From: an uncultured Acidobacteriota bacterium
GTDB lineage: Bacteria; Acidobacteriota; Vicinamibacteria; Vicinamibacterales; 2-12-FULL-66-21
Assembly (NCBI GenBank): GCA_963725145.1
Contig: CAVRXL010000012.1
Coordinates: forward strand, 1,155,616 to 1,219,615
Length of the DNA: 64,000 bases
Direction: 5' to 3'
Of this stretch, positions 1 through 64,000 are shown in pieces; position 1 is the first letter of the stretch; each line of letters opens with the position of its first letter. A program made the translations under genes and the position numbers. The notes under the pieces were generated by a model, which was not told where the DNA came from, made no database searches, and was given only the letters and a program-made list of their open reading frames with translations.

Positions 1-571
1 GGCCGCACGCTCGGCTTCTCGTTTTCGGCCGGCATCAATCTGTACGCGACCGTCGCGATCCTCGGCCTGGCGTCGCGCTACGGGTGGGTGGATCTGCCGC
101 CGCAGTTCAAGGTCTTCGACCACGACGTCGTGATCGTGGCGGCGCTGATCATGTACGCGATCGAGTTCGTCGCGGACAAGGTGCCGTGGGTCGATTCGCT
201 CTGGGATACCGTGCACACGGCGATCCGTCCGATCGGTGGTGCGCTCGTCGCCGTCTCGACCTTTGGCGAGACGTCGCCGGCGGTGACGGGGCTCATCGCG
301 CTTGCTCGGCGGTACTGTCGCTGCCAGCACCCACGCGACCAAGGCCGGCACCCGCGCGGTCGCCAACACGAGTCCGGAGCCGATCTCGAACTGGATCCTC
401 AGCTTCACTGAGGATCTCTTCGTCGTCGGCCTCGGCTTCGTGGCGCTGAAATACCCGATCGTGGCGCTCGTCGTCACCGTGATTCTGCTGCTCGTGATCG
501 CGATCTTTGCGGCGACGATCTGGAGGCTGTTCAAAAGGCGATTCAGACAGCCAACCGCGGAGCCCGCTTAA
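1..571 (+). CDS. DUF4126-family membrane protein, 5'-partial, frameshifted near 301-303
   Basis: Frame 1 reads GFSFSAGINLYATVAILGL...EFVADKVPWVDSLWD...IRPIGGAL. It continues in the 302..571 frame as LGGTVAASTHATKAGTRAVANTSPEPISNWILSFTED. Removing one base at gcg cttg ctc joins the two halves. Confidence 0.8.
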
Positions 572-573
572 CG

Positions 574-773
574 ACCACGGATCGATTCCCGATTCACGAC
601 CACGGATTAGACGGATTTCCTCTCTTCACAGCGACGGATTCAGCGCTCCCTTCCCATTAAGGTCCGTCCGTCATCCAAGCTGCATCCGTTCAATCCGTGG
701 TTTGAATTAGGGGAGCCGCATCCGTCTAATCCGTGGTTTCCAGATTAGACGGGCATCCGTTTGATCCGTGGTT
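574..773. repeat. ACGGAT/ATCCGT-based inverted repeat cluster between convergent genes
   Basis: accacggattagacggat (599-616) is the exact reverse complement of atccgtctaatccgtggt (720-737). Related copies gcatccgttcaatccgtgg and gcatccgtttgatccgtgg lie at ~682 and ~753. Confidence 0.85.
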
Positions 774-1920
774 ATTGAGGGCCCGTGGTAAACGTCAGCT
801 TCCACGGCGTCACGAGCTTCGCGCCGTCGAACGCGGCGACGCCATCGAGGAGCTCCACTTCCACGACGCGGAACCGATCGAGCCGCGCCGAGAACTTGAT
901 CTCCAGGACCTTGGTCCCTTCCCGGTAGGCGGTCGCGAAGGGAGGCGGCGACGCGGGTGCCCCCTCGGACGGCGGCGTGACGTAGCGCACGCGAACGCGA
1001 TCTTTCAGGCTGGCCGCTTCCATGTCGCGCGAGAACTGAACGCGCACGACGATCGACGTCTCGACGTCGATGTCTTCCGGCGTCGGAAGGCTGAAGGTGA
1101 CTTCGGGCGCGGGGCCCACCTTCGGGACCGCGACCTCGACGACGGCGGCGGGCTCGGGCGCCGTTCCGAGCCCGATCTTCTCGGCGTCGATCCAGACGAG
1201 TCCCGAGCTGCGGCCGATGGTGCCGGTGACCTCGAGCCATCGGCCCGTGTCCACGCGCGCGTTGCGATCGAGCGACCAGTTCTTCCCCTTCGGCTGCAGC
1301 CCGGTCACCCAGATGGCCGCGTCCGCCGACTGCAGGACGAAGTCGTACCGGCTGCGCCCCGGCGCCTGTGGCAGATCGCCGAACAGGTTGACGCCGCGGA
1401 AGCGGCCCGTCACGCTGACGCGCTGTCCGTCGTACTTGTCGGGCTCGAGGACGATCGCGCGAATCGTCGTGGCCTGCGTGGAAGGCGCCGCGGCGCCGGG
1501 GCCTGCGAGCTCCAGCGCCAGGACGAAGATCTGGTTCTGGCCCGGCCAGCGCCCCTGATTGACGCGTTCGATCAGCCGGTCCATGTCGTAGCCGGCAAAC
1601 CTCGGGTCCTCCTGCTGGAGCCGGCCCAGGTCCCAGAACTCACCGCGGGCCTCGACGGCGCCGGAGTCCGGCCGAGTGCTCTTCATCAGGACGTGGACGC
1701 GCCGTTCGCCAGCGGCCGACGTGAGCGACCACAGGCCGTCTCGCTCGGCGAGCGTCCCGCGGACGACGACGTTCCGGCCATGGAAGAAGACGGGATAGGT
1801 CAGCAGCGCGTCGATCGTTGTCGCGATCCGCGTCTGGGGCTGCGCGGAAACGCTTCCGGCGACGATGGCGACCAGGACGAGGCTGATGCCTCGTGCCACA
1901 ACCGCGGTGACACCCGTCAT
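772..1920 (-). CDS. Secreted protein with two OB-fold-like repeats and a C-terminal Ig-like (Big_5/SbsA-like) domain
   Basis: Signal peptide (LVLVAIVAGSVSA). Duplicated motif TTIDALLTYPVFFHGRNVVVRG / TTIRAIVLEPDKYDGQRVSVTG. C-terminal P..V.FS.P...VQFSRDM...W.LTFTT is typical of Big_5. Confidence 0.6.
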   Translation of the reverse strand: MTGVTAVVARGISLVLVAIVAGSVSAQPQTRIATTIDALLTYPVFFHGRNVVVRGTLAERDGLWSLTSAAGERRVHVLMKSTRPDSGAVEARGEFWDLGRLQQEDPRFAGYDMDRLIERVNQGRWPGQNQIFVLALELAGPGAAAPSTQATTIRAIVLEPDKYDGQRVSVTGRFRGVNLFGDLPQAPGRSRYDFVLQSADAAIWVTGLQPKGKNWSLDRNARVDTGRWLEVTGTIGRSSGLVWIDAEKIGLGTAPEPAAVVEVAVPKVGPAPEVTFSLPTPEDIDVETSIVVRVQFSRDMEAASLKDRVRVRYVTPPSEGAPASPPPFATAYREGTKVLEIKFSARLDRFRVVEVELLDGVAAFDGAKLVTPWKLTFTTGPQ

Positions 1921-3882
1921 CTACCCCAGTTTACGCTGCCCCGCGCGGGCGAGGATCACCGCGAGCGCGGCGAAGAGCAGGCCGCCCGCCACCATCCCAA
2001 CAGTCCCTTCGTGCAGGAATTCGAGCCCGCGCAGTCCCGTCGCCGTGGCGTCATCCGCCGCCTCGATCTTGTTCCAGCCGTACAGCACCGCGTACAGGAT
2101 GCCCGCGAGCGACCCGCCGGCGATCAGGCCCGAGCTGAAGAGCGTCCCGCTGCTGATCTCTGATTCGTCCTTCTGGCCGGTCTTGCGCTCGACCCACCAC
2201 CGGACGACGCCGCCGGCGAAGATCGGCGCCGTCGTGGCGATGGGCAAATACGAGCCGACGGCGAACGAGAGCGAGCGGATTCCGCACAGCTCGAGCGTGA
2301 CCGAGATGAAGACGCCGACCAGGACGAGCCCCCACGGGAGGTTCTGGGCGAGCAGTCCGCGAATGATCGTGGACATGAGCGTCGCCTGCGGCGCCGCGAG
2401 CGCGTCGGAGCCGATGACCATCACCCGGTGCAGGTACAGCGTGGTGATGCCGATGACGAACGCGGACGTGACCACGCCAATCACCAGGCCGACCTGCTGA
2501 TGGAACGGCGTCGCGCCGACGATGAAGCCGGTTTTCAGATCCTGCGACGTCGCGCCGGCGATCGCCGCGGCGATGCAGACGACGGCGCCGACGCCGAGCG
2601 CGATCGGCGCGTAGTCGTTGCCCACCCAGCCGACCGCCACGAAAATCGTGCAGGTCAGGATGAGCGTCGCGATCGTCATTCCGGAGATCGGATTGGAAGA
2701 ATTGCCGATGAGCCCCGTGATGCGCGACGACACCGTCACGAAGAAGAACCCGAACAGGACAATCAGGACGGCGGCGAGGACGTTTCCCTGGGTCGGCGTC
2801 CCCGGGGCGACGATCAGGAACACCGCGAGCGCCACCGAACCGATGAGCACGACGCTCAGCGGCATGTCGCGCTCGGTTCGCACGCGGCCCCCCTTGCCTC
2901 CGGCCGCGCCGAAGTCTTTCACGCTCTCGCGGAACGAGGTCACGATCGTCGGAATCGTCCGCGCGAGCGTGATCAGGCCGGCCGCCAGCACCGCACCCGC
3001 CCCCGTGTACCGGATGTACGCGCTCCACATCTGCTGCGGCGACATCTGATCGAGGCGCAGGCCGCTCGCGGGCACGGGCGGCAGCGGCACGGTCATGAAG
3101 TTGCCGAGATACGACAGGAGCGGCAGCAGGACGAGCCACGAGAGCACGCCGCCGGCGAACATCACGCCCGCGATCCGCGGCCCGATGACGTACCCGACGC
3201 CCATGTACTCTGGCGACAGATCGAGGTTGAGCGTCGCGTTCGGGAAGAAGCTGGCGCGCGGGAACGAGTAGCCGATGGCGGTCCGGAAGATCTGCACGAT
3301 CCAGGAGAGCGCCTTCCACGACGCGCCGATCCCGAGCCCCATGAACACCGTTTTCGCCAGCGCCCCGCCGCGCTCGCCGGCGATCAGCACGTCCGCGCAG
3401 GCCGTCCCCTCGGGGTAGGGCAGCACGCCGTGCTCTTTCACAATCAACGCGCGGCGCAGCGGAATCATCATCAACACGCCGAGGATGCCGCCGGCGATCG
3501 CGAGAACGGTGATCTGGAAGTAGTTGAAATAGGCGGGCCCGAGCGGCAGCAGGAAGATCAGCGCCGGAATCGTGAAGACGACCCCCGCGGCGAGCGACTC
3601 GCCGGCCGAGCCGATCGTCTGGACGATGTTGTTTTCCAGGATCGTCGAGCCGCCCAGGCGCTTCAGCACCGAGATCGCGAGCACCGCGATCGGGATGGAC
3701 GCGCTCACCGTCAGCCCGGCGCGCAGGCCGAGGTAGACGGTCGAGGCCCCGAACACCAGGCCAAAGAGCGCGCCGAGCACGATCGCTTTGATCGTGAACT
3801 CGGCGGGCGACTGGCTGGCGGGAACGTACGGCTTGAACGCGGCGGAAGAACGACTCTCGGCGGTCTTCGCGGGCTGTGCCAT
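1921..3882 (-). CDS. OPT-family oligopeptide transporter
   Basis: Motifs [59 protein letters not shown]; multi-TM. Confidence 0.93.
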
Positions 3883-3930
3883 GCGGCGGAGTCTACACAA
3901 AAACCGCCGAATGCCGAAGCCAGCGGCCGA

Positions 3931-6330
3931 TCAGTCTGCCCTGAGGCTCCTGACCGGATCGAGCCGCGTCGCGCGGCGCATCGGCACCCACATCGCCAGC
4001 GCAGCGGAGGCCATGATGGCGGCTACCACGCCGGCATACGTAACCGGGTCCGACGTGGTCACGCCGAAGAGCACGCTCCGCATCGTCTGCGAGACGAGGA
4101 AGGCGCCAGCCAGACCGATCGCGCCGCCGATCGCGAGCAACCGCGCGCCCTGAGTGATGACGAGACGCCGGATGTCGCGGGGCAGCGCGCCGAGCGCCAT
4201 CCGGACGCCGATCTCCTGCGTCCGCTGGCCGACGGTGTACGAGATCACGCCGTACAAACCCGTCGAGGCCAGGATGAGCGCCAGCACCGCAAACGCCGCG
4301 AACATCCAGGCGAGGATCACGCTGCTCGAAAGCTCGTCCTTGATCGCCTCGTCGAAGGTCCGGAGCTGAAAGACCGGGACCTCGGCGTCTGTCTCGCGCA
4401 CGCCCGCTCGAACCGCCGACGCGAGGTCGGCAGGCCGGGGCGCCCGCACGACGAGCGCCATCGCGCGCGAGGGCCGCTGGGTAAGGGGCAGGTAGACATG
4501 GGGATCGGGCGGCAGCTCGATATCCGGATTCGAGGTATCGCCGGCGACGCCGACGACGCGAATCCACTGTGGGGGCTCGTTCGGGCCCGCGATCGACAGG
4601 CGCGCATCGAGCGCCGCGCCGGTCGATCCAAAGTATTTCTGAGCGGCGGTGGCGTTGACGAGCGCGACCGGCTCGGTATCGGCGCGATCGCCGGCCGTGA
4701 AGACTCGTCCGGCGACGACCGGCAGTCCCACCGTACGGAAGAAGTCTGCGCTGATGACGAAGCGCCGCGCCCATGGCCGCTCGGCGTCGCTCGCCGGCGG
4801 GCGGCCGCTCACGACGAACGTCTGCCGCGAGCCGACCTCCAGCGCGGGGAGCGCGCTCGTCGCCGCCGCCGCTTCCACTCCGGGTATACGCTGCAGCCTC
4901 GCGACCAGCGCCTCCTGCAGCCGCGCGACCGCCCCGTCATCGCGATGTTTCCACTCGGGCGTGACGATCTGGGCGGTTAGCAGCGGGTGCGGATCGAAGC
5001 CGATGTCGGTGCGATTGACCGCGATCATGGATCGCACGACCAGCGTCGCGACCACGAGGAGCGTCATCGCCAGCGCGACCTGCGCCACGACGAGCGCGTG
5101 ACGGCTGCGCCGCGCGCGGACCGCGCCAGACGTGCGCCCGCCCTCCTTGAGCGCTTCGCTGGCTTGATTGTCGGACGTCAGGAGCGCCGGGATCAGGCTG
5201 AAGAGAATGGGGCAGAGGATCGAGACTCCGGCGGCGAAGAAGAGCACGTTCCGATCGATCCTGATCAGCTCGAAGAACGGCTCGTACGCCGCGGCGCGAA
5301 TCAGCCGGAGCCCCGCATCCCCTAGGAGGACCCCGAGCGCGCCGCCCGCAGCGCCGAGGACCAGGCCTTCGACGAGCAGGAGGCGCAGCGTCCGCCAGCG
5401 GGAGGCCCCAAGCGCGGTCCTGACCGCGAGCTCGCGCCGCCGGCCCGACACGCGCGCGAGCGCGAGGTTGGTCACGTTGGCGCACGCGATGAGGAGCACG
5501 AACCCGACGACCAGCGACAGCAACGCGAGGATGACCCATGTGTCGCTGCCGGCGATCGCCTCCCTCGTCGGCGCAACGCGCGCGCTCCAGCCGGCGTTCG
5601 TCGCGGGAAACTCCCGGGCCAGACGCTCGGTAATCGTGCGGATTTCGCCGTCGGCCTGCTCGAGCGTCACGCCCGGCTTCAGGCGGCCGACGACCGAGTA
5701 GCGGCGATCGTCGCGGCGGCCGGCCGCCGGATCCGCCGCGATCGGCATCCATACGTCGGTGAGCGCCAGGTTTCCGAACTCGATTGATGGATCGAGCACG
5801 CCGACGATCGTGCACGCGCGGCCGTCCACGCTCACCGATTGCGTCACGGCCGCCGGCTCGCGCTGAAAGTGCGACACCCAGAGCTTGTGGCTGAGGACGA
5901 TCGAGCATGGCCCGCCCGGGACGTCTTCTTCGGGCCGGAGGACGCGGCCGGCGACCGTTCGGAGCTGCCAGGTCTCGAAGAGGTTCGCCGTTACGCGCTG
6001 TGCCTGGAGACGCTGCGGCTCCCCGCGTCCGGTCAGGGTGACGCTCTCAGTCGTGGCCGCCGCGAGCGTGACGAACGTGCGGCTCGCGCTACGCAGGTCG
6101 TTGTAATCGGCATACGAGAACCTTCCCCGCGTCGTCTGGCTCTGCGGGTTGAGCATCCAGAGCCAGCCGAGCGTCTCCGGCTGGCCGATCGGTAGCGGCC
6201 GCAGCACCAGCACGTTGACGAAGCTGAAGATGACGGTGTTGGCGCCGATCGCCAGCGCCAGCGTCAGCACGACGATCGCGGCGTAGGCGGGTTGCTTGAC
6301 GAGCAGGCGGAAGACGAACCGAAGATCCAT
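3931..6330 (-). CDS. ADOP-type duplicated ABC permease (MacB_PCD/FtsX x2)
   Basis: DLRFVFR..., LALAIGANTVIFS, LLIACANV, RRRELAVRTALGA, EIGVRMALGA, C-terminal DPVRSLRAD. No ATPase adjacent. Confidence 0.92.
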   Translation of the reverse strand: MDLRFVFRLLVKQPAYAAIVVLTLALAIGANTVIFSFVNVLVLRPLPIGQPETLGWLWMLNPQSQTTRGRFSYADYNDLRSASRTFVTLAAATTESVTLTGRGEPQRLQAQRVTANLFETWQLRTVAGRVLRPEEDVPGGPCSIVLSHKLWVSHFQREPAAVTQSVSVDGRACTIVGVLDPSIEFGNLALTDVWMPIAADPAAGRRDDRRYSVVGRLKPGVTLEQADGEIRTITERLAREFPATNAGWSARVAPTREAIAGSDTWVILALLSLVVGFVLLIACANVTNLALARVSGRRRELAVRTALGASRWRTLRLLLVEGLVLGAAGGALGVLLGDAGLRLIRAAAYEPFFELIRIDRNVLFFAAGVSILCPILFSLIPALLTSDNQASEALKEGGRTSGAVRARRSRHALVVAQVALAMTLLVVATLVVRSMIAVNRTDIGFDPHPLLTAQIVTPEWKHRDDGAVARLQEALVARLQRIPGVEAAAATSALPALEVGSRQTFVVSGRPPASDAERPWARRFVISADFFRTVGLPVVAGRVFTAGDRADTEPVALVNATAAQKYFGSTGAALDARLSIAGPNEPPQWIRVVGVAGDTSNPDIELPPDPHVYLPLTQRPSRAMALVVRAPRPADLASAVRAGVRETDAEVPVFQLRTFDEAIKDELSSSVILAWMFAAFAVLALILASTGLYGVISYTVGQRTQEIGVRMALGALPRDIRRLVITQGARLLAIGGAIGLAGAFLVSQTMRSVLFGVTTSDPVTYAGVVAAIMASAALAMWVPMRRATRLDPVRSLRAD

Positions 6331-6388
6331 CAGTAGAGAGGACGGTCAGGGTCCGGATCTTGTTCCGATCAGGTAAGATCTGCCGCTT

Positions 6389-7060
6389 GTGAAGGAGCGG
6401 AACAAGGCGAGAGCGACTTCGGATCAGATCTCGGAGCTGACCACCAACCGGCTCTCGGTGTACCTCCGGTGCCTGAACGCTCTCGATGCGGCGGGCGTGC
6501 GGACGATCTCCTCCAAGGCGCTCGCCGAGCAGTTCCACCTCAACGCGGCACAGATCCGCAAAGACCTCGCCTATTTCGGGGAGTTCGGCATTCGCGGCGT
6601 CGGGTACTACGTCAAGGAACTGAAGCGCCACCTCCGGCAGATCCTCGGCCTCGACCGGCGCGTGCGGGTCGCGATCATGGGCGCGGGCAACCTGGGCCTC
6701 GCGCTGGCCGACTATCCCGGATTCCGCGTCGAAGGATTCGAGATCGCGGCGCTCTTCGATACCGAGCGGGCGAAAATCGGCCGGCGCTCCCGCTCCGGGG
6801 TCCGCATCAACAGCATCGAGGACCTGCGCGCCGTCGTCCGGCGCGACAAGATCGGGATCGCCGTGATCGCGGTCCCCGCCGAGTCGGCGCAGCCTGTCGT
6901 CGATGCGGTCGTCGACGCCGGGATCAAGGCAATTCTGAATTTCTCGCCGGGGGCCCTCACGGTGCCGCCGGAGGTCAAGCTGAAGAGCGTCGACCTGACG
7001 GTGTCGCTCGAGAGCCTGTCGTTCTATCTGGCCCAGGGGGAAATGGATGAAACACCGTAA
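6389..7060 (+). CDS. rex: Redox-sensing transcriptional repressor Rex
   Basis: [47 protein letters not shown]. Confidence 0.95.
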
Positions 7061-7631
7061 GAGCGCCCGCGGCCCGCGCGAGGCGCCGGAGGGAAGTGCG
7101 GCGAAGCCGCACCGCCGAGCGCGAGCGAGCGGGGGTGGGGCCCCGCGAGCCAAGAAAAATGATGGCAAGCTCTCCCACATCGACCCACTCGGCCGTATCC
7201 GGATGGTGGACGTCGGAGGGAAGCCGGTCTCCCGCCGCGAGGCCGTCGCACGGGGAAAGATCACGATCGCGCCCGGAGCGCTCCGCCTGGTCCGCTCGGG
7301 CCGCACGAAGAAGGGCGACCCACTCGAGACGGCCCGGCTCGCCGGCATCATGGCGGCGAAGCGGACCGCCGGCCTCATCCCCCTGTGCCATCCGCTTCCG
7401 CTCTCGCACGTCTCGGTCGAGCTCACGCCGCGGCGCGACGGCTACGACATCGAGGCGCGCGTTCGCACCGAGGCGCAGACCGGCGTCGAAATGGAAGCGC
7501 TGACCGCAGTGGCGGTTGCCGCGCTCACGATTTACGACATGGTCAAGGCGGCCGACCGCACGATGACGATCGGCGACATCATGCTCATCGAGAAACGGGG
7601 AGGGCGGTCCGGGCCGTATCGCCGCGGCTGA
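7047..7631 (+). CDS. moaC: Cyclic pyranopterin monophosphate synthase MoaC, with a repeat-derived N-terminal extension
   Basis: [58 protein letters not shown]. Confidence 0.93.
7062..7165 (+). repeat. ~100-bp structured dispersed element, copy A
   Basis: 7062-7150 aligns ungapped with the reverse complement of 14966-15054 at 79/89 identity (counted by eye). Internal hairpin gtgcggc-gaa-gccgcac. Confidence 0.9.
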
Positions 7632-8611
7632 TGAAAGTCATCATCGCCAATTACAGCCGATGGGTCGCGTGGGACACGCCCGATTGGGTCGTCGACCGGA
7701 TCCGTGCCGCGGCTGAAGACATGGAGGTCGTCAACGCTCGCACGCGGCCAGAGGCGGTCGATCTCATTCCCGACGCAGAAGTGGCGTTCAGCTCCATCAT
7801 CCGGCCCGAGATGCTGGCGGCGGCCGGGCGGCTGCGCTGGATCCACAGCCCGGCGGCGGGCGTCGGAGGGATGCTGTTTCCGGCCATGCGCGCCTCGGAC
7901 GTCATCATCACGAACTCCCGCGGGATGCACGCCGAGACGATCGCCGAGCACGTCGTCTCGGTCGTCCTGGCGCTGTTCCGCCGGCTGCCGGTCGCGTTCC
8001 GACGGCAGGCCGAGCACGTGTGGGCGCAGAACGAGTTGACGCTCGACCCGCCGCGGTTGCTCGCGCGCAAGACGGTCGGGATCGTCGGACTCGGAGGGAT
8101 CGGGACGGCCGTCGCGCGCCTGATGTCGGCGCTCGGGGCGCGCGTCGAAGCGACGCGGCGGAGGGTGGACGCCGGATGTCCGGAGGGTGTGGCCGCGGTT
8201 CATGCGTCCGCGGCGCTTGGTGACCTCCTGCCCAACTGGGATGTGGTCGTCCTGGCGGCTCCGCACACCGCCGAAACCGAACGGATTCTCGGCGCGCGCG
8301 AGCTGAGCCTGATGAAGCGGGACGCCATCCTCGTCAACATCGCGCGCGGAGCGCTCGTGGATGAAGCGGCCCTCGCCGAGGCGCTCACCCGCGGAGCGAT
8401 CGCCGGCGCGGCGCTCGACGTGTTCGACGACGAGCCGCTCGAGGCGGGCAGCCCGCTGTGGGACACACCCAACCTGCTGATTACGCCGCACGTCGCGGGA
8501 AACCGTCCGGACTATTGGGACGCGGCGCTGGCAATCTTTCTGGAGAATCTGCGCAGGTACCGCGCAGGGGAGTCCCTGCTGAACGTCGTCGACAAGGAAG
8601 CGGGGTACTGA
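7631..8611 (+). CDS. D-2-hydroxyacid dehydrogenase family protein
   Basis: ATG overlaps the moaC stop. WIHSPAAGV, GIVGLGGIG, VNIARG, AALDVF..EPL, ITPHVAG. Confidence 0.92.
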   Translation: MKVIIANYSRWVAWDTPDWVVDRIRAAAEDMEVVNARTRPEAVDLIPDAEVAFSSIIRPEMLAAAGRLRWIHSPAAGVGGMLFPAMRASDVIITNSRGMHAETIAEHVVSVVLALFRRLPVAFRRQAEHVWAQNELTLDPPRLLARKTVGIVGLGGIGTAVARLMSALGARVEATRRRVDAGCPEGVAAVHASAALGDLLPNWDVVVLAAPHTAETERILGARELSLMKRDAILVNIARGALVDEAALAEALTRGAIAGAALDVFDDEPLEAGSPLWDTPNLLITPHVAGNRPDYWDAALAIFLENLRRYRAGESLLNVVDKEAGY

Positions 8612-8626
8612 CGCCCGCTCATTATG

Positions 8627-8661
8627 GAATGCTGAATGTGGAATGCTGAATGCTGAACACT
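8627..8661. repeat. GAATGCT heptamer tandem repeat overlapping the fadD start
   Basis: gaatgct gaatgtg gaatgct gaatgct gaacact; the ATG at 8650 lies inside the array. Confidence 0.85.
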
Positions 8662-10434
8662 GACACCTCGACCGACGTCCGCACGATCGCCGATGTGCCG
8701 TTCTTCGTCAGCGGCCGTTACCCGCGCGCGACGCTGGTCGGGCGCAGCCTCGCGAGCGGCATCCAGTGGATCTCGAGCAAGGATTTCTTCGAACGCGTTC
8801 GCGACCTGAGCCTGGGGCTCTCATCGTTCGGGCTGACGCGCGGCGACCGCGCGGCGATCATGTCCGAGAGCCGGCCCGAATGGCTGATCGCGGACCTTGC
8901 GATCCTGACGGCCGGAGGCGTCACCGTGCCGGTCTATCCGACGCTCACGCCGCAGCAGGCGCGATACATCCTGCAGGACGCTGGCGCGCGGTGCGTGTTC
9001 GTCTCGAACGCCGCTCAGGCGGAAAAGGTGCAGCAGGTGCGTCACGAGCTGCCCGCGCTCGAGGCGGTCATCCTGATCGAACCGGGCGGGGCGGCGGGCG
9101 GATCCGTGTTGACGCTCGACGACGTCGCGGCGCGAGGGCATGCGGCAATCACCGCGTCATGGGGTGTGGCGAAGGAATACAAGGACGCCGCGCGGGCGAT
9201 CCAGCCGGGCGACCTGGCGACCCTCATCTACACGTCGGGGACGACCGGCGAGCCGAAGGGCGTGATGTTGACGCACGCCAACCTCGCGTCGAACATGCAC
9301 GCGAGCATCGAGGCGCTCCGGGTAAACGAGGAAGACCTCGCGTTGTCCTTCCTCCCGCTCAGCCATGCCTTCGAGCGGCTGGTGTCGTACGTCTATCTCA
9401 CCGCAGGGACGACGCTCGTGTTCGCGGAGTCGATCGAGACGATCGCTCGCGACATCGCGGCGGTGAGGCCGACCGTCATGACCGCCGTCCCGCGCGTGTT
9501 CGAAAAGCTGCACACGCGCATAACCGAGAAGGGAACGACCGGACCGTTCCTCAAGCGCGCGATGTTCAAGTGGGCGGTCAACCAGGGCCTTCGCGGCGGC
9601 CTGTTCAAGGGGCTCGCCGACCGCCTCGTGCTCCGGAAGATCCGGGACGGGCTCGGCGGGCGGCTGAAGTACCTCGTGTCAGGGAGCGCGCCGTTGTCGA
9701 AGGAGATCGCCGCGTTCTTCCAGGCCTGCGGGTTCAACATCATCGAGGGCTACGGGCTGACCGAGACGTCACCGGTGCTGACCGTGAACCCGCCGGCGGC
9801 GCCGCGGTTGGGTACGGTGGGACGCGCCGTCCGCGGCGTCGAGCTCCGCATCGCCGAGGACGGCGAGATTCTCGCGCGCGGCCCGAACATCATGGCGGGC
9901 TACTACAACAAGCCGGAGGCGACCGCGGCGGCGGTCGAGGACGGCTGGCTGCACACCGGCGACATCGGCGAGATCGACGCCGACGGGTACCTGAAGATCA
10001 CCGACCGGAAGAAGGACCTGCTGGTGACCTCCGGCGGAAAGAAGATCGCGCCCCAGCCGATCGAAGGACGGCTCAAGGCGAGCCCGCTCGTCGGGGAAGC
10101 CGTGCTCATCGGCGATCGCCGCAAGTACCCCGCCGTCCTCATCGTCCCCGACTTCGCGGTCCTGGAACGCCGGCTCCGCGATCTCGGGCGCCCGGCGGCG
10201 TCGCGCGAGGAGCTGGCCGGCCGCGACGACGTGCGCGCGCTCTATCAGGAGCTCGTCGACGCGCTCAATCGCGAGCTGTCCCAGTTCGAGCGCATCAAGC
10301 GTCTCGCGATCCTCCCGCGGGAATTCACGATCGACTCCGGCGAGCTGACGCCCACGCTGAAGGTCAAACGAAAGGTGGTCGAGGAGCGGTACAAGGACGC
10401 GATCGCGGGGCTGTACAGCGACGAGGCGTCTTAG
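8650..10434 (+). CDS. fadD: Long-chain fatty-acid--CoA ligase (AMP-binding)
   Basis: YTSGTTGEPKGVMLTH, LSFLPLSH, EGYGLTET, GWLHTGDIG, DRKKDL, ELTPTLKVKR. Confidence 0.9.
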   Translation: MLNTDTSTDVRTIADVPFFVSGRYPRATLVGRSLASGIQWISSKDFFERVRDLSLGLSSFGLTRGDRAAIMSESRPEWLIADLAILTAGGVTVPVYPTLTPQQARYILQDAGARCVFVSNAAQAEKVQQVRHELPALEAVILIEPGGAAGGSVLTLDDVAARGHAAITASWGVAKEYKDAARAIQPGDLATLIYTSGTTGEPKGVMLTHANLASNMHASIEALRVNEEDLALSFLPLSHAFERLVSYVYLTAGTTLVFAESIETIARDIAAVRPTVMTAVPRVFEKLHTRITEKGTTGPFLKRAMFKWAVNQGLRGGLFKGLADRLVLRKIRDGLGGRLKYLVSGSAPLSKEIAAFFQACGFNIIEGYGLTETSPVLTVNPPAAPRLGTVGRAVRGVELRIAEDGEILARGPNIMAGYYNKPEATAAAVEDGWLHTGDIGEIDADGYLKITDRKKDLLVTSGGKKIAPQPIEGRLKASPLVGEAVLIGDRRKYPAVLIVPDFAVLERRLRDLGRPAASREELAGRDDVRALYQELVDALNRELSQFERIKRLAILPREFTIDSGELTPTLKVKRKVVEERYKDAIAGLYSDEAS

Positions 10435-10526
10435 AATCCAGAATCCAGAATCCAGAAGGCGCTCGGCCGACTGGCGCTAGCCATCGCAGCGCGGCTTTCT
10501 TCTGAATTCTGAATTCTGAATTCTAG
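10432..10526. repeat. Inverted heptamer arrays (AGAATCC)3 ... (TTCTGAA)3 between convergent genes
   Basis: tagaatccagaatccagaatccagaa at 10432-10457 and ttctgaattctgaattctgaattctag at 10500-10526. Each array begins at the TAG stop of its flanking gene. Confidence 0.88.
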
Positions 10527-11422
10527 ATTCTGCCTTTGTCCGGCGGCGGTTCTATGTGGATGATCGCGTCCACGATCTGCGGATAGCGCTGCATCAGCCC
10601 GTCCTTGACGACGTGCGACAACCGGTGGGCTTCGTCCAGACGCGTGTCCGGACGCATCCACACGTGAAGGTCCAGGAACACATGATCGGCGGTACCGCGC
10701 GTGCGGATGTGGTGGCAGCCGAGCACGCCGGGTACGGCCATGACGACCGTCCGAAGATCCTCCTCGGGGATCACGATGCGATCCGCCAGGATATGTGTCG
10801 CCTGCCGGCCGATCTGGAACCCCGTATGTCCGATGACCATCGCCACGACCAGGCCGCTCAGCGGGTCCAGGATGGGGAAGCCGAGCCACACGCCGACGAG
10901 CGATGCGAGGACGCCGAGCGACGTCAACACGTCGCTGCGCGTGTGCATCGCGTCCGCGACCAGCAGCTCGCTCGTCAGCCTCGTGGCGGCGCGCCGCTCG
11001 TAGCCGACGACGACCAGATTGACGGCGAGCGTTGCGAGCATGACCGCGAAGCTGGCCGCGCTCACCCGCGGCGCGCTGGCGCCGCCGAGGTGCTGCAGCG
11101 ACGTGCGCACGACCTCGGCGATGACCAGCACGAGCAGGGCGACGATCGCCGCGGCCGTCAGCGTCTCGAACTTGCGATGGCCGTAGGGATGATCGACGTC
11201 CGGCGGTTTGCCGGACGCGCGCAGCCCCACGAGCGCGACGACGTTGGCCGCCGCGTCGGTCAGCGAGTGAAAGCCGTCGGAGATGATGCTGACCGTCGCG
11301 GTGCCGTAGCCGAAGACCAGCTTGGCGATGGCGACCGCGAGGTTGGCGGCGAGAACCCGCGCGAGAACCCGCGTGACCGCGGCGGAGCGGGTCAGAACAA
11401 TCGTGCCTTCGGCAGCGGCCAC
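10523..11422 (-). CDS. Cation diffusion facilitator (FieF-like) transporter; start uncertain
   Basis: SDGFHSLTD, HPYGHRKFE, ADAMHTRSD, IRTRG, DLHV, IHIEP. Confidence 0.92.
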   Translation of the reverse strand: MAAAEGTIVLTRSAAVTRVLARVLAANLAVAIAKLVFGYGTATVSIISDGFHSLTDAAANVVALVGLRASGKPPDVDHPYGHRKFETLTAAAIVALLVLVIAEVVRTSLQHLGGASAPRVSAASFAVMLATLAVNLVVVGYERRAATRLTSELLVADAMHTRSDVLTSLGVLASLVGVWLGFPILDPLSGLVVAMVIGHTGFQIGRQATHILADRIVIPEEDLRTVVMAVPGVLGCHHIRTRGTADHVFLDLHVWMRPDTRLDEAHRLSHVVKDGLMQRYPQIVDAIIHIEPPPDKGRI

Positions 11423-12156
11423 CAGCGGAGCTGAACCTTGCCGATGATGTACTTCTTCGGCACCATCCCCCAGTGGCGGCTGTCGGAGCTGTTGTTCCGG
11501 TGGTCGCCCATGACGAAGTAGTACCCGGGCGGGATCACCTCGGGGCCCCAGTCTTCGTGGCTCCGGAACTCAGCCGGCACGTAATCGTCGTCGAGCGGCA
11601 CCTCGTTGCGATAGACGCGGCCCTCCACGATCCGCACCTGGTCGCCTTCTTCGGCGATGACGCGCTTGACGAAGGACTTGTCCGGGTTCAGCGGGTAGTA
11701 GAGCATGACGATATCGCCGACGTGCGGCGCGCCGAACCGGTACGCGATCTTGTTGACGATGAGCCGATCCTGATCCGCGAGGGTCGGCGCCATGCTCTGC
11801 CCTTCGACCCGCGCGACCTGGAAGCCGAAGGTCACGATGAGCGTCGCGTAGACCGCCGCCGAGATCAGGGTCTTGAACCAGGCGACGAGCTCTTCGCCGA
11901 CGCGCGCGAGCTGCGTCGAGCGCCGATCGAGGCCGATCCGGGCCGACGGCTCTCCCGGGACCGCGGCCGCGGCTTCGATCGCGCCAGGGGTCGCCTCGGC
12001 GGCGATCCCGAGCACCGGTCCTTCCACGAGCGCGGGGGCCGGCTCATCCGCCAGCACGGGTTCCAGCGCCGGAACGGTGTCATCCGACGGCGTTGCGCCG
12101 GAGTCGGTGTCGAGGTCGCGCGGCTGTTCGTTGTCCATCCGTGATCCGTAGCTCAT
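11392..12156 (-). CDS. lepB: Signal peptidase I
   Basis: GQSMAPTL (catalytic Ser), FVKRVI (catalytic Lys), VMGDHRNNSSDSRHWG. Confidence 0.95.
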   Translation of the reverse strand: MSYGSRMDNEQPRDLDTDSGATPSDDTVPALEPVLADEPAPALVEGPVLGIAAEATPGAIEAAAAVPGEPSARIGLDRRSTQLARVGEELVAWFKTLISAAVYATLIVTFGFQVARVEGQSMAPTLADQDRLIVNKIAYRFGAPHVGDIVMLYYPLNPDKSFVKRVIAEEGDQVRIVEGRVYRNEVPLDDDYVPAEFRSHEDWGPEVIPPGYYFVMGDHRNNSSDSRHWGMVPKKYIIGKVQLRWWPLPKARLF

Positions 12157-12944
12157 AACCTCAGATAGTCACGCAGCCGCCGCGTCTGCGACCGGCTGAC
12201 GGGGATTTCGGACCCCTTCGCGTCCTTCATCTTCAGAATATAGTTTCGGCTGAACCACGGCACGATCTCCTTGATTTTCTGGATGTTCACCAGGTGCGAT
12301 CGGTGCACCCGCCAGAACACCGCCGGGTCCAGCTTCGTCTGCAGCTCGTCGAGCGTCCTGTAGTTAGACGTGCCGGAGACGGTTCCCGTTACGACCGTGA
12401 TCGCGTCGTTCTCGACCGACGCGTGAACGATCTCGTCCGCCGCAATCAGCAGGAACCGCTCACCGACCTTCACCGCGAGCTGCTCCTGCAGGTCCTTTCG
12501 ATCGGCGACCAGCTGCAGCAGCCGCTCGAGGTCCTCGTGCCCGATCGACGGCCTGCTGCCCCGATCGCCGGCCGGGGTCACGCGCCGACGGACCTTGTCG
12601 ATCGCCTGCTCGAGCCGCCTCGGCTCGACCGGCTTGAGCAGATAGTCGACGGCGTTCACCTCGAACGCCTCCAGCGCGTACTCATCAAACGCGGTCACGA
12701 ACACGATGTGCGCGTCGACGCTGCCGTCGAGCAGCCGCCGCGCGACCTCGAAGCCGGTCAGGCCCGGCATCTGCACGTCAAGGAGCACCACGTCCGGCTC
12801 GCTGTCCGTGATCACACGGACGGCGTCGACCCCGTTGCCGGCCTGCCCGACAACCTCGACACCTCCGACCCGCCCGAGCTGGAAGCACAGCTCCTCTCGC
12901 GCGAGCTGTTCGTCGTCCACTACGACGGCCCGGAGGTCGTCCAT
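12153..12944 (-). CDS. LytTR-family response regulator
   Basis: VDDE, LLDVQMPG, FVTAFD, DYLLKP; C-terminal FWRVHRSHLVN...IPVSR. Confidence 0.95.
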   Translation of the reverse strand: MDDLRAVVVDDEQLAREELCFQLGRVGGVEVVGQAGNGVDAVRVITDSEPDVVLLDVQMPGLTGFEVARRLLDGSVDAHIVFVTAFDEYALEAFEVNAVDYLLKPVEPRRLEQAIDKVRRRVTPAGDRGSRPSIGHEDLERLLQLVADRKDLQEQLAVKVGERFLLIAADEIVHASVENDAITVVTGTVSGTSNYRTLDELQTKLDPAVFWRVHRSHLVNIQKIKEIVPWFSRNYILKMKDAKGSEIPVSRSQTRRLRDYLRL

Positions 12945-12945
12945 T

Positions 12946-14268
12946 TTAGGCGGTCACGCGCTCCGGCACGACCAGCTCCGGGATCTCGACCCGCGCGCAC
13001 GTGCCCTGACCTGGCACGCTGCTCAGCTGGAGCCTGTAGTTGGCGCCGTAAATCACCTTCAGGCGCTCGTTGACGTTGTTGAGGCCGATGCCCCCGCCGA
13101 ACACGCCTTCGATTCTCGCGGTTTCGATGCCCAGGCCGTTGTCGATGACCTCGATGACCCCGTGGCCGTTGACGCGGGTCGATCGAATGGTGATACGCCC
13201 GCCGCCGACCTTTCGTGACAGTCCGTGCTTGATCGAGTTCTCGACCAGCGGCTGGAGGATCATGCTGGGAACGACCAGATCCAGGCTGTCGGCGCTGACG
13301 TCCTTTTCCACGTACAACGTCGGGCCGAAGCGAGCGGTCTCGATGTCGAGATACTCGTCGATCGCCTCGAGCTCCTCGCGCAGCGTGACGAAGTGGTCCT
13401 GACTCCGCAGGAGCCGCCTCAGCAGGCCCGACAGCTTCACGATGAGCGTGCGCGCCGTCTCCGGCTGCGACCGGATCAGCGACGAGATCGACGCGAGGGT
13501 GTTGAACAGGAAATGCGGGTTGATCTGGCTCGCGAGCGCCTCGATGCGCGCCGCCATGAGCAGCTGTTCCTGCTCGTGCAGGCGGTGCTCGATGCGCGCG
13601 TTGTTCCAGATCTTGATCGGGATCGCGACCGACAGCACCGCCGCCAGCGCCGAAAGAATCCAGAGCCAGGCGTTGCTCGCCGGGAGAAAGAACAGCCGAT
13701 GGGCGCCGAACCGGTACCCGAGCGCCTGCCGCAGCACCTCGAGCGCGATTGGGGCCGCGAGCAGGATCACGTGCCAGTCGATCTGCAGCCGGCGCACGAT
13801 GCTCCACGCGTGGCGGTGGAGGCCGGTGAAGAAGAGCGGCGAGAATCCCCAGATCGCCTGCTTCGGACAGACCTCCCGGAGGCCGCCGCCGGCGAAACCG
13901 GAGCCGATCATCATCGGCACGGCGATGAACTCGCCTGCGAGGAAGGCGGGCGCCGCGACGAGCGCGCCGACCAGCGCCCCGGCGTACGGCCCGGCGATCA
14001 ACCCTGCGAGGAAAGCCCCCTCGAGCGACAGGTCCGCGGCGTCGTAGTTGAGGAGAAGTCGGGCGGTCACCCCGGCGGTCAGGGGCAGACCCAGGCAGGC
14101 GGTGAACACGAGCCGCTCGGGCCAGTCCCGCTTCTCGGTCAGCAGGATCCGCCGGAACCAGGTGAAACGCACGAGCATCGTCGCGACGATCGCGGCGATG
14201 GCGAGCTTCACCATCAACGTCACGAGCAGGAACTGCTCGGCCGACAGGAACTTGGGTTCGTGGAGCAC
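12946..14268 (-). CDS. LytS/YehU-type membrane sensor histidine kinase
   Basis: N-terminal TM bundle; QINPHFLFNTL, LQPLVENSIKHG, DNGLG, GIGLNNVNERL. GTG start at 14268 is a judgement call. Confidence 0.92.
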   Translation of the reverse strand: MLHEPKFLSAEQFLLVTLMVKLAIAAIVATMLVRFTWFRRILLTEKRDWPERLVFTACLGLPLTAGVTARLLLNYDAADLSLEGAFLAGLIAGPYAGALVGALVAAPAFLAGEFIAVPMMIGSGFAGGGLREVCPKQAIWGFSPLFFTGLHRHAWSIVRRLQIDWHVILLAAPIALEVLRQALGYRFGAHRLFFLPASNAWLWILSALAAVLSVAIPIKIWNNARIEHRLHEQEQLLMAARIEALASQINPHFLFNTLASISSLIRSQPETARTLIVKLSGLLRRLLRSQDHFVTLREELEAIDEYLDIETARFGPTLYVEKDVSADSLDLVVPSMILQPLVENSIKHGLSRKVGGGRITIRSTRVNGHGVIEVIDNGLGIETARIEGVFGGGIGLNNVNERLKVIYGANYRLQLSSVPGQGTCARVEIPELVVPERVTA

Positions 14269-14328
14269 GGGACAGTTGCCTCTAAATGATAGCAGAAGTG
14301 GCTCTTGAGGCCGTGTTATGATCCCAGG

Positions 14329-14769
14329 ATGTTCCGGACGGTCTCCGCCCTCGTCAAGGGCTTCGCGCTGACCTTCAAGCACCTCTTCAAGAAGCCGATA
14401 ACGGTCAACTATCCAGACCAGAAGGTGCCGGTCTTCCCGAAATACCGCGGGAAGCAGGTGCTGATGCGGGACGAGAACGGGCTGGAGAAGTGCGTGGCGT
14501 GCGGACTATGCGCCGTCGCCTGCCCGGCGGACGCGATCTACCTCGAGGCGACGGAGAACGACGGAACGGTCCAGGCCGGCCCGCGCTACGCGTCCATCTA
14601 CCAGATTCACAAGACGCGCTGCATTTTCTGCGGGTACTGCGAAGAAGCCTGCCCGGTGTCGGCCATCTTCATGGGCAAGGACTACGAGCTGGCCGTGTAC
14701 AGCAAAGACGATTTCATTTGGGACAAGAAAGACCTCCTCGTCCCCGCCTCAACCTCTTCGGCGCCCTAG
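14329..14769 (+). CDS. nuoI: NADH-quinone oxidoreductase subunit I (2x[4Fe-4S])
   Basis: TVNYP, KYRG, CVACGLCAVACP and CIFCGYCEEACP. Confidence 0.92.
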   Translation: MFRTVSALVKGFALTFKHLFKKPITVNYPDQKVPVFPKYRGKQVLMRDENGLEKCVACGLCAVACPADAIYLEATENDGTVQAGPRYASIYQIHKTRCIFCGYCEEACPVSAIFMGKDYELAVYSKDDFIWDKKDLLVPASTSSAP

Positions 14770-15494
14770 GCGATATTCACGCCGACTTCGATGCCGTCCG
14801 CCGCGTCATGCGGCGCCACGCCGAGATTCCCTTCTGGCTGTGCGTGGGTGATGTTGGAGACGATGCCGGCGTCTACGAAGACCCGCCGGCGCCCCTCTAC
14901 TGGATAAAGGGCAACAACGAAGACTTTGATGTCGTGAGTGATCTGTCGCCATCATCATTCTCGGCGCTCGCGGGGCCCCACCCCCGCTCGCTCTCACTCG
15001 CCGGTCCGGCTGCGCCGGACTTCGCTCCGCCGGCTCGCTCGGGCCGCGGGCGCTGGCCCAACCTCGTGTACATCCCAAACGGCGTTGGTGTGGAGCTCGA
15101 CGGTCTGTATGTAGCGGGCGTTGGCGGGACCTTCGCGCCCACTTGGTACGACAAGAAGCCAGGGGAGTTAATCAAGAAAGGGAAGGACGACAAGCGCCGG
15201 CACTTCGTCCGCGAGGAAGTCGAGGCCGTGAAGACGATGCGAGGGCTGGACGTCTTGCTGACGCACGAAGCGCCGAGGCCGTTTCGCGCGGCCGGCGGGC
15301 ACGACGCCGGCAAGACGCCGATCAACGAGATGATCGCGTCGGCGAAGCCGCGGCTCCACCTGTTCGGTCATCACCACCGGTTCGTGGAGATGACGGTCTC
15401 CGGCGTCCGGTCGGTGTGCCTGGACCTCGTGTCGCGGTCGTATCTCGTGATCGATGGGGAGACGCTCGGGTACGAAAGACGCGAGACAGTGTAG
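14718..15494 (+). CDS. Calcineurin-like metallophosphoesterase with an in-frame repeat insertion; start uncertain
   Basis: GDIH, VGD, KGNNE, LLTHEAP and LFGHHH motifs. A ~35-aa low-complexity segment between GNNE and NLVYIPNG corresponds to the repeat at 14948-15054. Confidence 0.85.
   Translation: MGQERPPRPRLNLFGALGDIHADFDAVRRVMRRHAEIPFWLCVGDVGDDAGVYEDPPAPLYWIKGNNEDFDVVSDLSPSSFSALAGPHPRSLSLAGPAAPDFAPPARSGRGRWPNLVYIPNGVGVELDGLYVAGVGGTFAPTWYDKKPGELIKKGKDDKRRHFVREEVEAVKTMRGLDVLLTHEAPRPFRAAGGHDAGKTPINEMIASAKPRLHLFGHHHRFVEMTVSGVRSVCLDLVSRSYLVIDGETLGYERRETV
14948..15054 (-). repeat. ~100-bp structured dispersed element, copy B (inside a CDS)
   Basis: Reverse complement matches 7062-7165. Hairpin gtccggc-gca-gccggac. 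Confidence 0.9.
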
Positions 15495-15631
15495 GCCCGA
15501 CCTTCCAGGTCGGGCGTGCGAGATCATCCAAACGCCCAGCTTGCGCACACGCCCGACCTGAGGTCGGGCGTGCCGGGATCATCCAAACGCCCAGCTTGCG
15601 GCACGACGCCCGACCTGAAGGTCGGGCCTAC
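15491..15631. repeat. REP/BIME-like element: three GCCCGACCT-n-AGGTCGGGC hairpins bounded by GTAG...CTAC
   Basis: gtag-gcccgacct-tcc-aggtcgggc; gcccgacct-g-aggtcgggc; gcccgacct-ga-aggtcgggc-ctac. The linker gatcatccaaacgcccagcttgcg occurs twice. Confidence 0.9.
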
Positions 15632-18309
15632 TCTGTCTTCAGGGCGCGAATCGGATCCACACTCGCCGCGCGCCGCGCCGGCAGGTAGCCAGCCAGGAGC
15701 GCGGTCACGACCAGCACGGCGCTCGTGGCGACGAGCGTGAACGGATCTCGCGGCGACAGCCCAAACAGGAACGCCGACACGACGCGCGTCGTCGCGAGCG
15801 CGGCGCCGAGCCCGATGACGATGCCGGCCACCGACACCGTGAGCGTTTCGCGAATCACCTGCCATAGCAGGTCGGCTCGGCGCGCGCCGAGCGCGATGCG
15901 GATGCCGATCTCCCGCGCCCTCCGCGCCACGCCGTACGACATCAGGCCGTAGAGCCCGACCGACGCGAGAAGCAGCGCGAGCACCCCGAAACCGCCCGAG
16001 AGCGAGGCCAACACCCGCTCGCGCACGAGCGACGCATCGACCTGTTCCTCGAGCGTGCGCACATAGCTGATCAGAAGATCGGGGCTCGCTCGCCGCGCTG
16101 TGTCGCGCACCACCGCTTCCAACGAGCGCGGCTCTTGCGCGGTGCGAATCGCCGTCGTCAGCAGCGAAGGGGGTTCTTCGGCCTGAGCGATCGGAATGTA
16201 CGCCATCCGAGCCGCAGGCTCGCGGAGGTTCTGATGACGGGCGTCCCGGACGATGCCGACAATCGTGACCGGATCGTTCGGGAAGGCCGTGAAACTGAAC
16301 GTCCGCCCCAATGGGTCCGAATCGCCGAAATAGGCTCGGACCATCGCCTCGTTGACGAGTGCGACCTTCGCGCCGTTCGAGGAATCCAGCGCGGTCAATC
16401 CTCTGCCTCGAAGCACCTCGATCCCTACGGTGGTGAAGTAGTCAGGGGTGATTCGATTCGTGAGGGCGGTACGGACCGCGGCTTCTTCAGCGAGGCCTGG
16501 AATCCGGATGCCTCGCTCCTCGGTGTCGGTTGCGAGCGGGCTCGACGTCGAGATGGAGGCCGCGCGGACCCCGGGCAGCGCCTGCAACCGTTCGAGGAGC
16601 CCCCCGTACAGGGTCATGACCTCGGCATCGCTGCCTCGTGTGTCCACGTAGAAGAGCAGCACGTTCTCTTTCTGAAACCCGCCGTCCAGCGTTCTCAGGT
16701 TCTGGAATGTCCGCACGAGGAGACCGGTGCAAACGACGAGCAGAACGCAGAGCGCCACCTGGGAGACTGCCAGCGCTTTCCCGGCCGACACCGGACTTCG
16801 GCCACCGCCCACGGATCCCGTCGAGTTCTCCTTGAGGGTCGGGCTGACGTCCACTCGGGTCGCCTTGAGTGCTGGGACGAGACCACAAACGATTCCGGTC
16901 AGTAGGGAGATGGCTGTCGTAAATGCGAGGACTCGTGCGTTCGGCTCCGCCTCGAGCACAACCGGCATCTGGCCCGCGCGGAAGAGCGAGACGATCGCCG
17001 TCGTGGCCCACAGCGATACGAGCAGTCCGACCGCGCCGCCGAGGACGGCGAGCAGGACGCTTTCGGTCAGGAACTGTCGCACGAGCCGCGCGCGGCCGGC
17101 GCCGACGCTGATCCGAACGGCGACCTCCTTCACGCGGGTCGATGCCCTGGCGAGCATGAGGTTGGCGACGTTCGCGCAGGCGATGAGGAGAAAGACGCCG
17201 ACCATCGCCATCAGCACGCGCAGGGAGAGGTCGTACTGCCTTCGAAGCGCGTTGGTTCCCCGGCCGGCCGGCATCAGCCGTCCAATGCTGAGACCCTCGG
17301 GCGTGCGCCCGTTCCGTTTGACCCAACTCTGCTCCTCCAGGGACATGTACTGGCGGAACACAGTGTCGACAGCTGCGAGCGCCTGCGACTCCGCAACACC
17401 GGGTCCGAGACGCGCAACGATGTTCAGGCCGGTCCACGTGTCGTGACGACCTGGAAACTCCGGGTCGTCTAAGAATTTGAGCGCCAGCGGCAGCGTGATC
17501 TCGAGGTGCCTGCCGGGTCTGAGACCTTGAAACCCACCGCCGGTGACCCCCACGATCGTGACGCCTTTGCCCTGAACCAACAGTTTCTTTCCGACCACGT
17601 CGGGATCCCGTCCGAACCGGCGCGTCCAATAACCCTCCGTGATGACCGCGACGTAAGCGGCGTCGGTCGGGAGGTCCGGCTCCGACGAGAAGCCGCGTCC
17701 CAGGATGAACGGAACGCCGAGGACGTGATGATAGTTGCCGGCGACGAACTGACCGTTGACGAGCTCCGCTCCCTCCGCCGAGGAGACCTTGAATTCCTGG
17801 ATGTTGTAGGCCGTGATCCCGGTGAAGACATCGAGCTGCCGGCGATAACGATCGAACAACGGATAGGTGGAGCTCAGGCCCGGGTTGTCGCCGGTTCCAT
17901 GGGCGAGGAAGTGCAGCCTGTCCGGATCCTCGACCGGGACCGTCTTCAAGAGCACGGCATCCATCACGCTGAAGATTGCGGTGTTCGCGCCGATGCCCAG
18001 CGCCAGCGACACGATCGCGGCGACGGTGAATCCCGGCGTTCGCACCATCATGCGGACCGCATAGCGGAGGTCCTGCCTCAACTCGTCGAGCAGACGCAGA
18101 CCCCGCGCCTGGCGGCAGTCCTCCCGGATTCCCTCCACGCCGCCGAATTCCAGGCGGGCGCGGCGCCTGGCCTCGGCGCGCGAGACGCCGGATCGCTCGA
18201 GGTCATCGGCGTACGCGTCGATGTGAAAGCGGAGCTCGTCTGCCATGTTGTCTTCGAACCGGCCCCGCCGGAAGAGCGCGTTCAACAGCGAGCGAAGGCG
18301 ATCGATCAC
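15628..18309 (-). CDS. ADOP-type duplicated ABC permease with N-terminal permease-prefix domain
   Basis: ELRFHID...EARRRARLEFGGVEGIREDCR, QDLRYAVR, LALGIGANTAIFS, LLIACANVANL, DPIRALKTE. Confidence 0.93.
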   Translation of the reverse strand: MIDRLRSLLNALFRRGRFEDNMADELRFHIDAYADDLERSGVSRAEARRRARLEFGGVEGIREDCRQARGLRLLDELRQDLRYAVRMMVRTPGFTVAAIVSLALGIGANTAIFSVMDAVLLKTVPVEDPDRLHFLAHGTGDNPGLSSTYPLFDRYRRQLDVFTGITAYNIQEFKVSSAEGAELVNGQFVAGNYHHVLGVPFILGRGFSSEPDLPTDAAYVAVITEGYWTRRFGRDPDVVGKKLLVQGKGVTIVGVTGGGFQGLRPGRHLEITLPLALKFLDDPEFPGRHDTWTGLNIVARLGPGVAESQALAAVDTVFRQYMSLEEQSWVKRNGRTPEGLSIGRLMPAGRGTNALRRQYDLSLRVLMAMVGVFLLIACANVANLMLARASTRVKEVAVRISVGAGRARLVRQFLTESVLLAVLGGAVGLLVSLWATTAIVSLFRAGQMPVVLEAEPNARVLAFTTAISLLTGIVCGLVPALKATRVDVSPTLKENSTGSVGGGRSPVSAGKALAVSQVALCVLLVVCTGLLVRTFQNLRTLDGGFQKENVLLFYVDTRGSDAEVMTLYGGLLERLQALPGVRAASISTSSPLATDTEERGIRIPGLAEEAAVRTALTNRITPDYFTTVGIEVLRGRGLTALDSSNGAKVALVNEAMVRAYFGDSDPLGRTFSFTAFPNDPVTIVGIVRDARHQNLREPAARMAYIPIAQAEEPPSLLTTAIRTAQEPRSLEAVVRDTARRASPDLLISYVRTLEEQVDASLVRERVLASLSGGFGVLALLLASVGLYGLMSYGVARRAREIGIRIALGARRADLLWQVIRETLTVSVAGIVIGLGAALATTRVVSAFLFGLSPRDPFTLVATSAVLVVTALLAGYLPARRAASVDPIRALKTE

Positions 18310-18310
18310 G

Positions 18311-18652
18311 TCACACCTCGTCCGGCGTCGCGTCCAGCGCGGCGGCGATCGCCGCCGCCAGCCGGTTCCACCCGGCTGCCTCCTCCCGCAGGCGCTTTCG
18401 TCCCGTCTGCGTGAGCGTGTAGTACTTCGCCTTTCGCTTGTTCTCGCTCTCGCCCCACTCAGCCAGGACGAGCCCCTGATGCTCGAGCCGGTAGAGCGCC
18501 GGGTACAGGGAGCCCTGCGGAATCTCCAGCGCCTCTTTCGAAATCTGGCGGATCCGCAGCAGCACGCCGTAGCCGTGCAGCGGCTTCAGCGAGACCGCCT
18601 TGAGGATCAGCATGTCGAGGGTTCCCGGGAGCAGGTCGGCGTTCTTTCCCAT
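18311..18652 (-). CDS. PadR-family transcriptional regulator (acidobacterial type)
   Basis: LLPGTLDMLILK, LHGYG, QGSLYPALYRLE, EWGESENKRKAKYY; directly upstream of an ADOP gene. Confidence 0.93.
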   Translation of the reverse strand: MGKNADLLPGTLDMLILKAVSLKPLHGYGVLLRIRQISKEALEIPQGSLYPALYRLEHQGLVLAEWGESENKRKAKYYTLTQTGRKRLREEAAGWNRLAAAIAAALDATPDEV

Positions 18653-18659
18653 GCGGCTC

Positions 18660-18707
18660 TCCTAGGCCAACTAGGAATATAGGGGGGCTCTCCTAGTCTG
18701 TCAAGGA
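18660..18707 (-). promoter_or_regulatory. Sigma70 promoter of padR overlapped by two palindromic candidate operators
   Basis: Minus strand TTGACA (18704-18699), 17-nt spacer, TATATT (18681-18676). TCCTAG-N5-CTAGGA at 18660-18676 and TCCTAG-N5-CAAGGA at 18691-18707. Confidence 0.75.
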
Positions 18708-18725
18708 GAAGGGCGAACGCGGAGG

Positions 18726-18759
18726 CCTGCCGCGCCGAAGCTCGACGAGCGAAGGCGGG
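18726..18759. repeat. CGCC-GAA-[hairpin]-GAA-GGCG intergenic motif, copy 1
   Basis: cgcc gaa gctcg-a-cgagc gaa ggcg; same frame as 59363-59397. Confidence 0.6.
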
Positions 18760-18786
18760 AGCCGATAACAGTACAATAAGGGCTTT

Positions 18787-20637
18787 ATGCCTCTGGCTCC
18801 CTTCCTCGAGGCCATCGACTCGCGAGTCCTCGTCTGCGACGGCGCCATGGGGACGATGCTGTACGCCAAGGGCATCTTCCTGAACCGGTCGTTCGACGAG
18901 CTGAACCTGACGCAGCCGGATCTCGTCGCCGAGGTGCACCAGGCCTACGTCCGCGCCGGGTCCGACATCATCGAGACCAACACGTTCGGCGCCAACCGCA
19001 TCAAGCTCGGCGCCTTCAGCCTCGCGGATCGCGCCCACGCGATCAACGTGCAGGGGGCGCGCATCGCCCGGCACGCCGCGCGCGAGCAGGCGTATGTCGC
19101 CGGAGCGATCGGACCGCTCGGGATTCGCATCGAGCCTTGGGGGAAGACCGGCGTGGACGAGGCCGAGGAGTACTTCCGCCAGCAGGCCAAGGCGCTCGTC
19201 GAGGGCGGCGTCCAACTGTTCGTCCTCGAGACCTTCCGCGACCTGAACGAGATCAAGGCGGCCATCCGCGCGGTGCGCAGCGTCTGTCAGCTTCCGATCG
19301 TCGCCCAGATGACGACCGAAGACGATGGCAACAGTCTCGACGGCACGCCGCCGGAACAGTTCGCGCCGGCACTGATCGAGGCCGGGGCAGGGGTCATCGG
19401 CCTCAACTGCAGCGTCGGCCCCGCGGCCATGCTCGAGACGATCGAGCGGATGTCCCGCGCGACGGACGCCCGGTTGTCCGCCCAGCCCAACGCCGGGAAA
19501 CCGCGCGACGTCGAAGGGCGGAACATCTATCTGTGTTCTCCCGAGTACATGGCGTCGTACGCGCGCCGGTTCATCCTGAACGGCGCGAAGATCGTCGGCG
19601 GCTGCTGCGGGACGACGCCCGATCACATCCGGCAGATCAAAGCGGCGGTCAAAGCGCTGGCGCCGCCGCAGCAGCGGCCGGTCGCCGAGCGCGTCCAGCC
19701 GGGCATCACGGCCGAGGCCCGGCCGGTCGATCGTGACTCGAAGTCGCGGATGGCGAACGCGCTCGCCCGGCGCAATTTCGTCGTCTCCGTCGAGCTGCTG
19801 CCGCCGCGCGGGCACCGGACCGACGCGCTCGTCGAGCAGGCGCGCGCGTTGAAAATCCACGGCGTGGACATCGTGAACGTGCCGGATGGCCCGCGGGCGA
19901 GCGCGCGCATGAGCGCGCTGGCGATGGCCGTGCTCGTCCAGCAGCAGACCGGGCTCGAGTCCATCCTGCACTATGCCTGCCGGGACCGGAACCTGCTCAG
20001 CATGCAGTCGGACCTGCTCGGCGCGCACGCCATGGGGGTCCGCAACGTGCTCATCATCACGGGCGATCCACCCAAGGCGGGGGATTACCCGGACGCGACC
20101 GCCGTCTTCGACGTCGATTCGATCGGCCTGACCAACGTCGTCTCGCGTCTGAACCGCGGCCTCGATATCGGCGGCCAGGCGATGGGCGCCGCGACCGCGT
20201 TCCACATCGGGGTGGCGCTCAACCCTGCGGCGCCGAATCTGGACGAGGAGATCCGGCGCTTCGAGTACAAGGTCGAGGCGGGGGCGGAATTCGCCCTGAC
20301 ACAGCCCATCTACGATATCGCCGCGTTCGAGCGTGTGCTGAAGCGGATCGAGCACGTTCGGATTCCGATTGTGGCCGGGCTGGCGCCGTTCGAGAGCGTC
20401 CGGCACGCCGAGTTTCTCGCGAACGAGGTGCCCGGGGTCCACGTCCCCGAGGCGCTGCTCGATCGGATGCGGCGGGCGGAGGCCGCCGGACGCGCGCCCG
20501 CAGAGGGGCTCGCGGTCGCGCGCGAGATCGCGTCGGCGCTCCGCGGCATCGTCGAAGGCCTGCAGATCACGACCGCCACGACGACCGCCGATCCGCTTCC
20601 GGCTGTCCTTGGAGTACTTGAGGTTTGCACGCCCTAG
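18787..20637 (+). CDS. yitJ: Bifunctional homocysteine S-methyltransferase / 5,10-methylene-THF reductase
   Basis: DGAMGT, IETNTFGAN, GLNCSVGP, PNAG, GGCCGTTPDHI; MTHFR half with CRDRN, ITGDPP, TQP. Confidence 0.92.
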   Translation: MPLAPFLEAIDSRVLVCDGAMGTMLYAKGIFLNRSFDELNLTQPDLVAEVHQAYVRAGSDIIETNTFGANRIKLGAFSLADRAHAINVQGARIARHAAREQAYVAGAIGPLGIRIEPWGKTGVDEAEEYFRQQAKALVEGGVQLFVLETFRDLNEIKAAIRAVRSVCQLPIVAQMTTEDDGNSLDGTPPEQFAPALIEAGAGVIGLNCSVGPAAMLETIERMSRATDARLSAQPNAGKPRDVEGRNIYLCSPEYMASYARRFILNGAKIVGGCCGTTPDHIRQIKAAVKALAPPQQRPVAERVQPGITAEARPVDRDSKSRMANALARRNFVVSVELLPPRGHRTDALVEQARALKIHGVDIVNVPDGPRASARMSALAMAVLVQQQTGLESILHYACRDRNLLSMQSDLLGAHAMGVRNVLIITGDPPKAGDYPDATAVFDVDSIGLTNVVSRLNRGLDIGGQAMGAATAFHIGVALNPAAPNLDEEIRRFEYKVEAGAEFALTQPIYDIAAFERVLKRIEHVRIPIVAGLAPFESVRHAEFLANEVPGVHVPEALLDRMRRAEAAGRAPAEGLAVAREIASALRGIVEGLQITTATTTADPLPAVLGVLEVCTP

Positions 20638-20680
20638 TCAGGTGCACCCGGTGCACCCGTCGTGCTATAGTCCGAAACCT

Positions 20681-21376
20681 ATGTCGTTATTGAAACTTGA
20701 CGATCGAGAGGACTATCTCGCGGCCTCCGACGCGGCGACCCGGGCGCTGTCGGTCACGGAGGTCGAAAACGACTTCGTCGAGGGTGTATACGACAAGCTC
20801 GCCAAGGTCTACGACCTCGTGTTCGGTCCCACGCTTCACCCTGGTCGGGTGCAGGCGATCAAGAAAATGGGACTGATGCCGGAAGAGCGGGTGCTCGAGG
20901 TCGGCGTGGGCACGGGCATCAACCTGTCCCTGTATCCGAGACACTGCCGCGTGACGGGCATCGACTTCTCGGCATCCATGCTCGAGAAGGCGCGCGACCG
21001 CGTCAGCCGCGAGGACATCCGCGGCGTTCGCCTGTTGCAGATGGACGCGGTCGATCTCAAGTTTCCGGACGACAGCTTCGACATCGTTTACGCGCCCTAT
21101 CTGATCAGCGTCGTGCCCGATCCGGTCAAGGTGGCGCAGGAGATGCGCCGCGTCTGCCGCAGCGGCGGACGCATCGTGTTCCTCAATCACTTCATCAGCC
21201 CGAACGCCCTGCTCTCGCGCTTCGAGCGGCTGATCTCGCCGCTGACGATCCACATCGGGTTCAAGTCCGACCTCGATCTGCCCGCCTTCCTCGCGCAGGC
21301 GGATCTGAAGCCCGTGTCGATCGAGAAGGTCAACATCCCGAAGATCTGGTCGCTCGTTACCTGCGTCAAGGATTAG
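20681..21376 (+). CDS. Class I SAM-dependent methyltransferase (PmtA-like phospholipid N-methyltransferase)
   Basis: VYDLVFG, VLEVGVGTG, GIDFSASML, QMDA, ISVVPDP, NHF. Confidence 0.75.
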   Translation: MSLLKLDDREDYLAASDAATRALSVTEVENDFVEGVYDKLAKVYDLVFGPTLHPGRVQAIKKMGLMPEERVLEVGVGTGINLSLYPRHCRVTGIDFSASMLEKARDRVSREDIRGVRLLQMDAVDLKFPDDSFDIVYAPYLISVVPDPVKVAQEMRRVCRSGGRIVFLNHFISPNALLSRFERLISPLTIHIGFKSDLDLPAFLAQADLKPVSIEKVNIPKIWSLVTCVKD

Positions 21377-21425
21377 GTTCTCAGGGTTCTCAAGGTTCTT
21401 GGGGTTCTCAGGGTTCTTGAGGTTC
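21376..21425. repeat. GGTTCT(C/T)RR nonamer tandem repeat
   Basis: ggttctcag ggttctcaa ggttcttgg ggttctcag ggttcttga ggttc, starting at the upstream stop codon. Confidence 0.85.
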
Positions 21426-24224
21426 ACCTTGCGCGGTCTTCTTGCCGCCGTCGCCCTCGCACTCCTCGCGGTCGAAGCGTCTACTGGATTCTCGCAGCCG
21501 GCACCGTCTGCTCCTGTCCTGAAAGTCGAAGCGCTCCGGGCCGAATACAAAGAGAACCCGCTCGGGATCGATAGCCGTGCGCCGCGATTGAGCTGGCGGA
21601 TCGCCGCGAAGGTCCGGAACGTGCGGCAGGCCGCGTACCAGATCCGCGTGGCGCGTTCCGCCAGCGACCTTCGTTCGGCCCGCAACCTGCACTGGGATTC
21701 CGGCCGCGTCGCCTCGGCCGAGTCGACCCAGCGCGTGTACGACGGGAAGCCGCTCGGTTCCGCGCAGCGGTACGTCTGGCAGGTGCAGATCTGGGACGAC
21801 CAGGGGCGCGCATCAGGCTGGAGCGAGCCGGCCTGGTGGGAGATGGGCCTGCTCACACCGGCCGACTGGCGCGCGAGCTGGATCGAGCCCGGGCTGCCCG
21901 AGGATGTCTCGACGTCGCTGCCGGCTCCGATGCTGCGGCGCGCCTTCAGATTGACGAAGGCTGTCCAGTCGGCGCGCGCGTATGTGACAAGCCATGGCGT
22001 CTACGAGCTGCACCTCAACGGCGCGCGGGTTGGCGACGAGGTGCTGACACCCGGATGGACGAGCTATGCCACGCGCCTGCAATACCAGACCTACGACGTG
22101 ACGGCTCTGCTGCGCCGCGGCGACAACGCCGCCGGCGTCCTGCTGGGGAACGGCTGGTACCGCGGGAACATCGGCTTCAGCAAGCGGCGCAACGTGTACG
22201 GCGACCGACTGGCGCTGCTGCTCCAGATTGACGTCACGTACGCCGACGGGAGCCGCGAGACGATCGGCAGCGACGGCCAGTGGAAGGCATCCGCCGGCCC
22301 CATCGTCATGTCGGAGATCTACCACGGCGAAACCTACGACGCGCGTCTCGAAAAGAACGGCTGGACTGAAGCGACGTTCGACGATCGGAGCTGGACGCCG
22401 GCCCGCCCGGTCGAGCGTCCGAAAGGAGTGTTGATCGCGCCGGCGGGCCCTCCGATCAAGCGGATGAACGAGCTCAAACCGGTTGCAATCCTGCGGACGC
22501 CGGCGGGCCAGCACGTCGTCGACATGGGACAGAACATGGTCGGCTGGGTCCGGCTACGCGTGCAGGGTCAGCCGGGCACGGTGGTGACGCTCACACACGC
22601 GGAAGTGCTCGACAAGCAGGGCAACTTCTACACCACGAACCTGCGCGCTGCGGCGCAGGCGATCAAGTACACGTTGAAAGGCGGCGGCGTCGAGACCTAC
22701 GAGCCGCGTTTCACGTTCCAGGGTTTCCGGTACGTGGCGGTCGACGGCTATCCGGGCGAGTTGACGGCCGACAGCCTGACGGGGATCGTCGTGCACTCCG
22801 CCATGGCGGCGAGCGGCGACTTCTCGGCGTCGCACGCCATCCTCAATCAGCTTCAACACAACATCGTCTGGGGTCAGAAAGGAAACTTCCTCGACGTTCC
22901 GACCGATTGCCCGCAGCGGGACGAGCGCCTGGGGTGGACCGGCGACGCGCAGGCGTTCGCGCGCACCGCGGCGTTCAACATGGATGTCGCGGGGTTTTTC
23001 ACGAAGTGGTTGAAGGATCTCGAGGCCGATCAGTACAAGTCGGGCGCCGTGCCGCACGTGATTCCGGACGTGCTGACGTTGCCCGCTGCGGCGGATTCAT
23101 CCGGGCAGGCGTTCCGACAGCAGGCGGGCGCCGCCGGCTGGGCGGACGCCGCGGTCATCATCCCCTGGACGATGTACCTGACCTACGGGGATACGCGCGT
23201 TCTGCAGGAGCAGTACGGCAGCATGACCCGCTGGGTCGAGTACATGCGGCAGCGCGCGGGCGACGATCACATCTGGGACGGTGACTTTCACTTCGGCGAC
23301 TGGCTGTCGTTCGCCACGACGCGGGCCGACTATCCCGGCGCGACGACCGGCAAGGACCTCATCGCCACCGCGTTCTTCGCGCATTCGACCGATCTGGTCG
23401 GGCGGATCGCGCGCGTACTCGGGAAGACCGAAGATGCGGCGCGATACGACGAGCTTCGCGATCGGATCAAAGCGGCTTTCGTGCGGGAGTTCGTCACCCC
23501 TGCGGCCCGCGTCGGAGAAGGGACGCAGACCGCATACGTGCTGGCGTTGCAGTTCGACCTGCTCCCTCCCGACATGCGCGGTAAAGCGGCGGCGCATCTC
23601 ATTCGGGACGTGCGCGAGCGCAAACACCTGACGACCGGTTTCCTCGGCACGCCGTACCTGCTTCACGTGCTCACCAGGTACGGATACCTGGACGAGGCCT
23701 ACATGCTGCTCGAGCGCGAGCAGTACCCGTCGTGGCTGTATCCGATCACGAAGGGCGCGACCACGATCTGGGAGCGGTGGGACGGGATCAAGCCGGACGG
23801 CTCGTTCCAGGATGCGGGAATGAACTCGTTCAACCACTACGCGTACGGTGCAGTGGGCGACTGGATGTACCGCGTGATGGCCGGCATCGAAGTCGACGAG
23901 AACGCGCCGGGCTATCGCCACATCCTGATCCAGCCGCGTCCCGGCGGGAAAACGACGAAGGCCGGCGCCCGCCACGATTCTCCGTACGGAACGGTCGCGT
24001 CCGCGTGGACCCTCGACGCTGGACGGTTCGAACTGACCGTACAGGTGCCGCCCAACACACGCGCGACGATCCGCCTGCCGCGCGCGACGCTCGCGACGAC
24101 CACGGAAGGTGGTCAGCCAATCGAACGCGTGAAGGATCTCCTCGCCAGCCGTCAGGACAAAGACGATGTTGTCGTGGAAGTTGGATCCGGCGAGTACCGA
24201 TTTGCGTCGACGCTCAAAGATTAG
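21399..24224 (+). CDS. Secreted alpha-L-rhamnosidase, GH78; start uncertain (possibly TTG near 21430)
   Basis: Signal peptide; NPLGID..PRLSW, DMGQNMVGW, PTDCPQRDERLGWTGD, GATTIWERW, MNSFNHYAYG. Confidence 0.93.
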   Translation: MGFSGFLRFTLRGLLAAVALALLAVEASTGFSQPAPSAPVLKVEALRAEYKENPLGIDSRAPRLSWRIAAKVRNVRQAAYQIRVARSASDLRSARNLHWDSGRVASAESTQRVYDGKPLGSAQRYVWQVQIWDDQGRASGWSEPAWWEMGLLTPADWRASWIEPGLPEDVSTSLPAPMLRRAFRLTKAVQSARAYVTSHGVYELHLNGARVGDEVLTPGWTSYATRLQYQTYDVTALLRRGDNAAGVLLGNGWYRGNIGFSKRRNVYGDRLALLLQIDVTYADGSRETIGSDGQWKASAGPIVMSEIYHGETYDARLEKNGWTEATFDDRSWTPARPVERPKGVLIAPAGPPIKRMNELKPVAILRTPAGQHVVDMGQNMVGWVRLRVQGQPGTVVTLTHAEVLDKQGNFYTTNLRAAAQAIKYTLKGGGVETYEPRFTFQGFRYVAVDGYPGELTADSLTGIVVHSAMAASGDFSASHAILNQLQHNIVWGQKGNFLDVPTDCPQRDERLGWTGDAQAFARTAAFNMDVAGFFTKWLKDLEADQYKSGAVPHVIPDVLTLPAAADSSGQAFRQQAGAAGWADAAVIIPWTMYLTYGDTRVLQEQYGSMTRWVEYMRQRAGDDHIWDGDFHFGDWLSFATTRADYPGATTGKDLIATAFFAHSTDLVGRIARVLGKTEDAARYDELRDRIKAAFVREFVTPAARVGEGTQTAYVLALQFDLLPPDMRGKAAAHLIRDVRERKHLTTGFLGTPYLLHVLTRYGYLDEAYMLLEREQYPSWLYPITKGATTIWERWDGIKPDGSFQDAGMNSFNHYAYGAVGDWMYRVMAGIEVDENAPGYRHILIQPRPGGKTTKAGARHDSPYGTVASAWTLDAGRFELTVQVPPNTRATIRLPRATLATTTEGGQPIERVKDLLASRQDKDDVVVEVGSGEYRFASTLKD

Positions 24225-24263
24225 GAAGCCCACACGAAAAACGTCGTCGCCGCCAGGCGTCGT

Positions 24264-24297
24264 GCCCCAGCCCCAGGCCCCAAGCCCCAAGCCCCAC
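24264..24297. repeat. CCCCAAG-type heptamer tandem repeat
   Basis: gccccag ccccagg ccccaag ccccaag ccccac. Confidence 0.75.
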
Positions 24298-24368
24298 GAA
24301 AGTTCCTGGATGGCAGCAAGCTTGCTTAGTGTCACTCCATCGCGCGCCTGATCCTCGGTCTATCGCTC

Positions 24369-25583
24369 GTGCTGGCCACCGGCTCATTCGCGCTCGCCGG
24401 CCCGGCGATCCCTCCGTCACCGCTGCCGCCGCCCACCGGCACGGTCGTCAACGTCTCCACCCTTTCTCAGTTGCAGAACGCCGTCGCTGGAATCGCCTCC
24501 AACACGACGATCGTGATCGCGCCCGGAACCTACAATCTCAACGGACCGCTCTACATCAACGGCACGTTCACGAACGTCGGCATCCGCGGCGCCACCGGCA
24601 ACCGCGACGATGTCGTGCTGGTCGGAAAAGGCATGACGGGTCCGAATGACGGAGGCGTGCCGTTCGGCATCTGGGTGGGCGGTAACGTTCAGGGCGTCAC
24701 GATCGCGCATCTCACGATCCGGGACATCTTCAACCACCCGATCATGCTGAACGCCGGCGCCCAGTCGCCGCTCATCCACAACGTCCGGCTCGTCAACGCC
24801 GGCCAGCAGTTCGTGAAGGCGAACCCGAACGGGGCCGGCGGCGGCGTCGACAACGGCATCGTCGAATACTCGGTCATCGAGTACGTGACGACGAGCCGCG
24901 ACTACTACACGAACGGCGTGGACGTGCACACCGGCGACAACTGGATCATCCGGCACAACCTGTTCCGCAACATCCGGGCGCCGGCCGGCGAGCTCGCCGG
25001 CCCGGCGATCCTGATGTGGAACGGATCGACGAACACGCTCGTCGACGGCAATACGTTCATCGACTGCCAGCGCGATATCGCGATGGGGTTGATCGAACGA
25101 ACGCCGAACGACCATACGGGCGGCATCGTGCGCAACAACTTCATCTACCGAGGGTCCGGCGTGGCGGGCGACACGGCCATCTACATCGCGGACTCGCCGG
25201 GCACGCAGGTGCTGCACAACTCGATCCTCGTGTCGCGGACCTACGCCAGCCCCATCGAGTACCGGTTCCCGCACACCACGGGCGTGGTGATCCAGAACAA
25301 CGTGCTCGACGGGAACGTCCAGGCGAGGGATGGAGCGGCCGCGACGGTCGCGGGCAACTACACGTCTGCCGCGGCAGGGCTGTTCGTCAACCCCGCGGCC
25401 GGCGATCTGCACCTGAGGACAACGGCGACGGTGCTGCTCGACAAGATCGCGGCGCCGCCGGCGGCCGCGGGCCTCGACTGGGACGGGCACCCGCGACCCG
25501 CGGGCCTGACGGACGTCGGCGCGGACGAGGCGGGCGCGGCGATGCCGATCACGACACCACAAAACCTCAGAGTTGTGAGATAG
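24369..25583 (+). CDS. Exported right-handed parallel beta-helix repeat protein
   Basis: TIVIAPGTY, repeated I..N.F/I..N motifs (IRHNLFRNI, VDGNTFID, VRNNFI, VLHNSI, IQNNVL), FVNPAAGDLHL...DVGADE. Confidence 0.75.
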   Translation: MLATGSFALAGPAIPPSPLPPPTGTVVNVSTLSQLQNAVAGIASNTTIVIAPGTYNLNGPLYINGTFTNVGIRGATGNRDDVVLVGKGMTGPNDGGVPFGIWVGGNVQGVTIAHLTIRDIFNHPIMLNAGAQSPLIHNVRLVNAGQQFVKANPNGAGGGVDNGIVEYSVIEYVTTSRDYYTNGVDVHTGDNWIIRHNLFRNIRAPAGELAGPAILMWNGSTNTLVDGNTFIDCQRDIAMGLIERTPNDHTGGIVRNNFIYRGSGVAGDTAIYIADSPGTQVLHNSILVSRTYASPIEYRFPHTTGVVIQNNVLDGNVQARDGAAATVAGNYTSAAAGLFVNPAAGDLHLRTTATVLLDKIAAPPAAAGLDWDGHPRPAGLTDVGADEAGAAMPITTPQNLRVVR

Positions 25584-25609
25584 GAGGGCGGACCTCTCAG
25601 GTCCGCCTA
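25583..25609. repeat. REP-like hairpin (possible bidirectional terminator) between convergent genes
   Basis: ggag-ggcggacct-ctc-aggtccgcc; fills the whole intergenic gap. Confidence 0.75.
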
Positions 25610-27061
25610 ATGCACGCCGCTCATCAGGTTCCTGATCGGCTTCACGATCAGCATCAATAGCAACGCCGACGCGCCGGTCGTCAGGGCGACCGCGCCAAAG
25701 AGCTTGGGCAGCGGAAACGTTTCGAACAATCCCGCGACGCGCCCGCCGAAGAAGTTCCCGAGCGAGATCGACAGAAACCAGACGCCCATCATCGTGCCGA
25801 CGAGCCGTTGAGGCGCCAGCTTCGTCACGGTGCTGAGGCCGACCGGCGACAGGGCCAGCTCGCCAAACGTAAAGAACAGGAACACGAAGGTGAGCCACAA
25901 CGGGCTGACCCGCGCGCCGCTGGATTGCTGCGAGACCAGGGCCGCGGTCGCGACCGTTAGAAAGCCGAGGCTCACGAAGCCGAGTCCCCATGCAAATTTT
26001 GCCGGGCTCGACGGCTCTCGCTCCCGCAGCCGGATCCAGAGCCACGCGAACACCGGCGCGAACGCGACGATGAAGAACGAGTTCAGGGATTGGAAGTACG
26101 AAGAGGGGAAGTCCCAGCCAAACGCCGAGTTGCGCGTCGCGCGATCGGCGAACAGATTCAGGCTCGATCCCACCTGCTCGAAGCCCGCCCAGAACAAGGT
26201 CGAGAACACGAAAAGGACGAGGATGGCGAGCATCCGTCGTCGTTCGACGCCGGGGTGTGACTGGCCCAGCAGCCACACGAACAGCGCAGCCGTGCCGGCA
26301 AGGAGCACCAGGTCTCGATAGTCCCAGAGGGCGTAGAACGCCGCCACGACCACGAGAGAGATCGCGGCGACCCCGGCCCAGAGCAGGCCGGCGTTCGTGG
26401 GTTTGCGCTCGAGCTGCCCGGCGGTGCCGAGCCGCGCAGATCCCATGACATATTGAATCAGACCGAGCGTCATGCCGACGCCAGCCGCGCCGAACCCCCA
26501 GTGCCATCCGATCCGCTGGCCGAGATAGCCGCAGATGAGCGGCGCGATGAAGCCACCCAGGTTGATCCCCATGTAGAAGATCGAGAAGCCGGCGTCCCGG
26601 CGCCGATCGTCGGGCGCGTAGAGTTGCCCGACGATCGTGCTGACGTTCGTCTTCAACAGCCCGGTGCCGAGCACGATCAGCACGAGACCGGCGTAGAAAA
26701 GCGGCGTCACGTTGAGCGCGAGGCTGAAGTGGCCGAGCGCGATCAGAATGCCGCCGTAAAGCACGGCGTCGCGCTGGCCGAGCAGCCGGTCGGCGATCCA
26801 TCCGCCAGGAATCGCCGTGAAGTAGACGGCCGCCGTGTACATCCCGTAGATGGCCGCCGCGCGGCTCGTCTCGAATCCGAGCCCGCCGTCGGCGACGCTC
26901 GCCGTCATGAACAGAATGAGGAGCGCGCGCATCCCGTAGTAGCTGAAGCGCTCCCACATTTCGGTGAAGAACAGCGTGCTCAGACCGCGGGGGTGGCCGA
27001 AGAATCCTCCGCGGTCGGTCATCTCGCCGGCCGGCGTCCGATCGGCAGTAGAGCTGGACAT
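25607..27061 (-). CDS. POT/PTR-family proton-dependent peptide transporter (MFS)
   Basis: FFGHPRGL, EMWERFSYYGMRA, GGWIADRLLG, FYMGINLG, GEL.LSPVGLS. Confidence 0.94.
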   Translation of the reverse strand: MSSSTADRTPAGEMTDRGGFFGHPRGLSTLFFTEMWERFSYYGMRALLILFMTASVADGGLGFETSRAAAIYGMYTAAVYFTAIPGGWIADRLLGQRDAVLYGGILIALGHFSLALNVTPLFYAGLVLIVLGTGLLKTNVSTIVGQLYAPDDRRRDAGFSIFYMGINLGGFIAPLICGYLGQRIGWHWGFGAAGVGMTLGLIQYVMGSARLGTAGQLERKPTNAGLLWAGVAAISLVVVAAFYALWDYRDLVLLAGTAALFVWLLGQSHPGVERRRMLAILVLFVFSTLFWAGFEQVGSSLNLFADRATRNSAFGWDFPSSYFQSLNSFFIVAFAPVFAWLWIRLREREPSSPAKFAWGLGFVSLGFLTVATAALVSQQSSGARVSPLWLTFVFLFFTFGELALSPVGLSTVTKLAPQRLVGTMMGVWFLSISLGNFFGGRVAGLFETFPLPKLFGAVALTTGASALLLMLIVKPIRNLMSGVH

Positions 27062-27074
27062 GATGGCGAGCCTC

Positions 27075-28064
27075 TCAGAACGTGAACCGGTCGACGTTGT
27101 CTTTCGTGAACGTAAAGGGCGTGCCGAGGATAATCTGATCGCCGTCGACCTTCAGCGTGCCGAGCCGGCCCGCCGACAGCGACGATGCGCCTGGCTTGAG
27201 CGCGCCAGTCGCGACCGCGTGCGACGCGAAGACGGTAAGGAATCCGAGGTCCTCGGTGTTCCAGAGGACGGCCGAGTCCAGCACTCCATCCTTGAGATAC
27301 GGCCGCGCGTCGCCCGGCAGGCCGAGGCCGGTCACCCGCACGTCGGTGCGCCCCGACTGTTTGACGGCCTCCGCCGCGCCCGGCACGGCCGGCGACGCGA
27401 TCGCCATGATCACGCGCACCTGGGGGTGCACCTTCAGCATGGTCTGCGTTTCCTCGAACGCCCGGCGGCGATCGTCGTCGCTCGGCCGCACGTCGACAAG
27501 TGTCAGGTCGGGATATTTCTCTGCGAGCACCGCGCGCAGCTCGCGCAGCCATTCGTTCTGATTGGCGGCGGTCAGCGAAGCGGTGATGACGCCGAACGCG
27601 CCGCGGCCGCCGAGAATCCTGGCGGTGTGACCGGCGAGCGTCTCCGCAATCCCGCGGGGCGTGGCCTGGTTCACGAAGTAGTCGCGGGCGTCCGGCTCGG
27701 CGTCGGCATCCCAGGTCAGGACTTTGATGCCGCGCCCGCGCGCTTTTCGCAGCACGGTCGACAGCGCCTCTTTGTTCTCCACGCTGACGGCGATCACATC
27801 CACGCCGCGCGTGATCCAGGCCTCGACCACCTCGTTCTGCTTCGCGGGATCGGTCTCGGTCGGCCCATCCCACAGCAGCCGCACGTTGAGCGCTTTCGCC
27901 GCCTCTTCCGCGCCGGTCCGACAACTCGCGAAATAGGGGTTGCCCTTGTTCTTGGGCATCATCGCGATCGTCACGCCACTCTCGTCACCGCCGCCGCGGC
28001 AGCCTGCGAGCGAGAGAGAGATGACCACCAGACCGAGTCCGAGCGCTGCACAAGAGCGTGTCAT
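27075..28064 (-). CDS. Sugar ABC transporter substrate-binding lipoprotein (RhaS/LsrB-like)
   Basis: Lipobox LAGC; MPKNKGNPYF, GAEEAAK, TWDAD, NQNEW, FTKDNVDRF; lies in the rhamnose locus. Confidence 0.88.
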   Translation of the reverse strand: MTRSCAALGLGLVVISLSLAGCRGGGDESGVTIAMMPKNKGNPYFASCRTGAEEAAKALNVRLLWDGPTETDPAKQNEVVEAWITRGVDVIAVSVENKEALSTVLRKARGRGIKVLTWDADAEPDARDYFVNQATPRGIAETLAGHTARILGGRGAFGVITASLTAANQNEWLRELRAVLAEKYPDLTLVDVRPSDDDRRRAFEETQTMLKVHPQVRVIMAIASPAVPGAAEAVKQSGRTDVRVTGLGLPGDARPYLKDGVLDSAVLWNTEDLGFLTVFASHAVATGALKPGASSLSAGRLGTLKVDGDQIILGTPFTFTKDNVDRFTF

Positions 28065-28990
28065 GTGACCGCGTCCCTCCCACTAACCCAAAGAGCCGTC
28101 AGCAGCAGCCCGGCCGTGACGACGCCCGCCAGCTCGGCGGGCAGATCCGCGAGCCGCAAACCATTCTGCAACACCGCCAGCGTTGCCAGCCCCAGGACGG
28201 TGCCTGCGACGCTCCCGCGTCCGCCGAAGATGGACGTGCCGCCCAGCACCACGGCCGTGATCGCCATGAGCTCGAATCCGGTCCCGGCGTCCGCCTTCGC
28301 CTGGCCGAGCCGAGCCGCGTACAAGAGCGACGCGACCCCGGCGCTGAGTCCGGACAGAACGTAGACCACGGCGAGACGCTGGCCGACCGGCACACCGGCA
28401 AACCGCGCGCCTTCCGTCGAGTAGCCGATCGCCCGCAGCGTCCGACCGACCGCCATTCGATGCACGAGCACCCAGAATCCAATCGCAGCCAGGCCGACGA
28501 CCACGAGCTGAGCTGGCACGACGCCAAGGGTACCTTGTCCGAGGAAGAGAAATCCGTCGGGGAAGTTCGAGTAGTTGCGTATGCCGGCGGTCGCCCCCTC
28601 CGCCAGGCCTCTGAAGAGCGAGTATGTGCCGAGCGTCACGATGAGCGGCGGGATGCCCAGGCGCGACACGAGCAGGGCGTTGAGGCCGCCGCCCGCCGCG
28701 CCCGCGCCAATCGCCGCACACGCCGCCAGCCAGATCGGCCACTGGGCCTCGCGCCACGTCACGCCAAAGACGACGGCCGACAGCGCCAGCAGCGATCCAA
28801 CCGAGAGATCGATTCCGCCCGTGAGGATCACCGGCGTGAGCGCGAGGGCGAGCAGGCTCACTTCGGCGCTTGCCCGCGCGATCTCGGCCGCGTTCTCGAT
28901 CGTCAGGAAGTTCGAGCCGAGCGCCGCGAAGATCGCGATCTCGATGACGAGGCAGGCCGCGAGCACGCGCTCGTGCACGCCTAAGCTCAC
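28061..28990 (-). CDS. Sugar ABC transporter permease (RhaQ-like)
   Basis: TGGIDLSVGS, IPPLIVTLGT..LFRGLA, FELMAITAVVLGGTSIFGGRG. Confidence 0.9.
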   Translation of the reverse strand: MSLGVHERVLAACLVIEIAIFAALGSNFLTIENAAEIARASAEVSLLALALTPVILTGGIDLSVGSLLALSAVVFGVTWREAQWPIWLAACAAIGAGAAGGGLNALLVSRLGIPPLIVTLGTYSLFRGLAEGATAGIRNYSNFPDGFLFLGQGTLGVVPAQLVVVGLAAIGFWVLVHRMAVGRTLRAIGYSTEGARFAGVPVGQRLAVVYVLSGLSAGVASLLYAARLGQAKADAGTGFELMAITAVVLGGTSIFGGRGSVAGTVLGLATLAVLQNGLRLADLPAELAGVVTAGLLLTALWVSGRDAVT

Positions 28991-29913
28991 GTTCGCGCGC
29001 CCCGCCGGAACGCATCAGCCGCCACGGCCACGAGAATGATGAGCCCCTGCAGCGCGCGATCCCAGTAGGCCTCGGTGCCGAGAAACACCAGCGCGGGCCC
29101 GGCCGTCGCGAGGAGCAGCACGCCGAGCAGCGTCCCGACGAGCGAGCCGCGCCCGCCGGCTATCGCCGTTCCGCCGACGACGACCGCGGCGATGACTCTG
29201 AGCTCGAAGCCAATCCCGGAATTGGTCTGGACGTCGATGAACTGGATCGCGGAGACGAGCGCGGCGAGCCCGGTCAGCGCGCCCATCGCCACGAAGGCCC
29301 AGAACACCACTCGTCGCGGCCGGATGCCGGCAAGGCGGGCGACCTCGGGCTCCGATCCCGTCGCGTAGATCGCGCGGCCCACGGCCAGGTAACGCATGCC
29401 AAGCGTCGCGCCAACCCAGACGGCGAGCGCGAGCGCGGGGATGGCGATGCGCCCGACATCCTGTCCGACGCCCATCCATTGAAAGCCGTCCGGCAAGTCA
29501 CGCACCCACACGCCTCCAGTCGTCCAGCGCAGCCCTTCACGAAGGCCAACCATCGTCGCGAGCGTCACCACGATCGCGGGAAGGCCGAGCCCGGCGACGA
29601 GCAGGCCGTTGACGGCGCCAAGCAGCGCACCGGCGCCAACGGCGCCGGCGCCGGCGATCGGCATCGGCAACCCCTGCTTCGCCAGCAGCCCGGCGACCAC
29701 CGCGCAGATCGCGAACTGTGAGCCGATCGAAATGTCGATCTGCCGGGCGAGGATGACCAGTGTCATGCCCACCGCGGCGAGGAGGAGCGGCGACGCGCCT
29801 ACCAGCAGATCGCGAAGATGGGCGGGTTGAAAGAAGGCGGGCGCGGCCGCCGCGAGCACCAGAAGCAGCAGGACGTACGCGGTGGCGATCGCCGCCTCGC
29901 GCCGATGGGTCAC
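28987..29913 (-). CDS. Sugar ABC transporter permease (RhaP-like)
   Basis: RQIDISIGS, PAIVVTLAT, FELRVIAAVVVGGTAIAGGRG. Confidence 0.9.
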   Translation of the reverse strand: MTHRREAAIATAYVLLLLVLAAAAPAFFQPAHLRDLLVGASPLLLAAVGMTLVILARQIDISIGSQFAICAVVAGLLAKQGLPMPIAGAGAVGAGALLGAVNGLLVAGLGLPAIVVTLATMVGLREGLRWTTGGVWVRDLPDGFQWMGVGQDVGRIAIPALALAVWVGATLGMRYLAVGRAIYATGSEPEVARLAGIRPRRVVFWAFVAMGALTGLAALVSAIQFIDVQTNSGIGFELRVIAAVVVGGTAIAGGRGSLVGTLLGVLLLATAGPALVFLGTEAYWDRALQGLIILVAVAADAFRRGART

Positions 29914-31400
29914 CGCGGCGTCCCCAGCGCGAGCGCCATGATCGTCTCCTGGGTGGCGTCCTTCCGGTCGAACGTCCCGACAACCGTGCCCCCTCGCATG
30001 ACGGCGATCCGGTCGCTCATCCCGAGGACCTCGGGGAGCTCGGAGGAGATCAGCAGAATCGCCAGCCCTTCAGCCGCGAGATCGACGATGTGGGTGTGGA
30101 TCTCCACCTTTGACGCGACGTCGACGCCCTGGGTCGGCTCGTCGAGGATGAGGACCCGCGGCCCCGTCGCCAGCCAGCGGGCGAGCGCGACCTTCTGTTG
30201 ATTGCCGCCTGAGAGCTCCGACACCGGCGCGTCGATCGATCTCGTTTTGATCGAGAGGCGCTTCACGTAGGTTGCTGCGACGGCCTGCTCCGCGCGGTGG
30301 TCGAGGAAGCCGCCGCGCGCGATCGCGCGCAAGCTGGCCAGGGTGGTGTTGGCCGCGACCGACATCTCTGGGATGACGCCGTGCCGGCGGCGATCCTCGG
30401 GAAGGTAGGCGAGCCCGAGCCGCACCGCCTGCGCAGGCGACGAGACGGTGACCGTGCTTCCGGCGAGACGGATGACGCCCTGGTCCGCGGGGTCGATGCC
30501 GAACAGCACGCGCGCCAGCTCCGTGCGGCCGGCGCCAACCAGCCCGGCGAGACCCAGTATTTCGCCGGCACGGACTTTCAAGGTCACATCCCGCACACCC
30601 GCCGCGCGACAACCGATTCGATCGGTCTCGAGGGCGATGTCCCCGATCGGAACGGTCCGCTTGGGAAAAATCGCCTGGAGATCGCGGCCCACCATCAGCC
30701 GGATCAGCTCGGCGCGGCCGGCCTCGGCGGCCGGACGGGTCGCGACGAGCTCGCCGTCGCGGAGGACCGACACGCGATCGGCGAGCGCGCCGACCTCCTC
30801 GAGCCGGTGGGAGATGTAGACGATGCCGATGCCTCCGGACCGCAGGTGGCGGACCAGAGCGAACAACCGATCGGCCTCTCGATCGGTGAGAGCCGAGGTC
30901 GGCTCGTCCATCAAAATGATCCGTGCGTCCGCGCCCAGAGCGCGCGCGATTTCGACGAGCTGCTGCTCTGCCATCCGCAGCCGGTCGGCAGGAGCGTCGA
31001 CGTCGATGTCCGCGCCGACTCGGGAGAGCATCTCGCGCGCCCGCTCGCGTCGCCGGCGCCAGTCGACCCGTCGCCAGGCTCCGGCGGGCTCGTGCCCGAC
31101 CGCAAGGTTTTCGGCGACCGTCAAGTCCGGGAAGAGCGCAGGCTGCTGATAGATCGGCGCGATGCCGAGCGCGCGCATCGTGACCGGGTCGGCGCGATCG
31201 ACCCGGCGCGCGTCGATCTCAATCGTCCCCGAGTCCGGCGCGTGCGCGCCCGTGAGGATGCGCACGAGCGTGCTCTTTCCGGCGCCGTTCTCGCCGACGA
31301 GCGCATGGACCTCGCCAGCCTGCAGGTCGAACGACACGGACCGGAGCGCGTGCACGCCGCCGAACGCTTTGCTCACGCCTCGGAGCCGGACGAGGGACAT
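29910..31400 (-). CDS. Sugar ABC transporter ATP-binding protein (RhaT/RbsA-like)
   Basis: GENGAGKST, MDEPTS, YISHRL, PEDRR, LSGGNQQKV, LDEPTQGVDV. Confidence 0.95.
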   Translation of the reverse strand: MSLVRLRGVSKAFGGVHALRSVSFDLQAGEVHALVGENGAGKSTLVRILTGAHAPDSGTIEIDARRVDRADPVTMRALGIAPIYQQPALFPDLTVAENLAVGHEPAGAWRRVDWRRRRERAREMLSRVGADIDVDAPADRLRMAEQQLVEIARALGADARIILMDEPTSALTDREADRLFALVRHLRSGGIGIVYISHRLEEVGALADRVSVLRDGELVATRPAAEAGRAELIRLMVGRDLQAIFPKRTVPIGDIALETDRIGCRAAGVRDVTLKVRAGEILGLAGLVGAGRTELARVLFGIDPADQGVIRLAGSTVTVSSPAQAVRLGLAYLPEDRRRHGVIPEMSVAANTTLASLRAIARGGFLDHRAEQAVAATYVKRLSIKTRSIDAPVSELSGGNQQKVALARWLATGPRVLILDEPTQGVDVASKVEIHTHIVDLAAEGLAILLISSELPEVLGMSDRIAVMRGGTVVGTFDRKDATQETIMALALGTPR

Positions 31401-31426
31401 GGGATGCGGGAGGGTAAACCATTCAT

Positions 31427-31466
31427 TGCTGAATGGCGAATGCTGAATGCTGAATGGCTAGAATGG
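31427..31466. repeat. GAATGCT heptamer tandem repeat in the divergent promoter region
   Basis: tgctgaatggcgaatgctgaatgctgaatggctagaatgg. Confidence 0.8.
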
Positions 31467-31472
31467 TCCCCG

Positions 31473-34364
31473 ATGTTTCACAGGATGGCGGCGCTCGCGG
31501 CGCTCGCGCTCGTCGCGTGGGGGCAGCCCTCTGCGCCGCCCGTGGTGGACTGGCCTCCGATCACGCATGAGACGAGGCCGTGGACGCGATGGTGGTGGCT
31601 GGGCAGCGCGGTGGACGAAGCGGGGCTGACGGCGGAGTTGGATGCGCTTCGGGCAGCCGGCCTGGGCGGCGTTGAGATCACGCCGATCTACGGCGCGGCG
31701 GGTGCCGAATCCCGCTTCGTGCCGTTCCTGTCCGCCCGATGGATGGAGCTCCTGGAGCACACCCTCCGGGAAGCGCAGCGCGTCGGACTGGGCGTCGACA
31801 TGGCCACAGGCACTGGATGGCCGTTCGGCGGCCCGTGGGTCAACGAGGCCGACGCGTGCCGCTCGCTGATGTTCAAGACCTGGACTGTCGACGGCGGGGC
31901 GCGGTTGGCCGAGCCGGTCCGGCTGATGCAGACGCCGCTCGTCCGGGCGCTCGGCAACCAGGTCTACGAAGTGCGGGAGATCGGCCCCGGTGAGTCCACG
32001 CCTGCGGGAACGGCACAGCAGCCCCTCCTGAGATCGGGCGCGGGCGCGATCCAGATCGGCGACCTCAAGGACCCGGTTGAAGCGAACGCGAATCTGCAGG
32101 CGCTCGCGCTCGAGCAGGTCCGATACCCGAAACCCGCGCCCCTCCTCGCGCTCGTCGCGTACCCGCGCTCCGGCGAGCCCGTCGACCTGACGTCGCAGGT
32201 CGATGCCCAGGGGACGCTCCAGTGGGTCGCTCCGCCTGGCGCCTGGACGCTCCATGCCGCGTTTCTCGGCTGGCACGGGAAGCTCGTCGAGCGTGCGGCG
32301 CCGGGTGGGGAGGGGAACGTGATCGATCACTTCTCCCGTGACGCCATCCGGCACTACCTGGCTGCCTTCGACAAGGGCTTCGGCGGATCGAAGCTCCCCG
32401 GACTGCGCGCCTTCTTCAACGATTCGTACGAAGTGGACGACGCGACCGGTCAGGCGGACGGGACGCCGGCGCTGTTCGAGGAGTTCCAGCGGCGGCGCGG
32501 GTACGATCTGCGCGCGCATCTGCCGGCGTTGGTGGAAAACGCGGACGCCCGCGTGCACGCGGATTACCGCGAGACCGTGTCGGATCTGCTGCTCGAGACG
32601 TTCACATCCGAGTGGAGCGGCTGGTCAAAGAAGCGCGGCCGCATCGTGCGCAACCAGGCGCACGGATCGCCCGCCAACCTGCTCGACCTCTACGCGGCCA
32701 GCGATATCCCCGAGACCGAGGGGAACGATCTCCCGCGATTCAAGTGGGCGACCTCGGCTGCGCACGTCGCGGGTCGGCGGCTCGTCTCGGCGGAGGCTGC
32801 AACCTGGCTCGGGGAGCATTTCCGCTCGACTCTCGCAGACGTCCGCGCCGCCGTCGACAAGTTCTTCGTCGCCGGCGTCAACCACATCGTCTATCACGGC
32901 ACCGCGTACTCGCCGCGGCAGGAGCCGTGGCCGGGCTGGCAGTTCTACGCGTCAGTCGAGTTCAACCCGCGGAGCGCGTGGTGGTCGGACTTTGGCGCGC
33001 TCAACGCCTACGTGACGCGCGTCCAGTCGTTCCTGCAGGCGGGTGAACCGGACCAGGACGTCCTGCTGTACTACCCGTTCCACGATGCGCTCAGGTTCGG
33101 ACCCGGCCGTCTCACGCATTTCGGCGGCGCCAGCGCGCCGAACATCGGATCGCCCTTCGAAGAGGCCGCGGCCACGCTTCAGCGCCGCGGCTACACCTAC
33201 GATTACATCTCCGATCGGCAGCTCGCCGGGACGCGGGTCTCCGATGGACGATTGAGGACAGCGAGCGGCGCCTCCTACGAGACGCTCGTCGTGCCAGCGA
33301 CCCGTTACATCCCGCTCGAAACGTTCGAGAGAATCATCGCGCTCGCACGAGAAGGCGCGCAGGTGGTTGTCTTCCGACGTCGACCCGCGGATGTGTCGGG
33401 GTTTGCCGACCTCGACAAACGCCGGGCGCGATTCAACCAGCTCCGCGATCAGGCCGCCACGCTGCCGACCGTCGACGATCTCGATCGCTTTCTCGATCTG
33501 CTCGGCACGCACCGCGAGCCGCTCGTGGACAGGGGACTCGAATTTGTCCGGCGCCGATTTGGCGCGGGCGGCGATTCTGCGGGCCAGGGTCGCTACTACT
33601 TCATCGTCAACTCGAGCGGCCGCGAGGTCCGCGGGTGGATCCCGTTCGATGTCCGCGCGACGTCCGCCGTTGTCTTCGATCCCATGAGCGGCCGCCGCGG
33701 CGATGCCCGTGTCCGGTCGGCTGGCTGGATGGCGGAAGTCTTCTTGACCCTGGCAGCGGGTGAATCCCTGATCGTGCAGACCGGGGCGCGCACGGGCGAG
33801 CCGTATGTGGTGCGCGAGCCGGCCGGCGCGCCAATCGACGTCCACGGACCGTGGGGCGTGCGATTCGCCGCCGGTGGGCCGGAGCTGCCAGCCGCGCGAA
33901 CGATCGACCAGCTCGAATCCTGGACGCGCTTTGACGGCGATGAAGTGAAGCGCTTCTCGGGGACGGCGGTTTACACCGTCCGGTTCCCGCGTCCGGGGGG
34001 CGCGGCAGACGCGTGGCGCCTGGATCTCGGTCGCGTGCACGACAGCGTCCGCGTCAGCCTGAACGGACGCGACCTGGGGACGCAGGTAGGACCGCTGTTT
34101 CAGATCACCCTCGACCCCGCATGGCTCGCCGCGGAGAACCGGCTCGAGGTCCACGTCACGAACCTGCCGGCCAACCGCATCGCGGCCCTCGACAAGGCGG
34201 GCGTCCGGTGGAAGAAGTTCTACAACGTCAATTTTCCGGCGCGCCTTCCGCAGAACCGCGGCGCCGACGGCCTCTTCACGGCCGCGAAGTGGGAGCCGCT
34301 CGACTCCGGACTTCTCGGCCCGGTTACACTGACGCCTCTCCGCGATAGCATAAGCGCACCGTGA
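31473..34364 (+). CDS. Secreted glycoside hydrolase, GH106 (alpha-L-rhamnosidase-like)
   Basis: Signal peptide; RPWTRWWWLGSAVD, GGVEITPIYG, GTGWPFGGP, FFNDSYEV, RNQAHGSP, DIPETE, YHGT.YSP, SGLLGPV. The ORF-track N-terminal extension is antisense to the ATPase gene and is spurious. Confidence 0.88.
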   Translation: MFHRMAALAALALVAWGQPSAPPVVDWPPITHETRPWTRWWWLGSAVDEAGLTAELDALRAAGLGGVEITPIYGAAGAESRFVPFLSARWMELLEHTLREAQRVGLGVDMATGTGWPFGGPWVNEADACRSLMFKTWTVDGGARLAEPVRLMQTPLVRALGNQVYEVREIGPGESTPAGTAQQPLLRSGAGAIQIGDLKDPVEANANLQALALEQVRYPKPAPLLALVAYPRSGEPVDLTSQVDAQGTLQWVAPPGAWTLHAAFLGWHGKLVERAAPGGEGNVIDHFSRDAIRHYLAAFDKGFGGSKLPGLRAFFNDSYEVDDATGQADGTPALFEEFQRRRGYDLRAHLPALVENADARVHADYRETVSDLLLETFTSEWSGWSKKRGRIVRNQAHGSPANLLDLYAASDIPETEGNDLPRFKWATSAAHVAGRRLVSAEAATWLGEHFRSTLADVRAAVDKFFVAGVNHIVYHGTAYSPRQEPWPGWQFYASVEFNPRSAWWSDFGALNAYVTRVQSFLQAGEPDQDVLLYYPFHDALRFGPGRLTHFGGASAPNIGSPFEEAAATLQRRGYTYDYISDRQLAGTRVSDGRLRTASGASYETLVVPATRYIPLETFERIIALAREGAQVVVFRRRPADVSGFADLDKRRARFNQLRDQAATLPTVDDLDRFLDLLGTHREPLVDRGLEFVRRRFGAGGDSAGQGRYYFIVNSSGREVRGWIPFDVRATSAVVFDPMSGRRGDARVRSAGWMAEVFLTLAAGESLIVQTGARTGEPYVVREPAGAPIDVHGPWGVRFAAGGPELPAARTIDQLESWTRFDGDEVKRFSGTAVYTVRFPRPGGAADAWRLDLGRVHDSVRVSLNGRDLGTQVGPLFQITLDPAWLAAENRLEVHVTNLPANRIAALDKAGVRWKKFYNVNFPARLPQNRGADGLFTAAKWEPLDSGLLGPVTLTPLRDSISAP

Positions 34365-36479
34365 CGACCGACTCGAAGAACGTGCCTGCCGCCACCGCGG
34401 GCCGCCTGCCGGACCTCTGGAACGACGAGGAGGCGCGGGGCCTGTCCGAGCAGGAGCTCCTGCGGTATCGATCCAACCTGCTCGGATCGGATCTCCGGAT
34501 TACGAACTACGGCGGCGGAAACACCTCCGCCAAGGTTTCCATGCTGGATCCGCTGACCGGTGAGCCGGCGGACGTGCTCTGGGTCAAGGGTTCGGGCGGA
34601 GACCTCGGCAGCGCGACGCTCGACGGCTTCGCGTCGCTCTATCTCGACAAGCTTCGGGATCTCACCAGCAAGTATGCGGGGCGGGAGCGCGAAGACGAGA
34701 TGCCGGCGTACTTTCCGCACTGCACGTTCAACCTGAACGCCCGCGCCGCGAGCATCGACACGCCCCTGCACGGGTTCATCGACCATCGTCACATCGATCA
34801 CATGCACGCCGACGCCATCATCGCGATCGCCGCGGCGCGACACGGTGAGCGGCTCACGCAGCAGATTTTTGGCGGCGACCTCTCGTGGGTGCCCTGGCAG
34901 CGTCCAGGCTTCGATCTCGGGCTGGCGGTCGGCCGCGTCGCACGCGAGCGGCCGAATTCGCTCGGGCTCGTCCTGGGCGGTCACGGCCTGATCACCTGGG
35001 GGGCGAGCTCGCGCGCGTGTTATCACACGACGCTCGGCGCGATCCAGAAGGCGGCGGACTGGCTCGACGCGCATGGAAAACCGGAACCGCTCGGACCGAT
35101 CGCCACACCCGCCCTCTCGGCGGCGGACCGCGGACGGCTGCTCGAGGCGATCGCTCCGATCCTTCGGGGGCTCCTCAGCACGCTCGGCCCGAAGGTGATG
35201 TACTACGTCGACTCGCCGGCGGTGCTCGAGTTCGTCGGGTCGGCCCGCTGCGAGACGTTGGCGCGTCTCGGGACGACGTGCCCCGATCATTTTCTGCGAA
35301 CGAGGGTGCGCCCGATGTTCGTGCCGTTCGCGGCCGGCAGGGAGCAGGCAGCCGACCTCATCGCGCGCCTTCCCGCGGCAATCGAGCGCTACCGTGCGGA
35401 GTACACCGCGTACTACGAGCGCTGCAGGCGCCCGGACTCGCCGCCGATGCGCGATCCGTCTCCGGTCATCGTGCTCGTTCCAGGATTGGGGCTGCTGGCG
35501 TTTCAGAGCGACAAACAGATCGCCCGGGTCGCCGCCGAGTTCTACGAGAGCACCGTCCGCATCGTTCGATGGGCTGAGGCGATCGACGAGTACGTGCCGA
35601 TCGCGGAACAGGACGCGTTCGACATCGAGTACTGGTCGCTCGAGGAGGCCAAGCTCCGGCGGCTGCCGCCGCGAAAGAGCCTCGACGGCCGCGTCGCGCT
35701 CGTCACGGGCGGGGCCGGCGGTATCGGCGGCGCCACGGCCAGGCGCCTCGCCGCCGAAGGCGCGTCGATCGTCCTGGTGGACATCGACGAGCGGGCCCTC
35801 GACGAGGCGCGCGCCGGGCTCGCGGGCTCGGCGGGCCCGGATCGCGTGCGCGCGATCGCGTGCGACGTCACGAGCGAGGCATCGGTCGCGGGGGCGTTCG
35901 CGTATGCGGCCCGCGAGTACGGCGGGCTCGACATCCTGGTCTCGAACGCCGGGATCGCCTCCGCGTCCCCGATCGACGAGACGTCGCTCGAGATGTGGGA
36001 CCGGAACCTCGCCATCCTCGCGACCGGGTACTTTCTCGTCTCCCGCGAAGCGTTCCGGCTCATGAAGTCGCAGGGGCGCGGAGGGTCGATCGTGTTCATC
36101 GGCAGCAAGAACGCCCTCGTGGCATCGCCTGGAGCCTCGGCCTATTCGACCGCGAAGGCCGCGGCGCTGCACCTGGCGCGCTCCCTCGCCGTGGAAGGGA
36201 GCCGCGTTCGGCATTCGCGCGAACGTCGTGAATCCCGACGCGGTGATCCGTGGCTCGCGGATCTGGGCCGGGCCCTGGAGAGCCGCCCGCGCCGCCAGCA
36301 ACAAGATAGACGACGAGCAGGTCGAGGAGTTTTACCGGCAGCGGAGCCTGCTGAAACGCAGCGTCTTTCCGGAGGACGTGGCGGAGGCCGTGTATTTTTT
36401 CGCATCCGACGCGTCGGGGAAGTCGACCGGCAACGTGCTGAACGTGGACGCCGGCAACCCGGCATCTTTTACTCGTTGA
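34361..36479 (+). CDS. Bifunctional rhamnulose-1-phosphate aldolase / short-chain dehydrogenase; frameshift at ~36197-36199
   Basis: YRSNLLGSD..ITNYGGGNTSAK, VKGSGGD, SIDTPLH, DHMHAD, GTTCPDHFLRT, IEYWSLEEAKL, TGGAGGIG, YSTAK. The tail GIRANVVNPDAV...STGNVLNVDAG is in another frame after an extra G. Confidence 0.9.
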
Positions 36480-36486
36480 GGGTTCT

Positions 36487-37794
36487 GTGGGATTCGAGCT
36501 GTCCGACGCGCAGATAGGGGACGCAAACCGTCCGCTGACGGCGGCGCTGAAGGAAGACTACGACCACCTCGGGGCGCAGCTCGCGCGCCGCGGCATCGCG
36601 ATTGAGGAGGTCGTCACGCACGCGATGGCGTTCCGCGTGGCGGTGCCGTCCTGGGCGGTCGGCACCGGCGGCACCCGCTTCGCGCGCTTTCCCGGGCCCG
36701 GCGAGCCGCGCGACGTGTTCGAGAAAATCGAAGACTGCGAGACTATCCATCGCCTCGTGCGGGTCACGCCTGGAATCTCGCTCCATATTCCGTGGGATCG
36801 GCCGGAGCGGCCGGCGGAGCTGCTCTCGTTTCTCCAGGCGCGCGGGCTGCACGTCGATTCCACGAACTCGAACACCTTCCAGGACCATCCGGGTCAGACG
36901 CACTCGTACAAGTTCGGCAGTTTGAGCCATACCGACGGCGCCATCCGGCGCCAGGCCGTGGACCACAATCGCGAGTGCCTGGAGCTCGGCGCGGCCCTGG
37001 GATCGAAGGCGCACACCGTCTGGATCGGCGACGGTGGCAACTTTCCGGGCCAGGTGCACGCGCGCCGGGCGCTCGACCGCTACCTCGACAGCCTCCACCA
37101 GATCTACGATGCGCTCCCCGGCTCGTGCCGGCTCTTCATCGAGCACAAGTTCTACGAGCCGGCCTTCTATTCGACCGTGTTGAACGACTGGGGCACGAGC
37201 TACGTCTGCGTGCAGGCGCTCGGCGATCGCGCGTTCTCGCTGGTCGATCTCGGCCACCACGCGCCGAACGTCAACATCGAACAGATCGTCGCGCGCCTGA
37301 TCCAGTTGAGGAAGCTCGGAGGGTTTCACTTCAACGACAGCAAATACGGAGATGACGACCTCGACGCGGGCGCGATCAAGCCGTTCCAGCTGTTTCTGAT
37401 CTTCAACGAGCTCGTGGATGCCGCGATCGAAGGCGTGCCCGGCTTCGACCCGGCGTACATGCTCGATCAGTCCCACAACGTGACGGACCCGATCGAGTCG
37501 CTCATGACGAGCGCGATCGAGCTCGTACGCGCGAACGTCCAGGCGATCCTCGTCGACCGCGAGGCGCTTGCCGCCTTTCAGGAGCGGAACGACGCGTTGA
37601 TGGCGCTCCAGACGCTGAAGCAGGCGTTTACGACCGACGTGTCGCCGATCCTGGCGACCGCGCGGCTGCGAAGCGGGGGCGCGATCGATCCGGTTGCGCT
37701 GTATCGATCGAGTCAGTATCGGAAGAGGAAGGCGGAAGAGCGGGGCCGCAGATCAACGCAGATGTACGCAGATCGGAGCACCGGCATCGTATGA
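36487..37794 (+). CDS. rhaI: L-rhamnose isomerase (RhaI type)
   Basis: VPSWAVGTGGTRFARF, LHIPWD, NSNTF, WIGDG, EHKFYEP, DWG, DLGHH, GFHFND, DDDL, MLDQSHN. Confidence 0.92.
   Translation: MGFELSDAQIGDANRPLTAALKEDYDHLGAQLARRGIAIEEVVTHAMAFRVAVPSWAVGTGGTRFARFPGPGEPRDVFEKIEDCETIHRLVRVTPGISLHIPWDRPERPAELLSFLQARGLHVDSTNSNTFQDHPGQTHSYKFGSLSHTDGAIRRQAVDHNRECLELGAALGSKAHTVWIGDGGNFPGQVHARRALDRYLDSLHQIYDALPGSCRLFIEHKFYEPAFYSTVLNDWGTSYVCVQALGDRAFSLVDLGHHAPNVNIEQIVARLIQLRKLGGFHFNDSKYGDDDLDAGAIKPFQLFLIFNELVDAAIEGVPGFDPAYMLDQSHNVTDPIESLMTSAIELVRANVQAILVDREALAAFQERNDALMALQTLKQAFTTDVSPILATARLRSGGAIDPVALYRSSQYRKRKAEERGRRSTQMYADRSTGIV
37747..37773. repeat. CGCAGAT repeats with 10-bp period inside the 3' end of rhaI
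   Basis: cgcagat at 37747, 37757 and 37767; translated as RRSTQMYAD. Confidence 0.65.
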
Positions 37795-39432
37795 GGCGAC
37801 GCGACTTTCTCGGGTTGACCGCTGCCGGCGCGGCCGGCGTGCTCGCGCCGCGCGCGGCGCACAGCGCGGACGCGCGCATCGAAGTGCTGCTCAACGAGCC
37901 GATCGGACCCATCACCGCCGACCTCTACGGCCATTTCGTCGAGCACCTCGGCGGCGTCGTCTATGACGGCGTCTGGGTGGGCGAGAAGTCGGCCATCGCG
38001 AACACGGGCGGGATCCGGCAAGCCCTGGTCGACCACATGCGGCGTCTGCCGCCCGGGGCGATTCGCTGGCCGGGCGGCTGCTTCGCCGACAGCTACGACT
38101 GGCGCGACGGCGTCGGCCCGCGTGCATCGCGGCCCCGGCGGACGAACTTCTGGGAGGACGCGATGGCGAAGCTCCCGGACGGTCCCGGAAAATACGATCC
38201 GAACCACTTCGGCACGAACGATTTCATCCGTCTCTGCCGGCTCGTCAAGAGCGAGCCCTACATCGCGGCGAATCTCCGGAGCCTGTCGGCGAAGGACTTC
38301 TACCAGTGGGTCGAGTACTGCAACAGTCCAGCAGGCAGCTCGACGCTGGCCGAGTTGCGTGCCAGTGGCGGCGATCGCGATCCGTTTCGTGTCCGCTTCT
38401 GGGGCGTCGGCAACGAATCGTGGGGCTGCGGCGGCAACTTCACGCCTGAAGAGTACGCGACCGAGTACCGCCGGTTCACGGCGTGGGTGCCGCGCTACGG
38501 AGTCAATCTCGCATTCATCGGGTCGGGCCCCAACAGCGGCGATCTCGGCTGGACGCGGCGGTTTCTCACCAAGCTGACCGAGAAGGGGGAGGGGGCGCTC
38601 GGCAGCATGTGGGGCTGGGCGCTGCACCACTACTCGTGGAACACGAGCCGCGGCGCGACCACCGACTGGTTCGCCGGCAAGGGGGACGCCGTCGCGTTCA
38701 GCAACGACGAGTGGTACGAGCTCCTCGTCGAGGCCGACAAGATGGATGGGCTGATCTCAGGCCACTGGGCCGTGATGAGAGAAATCGATCGCACGCACCG
38801 CGTGAAGCTCGTCGTCGACGAATGGGGCGCCTGGTTCAAGCAGGGGACGGAAGTCGATCCCGCGCACCTCTTCGGCCAGCAGTCCACCGTCCGCGACGCG
38901 CTCGTGTCGGCCCTGACGCTGGACACGTTCCACCGGCACGCCGACAAGGTCGTGATGGCAAACGTCGCTCAGCTCGTGAACTGTCTCCAGTCGCTCTTCC
39001 TGGCGGACGAGGATCGCTTTGTCGCAACACCCGTGTTCCACGTGTTCGAGATGTACGGGGCGCACGTGGGCGGCCGGGCCTGTACGCGCCGAGTTCTCGG
39101 CGCCGCGGATCGCCTACGAGCGCGTGAAAGATAAAGGATCGCTCTGGGGTCTCGCCGGGTCCGCGTCGGTGAAGGACAAGACGGTGACGCTGACGGTGGT
39201 GAATCCGCACGTCAGCGAGGCGCGCGAAACCGAGATCGCAATCCGGGGGGCGTCGTTGGCATCGGTCAAGGCGACGACGATCTCGGCGCCCGACATCCAC
39301 GCGCACAACACGTTCGATCGCCCGCGAGAGGTTCAGCCGCGGGAGGATAAGACTGGAACCGCGCAGGGCGGCGTACTGGTCCACAAGTTTCCGCCGGCGT
39401 CGGTGACGAGGGTGAGCGTAACGCTTGCGTGA
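37791..39432 (+). CDS. Tat-exported alpha-L-arabinofuranosidase, GH51; frameshift at ~39079-39081
   Basis: MRRRDFL Tat signal; YGHFVEHLG, RWPGGCFAD.Y.W.DGVGP, WGVGNE.WGCGG, VDEWG.W, MANVAQLVN. The C-terminal VVNPH...HNTFD.P...FPPASV part is in the 39019..39432 frame. Confidence 0.9.
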
Positions 39433-39443
39433 CCTGAACGAAC

Positions 39444-39486
39444 CGCACGGCTAAAGCCGTGCGCCACCTGCGCCGTGCGCCACCTC
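39444..39486 (-). repeat. REP-like hairpin with partial duplication
   Basis: Minus strand gtgg-cgcacggct-tt-agccgtgcg; gccgtgcgccacct is repeated immediately downstream on the plus strand. Confidence 0.7.
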
Positions 39487-39654
39487 TGGCGGCGTCACCT
39501 TGCAGGAGACCTGCGTCGGGACGGTGTCGCGCACGGCCCGTGTTTCGACGGCACGATCCGCGTTGGGCGAGCTCCTGAAAAGTAACCCTGTGCTCTTGCA
39601 CTACTCCGACCAAGGCCGCAGGCCCTGGCGGAGTATGAGAGGCGGTCAAGACGG

Positions 39655-42156
39655 CTATCGGTCCCGCAGCGCGTCATTCGGATCCACGCGGCTCGCGCGC
39701 CGCGCCGGGACGAACGACGCGGCGATGGCCACGACGAGCAGGAAGGCCGACACGCCCGCGAACGTGGTCGGATCGGTGGCGCTCACGCCCACGAGAAACG
39801 AGCTGACGAGGCGGGTCACGGCGACGGCGCCGGCGAGGCCGAGGCCGATGCCGGCGAGCGCCACGACCATGCCCTGTCCGAGAATCAGCCGCAGGATATC
39901 GCGCGGGCTTGCACCGAAAGCGACGCGCACGCCGACCTCTCGCGTTCGCTGCTTCGCCGAATACGAGATCGTGCCGTAGAGGCCGAGCGACGCCAGGCCC
40001 AGCGCCAGGACGGCGAACGCGCCGATGAGCGCCAGCAGGAACCGCGTCTGCGACATGGCGTTCGAGACGTACGACGCCAGCGTCGACAGCTCGGCGATCG
40101 GCACGTCCGGGTCCATGGCCGCCGCTTCGGCGCGGATGCGCGCGATGAGGCTCGCGGGATCCGCGGCCGTGCGCACCACGTAGGTCAGCGGCAGAAACGC
40201 CTGGAAGACGTACGGGACGTAGACCGTCTCGCGCCCTTCCGCGGCGAGCGACGACGACCGCACGTTTTCGACGACTCCGACGACCCGAACGGGGAGTCTC
40301 TCGAGCGAGAACGTCTTCTCGTTGAAGTGGTCGACAAGGAGGTCGGCGCCGAGGGGATTCTCTTCGCCGAAGACGCGCTTTGCGAGCTTCCGGTCGATGA
40401 TCGCCACGTCGAGCGCTTCCTCCCGATTGTCCAGGCGCTCGAAGGTGCGGCCCGACAGCAGCTCGATCCCCATGGCTTCGAAGTACCCCGGCAGCACGGC
40501 CTTGAAGTCGGCCTTGTTGGCCCGATACGCGTCGTCTGAGCCGCCGGGACGGCCGTACGAGCCGACCGAGTACTGCTCGCCGCCCGCGAGCGGCAGCGGC
40601 GTGACGCCGCCCACGCGCTCGACTCCCGGGATGGCCCGAAGCCGATCGGCCAGCTCGTTGGCGAAGTTCGCCCGCCGTGCCATCGTGAGGTACTTGAGGA
40701 ACGACAGCGGCGCATTGAACGTGACGACGTTCCGCGCGTCGAACCCCGGGTCGACCCGCTGGATCTCGGCGAAGCTCCGGACCATCAACCCGGCGCCGAC
40801 GAGCAGCACGAGCGACAGTGCGACCTCCAGGACGACGATCGCGCTGCGCAGCTTGTTGCCGCGCACGCCGCCCGTGTCGCTTCCCCGGTCGCGCAGCGCG
40901 TCGGCCAGGTTGCCGCCGACCGCTCGCAGCGCCGGCGCGAGCCCGAACACGATCGCGGCGACGCAGGCAGTCCCGGCGGTGTAGAGGAGTGCGGCGAGGT
41001 CGATGGCCGCCCCTTCGATTCGCGGCAGGTTGCCGGGACTCAACGCCGTGATGAGGCGGATGCCCTGCCACGCCAGCAGCACGCCGATCACGGCGCCCGC
41101 CCAGGACAGGACGACGCTTTCGACCAGCATCTGCGCGATGATGCGGCCGCGGCCGCTGCCGACCGCCGCCCGTACCGCGATCTCGCGTCCACGCTCGGTC
41201 GCCCTGACCAGCAGCAGGTTCGCGATGTTGGCGCACGCGATCAGCAGCACGAACCCGACGGCACCGAGCAGCGCGAGCAGGGCGGGCCGCGCGTGGTTCA
41301 CGACATCACGGTGCATCCCGTTCACCCTGATCTGCAGGTTCTGGGTCTTGTGGAACTGGTGAACCTCGCGCAGCCGCGCGGCGACCGCGTCCATCTCGTG
41401 CTGCGCCTGCTCCAGCGTGACGCCGTCACGCAGCCGCGTGACCACCGTCAGCCAGGGCGCGTCCCGCGCGAAGTCGGCGATGTTGGTCGGCAGCACGCCC
41501 CAGGCATCGACGTTGGTGGGCATCGCCGCGTCCGCAGGCAGGTAGATCCGGAACGTCGGCGGCAGGACGCCGACGACGACCGAGCCCCAGCCATCCATTT
41601 GAATCGTGCGGCCGATCACGTTCGGATCGCCGCCGAATCGCCGTTGCCACAGCCCGTAGCTGAGCATCACCTTGCCCGGCGGCAGGTCGGGATTGGGGTT
41701 CGCGAACTGCTTCGGATCGATGGTAATCGCGTCGTCTTTCCGGAAGGTCCGACCGACGTGTGGCCGGACGCCGAGCAGCTCGAACAGGTTCCACGTCGTG
41801 TAGCCGTTCATGATGCGCTCGGCCGGGCCGGCGCCGGTCAGCGTGCCGGCAACGGCCACCGCCCCGGCGAAGCCCTCGAACCGCGTGGTCTGCGTCTGGT
41901 AGTCCCCGAAATCGGGCCCCGATACGAGCGAGCGCTCGACATTGGTCGCCTGCAGGCGCGTCCACACGAGCGCCAGCTCCTCGGGATGGTCATACGGGAG
42001 CGCACGAAGCAGAACGGCGTTCGCCACGCTGAACATCGCCACGTTGCTGCCGATGCCAAGCGCGAGGGTGAGGACGATCACCGCCGTGAACAGCGGTCTT
42101 TGGACGAAGGAGCGAATCGCGTACCTGAAGTCGCGAAGGACGTCAACGACCGTCAC
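39655..42156 (-). CDS. ADOP-type duplicated ABC permease
   Basis: RDFRYAIR, LALGIGSNVAMFS, LLIACANIANLLL, REVGVRVAFGA, DPNDALRDR. GTG start at 42156 follows a purine-rich AGGAAAGG stretch. Confidence 0.92.
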   Translation of the reverse strand: MTVVDVLRDFRYAIRSFVQRPLFTAVIVLTLALGIGSNVAMFSVANAVLLRALPYDHPEELALVWTRLQATNVERSLVSGPDFGDYQTQTTRFEGFAGAVAVAGTLTGAGPAERIMNGYTTWNLFELLGVRPHVGRTFRKDDAITIDPKQFANPNPDLPPGKVMLSYGLWQRRFGGDPNVIGRTIQMDGWGSVVVGVLPPTFRIYLPADAAMPTNVDAWGVLPTNIADFARDAPWLTVVTRLRDGVTLEQAQHEMDAVAARLREVHQFHKTQNLQIRVNGMHRDVVNHARPALLALLGAVGFVLLIACANIANLLLVRATERGREIAVRAAVGSGRGRIIAQMLVESVVLSWAGAVIGVLLAWQGIRLITALSPGNLPRIEGAAIDLAALLYTAGTACVAAIVFGLAPALRAVGGNLADALRDRGSDTGGVRGNKLRSAIVVLEVALSLVLLVGAGLMVRSFAEIQRVDPGFDARNVVTFNAPLSFLKYLTMARRANFANELADRLRAIPGVERVGGVTPLPLAGGEQYSVGSYGRPGGSDDAYRANKADFKAVLPGYFEAMGIELLSGRTFERLDNREEALDVAIIDRKLAKRVFGEENPLGADLLVDHFNEKTFSLERLPVRVVGVVENVRSSSLAAEGRETVYVPYVFQAFLPLTYVVRTAADPASLIARIRAEAAAMDPDVPIAELSTLASYVSNAMSQTRFLLALIGAFAVLALGLASLGLYGTISYSAKQRTREVGVRVAFGASPRDILRLILGQGMVVALAGIGLGLAGAVAVTRLVSSFLVGVSATDPTTFAGVSAFLLVVAIAASFVPARRASRVDPNDALRDR

Positions 42157-42295
42157 TTGGTTGTGCCTTTCCTGCAGAGCGCGGCGGCTCGGCACGAAGC
42201 TGAAGCCTGCCATTGTAGACGCGAGGCATCAACTCGTCGAACGCGCTGCGATCGCCCTGGTGCCACCGGTTGAGCAGGTCGGTGATGTCGGGCAT
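42143..42295 (-). pseudogene. Truncated ECF sigma-factor N-terminus (not in the ORF track)
   Basis: Manual translation: MPDITDLLNRWHQGDRSAFDELMPRVYNGRLQLRAEPPRSAGKAQPSDGR*. The first ~28 aa match the 'IT.LL..W..GD..A...L.P.VY.EL' start of TIGR02999-type ECF sigma factors. Confidence 0.7.
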
Positions 42296-42382
42296 CTGTG
42301 TCGAGGTCGAAGCGATTCTACGACCGATCGTGTTTGGTGCCTGCGCGCCGAGTAAGGCGAATTGGAAAGGATCTTCCGACGT

Positions 42383-43798
42383 TCACGGCGTCGGTTCGAA
42401 TCGGCTGAGCGGCAGGCTCTTCGCGATTGCCCTCCGTCCCTCCGCAATTGACGCGATCTTCCCGCACGCCAGCGACTGAATCAGGAGATTCCCCAGCGCC
42501 GTGGCCTCGACGGGGCCTGCGACCACGGGGCGCCCGATGGCGTCGGCGGTAGCCTGGTTGAGATACGCGTTCTGCGAGCCGCCGCCGACGATGTGAACGC
42601 CCGGGATGGGTGTGTTGGTGAGCGCTTCGATCGTCTGAACGACCGCTGCGTACCGCGCCGCGAGCGAATCGAGGATGACTTTCGTCAGGAACGCCGGGTC
42701 GTCTGAGGATGCTTGACCTTGCTCGGCGAGCGCCGCACGCACCTCCTTGACCATGTCCGGTGGATTGAAGAAGCGCGGCGCGTCGGGGTCGATGAGCGGC
42801 GCCACGCCCGCGACGCCGGCTGCGTGCTCGATGAGGCGCGGCACATCGACCTGCTGACCCGTACGGCGCCACTCGTCTCTGCAGCGCTCCAGAATCCACA
42901 TCCCGGTGACGTTCTTGAGAAAGCGGAACGTCCGGCCGGGTCCGCGTTCGTTGGTGAAATTGGCGGCGAGGACGTCCTGTCCTACGAGCGGTGTGTCGCG
43001 CTCGATGCCGACGAGCGACCAGGTACCCGAAGAAATGTAGGCCCAGCCGGGCTCGAGCGGGGTGCCGACGACCGCGCTGGCGGTGTCGTGCGTGGCAGGG
43101 GCGACGATCCGGAGCGGCGGCAGCTCGAGCTCGCGCTGGAGCGCGGGCGCGAGCGCGCCCAGATCCGCGCCGGCGTCGACCAGCCCGGGCATCAACTCGT
43201 CAGGCAGCCCCAGGCGCTTCAGCAGCTCATCGTCCCACTCCGCCGTCCGGACGCTGAGGAGCTGCGTCGTCGAGGCGTTGGTTCGTTCAGAGCTCATGGA
43301 TCCGCACAGCAGGTGATGGCAGAGGTCGGGCATCAGCAGCAGGCGGGTGGCGCTCGACGGCAGGCCGTCGCGCGCGTGAGCGGCAAGCTGGACGAGGGTG
43401 TTGAACTGGAGAAACTGGATGCCCGTGCGCTGGAAGATCTCCTCGCGACCAACGCGCGTGAAGATCTCTTCCATGAGGCCAGCCGTACGGCCGTCCCTGT
43501 AGCAGATCGGCTCTTCGACGAGACGGCCGTCGCCACCGATCAACCCATAGTCGACGCCCCAGGCGTCGACGCCGGCCGAGACCAGATCGCCGCCGGCCGC
43601 CCGCGCCGAATCGGCCGCGCGGCGCAGACCGGTGCGCAGCCCGTCGAAGAGCTGCGCGATATCCCATCGAAGCCGTCGGTCGAGGAGCCGCGGGGTGTAG
43701 TGGAAACGGTGCGCTTCCTCGAAGCGGACGGCAGTCGGCGACACCTCGCCAACGAACACGCGACCGCTGCCGGCCCCGAGATCGACGGCCGCATGCAC
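42383..43798 (-). CDS. rhaB: Rhamnulokinase (FGGY family)
   Basis: AVDLGAGSGRV, DAWGVDYGL, YRDGRT, TGIQFLQFNTL, NASTTQL, HDTASAV, SSGTWSLVG, GGGSQN, GPVEATALGN. Confidence 0.94.
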   Translation of the reverse strand: MHAAVDLGAGSGRVFVGEVSPTAVRFEEAHRFHYTPRLLDRRLRWDIAQLFDGLRTGLRRAADSARAAGGDLVSAGVDAWGVDYGLIGGDGRLVEEPICYRDGRTAGLMEEIFTRVGREEIFQRTGIQFLQFNTLVQLAAHARDGLPSSATRLLLMPDLCHHLLCGSMSSERTNASTTQLLSVRTAEWDDELLKRLGLPDELMPGLVDAGADLGALAPALQRELELPPLRIVAPATHDTASAVVGTPLEPGWAYISSGTWSLVGIERDTPLVGQDVLAANFTNERGPGRTFRFLKNVTGMWILERCRDEWRRTGQQVDVPRLIEHAAGVAGVAPLIDPDAPRFFNPPDMVKEVRAALAEQGQASSDDPAFLTKVILDSLAARYAAVVQTIEALTNTPIPGVHIVGGGSQNAYLNQATADAIGRPVVAGPVEATALGNLLIQSLACGKIASIAEGRRAIAKSLPLSRFEPTP

Positions 43799-43799
43799 C

Positions 43800-44126
43800 T
43801 TACGGTCCTTCGTCGTCTATGTGGAAGACCTCACGCAGTTCGCGGGAGACCGGGCTATCGTCCGCGTTGGCCGGCATGATGTCGCACATATGCCGCCACC
43901 ATCGCCGGCACACGTCGGTCGACGCGACCGCCGCCCATCGCGCCTCATCGTCGATCTCGACGTACCCGAAGAGATCGTTCGTCTGAGAGTCCAGGAAGAT
44001 GGAATAGGTTCGAACACCGTGCTCGATCAGCGTGTCCTCGAGCTCTTTCCAGATGGGCCGGTGGCGTCGTTCGTACTCTTCCTCGCTGCCGCGATTCACG
44101 GACATGCGAAACGCTTTACGGATCAT
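43800..44126 (-). CDS. rhaM: L-rhamnose mutarotase
   Basis: [40 protein letters not shown]. Confidence 0.94.
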
Positions 44127-44129
44127 AAG

Positions 44130-44194
44130 AAGGTTCGAAGGGTTCGAAGGGTTCGAGGCGTTCGAACCTCCTCGAACCTCCTCGTCTCGAACCC
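44130..44194. repeat. GGTTCGAAG / CTCGAACCT inverted tandem arrays
   Basis: aggttcgaagggttcgaagggttcgagg followed by ttcgaacctcctcgaacctcctcgtctcgaaccc. Confidence 0.85.
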
Positions 44195-44195
44195 G

Positions 44196-45482
44196 TTAAA
44201 AGGGTTTTTCGAGCGACTCGCTCTGCGTCGTGAACAGCTCGGCACCCGTTTCCGTGATGACCATGTCATCTTCGAGCCGTACGCCGAACTCCCCTCGAAT
44301 GTAGATGCCGGGCTCGTCGCTGAACGTCATGCCGGGCGCGAGCGGGAGCGTGTTGCCCTTGACGAGGTACGGCCACTCGTGGCCGTCCATCCCCATCCCG
44401 TGGCCGACGCGATGCGTGAAGTGGGCATAGCCCGGCCCGAAGCCGGCGTCCTCGATCACCTTGCGCGCGGCCGCGTCGACGGCTTCACACGGGACGCCAG
44501 GCTTCGCGGCGGCGAGCGCCGCGTCCTGCGCCTTGCGCTCGATCGCGAAGACCTGCTTCATCTTGTCGGTGGGCCGGCCGAGGAGGAACGTGCGCGAGAT
44601 GTCCGATTGATAGCCTTCGACGCTGCACCCGCCGTCGATCAGGAGAATCGAGCCTTCCTTGATGACCTGCGGCTGGATCGATCCGTGTGGCAGCGCGGAA
44701 TAGGGACCGACCTGGACGCCGGCGCCGCCGGAGAACCCGAGCTTTGTGTGCGCGGCGGAGACGAGGCGCGCGAAATCGTTCTGGGTCATCCCTTCCTTCA
44801 ACGATTCGTACGCGGCCTTGTACGCTTTCCACGTCACCTCGGATGCCAGCCGCATCAGCGCGAGCTCGTGCGCATCCTTCGTCACGCGGCAGCCCGCGGT
44901 GATCGGCGTGCCGCTCACCAGCTTCACCGTCGGCGCCGCCTGCGCCACGCCGTCGCTGAAGACGAACTTGGCCGTCTCTTCGATGCCGAGCCGGCCGGTC
45001 GCGACGCCGCGATCCCGCAGTCCCTGGGCCACACGCTCGTACGGGCTCTCGTGCTCGTGCCAGGTGCGAACGTCCGCCTTCGCGCCGCCGAACGGCCCGA
45101 GCGCGATCTGCTCCCGCGCCCGATCCTCTTCGAACGCCGGACAGACGACGAAGGGCTCGCCGCTTCGCGGGAGGACGAACGCGAACAGCCGTTCCGCGCC
45201 GCTCCATCGCATGTTGGTGAAGTAGGCGAGCGACGTGCCCGAGCACAGCATGAGCGCGTCGATGCGCTGCTCCGCCATCAGCCGCCGCGCCTTGTCGATT
45301 CGCGCGCGGCGTTCCTCCGCGGTGATCGGAGTCTCTCGTCCCTTCATCGACCCGAGCGCCGCAATCGGCGCGGGCAGCGGGTCATTCGAGGCCTGTATCG
45401 CGTCGGCGCCCTCGGCGTGGAGGCGGCCCGTTAACCCGGCGGCCAGGGGAATCGACAGAAACGATCGGCGAGTCAGAGACAC
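44196..45482 (-). CDS. Tat-exported Xaa-Pro peptidase (M24)
   Basis: TRRSFL Tat motif; PHG, IDGG, YQSDISRT, HRVGHGMG..GHE, SDEPGIY, GVRLED. Confidence 0.93.
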   Translation of the reverse strand: MSLTRRSFLSIPLAAGLTGRLHAEGADAIQASNDPLPAPIAALGSMKGRETPITAEERRARIDKARRLMAEQRIDALMLCSGTSLAYFTNMRWSGAERLFAFVLPRSGEPFVVCPAFEEDRAREQIALGPFGGAKADVRTWHEHESPYERVAQGLRDRGVATGRLGIEETAKFVFSDGVAQAAPTVKLVSGTPITAGCRVTKDAHELALMRLASEVTWKAYKAAYESLKEGMTQNDFARLVSAAHTKLGFSGGAGVQVGPYSALPHGSIQPQVIKEGSILLIDGGCSVEGYQSDISRTFLLGRPTDKMKQVFAIERKAQDAALAAAKPGVPCEAVDAAARKVIEDAGFGPGYAHFTHRVGHGMGMDGHEWPYLVKGNTLPLAPGMTFSDEPGIYIRGEFGVRLEDDMVITETGAELFTTQSESLEKPF

Positions 45483-45520
45483 GAGTCCTCCTCAGTGCGA
45501 CGACAACTATACTCTCGCGG

Positions 45521-45829
45521 ATGCGACCCAGATGGATAGGGCTGACCGCTATCTGGTTCTACTGGTCTTCTCTGTTCTGGCTGCGTCCCTTGCTGTCGTA
45601 CCTGGAAGTCAGGCCGGCCGACTATCCAGGCCTGCAGGCGGCGCTGCGCGTCTACTCCGCCCCGCTGCGCTACCTCATTCCCTGGATGCCGGCGCTCTTC
45701 GGCCGCTCCGCTCGCGCACCTTCCCGGGCCGCGCTCCTGGCGGGAATGGTAGGGGCCATCGGCTGTCTCGTCGTCTGGGGGGTGCTCGTGATTCGCGCGC
45801 ACAATCGGCGGACGATGGCGGGGCGTTAG
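45521..45829 (+). CDS. Small hypothetical membrane protein
   Basis: 102-aa ORF with two hydrophobic segments that fills the gap; TATACT lies 7 nt before the ATG. Confidence 0.55.
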   Translation: MRPRWIGLTAIWFYWSSLFWLRPLLSYLEVRPADYPGLQAALRVYSAPLRYLIPWMPALFGRSARAPSRAALLAGMVGAIGCLVVWGVLVIRAHNRRTMAGR

Positions 45830-45845
45830 GATCTGATCCCGGGCT

Positions 45846-48524
45846 CTAGAGGACGGCCGGGGCGGGGGTGCGCGACAGCCGGAATCCCCAGACGATGAGC
45901 GCGGCAAACGCCGCGAATCCCACGAGCGCTGCGTCGAAGTACCACGCACCCGGGGTGAGCGTGAAGGGATACGACACGGACAGATTCAGCGAGAAGACCA
46001 TCACAGCCTCCGCCAGCAGGCCAAAGCGGAGCAGCACGAACATCATGAGCCCCGCACCCGCCAGCGCGCCGGCCACGATGAAGAAGTCGATCGACGAGTA
46101 GCCGCTCAAGAACAGCAGGGTCAGGATCGCCGTTGACGCGGCGACCGCGAGCCAGACGCGGCGCAGTGCCAGCCGTGATCCGACGAGCAGCATCAGTACC
46201 ACGAGCGCCGTCAGCACGGCGTCGTCCGCCTGCGTCAGGACGCCGCTGACCGCGTGGCGGAGGCTGATGAGCGCGTCGAGCCGGGGCGTGTCAAGATTCG
46301 GCGGCGGGCGCCCGACCAGCGCCGGAAGGAAATACTGCAGCCGAAGCACGAGCACGACGGCAAGCCCCGCCATCATGCCGATGAGCAGATCGCGGCCGAG
46401 CATCGGATCGCGCAGCCGCCCGGTCAGCATGCGGCTCCATGCGATGAGCAGGTTGGGCCAGAGACGTCGTGCCACCGGTTCCAGCGCGAGGTACAGCAGC
46501 CAGATCATGCCCGCCGAGAAAAACGAGATGCTCGCGCCGCGAGCGAACTGGGTCCACTCGATCCCCAGATGCGGTCTGTGATGCGCACCGAGGAGAAACT
46601 CGATCGTCTGGATGACGAACAGGAATGCCGCGAGACGGATCGCGCCGTTGCGGTCGCCGCGCCCCGCCTTGAGGTTGTGGCGTGCCATCAGCGCGGCCGC
46701 AATCAGGCTGCCTGACAGCAGGAGGAGCGACACGTAGCCGAGCCATCGATCGTCGCCAGGCGGCGGCTGCTGCCGGTCCGGCCTCGTCCATGGTCCCACG
46801 ATGGCGAAGTACACCGGCCGGCCGCGATGGCTCGCCGCTTCGATGCGAACGTTCTCGGCCCGCGGACCGAGCGTGCCGGTCCAGGCCGCTCGTGCGTCAG
46901 CATAGTGCGGCGGTGTCCAGGACTCTTCCGTCGGTGTGAACGTCGTGTGATCGAGTCCCGCTTCTCGAAACAGGAGTCCCCAGTCCGTCTCAGGGGCGGG
47001 TGTTCCGGCATCCGGCACCTGGCGGGGCACCGCTTCGAAGTACATGAGTCGGCCCGCGGCATTCAGGCGCAGCCGCACCATGTCCGATACGAGGGCCGGC
47101 GGATCGTCGAAGAGCTGTTCGTTCACCGATCTCCACGAGATCAGTTCGCGCGGCCCCGAGCGGTACCAGAACGTGATCGCGGGAGGCATGTCGGACGAGA
47201 CACGGACCCACCGATCGAGCGACCGATCCGAGTCGGCGATATGGCGGAGATACTCCTGCTCTTCCGAGAAACCGAAGGTCGCGTCGATCCCGGCCGGATA
47301 CCCAAACGCCCGGACGACCTGTTCGGCTCGGTCGGCGAGCACCGCGGTGGGCTTGAACGGAGGCGTCCGGCCGAGAAGGCTCGTAGGGTCGGAAAGCGCG
47401 GCGATCGCGAGAAGCGCGACGCCGCAGCCGATCGCGAGCGCGGCCGCCGGGTTCTGGGCGAGCGCGCCGGTCGTCCCCGCGGCGGCGACCATCTCCGGCG
47501 AGGGCGTCTCGCCAGCTGCAAGCGCCGCTTCGAGCGGGCTCGCGCCTGGAAGCCCCGCCGCGACCGCGAGCGCCGACGAGGGCCGCAGCGCCGCGTCGCC
47601 CGCCAGGCAGCGCATGATCGTCCGCTCTATCGCGGGATCGAGATCGGGGACGGCCGTCGTCGGCGTCGGCGGCGCGCCGCGCTCGTGTTGCTTCACCAGC
47701 TCGCCGACGGTCGGCGCGTCGAAGGCGCGCTTGCCCGTGAAGACCTCGTACAGCACCAGGCCGAGCGCAAACAGATCGCTCTTGACGGAGACCTCTCGGC
47801 CCGCGAGCTGCTCCGGCGCCATGTACCCGGGCGTGCCCGCGCGCACGTCCGCCCCCGTCGACGCCGCGCCGGCGATGCCGAAGTCGGTCAAGCGGACGCG
47901 GCCGGCGCCGTCGATCATGACGTTCGCCGGCTTCAGATCGCGGTGGAGCACGCCGCGCTCGTGCGCGGCCGCCAGCCCCGCGCAGAGCTGCCGGGCGACC
48001 TCGACTCCTTTGTCCGCCGGCAGGCGTCCGATGCGCCGCAGCAGCGATGCGAGATCCTCGCCGTCCACGTACTCCATCGAGAGAAAATGACGGCCGTCCA
48101 CGACGCCGATGTCGTAGACGCGGCAGACGTTCGGATGCGACACCTGCCGCGCCGTCCGGACCTCGCCGTGGAAGCGCGCCAGACGCGCCGGGTCCATCTC
48201 GAGCGACTCGGGCAGAAACTTCAACGCGACCGGCTGCTCGAGCCTCAGGTCGTCGGCACGGTACACCTCGCCCATGCCTCCCTGCCCGAGCAGGTTGACC
48301 ACGCGATACCGTTCGTCGAGGACGGTGCCCGGCGCGAATCGGCCGTGCCAGACCGCGGTGCCTGACGTGGTCAACCGCGGGCCGCCGGTAGAGGATCTGG
48401 GCCTCGAGGACGTTTCTCCGAGCCGGGTCTCGTCATCCGATCCGGATGCCGGGATTGAAGAGCCGCAGGCCGGACAGAATCGGCTCTCGTTCGCGACCGT
48501 TGCGCCGCACGAAGGACAGATCAC
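45846..48524 (-). CDS. Hanks-type Ser/Thr kinase with N-terminal zinc ribbon and polytopic membrane C-terminus
   Basis: CPSC...FCPACG; GQGGMGEVY, VALK, HRDLKPAN, DFG, GTPGYMAPE; TM helix, extracytoplasmic region, then several further TM helices. Confidence 0.9.
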   Translation of the reverse strand: MICPSCGATVANESRFCPACGSSIPASGSDDETRLGETSSRPRSSTGGPRLTTSGTAVWHGRFAPGTVLDERYRVVNLLGQGGMGEVYRADDLRLEQPVALKFLPESLEMDPARLARFHGEVRTARQVSHPNVCRVYDIGVVDGRHFLSMEYVDGEDLASLLRRIGRLPADKGVEVARQLCAGLAAAHERGVLHRDLKPANVMIDGAGRVRLTDFGIAGAASTGADVRAGTPGYMAPEQLAGREVSVKSDLFALGLVLYEVFTGKRAFDAPTVGELVKQHERGAPPTPTTAVPDLDPAIERTIMRCLAGDAALRPSSALAVAAGLPGASPLEAALAAGETPSPEMVAAAGTTGALAQNPAAALAIGCGVALLAIAALSDPTSLLGRTPPFKPTAVLADRAEQVVRAFGYPAGIDATFGFSEEQEYLRHIADSDRSLDRWVRVSSDMPPAITFWYRSGPRELISWRSVNEQLFDDPPALVSDMVRLRLNAAGRLMYFEAVPRQVPDAGTPAPETDWGLLFREAGLDHTTFTPTEESWTPPHYADARAAWTGTLGPRAENVRIEAASHRGRPVYFAIVGPWTRPDRQQPPPGDDRWLGYVSLLLLSGSLIAAALMARHNLKAGRGDRNGAIRLAAFLFVIQTIEFLLGAHHRPHLGIEWTQFARGASISFFSAGMIWLLYLALEPVARRLWPNLLIAWSRMLTGRLRDPMLGRDLLIGMMAGLAVVLVLRLQYFLPALVGRPPPNLDTPRLDALISLRHAVSGVLTQADDAVLTALVVLMLLVGSRLALRRVWLAVAASTAILTLLFLSGYSSIDFFIVAGALAGAGLMMFVLLRFGLLAEAVMVFSLNLSVSYPFTLTPGAWYFDAALVGFAAFAALIVWGFRLSRTPAPAVL

Positions 48525-48554
48525 CGGAAGATTCTATATCGGTGCCCTGGGTGC

Positions 48555-49655
48555 TCAGAGTGCCTGCAGGATGAGATCGGCAACCACGTCTGCGCCGTCG
48601 GTGCGGGCGGGCGGCGGCATCGGTTGCGACAGGACGCGATCGATCGCGGCCCCCCAGCGTCCGGCCAGCAAATCCTCCTGACAGAGGAACTCGGATCGGA
48701 CGTAGCGAGGCATCTCGCGAACCAGCACGTCGTACTCCCGGAACCGGCCGCGCGAGGTGTACACGATTGCCGTCCCGTTGGCCGCGCATTCGGCGATGAT
48801 GCCGAACCCCGGTTTCGTGATGACGACGTCCGCGGCTGCGACCAGGTCCTCGTAGCGAAACCCCGCCTCGTACAGCTCGCCGTCCGCGAGGCAGACGACG
48901 GCGCTGGAAGGGTGGAGGGAAGCCTCGGAGCGCGTAACGGTCGCTTCGGCTACGACAACCGTGCAGCGATCCAGGCAATCGACCCGGTCGAAGGGCAGCC
49001 CGCGGACGCCGAAGCCGCCAAATGACGAGAGGACGAGCGGCCGGTCGATCGGCACGCCGAGGTGCCGGCGCACCTCCGCCGGGTCGCGACGGCTGCGGCG
49101 CGCGATGAGCGGCACGTCCACGATCCGCGCGAAGGACTCGAAGCCGCCGCACATCGGAAGCCGCCAGGCGCCGACGCCCCGCGCGTACGCCGCGCGGATG
49201 AGGTCCAGAAGCCGCGGCCCGTCGGCGATCTCGTCGTACTCTTCGTAGATCCAGTCCCAGGTAAAGTTCGCGAGCGCGAACGCCGGCACGCCCGCGCGAT
49301 CGGCTGCCGCGAACGCGAGTGGCGGCACGTCGCCGACAACAAGTCGCGCGCCGGAGGCCTCGAGCCCTCGCGCCTCGTCCGCCGCCCGGCGATCGAGGGC
49401 CGCGTAGAACGCTTCTGCGCGGCGGATCGACTCGGTCACGTCGATACGAAGGCTGTCGATCTGGACGAGCCCGGTGTCGGCCTCGACCGGGTGAAGGTCG
49501 ATCGGCGCGCGCGCCGTCAGCTCGAACAGCCAGCGCGGCGCGGCCGTCCGGACCTGCACCGGAAGGCTCGGCGCTCGCGCGGCCAGCGCGTTGATGACTT
49601 CGATGTCCCGGGAGGCGTGGCCGAATCCGTGGCCGGAGATGTAGAAGACGATCAA
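48555..49655 (-). CDS. GT-B-fold glycosyltransferase-like protein
   Basis: FYISGHGFGHASR, GDVPPLAF, NFTWDWIY, DVVITKPGFG..AEC, R..FREY, DGADVVA. Confidence 0.7.
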   Translation of the reverse strand: MIVFYISGHGFGHASRDIEVINALAARAPSLPVQVRTAAPRWLFELTARAPIDLHPVEADTGLVQIDSLRIDVTESIRRAEAFYAALDRRAADEARGLEASGARLVVGDVPPLAFAAADRAGVPAFALANFTWDWIYEEYDEIADGPRLLDLIRAAYARGVGAWRLPMCGGFESFARIVDVPLIARRSRRDPAEVRRHLGVPIDRPLVLSSFGGFGVRGLPFDRVDCLDRCTVVVAEATVTRSEASLHPSSAVVCLADGELYEAGFRYEDLVAAADVVITKPGFGIIAECAANGTAIVYTSRGRFREYDVLVREMPRYVRSEFLCQEDLLAGRWGAAIDRVLSQPMPPPARTDGADVVADLILQAL

Positions 49656-52018
49656 CGCGAGGGCACCGGGACTTCCGGCAACGCAAGCGCGAGCGCTTCC
49701 ATGAGCGTCTTGACCGGCACGAACGTCATCTCTTTCCGTACTTCCTCGGGCAGCTCCGCCGCATCGTCGGCGTTCTGCGCGGGGAGGATGAACGTCTTGA
49801 CGCCGTGTCGGCGCGCGGCGAGCGCCTTCTCCCGGATGCCGCCGACCGGCAGCACGAGGCCCGACAACGTGATCTCCCCGGTCAGCGCCACGTCGTCACG
49901 AATCGGCTCGTCGCGGAAGGCGGAGACGATCGCCGTCGCCATCGTGACGCCGGCCGACGGCCCGTCCTTCGGGATCGCGCCGGCGGGCACGTGGACGTGC
50001 ACGTCGTGTGTGTTGAAGGCCTCCGGATCGATGCCGAGCGTCCGCGCCTGCTGGCGCACGTGGCTCAGCGCCGCCCGCGCCGATTCCTGCATGACGTTGC
50101 CGAGCTGCCCGGTGAGCGTCAGATTGCCTTTGCCGCCCGGCAGCAGGACCGCTTCGATGAACAGGACGTCTCCGCCCGTTTCGGTCCAGGCGACGCCCGT
50201 CGCCACGCCGGGGCGCGACGTGCGGAACGCCACGTCCGGACGGAACTGCGGCGGCCCGAGGTAGGTCTGGAGCTTGTCCGGTTCGATCGTCTCAGGGGCC
50301 GCGGCGGATGGATCGGCCTGGCCCGCGATCCGCGCCGCAACCTTCCGCGCGACCGCGCCGAGCCGTCGCTCGAGGCTTCGGACCCCGGCTTCGCGCGTGT
50401 ATTCGGCGATGATGCGGTGGATCGTCGCGTCGGGCACGACGATCTGCTCGGGCTTCAGTCCGTGCTCGGCCACCTGGCGCGGCAGCAGGTACTTCCGCGC
50501 GATGTGCACTTTCTCCTGCTCCGAGTAGCCGCTCAGCGAGATGACCTCCATCCGGTCGAGGAGGGCGGGGTGGACCGGTCCAAGCTGGTTCGCGGTCGCG
50601 ATGAACAGGACTTTTGACAGGTCGAGCGGAATCTCGAGGTAGTGGTCGCGGAACGTGTGATTCTGCGCCGGGTCGAGCACTTCGAGGAGCGCGGCGGCCG
50701 GGTCCCCCTGGATGCCGACGCTGATCTTGTCGATCTCGTCGAGCATGAAGACAGGGTTGACGGCGCCCGCCTGCTTGAACGCCGTCGCGATCCGGCCGGG
50801 CATCGCGCCGATGTAGGTCCGCCGGTGACCTCGAATCTCAGCCTCGTCGCGCACGCCGCCGAGCGAGATTCGGACGAACTTCCGGTTCATCGCGCGCGCG
50901 ATCGACTGGCCGAGCGACGTCTTGCCGACGCCTGGCGGCCCGACGAAGCAGAGGATGGGACCTTTCATGTCCCCCTTCAGCTTCCGCACCGCGAGGTACT
51001 CGACGATCCGCTCCTTGACCTTGTCGAGATCGTAGTGGTCCTCGTCGAGCACGCGGCGCGCCTCGACCGGATCGAGCCGGTCTTCGGTCGTGACCGACCA
51101 TGGAATCTCCAGAATCCAGTCGAGGTAGGTCCGGATCATCTGATACTCGGGCGACGCGGGCGTCATGCGCTCGAGGCGATCGACCTCGCGCATCGCGACG
51201 GCGTTGACGTGCTCAGGCAGCTTTGCGGCGGCGACGCGCTCGCGGAGCTCCTGCACCTCGCTGTCGGTCTCGCCGAGCTCCGATTGGATCGCCTTGAGCT
51301 GCTGCCGCAGCAGGTACTGCCGCTGGGCGTCGGTCATCTCCGCCTCGGCCTTCGAGGCGATCCGCCCCTTCATCTCCAGGACGTCGATCTCGCGGGCGAG
51401 CGCCGCCGCGACGGCGCCGAGCTTCACCGACAGGTTGTCCTCCTCGAGCAGCTTCTGCTTGTCCTCGGGCTTGATGTCGAGCAGGCTCGCGAGCAGATAG
51501 CAGATGCGCAGCGGATCGTCCAGGCTCGCTACGATCGCGCGGAGATCCGGCGCGAGGCCGGTCGCGACCGACAGGCCCCGCTCCACGAGCTCCTGAATCC
51601 GGCGTACCTGCGCGTCTACCTCGATCGTGCGCTCGGCCGGCTCGGGCATCGGCTTGACCAGCGCCAGAACCACGCGGGCTTCGCCCGCCGCTTCTTGATT
51701 GAGGAATTCCGCCCGCGCGCGCGCGATCCCTTCGACGAGGAGCCGGATGCCGCCGCTCGGCGCCTTGGCCATCTGCCGGACCAGGCCGATGGTGCCGACG
51801 CGCGCGAGATCGGACGGGCCCGGATCCTCCACGTCGGTCGTCTGCTGCAGCATCAGCACCATGCGATCGCCCGCGAGCGCGCGGTTGATCGCCTCGACCG
51901 ACAAAGCGCGGTTGACCGCGAGCGGCGCCGCCGTCAGCGGAAAGACGACGGAGCGGCGAAGCGGCAGGACGGGCAGCTCGGAGGGCAGCGGCGGACTCGA
52001 CGGGGAATCTGGGGACAT
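49652..52018 (-). CDS. lon: ATP-dependent protease La
   Basis: [57 protein letters not shown]. Confidence 0.97.
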
Positions 52019-52024
52019 CAGTGT

Positions 52025-52052
52025 TGAATGCTGAATGCTGATTGCTGAATGC
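52025..52052. repeat. GAATGCT heptamer tandem repeat
   Basis: tgaatgctgaatgctgattgctgaatgc between the M28 stop and the lon start. Confidence 0.8.
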
Positions 52053-53558
52053 CTACGGCACGAATCGCGGGGGAGAAGGCCCCTCGGACAGCCGCCACGC
52101 CGCCTCGAACGTCATTCGCGCGACCCGCGCCAGTTTCCCGAAGTTTATCTTGTCCGCATCGTCGTCGGGCGTGTGGTAGTCGGGGTGGAGGCCAGTCGTC
52201 AGAAACAGCGCAGGGATTCCCTGTTCGAGGAACGACCAGTGGTCGCTGCGGCGCACCAGATTGTGGGATCCCCCGTCATAGCTGGTGCGCAGGTCGAAAC
52301 GCGCGGCTTCGTTGGCGACGCGCACGACCGACGTCAGGTCCGGGCTGTGCGTATAGCCGAGCAGGTGCAGGACGTTGACGTTGTCCTTCGCCTTCGTGGC
52401 CGTGAAGCCGTTGAAGCGCGGGCTCGACGGATCCGGCACGTCCTCGTCCCGGCCGACCATGTCGAGGTTGAGGTTTGCGATCGGGCGCCCCGGCGGAGAC
52501 GGATGCGCCACGAAATGCCGCGAGCCGAAGAGCCCCGTTTCCTCGGCGTTCCAGATCCCGAAGACGAGCGTCCGCGCGGGACGCGCGCCGGCCGCTGCGG
52601 CCGACGCGAACGCATCCGCCACTTCCAGGACCGCCGCTACGCCGGACGCATCGTCATCCGCGCCGTTGAAGACGCCGCGCTGGGGATCGACGCCGTCGTG
52701 GTCGAGGTGGGCGCCGACGACGACGAGCTCGTCGCGGCGCGCCGGGTCGGCACCCGCTATCGCGGCGACGACGTTGCAGGTCTTGACGGGACGCCGGTCG
52801 ATTTCGGCCGCGAGCGTCAGTCGGCCGCGGCCGACGAGCGGGCGAAGTTTTTCGGCCAGGCCTTCAGTCACGTACGCCACCGGTATCGCCGCGATCTCCG
52901 CTGACTGGTAGGAGGGATCGTTGTCGAGCGGCCCCATCTGCCAGGTATCGCCGAGTGGTTCCAGCGACGGGGAGACGATGAGCACGCCGACCGCACCCTT
53001 CAGCGTCCACTCGGTCACCGTCCGGCGGATCTCGGCGGACCGGCTGAAACCTGATGCGATCGGGAGGAGGACGATTCGGCCAGGCGCCTCGCGCGGCTGG
53101 AACGTCGCCTCGGCGGTCACGGTTCTGGACGCGGAGATCGTGGCTGGATAGAACTCTTCGCCGGCGGTCCTTCGCAACAGCTCGTGGCCGTCGGTGTCAT
53201 GCAGCTCGAGAGTGGTGGCGCGGCTGAGCGCCGCGTCAAACAGTCCGAAATTCTGAAAGTACGCCGCCGATTGCGGCGACTCCCGTTGATCGATCGCCGC
53301 GGGGACGCCGGCCCGCCTGAACGCGTCTGCGACATATTCGGCGGCGCGCCGGTTGCCGGGCGTCTCGAGGCCGCGCCCGTCCATGTCGTCGGCGGCGAGC
53401 ACGCGGACGTGCTCGGAGAGATCGCCCTGAGTGATGGTGAGCGAGGCGCGCTCCACTTCTGGCGACAGCGGCGTACGGATTGCGGCGGCCGACGCCGCCG
53501 CTGCCGCGACGAGCGCCACGGCGATCGCTCGCCACCCGATTTGTCGAAGCGCAATCAT
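52053..53558 (-). CDS. Secreted M28-family aminopeptidase
   Basis: LAADDMDGR, GAHLDH, NGADDDASG, AEETGLFGS, NLDMVGR, RSDH, DYHTPDD. Confidence 0.92.
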   Translation of the reverse strand: MIALRQIGWRAIAVALVAAAAASAAAIRTPLSPEVERASLTITQGDLSEHVRVLAADDMDGRGLETPGNRRAAEYVADAFRRAGVPAAIDQRESPQSAAYFQNFGLFDAALSRATTLELHDTDGHELLRRTAGEEFYPATISASRTVTAEATFQPREAPGRIVLLPIASGFSRSAEIRRTVTEWTLKGAVGVLIVSPSLEPLGDTWQMGPLDNDPSYQSAEIAAIPVAYVTEGLAEKLRPLVGRGRLTLAAEIDRRPVKTCNVVAAIAGADPARRDELVVVGAHLDHDGVDPQRGVFNGADDDASGVAAVLEVADAFASAAAAGARPARTLVFGIWNAEETGLFGSRHFVAHPSPPGRPIANLNLDMVGRDEDVPDPSSPRFNGFTATKAKDNVNVLHLLGYTHSPDLTSVVRVANEAARFDLRTSYDGGSHNLVRRSDHWSFLEQGIPALFLTTGLHPDYHTPDDDADKINFGKLARVARMTFEAAWRLSEGPSPPRFVP

Positions 53559-53563
53559 CGTAG

Positions 53564-53678
53564 GTAGCGCAGCCCTCTAGCAGCCCGTAGCGCAGCCCTC
53601 TAGCAGCCCGTAGCGCAGCCCTCTAGCAGCCCGTAGCGCAGCTCTCTAGCAGTCCGTAGCGCAGCCCTTTAGGGCTGC
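53564..53678 (+). repeat. Five tandem 23-bp REP-derived units
   Basis: gtagcgcagccctctagcagccc x3, one variant unit, then gtagc-gcagccct-tt-agggctgc (complete hairpin). Confidence 0.92.
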
Positions 53679-53723
53679 TTCTGAGTCTATCGCAAGGACT
53701 ACCTCGTCCGTGTCGTCGCGCGG

Positions 53724-54455
53724 TCAGTAGATCCACGGCAGGATCTTCCACTTCACTCGGCCCGTGTACCTTCGATACTGGTCGCCAAATGCCTCGACGA
53801 GCGAGCGCTCCTCGAAAGGCACCGCCATTGCAAGATAAGTGGTGCTGACGATGGCGAACATCAGGCGATCGGTAGTCATCCGCGGCGCGGCGAACACGAA
53901 CAGGACCCATCCGAAGTAGACCGGATGCCGAACCCAGCCGTACACGCCCGAGGTCCTCAACGACGGGTCTGGCGCGCCAGGCGGGTTCGGTTTGCCCGTC
54001 TGACGGGCCGCAGTCGTTCGGGCGGGACGGAGACCGGCCAGCTCGAACGGGTGAAGCGCCGCGCTCGCAACGAGCGCAAGGACGACTCCCGCGGCCTGCA
54101 CGAGATACCAGCCGATCGCGATCGGTCCGCGGATGCCGTAAAGGATGCCGCCGATTGACTGCCATAGGCCGCACGTCGCAAGGAACAGCAGGCTCGAGAT
54201 CCAGACGTACGTCGACCGCTCCAGCTCTGCCGGAACGACGCGCGTCAGCCATTGCTTTGCGCCGGTTCGGGCCATGATGCTGTGATGAAGAGCGAAGATT
54301 GAAAACAGGAGGAGGTCGATCGTCAGCGCGCGCAGGCCGCCAGCCGGCTCCGGTCGATCGAGGAGGATCAGATAGAAGAAGAGAAAGTACAGCAACGAGC
54401 CGACGAACAACACGGCGCCGATCCAGGCAAACGCGCGCCTGAGGCTGTAATGCAT
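53724..54455 (-). CDS. ICMT/NnrU/MddA-like integral-membrane methyltransferase
   Basis: FALHHSIMAR, ERSTYV, LRTSGVYGWVRHPVYFG, MTTDRL, EERSL...FG..Y..Y. Confidence 0.75.
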   Translation of the reverse strand: MHYSLRRAFAWIGAVLFVGSLLYFLFFYLILLDRPEPAGGLRALTIDLLLFSIFALHHSIMARTGAKQWLTRVVPAELERSTYVWISSLLFLATCGLWQSIGGILYGIRGPIAIGWYLVQAAGVVLALVASAALHPFELAGLRPARTTAARQTGKPNPPGAPDPSLRTSGVYGWVRHPVYFGWVLFVFAAPRMTTDRLMFAIVSTTYLAMAVPFEERSLVEAFGDQYRRYTGRVKWKILPWIY

Positions 54456-54489
54456 CGGCTCCGTATTATAGAGTTCGGATAGCGGACAT

Positions 54490-55752
54490 ATGCCCACCCC
54501 CAGCGTGGCCATAACCGGCATCGGCGTCGTGTCGCCTTTTGGCGTCGGCCGCGAATGCTTCTGGAGCGGCCTCCGCGCCGGGCGAAGCGGCGTGCGAGCG
54601 ATCACCGACTTCGACGCCTCCATGTTCGCGTGCGGCGTTGCCGCGCCGGTTCCGCTCCTGACGCAGGCGGACATTCCGGCGGTCAACGGGAACGGCCACC
54701 TCGCGGGCAACGCGGACCCCCGCCGCTACTCGCGCACCTCGCTCGTCGCGGTCATCGCCGCCATCGAAGCCTGGAAGGATGCGGGGCTCCGCCAGGCGGA
54801 GCCGGGGGCGGGCGTGATCGTCGGAAGCGGGGCCGGCGGCATCGACGTCGCCGAACGGCAGTACAGGGAGTTCTTCACCGACGGCTGGAAACGCGTCGGT
54901 CCGTACGCGATTCCCGTGTCGATCGTCGGCATGGTCTCCAGTGAGATCTCGATCGCGCTCGAGCTGCACGGGATCAGCCACGTGCTCTCGACCGGGTGCA
55001 CGAGCTCGACGGATGCCATCGGCTACGCGGCGGCGCTCATCCGGTCGGGCGAAGCGGACGTCCTGCTGTCGGGTGGCGCCGACGCCTGCGTGACACCAGG
55101 CATGATCTTCGGCTTCTCGAAGATGAAGGCCGTCTCCACGCACTACAACGCCACGCCCGCGCTCGCGTCGCGTCCATTCGACCGCGGCCGGGACGGGTTC
55201 GTCCTCGGCGAAGGCGCATGGATGATCGTTCTCGAGCGCGAGGACCGCGCGCGTGCCCGCGGCGCGTGCGTCTACGCGACCATCGACGGCTACGCGTCGA
55301 CGTGCGACGCCTACCACCGCGTGCAGATGGATCCGGAGGGCGAGCAGATCATCCGCGCGATGGCCGGTGCGATCGAGCGCAGCGGCCGCGCGATCGATGA
55401 GATCGGCTACGTCAACTATCACGGCACGTCGACGGTCTTGAACGACGCGGTCGAGGCCCGGTGCGTGCGACGCCTGTTCGGCCCGCGCGCAGACGGACTG
55501 CCAGGGTCCTCGACGAAATCGATGATCGGTCATCCCCAGGGCGCCAGCGGCGCCGCCGGGGTGGTGGCGAGCGCGCTGGCGCTGGCCCGCGGGTTCCTGC
55601 CGCCGACGATCAACCAGGTCGAGCCGGATCCCGATTGCGACCTCGACGTCATCCCGAACCATGGGCGCGAGGCCGAGCCTGCGGCCGCGCTCTGCAACTG
55701 CCTCGGATTCGGCTCGAAGAACAGCGCCCTCGTGCTGGGACGGTGTGATTGA
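54490..55752 (+). CDS. Beta-ketoacyl synthase (FabF / type II PKS KS-alpha-like)
   Basis: ITGIGVVSPFG, STGCTSS (Cys), SRPFD..RDGFVLGEG, NYHGTST (His), KSMIGH (His), PPTIN, GFGSKN. Confidence 0.9.
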   Translation: MPTPSVAITGIGVVSPFGVGRECFWSGLRAGRSGVRAITDFDASMFACGVAAPVPLLTQADIPAVNGNGHLAGNADPRRYSRTSLVAVIAAIEAWKDAGLRQAEPGAGVIVGSGAGGIDVAERQYREFFTDGWKRVGPYAIPVSIVGMVSSEISIALELHGISHVLSTGCTSSTDAIGYAAALIRSGEADVLLSGGADACVTPGMIFGFSKMKAVSTHYNATPALASRPFDRGRDGFVLGEGAWMIVLEREDRARARGACVYATIDGYASTCDAYHRVQMDPEGEQIIRAMAGAIERSGRAIDEIGYVNYHGTSTVLNDAVEARCVRRLFGPRADGLPGSSTKSMIGHPQGASGAAGVVASALALARGFLPPTINQVEPDPDCDLDVIPNHGREAEPAAALCNCLGFGSKNSALVLGRCD

Positions 55753-56899
55753 CGTCCTGGTGATCGGAGGCGGTCCGGCCGGCGCAATCGCCGGTGTTCT
55801 CCTCGCGCGCCGCGGTGCCCGCGTCCGCCTGATCGAGCGCGGCGTTTTTCCACGCGACAAGCTGTGCGGCGATACGCTGAATCCCGGCGCTCTGGCGCTG
55901 CTCGATCGCCTGGGGCTCGGAGGCGTGTCATCCGGCGGCCTCCCGGTCCACGGCATGATCGTGACGGGACCCGATGGTGGCCGCGTCCGCGTCGAAGGGC
56001 GGTACCCGGACGGCACGATCGGGCGCGCGCTCCGCCGGCGTGACCTCGACGCGTCGATCCTCCGTGCGGCGGCGGCGGAAGGGGTCGAGATCGAAGAGGG
56101 CGTTGCCGTAACGTCGCCGATCGTCTCGGATGGCCGCGTGCGCGGCGTCACGATGCGATTGCGCGGCGAGGAGCGGCGCCTCACGGCGCCGCTGACCATT
56201 GCCGCGGACGGCCGGCGATCGCGGCTGGCGTTCGGGCTTGGCCTCGCTCGACATCCTCGCCGCCCGCGTCGATGGGCGATCGGCGGCTACTACGACGACG
56301 TCACCGGGTTGACGGCGTTCGGCGAGATGCACATCCGGCCGCGCGGATACCTCGGCGTCGCGCCGCTGCCCGGCGGACTCGTGAATGCCTGCCTGGTGAT
56401 CGACTCGCCGCGAGATCTCTTCGATCCGGCCGACAGGCTGGACCACGCCGTGCAGGGGGATCCGGCCACCGCCGACCGCTTCGCGGATGCGCGCCGGTGT
56501 GGGCCGGTCTCCGTGCTCGGCCCCCTGGCCGTCGAGTCGCGGACGGCGGGGATGGACGGATTGCTGCTCGCGGGTGACGCCGCCGGGTTCATCGACCCGA
56601 TGACCGGTGACGGGCTGAGGTTCGCGATTGCGGGCGCGGAGCTGGCGGCGCGCGCGGCGGGGGAGTTTCTCGACGGACGGCTCGCCGATCCGCACCGCGC
56701 CCTTACGGAGTGGCGCCGCGAGCTGTTTCAGGTGAAGTGGCGATTCAACCGTGGACTGCGCGCGCTCGTCGCTGCGCCGGCTGCCGTACGCGCCGCCGCC
56801 GCGGGGGCGCGGGTCATGCCGTCGCTCGTCCGCATGGCGATCGCGTACGCTGGGGATGTTCCACGGTTCAGAGAAGTCGATGCTTCAGACGGGCCTTAG
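55745..56899 (+). CDS. FAD-dependent oxidoreductase (geranylgeranyl reductase / aromatic hydroxylase-like)
   Basis: VIGGGPAG, FPRDKLCG, AADGRRS, AGDAAGFIDPMTGDG. Confidence 0.88.
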   Translation: MIDVLVIGGGPAGAIAGVLLARRGARVRLIERGVFPRDKLCGDTLNPGALALLDRLGLGGVSSGGLPVHGMIVTGPDGGRVRVEGRYPDGTIGRALRRRDLDASILRAAAAEGVEIEEGVAVTSPIVSDGRVRGVTMRLRGEERRLTAPLTIAADGRRSRLAFGLGLARHPRRPRRWAIGGYYDDVTGLTAFGEMHIRPRGYLGVAPLPGGLVNACLVIDSPRDLFDPADRLDHAVQGDPATADRFADARRCGPVSVLGPLAVESRTAGMDGLLLAGDAAGFIDPMTGDGLRFAIAGAELAARAAGEFLDGRLADPHRALTEWRRELFQVKWRFNRGLRALVAAPAAVRAAAAGARVMPSLVRMAIAYAGDVPRFREVDASDGP

Positions 56900-57401
56900 C
56901 GCCCTCCTCGTCGTCGCCTTCCTCATCCTCGAGACGCTACGCTCGCGCGCGAACGAGCGCGCGTTGCGGGCGCGCGGCGCGGTCGAGCCGGCGGGGGATG
57001 TCTACACGGCGATGGCCGCCGCGTACCCGCTCGCGCTTTTCGCGCCCTTCGCCGCCGCGATCCGCGACGGGCCGGCGTCGGCGCCCGTCTGGGCCGCGGG
57101 CGTTGTGATGTTCCTCGCGGCCAAGGCGCTGAAGTTCTGGGCGATCCACGCGCTGGGGCCGCGGTGGACGTTCCGCGTGCTGGTCGTTCAGGGGGAGCGG
57201 CTGGTGACGTCAGGCCCGTACCGCTACCTGCGGCACCCGAACTATGTCGCCGTGGCGGGAGAGATTGCCGGCGTCGCGATGATGTGCGCGGCGCCGGCGA
57301 TCGGACTGGCGGCTCTTCTCGGGTTCGGCGCATTGATGTGGCGCCGGATCGCGATCGAGGAGCGGGCCCTGGCGGCGTCTCAATTCTTCCGGATGCTATA
57401 G
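56880..57401 (+). CDS. Isoprenylcysteine carboxyl methyltransferase family protein (SrsB/BpsB-like)
   Basis: SRANERALRARGAVE, WAIHALGPRWTFRV, GPYRYLRHPNYVAV, RIAIEERAL. Confidence 0.88.
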   Translation: MLQTGLSALLVVAFLILETLRSRANERALRARGAVEPAGDVYTAMAAAYPLALFAPFAAAIRDGPASAPVWAAGVVMFLAAKALKFWAIHALGPRWTFRVLVVQGERLVTSGPYRYLRHPNYVAVAGEIAGVAMMCAAPAIGLAALLGFGALMWRRIAIEERALAASQFFRML

Positions 57402-57410
57402 TCGGATTAC

Positions 57411-59354
57411 GTGCGATTCCCTCGACTGCTGCCGTCGAGCCTGCCGGCCCTGCCCTGGTGGGCGCGAGCGGCAGATGCGCTCACGCTGACGATTCTCCTC
57501 GTCTCGCCCATCGTCGCCGCAACCGGCGGGTTCCGCGTCACCATCTACGGCCTGCTGGTCTCCGTCCGATCCGTCGATCGATTGATCCTCTACGCGATTA
57601 TCCTCGGTGCGATCCGGCACTGGGCGGTGCGATCGCCAACGCTGCTCCAGCGTCTCCGCGCGTTCCCCGAACGCGTGCCGGAAGACGCAGACGACCGGGC
57701 GCCGCTCGCACCAGACGAACACGCCCTGTTTCCCGAGCGGCGATCGTTCGGGCGCGCCGCGTTCGAGTTCGCGGGCCTCTCGATCGGGTTCGGACTGCTG
57801 GTGGTCGTCATGACATGGCCGCAGGCCGCGCGGCTCGACATGGTGCCGGACCTCGGCGACCCGCTGTTCTCGACGTGGCGGCTCGCATGGATCGCGCATC
57901 AGATCGTCCGCGATCCGCTGCACCTGTTCGACGGCAACATCTTCTATCCCGAGCGGCTCACGCTGACCTACTCGGATTCGCACGTGGTGCTCGGCTTCAT
58001 GGGCGCTCCGTTCATCTGGGCCGGGATCCACCAGCTGGTCGTTTACAACGCCCTGTTCCTTTCGGTCATCGCGCTGTCCGGCGTCACGATGTTCCTGCTC
58101 GTCCGGGCGCTGACGGGACGCGCCGACGCCGCGCTCGTATCGGGCGTCCTGTTCACGCTCTATCCCTACCGGTTCGAGCACTACAGCCACCTGGAGCTGC
58201 AGGCGACGTTCTGGATCCCGCTCCTGCTGCTGGCCATTCATCGCGCGTTCAAGCGCGGGCGCCTGCGCGACGGGCTGGCTGCGGGCCTGCTGATGGGACT
58301 CCAGACGCTGTCGTCGCTGTACTACGGCGTCTTCCTGACGGTTTTTCTCGTACCGATCTGCGGTGTGCTCTGGCTGCACTCGCGTGTCGCCCGGCCGGCG
58401 GTGCGCGGGCTCGCCGCCGGCGTCGTCGTGGCGGCGGCGATGGTCGCGCCGGTTGCCGCGGCATACGTCGCGAACCGATCGATGGTGGGGGAGCGGCCGT
58501 TCGGCGTGATCGAAACTTACAGCGCCCAGGGAAGCGACTATCTGGTCCCGCACTGGAGGGCCGCGCGATACGGAACCATCGGCGCCGAGCATCGTCCGGA
58601 ATGCGAGCTGTTTCCGACGATCACGCCGGTGGCGCTCGCGCTCGCCGGTGCGTGGCCCCCGCTGTCGGCCGCGCGCATCGGCTACATTTCTGCGCTGGCG
58701 CTCGCGTTCGATGCGTCGCTCGGGAGCAACGGCAGCGTGTACCGGCTGCTCTACGAGTATGCGCCCGGCTTCCGCGCGCTGCGGGTGCCGTCGCGGTTCA
58801 GCGTGCTCGTGGGGATGACGCTCACCCTGCTGGCCGGCTACGGGGTCGCGCGAGTGACGCGCGCGCGCGGATCGGCCGCCCGCTGGACGATGGCCTTCCT
58901 TGCGGCTGGAGCCGGGATCTTCGAGATGACGCCTCGGAACATCCTCGTGCCGGCCTGGATGGAGCCGCCGGCGATCTTCGCGAGCCTGCCGAACGATCCA
59001 GGCGTCGTGCTCGTGGAGCTGCCGATGGCGCTCGATGAGCTGACCATCTGGGAGGACGCGCGGTCCGACTACAACTCGACGTTCCATTGGCGGAAGGTCG
59101 CGAACGGCGCGAGCGGCCACTTTCCCGAGTCGTATCTCCAGCTCTTCGCGCGCCTGCAGGGTTTCCCCAGCGACGACGCGATGGAGTACTTGTGCGAACG
59201 CGGCGTCACGCACGTCGCGGTGCACCAGAAGTTTTACATACACGATCGATATGCGCGCGTCGTGCGGGAGCTCGACGCGCGGACGGACATCGTCCTCGTG
59301 GCCACGGGGTCGTTTCTCGGAGCGGAATCGCGCTTGTACCGCCTGGCGCATTAA
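57411..59354 (+). CDS. Polytopic membrane protein, GT-C/YfhO-like glycosyltransferase
   Basis: TWPQA, GDPLFSTW.LAW, FDGNIFYP...LTYSD, PYRFEHYSHLEL, LRVPSRF, HWRKVANGASG. Confidence 0.65.
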   Translation: MRFPRLLPSSLPALPWWARAADALTLTILLVSPIVAATGGFRVTIYGLLVSVRSVDRLILYAIILGAIRHWAVRSPTLLQRLRAFPERVPEDADDRAPLAPDEHALFPERRSFGRAAFEFAGLSIGFGLLVVVMTWPQAARLDMVPDLGDPLFSTWRLAWIAHQIVRDPLHLFDGNIFYPERLTLTYSDSHVVLGFMGAPFIWAGIHQLVVYNALFLSVIALSGVTMFLLVRALTGRADAALVSGVLFTLYPYRFEHYSHLELQATFWIPLLLLAIHRAFKRGRLRDGLAAGLLMGLQTLSSLYYGVFLTVFLVPICGVLWLHSRVARPAVRGLAAGVVVAAAMVAPVAAAYVANRSMVGERPFGVIETYSAQGSDYLVPHWRAARYGTIGAEHRPECELFPTITPVALALAGAWPPLSAARIGYISALALAFDASLGSNGSVYRLLYEYAPGFRALRVPSRFSVLVGMTLTLLAGYGVARVTRARGSAARWTMAFLAAGAGIFEMTPRNILVPAWMEPPAIFASLPNDPGVVLVELPMALDELTIWEDARSDYNSTFHWRKVANGASGHFPESYLQLFARLQGFPSDDAMEYLCERGVTHVAVHQKFYIHDRYARVVRELDARTDIVLVATGSFLGAESRLYRLAH

Positions 59355-59362
59355 TCGTCGCT

Positions 59363-59397
59363 CGCCGAAGCGGCGGGCGCGACACGCCGCGAAGGCG
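59363..59397. repeat. CGCC-GAA-[hairpin]-GAA-GGCG intergenic motif, copy 2
   Basis: cgcc gaa gcggcg-N9-cgccgc gaa ggcg. Confidence 0.6.
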
Positions 59398-59460
59398 GCC
59401 GGACTCTCGGGGTTGGCGTCTAATTCGTTGGGAGAGGGGGCTATAATGCGCAGCAATGCG

Positions 59461-61962
59461 ATGCGCGGGATGCGACGGCTGCTCCCCATCGTGTGCTGCC
59501 TGACCGGCATCGCGCCGTCGGCCGCCCAGTCTGTCCCATCAACCGTCCCACCGTTGTCGTTGCGCGCCGCGGATCGCGCGCTCGCGCACGGCCAGCCGGC
59601 CGAGGCGGAAGCCATCGCCAAAGCGATGCCGGCCGACGACCCGGCGGTCTCCGTCATCCGCGCGCGGATCGCGCTCAGGTCGGGCAAGCTCGACGAGGCG
59701 GAACGGCTCCTGGCGCCCGTGGCGGAGGCGGACCCCGCCGGCGAGGCCGCGCTGGAGCTGGGACTGCTCGAGATCGCGCGGGGCCGCCGCCAGGCGGCGG
59801 TCGCGCGGCTGATGGCGGTGTTCGACGCCGGCGCGCGGGGTGATCCGGATGGCGTCGCCCGAGCGGCGCGCGCGACGCGCGCGCTCGGAGACTTCCGTCA
59901 GGCAAACGCCCTCTACCGTCGAGCCGCTGCGCTCGGCGACGATCCCGCCGTCGATACCGGCTGGGGGACGCTCTTCCTCGAAAAGTACAACCGCCAGGAT
60001 GCGGCGCGGTCCTTCCGTGAGGCGCTCGCGCTCGACGCCGATTGGGCCCCGGCGCGTGTCGGTCTGGCGCGCGCGCTCACAGAGACCAACCCCAAGGCGG
60101 CAGACGAGGAAATCGAGCGGGCGCTCAAGATCGACCCACGGCTGGTCGACGCACACCTCTTCGTCGCCGAGCGGGAGCTGGACGAGGGGCGACCTGAAGC
60201 GGCTCGGCAGGCGATCGACCGCGCGCTTGAAATCGATCAGTGGAATCTGCCGGCGCGCGCGCTCGTCGCGGCGATGGCACACCTCGACGGCCGGACCGCC
60301 GACTTCGACGCCGCGGTCGCGCGCGCGTTCGCCATCAACCCGAAGTATGGAGAGATCTTCCGGGTCGCCGGCGACCACGCCGCGCGGCACTATCGCTTCG
60401 ACGAGGCGGTCGCGCTCGCGCGCAAGGCGACGGCGCTCGATCCGGACAACAGCCGCGCGCACGCCGACCTCGGCATGCACCTCCTCCGTACGGGTGACGA
60501 AGAAGGCGCGCGCAACGCGCTCGAGCGCTCGTTCCGCGCCGACCCCTACGACGTCATCACCTACAATCTGCTCAGCCTGCTCGACACGCTCGAATCGTTC
60601 GTCACGGTCGAAGCCAACAACATCCGCCTCCGCCTTCACCCGGACGAGGCGCCGATCCTGCGGGAGTACGCGGTGCCGCTCGCCGAGCGCGCGCTGGCGA
60701 CGTTGTCGAAGACGTACGGGTTCTCGCCGCGCGGCCCCGTGCTCATCGAGATCTTTCCGCGGCACGACGACTTCGCCGTGCGGAACGCCGGGCTGCCGGG
60801 GATGATCGGCGCGCTCGGCGCGTGCTTCGGCCGCGTGGTGACGATGGACTCGCCGAAGGCGCGGCCCCCCGGCACCTTCAACTGGCAGGCGACGCTCTGG
60901 CACGAGCTGGCGCACGTCATCACCCTCCAGCTCTCGAACCAGCGCGTGCCGCGCTGGCTGACCGAGGGCATTTCGGTCTACGAGGAAGGCCGCGCCCGCC
61001 CCGAGTGGGGCCGCGACATGGAGATTCCCTTCGCGCGCGCGCTGGACAAGGGGGAGGTGCTCAAACTCCGGGATCTGAACGCCGGGTTCACCCGCCCCGA
61101 CACGATCGCGCTCGCGTATTTCGAGGCGTCCCTCCTCGTCGCGCACATTGCCGGCAAACACGGTGACGCCGGGCTGGTCCGCCTGCTCCGCGCCTATGGC
61201 GACGGACTCGACGACCCGGCGGCGCTGTCCAAAGCGTTGAACGAGACGATCGACAGCCTGCAGACGTCGTTCTCGCGCGTCATCGACGAGCGCTTTACTC
61301 CGATCGCGGTGGCGCTCCGCGAGCCCGCCGGCTTCGTGCCAGGCGGCGACGCGGAGGCGATGCGCGCCGCGGCGAGCGAACATCCTGGCAGCTATCCGGT
61401 TCAGCTCGCGTACGGCCGCGCGTTGATTGCCGGCCAGAAGCCGGCTGAGGCGATCGCGCCTCTCGAGCGCGCCGCGTCACTCGTGCCGATGGCTACCGGC
61501 GTCGAAGGCGCACGATTCCAGCTCGCCGAAGCGGCAGAGGCCACCGGCGATCGCGCGCGCGCGATCGCGGAGCTCGAGGCGCTCCTGGCGCACGACCATA
61601 CCGACGTCGAGGTGCCGCGGAAGCTGCTGACGCTGGCCGAAGCGGCACGCGACGAACGGCGTCTCGCGCTCGCGAGCGAGCGCGTGGCGATGCTCGATCC
61701 GTTCGACGCGGCGCCGCACCGGGTGCTCGGGCGTCTCGCGCTCGATCGGAAGGATGCCGACGGGGCGGTGCGCGAGTTCCGTGCCGCGCTGGCGGCCGGG
61801 CCGGTCGATCGCGCCGGCGCCCACTGCGATCTCGGCGAGAGCTATTTCCTCGCCGGCAAGCCCGGCGAGGCGAAACGCGAGGCGCTCTTGGCGCTCGAAA
61901 TCGCCCCGACGTTCGAGCGGGCACAGGACTTGCTGTTGAAAACTGTTGAGGTACGGCGATGA
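59461..61962 (+). CDS. Secreted TPR-repeat protein with a zincin (peptidase MA-like) domain; start uncertain
   Basis: Signal peptide; many TPR-like helices; WHELAHV...PRWLTEGISVYEE. Confidence 0.85.
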   Translation: MRGMRRLLPIVCCLTGIAPSAAQSVPSTVPPLSLRAADRALAHGQPAEAEAIAKAMPADDPAVSVIRARIALRSGKLDEAERLLAPVAEADPAGEAALELGLLEIARGRRQAAVARLMAVFDAGARGDPDGVARAARATRALGDFRQANALYRRAAALGDDPAVDTGWGTLFLEKYNRQDAARSFREALALDADWAPARVGLARALTETNPKAADEEIERALKIDPRLVDAHLFVAERELDEGRPEAARQAIDRALEIDQWNLPARALVAAMAHLDGRTADFDAAVARAFAINPKYGEIFRVAGDHAARHYRFDEAVALARKATALDPDNSRAHADLGMHLLRTGDEEGARNALERSFRADPYDVITYNLLSLLDTLESFVTVEANNIRLRLHPDEAPILREYAVPLAERALATLSKTYGFSPRGPVLIEIFPRHDDFAVRNAGLPGMIGALGACFGRVVTMDSPKARPPGTFNWQATLWHELAHVITLQLSNQRVPRWLTEGISVYEEGRARPEWGRDMEIPFARALDKGEVLKLRDLNAGFTRPDTIALAYFEASLLVAHIAGKHGDAGLVRLLRAYGDGLDDPAALSKALNETIDSLQTSFSRVIDERFTPIAVALREPAGFVPGGDAEAMRAAASEHPGSYPVQLAYGRALIAGQKPAEAIAPLERAASLVPMATGVEGARFQLAEAAEATGDRARAIAELEALLAHDHTDVEVPRKLLTLAEAARDERRLALASERVAMLDPFDAAPHRVLGRLALDRKDADGAVREFRAALAAGPVDRAGAHCDLGESYFLAGKPGEAKREALLALEIAPTFERAQDLLLKTVEVRR

Positions 61963-62768
61963 GCCACCATGGATTTCGCGGATCACGTGCCCACGGATTC
62001 CGCGGATTGCACGGATTGGTCTACGCCGCCGTGGCGCTGGTGGTTGGGGCCTCGGACGCTTCTGAGGCCCCGCAGTCCCAGGATCGGTTTGCCGGCCTGC
62101 AGTGGACCTTCGCGCGGATCAAATACGAAGCTCACACGCTGCCGCGGTTCCGCGGCGGCCCTTACGACGAGCCGTGGTCGATCGACTACGACGCCGCCGA
62201 GTTGAATCTGTCCCGGCGATTGCGCACGGTCACGGCCATTCAAGTCGGCGATCCCGTGGTCGTGACGATCGAAGATCCGCAGCTGTGGAGTTATCCGTGG
62301 CTGTACGTTGTCGAACCCGGCAACATGCGGCTGAGGGAGACTGAGGTCAAGATCCTCCGCGACTTCCTCCTGCGAGGAGGTACGCTGACCTTCGACGACT
62401 TTCACGGTCCGGTCGAGTGGGCCAACCTGGAGCGCGAGATGAAGCGGGTGTTTCCGAACCGGCCCATCATCGATTTGCCGCCGGACCATCCCGTCTACAA
62501 CTGTTTCTACAAGATCGATCGGTACCCGCAAACGCCCGGCCTCGGCTCGTTCCTGATGGGACGCACCTGGGAGAAGGGGGGCTTCGTCGCGCGGCTGCGC
62601 GCGATCGAGGACGACACGGGGCGGGCGATGGTGCTGATCAACTGGAATACCGACATGGGGGACGGCTGGGAGTGGTCGAACGTCGCCGAGTACCCGGGCT
62701 ACATCAAGTACACGGCCGACGCGTATCGGATGGAGATTAATGAGATCATCTACTCACTGACGCACTAG
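61959..62768 (+). CDS. DUF4159 domain protein
   Basis: FARIKY, W..DY..AELNL, YPWLYVVEPG, LLRGGTLTFDDF, HPVY, NTDMGDGWE, YSLTH. Confidence 0.85.
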   Translation: MSHHGFRGSRAHGFRGLHGLVYAAVALVVGASDASEAPQSQDRFAGLQWTFARIKYEAHTLPRFRGGPYDEPWSIDYDAAELNLSRRLRTVTAIQVGDPVVVTIEDPQLWSYPWLYVVEPGNMRLRETEVKILRDFLLRGGTLTFDDFHGPVEWANLEREMKRVFPNRPIIDLPPDHPVYNCFYKIDRYPQTPGLGSFLMGRTWEKGGFVARLRAIEDDTGRAMVLINWNTDMGDGWEWSNVAEYPGYIKYTADAYRMEINEIIYSLTH

Positions 62769-62813
62769 GTTCGAGGAGGTTCGAGGAGGTTCGAGAGGGT
62801 TCGAGGGAGGTTC
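62767..62813. repeat. AGGTTCGAGG decamer tandem repeat
   Basis: aggttcgagg aggttcgagg aggttcgaga gggttcgagg gaggttc, filling the DUF4159-moxR gap. Confidence 0.85.
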
Positions 62814-62814
62814 A

Positions 62815-63827
<1,013 letters not shown>

Positions 63828-63831
<4 letters not shown>

Positions 63832-64000
63832 CCGGCGGGGCCGGGCTCCGCTATCTCGACCCTGCCGTCATCGCGCGGCTCGGGACGATGGAGTTGCGGG
63901 CGCGGACAATCGTCGAGGGCTTCCTTTCGGGCCTGCATAGAAGCCCTTACAAAGGCTTCAGCGTCGAGTTCGCCGAATACCGCCAGTACCTTCCGGGCGA
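63828..64000 (+). CDS. DUF58 domain protein, 3'-partial
   Basis: GTGA overlap with the moxR stop. Manual translation: ...YLDPAVIARLGTMELRARTIVEGFLSGLHRSPYKGFSVEFAEYRQYLPG. Confidence 0.88.

Follow-up and report, generated by a model that had tools for sequence, protein, structure and literature searches.

What kind of element is a G+C-rich, hairpin-forming stretch that lies antisense and in frame inside the gene of an enzyme, and that recurs elsewhere in the same DNA? The question is raised by the window, the whole stretch of 64,000 nucleotides analysed here (contig CAVRXL010000012.1 of an uncultured Acidobacteriota bacterium, positions 1,155,616 to 1,219,615). The answer that very probably holds is a lineage-specific, non-autonomous, hairpin-structured repeat, which multiplies in the order Vicinamibacterales (Acidobacteriota) and of which some copies are tolerated in frame in genes.

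Positions 7062-7150 of the plus strand and 14966-15054 of the minus strand form an ungapped match, identical at 79/89 nucleotides, exactly as the original prediction had claimed. These two copies, A and B, are the only two loci found within the window by nhmmer with profiles of the long (type L) and short (type S) forms of the element. Exactly two occurrences of their 28-nt end, GAGCGAGCGGGGGTGGGGCCCCGCGAGC, are present in the window, and none turned up in 100 shuffles. The parts of the two copies are the following.

7062..7150, plus strand: copy A, 89-nt body of type L, composed of the 5' cap AGCGCC(C/T)GCGGCC and hairpins A and B
7075-7123, plus strand: hairpin A of copy A, helices assigned from an alignment of 27 type L sequences
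7125-7150, plus strand: hairpin B of copy A, from the same 27-sequence alignment, containing the invariant core GGGGGTGGGGCCCC
7151..7168, plus strand: A-rich tail of copy A, CAAGAAAAATGATGGCAA, inserted DNA by comparison of filled and empty sites (G001, G002, G003)
14966..15054, minus strand: copy B, 89-nt body, from the ungapped match to copy A
15041-14993 and 14991-14966, minus strand: hairpins A and B of copy B, respectively
14935..14965, minus strand: tail of copy B, GCCGAGAATGATGATGGCGACAG..., from filled (G000, G003, G001) versus empty (G002) sites; its outer boundary is approximate because the flanks are too diverged

The ten differences between copies A and B fall at element positions 16, 22, 25, 31, 37, 43, 49, 54, 59, and 61, and, once placed on the fold, each of them keeps it intact. 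Positions 22/54 and 37/49 form the two clear compensatory pairs that had been proposed, and 25/31, which had been regarded as a weaker third pair, is paired in 100% of the 27 family sequences (CG in 21, AU in 3, and GC in 3). Positions 16/61 display a coordinated switch of two Watson-Crick pairs to tandem G·A/A·G, position 43 lies in a loop, and position 59 changes a G-C to a G·U pair.

The genome holding the window (G000; 6.55 Mb in 13 contigs, 66-67% G+C) harbors 63 exact occurrences of the core GGGGGTGGGGCCCC. A search with both nhmmer profiles yields 65 merged loci, and the element is thus far from being limited to the two copies first noticed. Eleven of these 65 loci are devoid of an exact core, two of them reading GGAGGTGGGGCCCC, a perfect Shine-Dalgarno (SD) sequence. 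The long form accounts for 25 copies in G000, as identified by BLAST and nhmmer. The majority of cores belong to the shorter type S, the consensus of which is CAGCGCGCC-GAGCGTGAGCGA-GGCGTGGCAGGCGCT-core-AGCGC, followed by an A-rich run. Five loci are composite, with a short L-like unit nested in the first hairpin of a type S unit. The element unit is 65-110 nt long, 76-78% G+C, and modular: a 5' cap leads into at least one internal hairpin, after which come a terminal hairpin, whose covarying stem encloses the invariant core, and an A-rich tail. All aligned copies share the same ends, AGCGCC... on one side and ...GCGAGC, or AGCGC and then the A-rich tail, on the other. The tail is part of the insert in moaC and in the phosphoesterase gene, and an A-rich stretch upstream of rpsK is also found in a congener without the element, so that the tail may not belong to the element at every site. 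Three contigs end in or beside an element copy.

The fold of type L was derived from 27 distinct sequences, of which G000 supplied 11 and other genomes 16. Its three parts are an inner hairpin, a terminal hairpin around the core, and a long helix in which columns 14-24 pair with columns 58-68. Standard pairs fill 82.5% of the cells of this fold, compared to 72.3% in shuffles and 26-52% in slid controls. Both-side changes are observed at 11 of the 28 pairs (67 cells in the 27 sequences), versus 7.5 pairs (22.2 cells) in shuffles and 2-4 pairs (4-6 cells) in slid controls. The covariation score reaches 0.254, against 0.080 for shuffles, none of 500 of which attains it, and at most 0.032 for slid controls. 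Nearly all non-standard cells are tandem G·A/A·G: one such position pair is invariant in 27/27 sequences, and two others alternate between G·A/A·G and C-G/G-C. RNAalifold returns the same inner helices. It also proposes another register for the final hairpin, with which the 5' cap may pair; the covariation of columns 76/97 favors the assigned register over this alternative. An alignment-free count of the core-adjacent stem gives 15 haplotypes in the 63 copies of G000 and 38 in 133 copies from loci of other, metagenome-assembled genomes (MAGs). Pairs 1, 2, and 5 of this stem are paired in 95-100% of the copies; at pairs 3 and 4, the copies show either Watson-Crick or tandem G·A pairing. The two-hairpin fold with tandem G·A pairs is therefore strongly backed by covariation, and the structure with compensatory changes that had been proposed from two copies extends across the family. 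The G-rich strand is presumably the folding strand, because G·A pairs become pyrimidine-pyrimidine mismatches on the complementary strand. We infer that the form recognised or selected is the folded G-rich single strand, either RNA or single-stranded DNA.

Copy A, far from being an intergenic reference for copy B, sits inside moaC, the surroundings of which are as follows.

6389..7060, plus strand: gene upstream of moaC, from the list of open reading frames, which we take to encode a Rex-like repressor; its stop codon (7058-7060) lies 1 nt before the element
7047..7631, plus strand: moaC coding sequence, with a Pfam MoaC match (E 2.7e-54) that begins at residue 53

The start codon of moaC, the ATG at 7047, overlaps the 3' end of the preceding gene. 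Copy A adds 102 nt (34 codons) to moaC in frame and in sense orientation, after codon 5-6 and before the residues LSHID. No insert is present at the rex-moaC junction of G001, G002, or G003, where the moaC start and the stop of the preceding gene overlap and the protein opens with MKHSKRALSHLD; the G001 orthologue reads this sequence from the same ATG without the element. The junction is sharp owing to the 93-97% identity of the G001 flanks: G001 reads GTAAG-CGCGC-GCTTTCC and G000 reads GTAAG-[107 nt]-GCTCTCC, hence 107 nt replace 5 nt. The inserted unit includes the 18-nt A-rich tail. A shorter, degenerate copy is found at the same site in G004.

Copy B lies in the gene that raised the question.

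14718..15494, plus strand: metallophosphoesterase gene carrying copy B antisense and in frame, documented by Pfam, orthologue alignment, dN/dS, and an AlphaFold model

The host protein matches Pfam Metallophos (E 3.5e-7). Translation probably begins from the TTG at 14718; a start-codon scan gave this as the closest canonical start in frame, and it overlaps the end of the upstream gene, presumably nuoI. The insert would encode a peptide of 40 residues located between the GNNE and GGT/THE motifs. Orthologues were found in 27 of the 41 relatives searched, and 20 loci were aligned at the site. A long insert occupies the same loop in G003 and G001, both from the same genus as G000, and the contig of G004 begins within the insert. 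In G002, of the same genus, and in 15 other genera, the loop is short (~4-20 residues from GNNE to the next conserved strand), and not an equally long loop of unrelated sequence. In G001 and G004 the insert is read in a different frame and carries the stem variant GCGCGT/ACGCGC. The dN/dS of the flanks is 0.072 versus G003 (dS 0.77) and 0.131 versus G001, ratios that place the host gene under purifying selection. The antisense, in-frame insertion into an intact enzyme gene that had been proposed is upheld by the open frame, the Pfam match, the short loop of the orthologues, and this dN/dS of 0.07-0.13.

The insert itself evolves differently from its flanks. It displays 4 synonymous differences in 35.2 sites, versus 71 in 147.7 in the flanks, with a dN/dS of 0.6. 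This low synonymous change indicates that the nucleotide sequence is held, or was recently homogenised, for reasons other than the peptide. An AlphaFold model built with 18 orthologues has a mean pLDDT of 85.1, and the only stretch below 50 (residues 67-98) corresponds to the insert, which is thus modeled as a disordered loop. Searching with the phosphoesterase sequence gave no match in the PDB; a fold search with the model returned Dbr1 and TT1561-type metallophosphoesterases as the most alike.

A screen able to find frame-preserving cases only yields nine in-frame loci inside genes of G000: moaC, the phosphoesterase gene, and the seven below, in each of which the frame continues through the element and coding signal is seen on either flank.

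LigD-type ATP-dependent ligase, sense: the ligase domain match starts from profile position 41, just past the insert
DNA polymerase III delta' (HolB), sense, composite copy: the domain is matched in two stretches
Era, sense, partial copy: +51 nt in G000 only, among five genomes aligned; the KH domain match starts after the insert
UvrC, sense: the domain is matched in two stretches; the site is empty in G003 and G015
DUF1800 protein, sense: the domain spans the insert
Ser/Thr protein kinase, antisense, diverged copy: the kinase domain spans the insert
propeller-amidohydrolase protein, sense: frame continuity only, the weakest case

The ligase site holds another sequence in G003, and the UvrC site is filled with differing contents in G001, G002, and G022. 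All three sense and all three antisense frames are used across these host genes, hence the element does not encode a single conserved peptide. It had also been suggested that the element is specially open for translation on both strands. Each window copy has five of its six frames open, and composition-matched shuffles are nearly as open, with averages of 4.4-4.7; openness of all frames as a selected trait was therefore rejected, since the composition of 76-78% G+C accounts for it.

Genes are the rarer location, and both window copies are of this kind, B antisense in the metallophosphoesterase and A in sense at the N-terminus of MoaC. Hand reading, with composites counted once, gives 58 loci in G000, 9 of them inside genes and 49 elsewhere. 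Among these 49, 46 are in sense orientation relative to the downstream gene, two are antisense between co-directional genes, and one lies between convergent genes. Most cores are thus found between co-directional genes and point the same way as these genes. With gene calls and start codons taken from a crude in-house codon-usage script, 51 of the 63 cores have a co-oriented start codon with a good frame within 105 nt downstream, 32 of the 63 at 14-20 nt after the core; the same test applied to the opposite side and strand as a control gives 9/63. Core orientation follows the nearest gene by 53:10. Relative to the leading strand deduced from GC skew, the ratio is 40:23, a soft test given that the skew is weak (about 1% either way).

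Downstream genes were found in 43 cases; 37 of the 40 tested have Pfam matches, many of which start at the first residues of the called protein. They include the ribosomal proteins L4, S11, and S4, NusG, two NADH dehydrogenase subunits, an ATP synthase alpha/beta-family subunit, an AIR-synthase-family (PurM-like) protein, a 2-oxoacid dehydrogenase E2, and transporters. This functional mixture indicates that the downstream genes do not form a regulon.

The number of cores ranges from 0 to 232 across 61 genomes of the family, the reversed-pattern control giving 0-1. Large contrasts are observed inside single genera, with counts of 51, 28, 0, and 0 in one, 82, 3, 3, and 0 in another, and 53, 1, 0, and 0 in a third. 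Among 301 genomes sampled from the phylum, just three possess more than two cores: G000 (63), G028 of the same order (19), and G270 (3); the reversed-pattern control gives 0-2, and genomes outside the order Vicinamibacterales remain at background level, with at most two cores each. A scan of the genomes of 185,579 species with the core pattern returned at least 123 matching stretches. Among the matches listed, the named organisms are Vicinamibacterales/Vicinamibacteria or Acidobacteriota/Acidobacteria, with the exception of one "Deltaproteobacteria" MAG, and one record is an unclassified "uncultured bacterium".

Individual sites are equally patchy. Type S copies fill the rpsM-rpsK and rpsK-rpsD spacers in G000, the former being common to G000 and G001, and neither spacer is filled in G002 or G003. 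Variation in copy number and in site occupancy points to a proliferating element and not to a conserved regulator. Sites filled in several species often carry different subtypes: the stems at the phosphoesterase site are GCGAGC in G000/G003 versus GCGCGT/ACGCGC in G001, and those at the ligase site are GCGCGT in G000 versus GCGGCT in G001. Comparison of these sequences points to hot spots that were hit more than once or to gene conversion by other copies, and one old insertion would fit as well.

Under the preferred reading of a multiplying repeat, copies would settle mainly in short spacers between co-directional genes, in sense orientation and ending 14-20 nt before the downstream start codon. 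Those landing inside genes would survive only if the frame is kept, if no stop codon is introduced, and if they fall in a tolerant surface loop or at a terminus. They would then be translated as inserts of about 17-55 residues rich in Gly, Ala, Arg, and Pro. Copying would require a trans-acting factor; no candidate gene for mobilising the element came to light. At the filled versus empty junctions, insertions replace 5-11 nt of host sequence; neither terminal inverted repeats, beyond a weak resemblance of the ends, nor target-site duplications (moaC, Era, and UvrC) are visible at these defined junctions. Taken together, these features do not indicate any known transposition mechanism.

Selfish spread alone does not explain the strong sense bias in spacers, which could be the work of selection or of transcription-linked copying. 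Two readings give this bias more weight. The first considers the element as a functional inter-cistron RNA module, the sense hairpins of which would shield the mRNA upstream or keep the start site isolated, in-gene copies being by-products. The core loop GGGGGUGG could then pair with the anti-SD tail of the 16S rRNA and serve as a standby or decoy ribosome site. The pattern for the 16S rRNA 3' end was not found in the G000 assembly; against the near-universal anti-SD sequence, which we assume to apply here, the loop forms six Watson-Crick and two G·U pairs. Upstream of predicted starts, no 5-mers are more enriched than GGAGG and AGGAG, indicating that the canonical anti-SD is in use. The sense orientation of the copies 14-20 nt before start codons, an orientation that tracks transcription rather than replication, tandem G·A pairs that favor the sense strand, and the two coreless loci with a perfect SD all suit an RNA module, as does the better conservation of synonymous sites in the phosphoesterase insert. 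These features have to be set against the rpsM-rpsK and rpsK-rpsD spacers that are empty in congeners, and against whole genomes of the same genera with no copy at all, which makes the element dispensable. Moreover, the downstream genes lack a common theme, and a core located 21 nt from the ATG is too far for a normal SD. On balance, a functional RNA module is an unlikely explanation.

The second reading combines mobility with a role at the start of translation. The element would be a mobile translation-start cassette that acts as RNA through its anti-SD-complementary loop and provides a ribosome standby site or marks a cistron boundary; its copying would be coupled to transcription or templated by RNA. 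If true, it would explain why the sense bias is near-absolute and why the distance to the ATG is fixed at 14-20 nt, two traits that selfish spread by itself leaves unexplained. It is considered here as a tentative and rather improbable proposal.

A third reading, less likely still and in fact quite doubtful, is that of a REP/BIME-type element moved as a folded single strand by a RAYT transposase of the Y1/HUH family. The likeness is considerable: the element is a short, multi-copy repeat of hairpins with a conserved loop and covarying stems, it has a mosaic architecture, and it lies between unidirectional or, in one case, convergent genes. Some of its copies reside in replication and repair genes (UvrC, the LigD-type ligase, and HolB), as do many of the in-gene copies reported in a REP survey, which also describes the location between unidirectional genes (PMC3733652). 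That survey defines the terminal GTAG and CGTC tags, neither of which is present at either end of the element. Compared to REPs, the element is longer, with at least two hairpins, and it lies 5' of the start codon of the downstream gene, where REPs are typically downstream of coding regions.

The genes of the expected mobiliser bear on this reading as well. G000 has four Y1_Tnp matches, and the original prediction had pointed to copies near a transposase or HUH nuclease as a sign to look for. None was seen: the four Y1 loci of G000 contain no core, no loop motif, and no significant nhmmer match, hence no Y1 gene is flanked by the element in the manner of a REPtron. Furthermore, G021, rated 100% complete, carries 51 copies without any Y1_Tnp match. 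Y1/RAYT as a required mobiliser was rejected on these two grounds. As a separate observation, one Y1 locus in G000 holds two nearby copies of a different palindrome.

Still less probable is a classical MITE, for which an insertion sequence would be the parent and a DDE transposase the mobiliser. Small size, many copies, a variable copy number, and nested insertions are shared with MITEs, but of the two features that define them, terminal inverted repeats are lacking beyond the weak resemblance of the ends, and target-site duplications are lacking at moaC, Era, and UvrC. The element is also G+C-rich, as opposed to the typically A+T-rich prokaryotic MITEs described in a review on these elements (PMC10969869), and no parent insertion sequence was noticed in passing. 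That the in-gene copies are intervening sequences, removed as introns or bypassed by translational hopping and never translated, would fit their stable hairpins within coding sequence and an insert conserved at the nucleotide and not at the protein level (omega 0.6, low dS), but is very hard to credit, as nine in-gene loci, in a screen restricted to frame-preserving cases, keep the frame without a stop, which removal or bypass would not need, and as no Rfam intron or ribozyme family is matched.

The multiplying repeat, which remains the preferred reading, was finally compared to described families. A cmscan search of 14 element loci against Rfam 15, with its Acidobacteria motifs (E cut-off of 1 for four loci and of 5 for the other ten), returned no relevant family, the matches being chance miRNA or sRNA only, far below gathering scores. 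In the literature on Acidobacteria and Vicinamibacteria repeats, covered mostly outside subscription journals, no description of the element and no mention of the core motif as text were found. An already described repeat family, the outcome that would have counted against the proposal, was thus not encountered in Rfam 15 or in the literature searched, and the large structured family delineated above agrees with the possibly undescribed non-autonomous element that had been put forward.

MIRUs (mycobacterial interspersed repetitive units) are repeats found in operon spacers, oriented with the flanking genes, and their open frames touch the flanking stop and start codons. They are tandem direct repeats without a conserved hairpin fold. 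In contrast, the present element is dispersed, structured in hairpins, and present inside genes too.

The closest analogue for the in-gene copies is that of the Rickettsia palindromic elements (RPEs), to which the original prediction had likened copy B. The prokaryotic MITE review describes in-frame fusions and singles out the Rickettsia elements: short, structured repeats of several families, often inserted in frame in unrelated housekeeping genes that remain intact (PMC10969869). The nine in-frame loci of G000, in unrelated genes kept intact, show the same behavior, and the analogy is fitting. Several differences exist, however. RPEs are ~150 bp long and reside in A+T-rich, obligate intracellular hosts, with a CGTC end reported in the REP survey (PMC3733652). 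The element is 65-110 nt long, 76-78% G+C, devoid of the CGTC tag, and spread in large MAGs from soil and groundwater; most of its copies are intergenic and strongly sense-oriented. Neither kinship in sequence nor a conserved peptide links it to RPEs, as judged by the use of six frames and a range of one order. The element is therefore a family previously undescribed within the scope searched, of a known general kind, REP-like and RPE-like yet a member of neither, and distinguished by its strand and position bias.

Rickettsia is the best-known case of selfish DNA lying in frame within genes (PMC10969869); here such DNA is found in the large, G+C-rich genomes of an abundant and little-cultured soil lineage. 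The inserts reach core genes, such as those of MoaC, Era, UvrC, DNA polymerase III delta', and a LigD-type ligase. Genome annotation is affected too, as these repeats make proteins longer, can join adjacent reading frames, and are a probable cause of breaks in short-read assemblies. To RNA biologists, the family supplies natural variants, in the hundreds, of a tandem G·A hairpin with an invariant loop, and its strand and position bias calls for a mechanism. Finally, the patchy presence of the element within genera provides a comparative route to the factor that copies it.

In the genome holding the window (G000), a copy of the shorter form of the element (type S) links an amino-acid-kinase-like frame to the downstream frame of a Cys/Met-metabolism PLP enzyme (locus L210, G000:C11:41380-43395), with zero stops between the two frames. 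The PLP enzyme gene has its own ATG, located 26 nt past the element core.

The metallophosphoesterase gene, which carries an antisense, in-frame copy of the element, lacks an ATG, GTG or TTG beside its first conserved motif. The closest canonical in-frame start, a TTG at position 14718, lies within the 3' end of the upstream gene, giving an overlap of 52 nt (14718-14769, with the upstream stop at 14767-14769). The orthologue from G003, a relative of the same genus, possesses an ATG immediately 5' of this motif.

The window also harbors the following tandem repeats:

15495-15627: repeat with a 55-nt unit, containing the exact palindrome GCCCGACCTGAAGGTCGGGC at 15608-15627
53564-53672: 23-nt unit GTAGCGCAGCCCTCTAGCAGCCC, 4.7 repeats, 95% identity
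8627-8657, 10433-10457, 10500-10532, 24264-24296, 31427-31456 and 52025-52052: tandem arrays with a 7-nt unit (TRF)

The first of these is a second palindromic repeat, unrelated to the element, in which the palindrome lies within the 55-nt unit, present in 2.4 repeats. The same palindrome occurs twice at L200:1313-1377, a 3.3-kb locus that contains one of the four Y1 transposase genes of G000, and it may be the own REP of that gene.

The heptamer arrays are not confined to the window: intergenic spacers throughout G000 are filled by them, with many different unit sequences, and they resemble the heptamer STRR repeats of cyanobacteria. By TRF, this genome has 290 period-7, 203 period-14 and 71 period-21 arrays, as compared to 14 and 33 for the neighbouring periods 6 and 8, respectively. 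Within the same spacers, relatives carry heptamers other than those of G000. In several loci extracted from MAGs with the element (L100, L104 and L165), such arrays border the element on both sides; they also occur within coding sequence adjoining it, namely in UvrC of G000 and of the relative G022, and in a ligase of G003.

In the short-read assemblies of relatives, contigs end within or adjoining copies of the element (G004:C546 and G004:C240, from a second relative, and G003:C33). The element probably breaks assemblies in this group.
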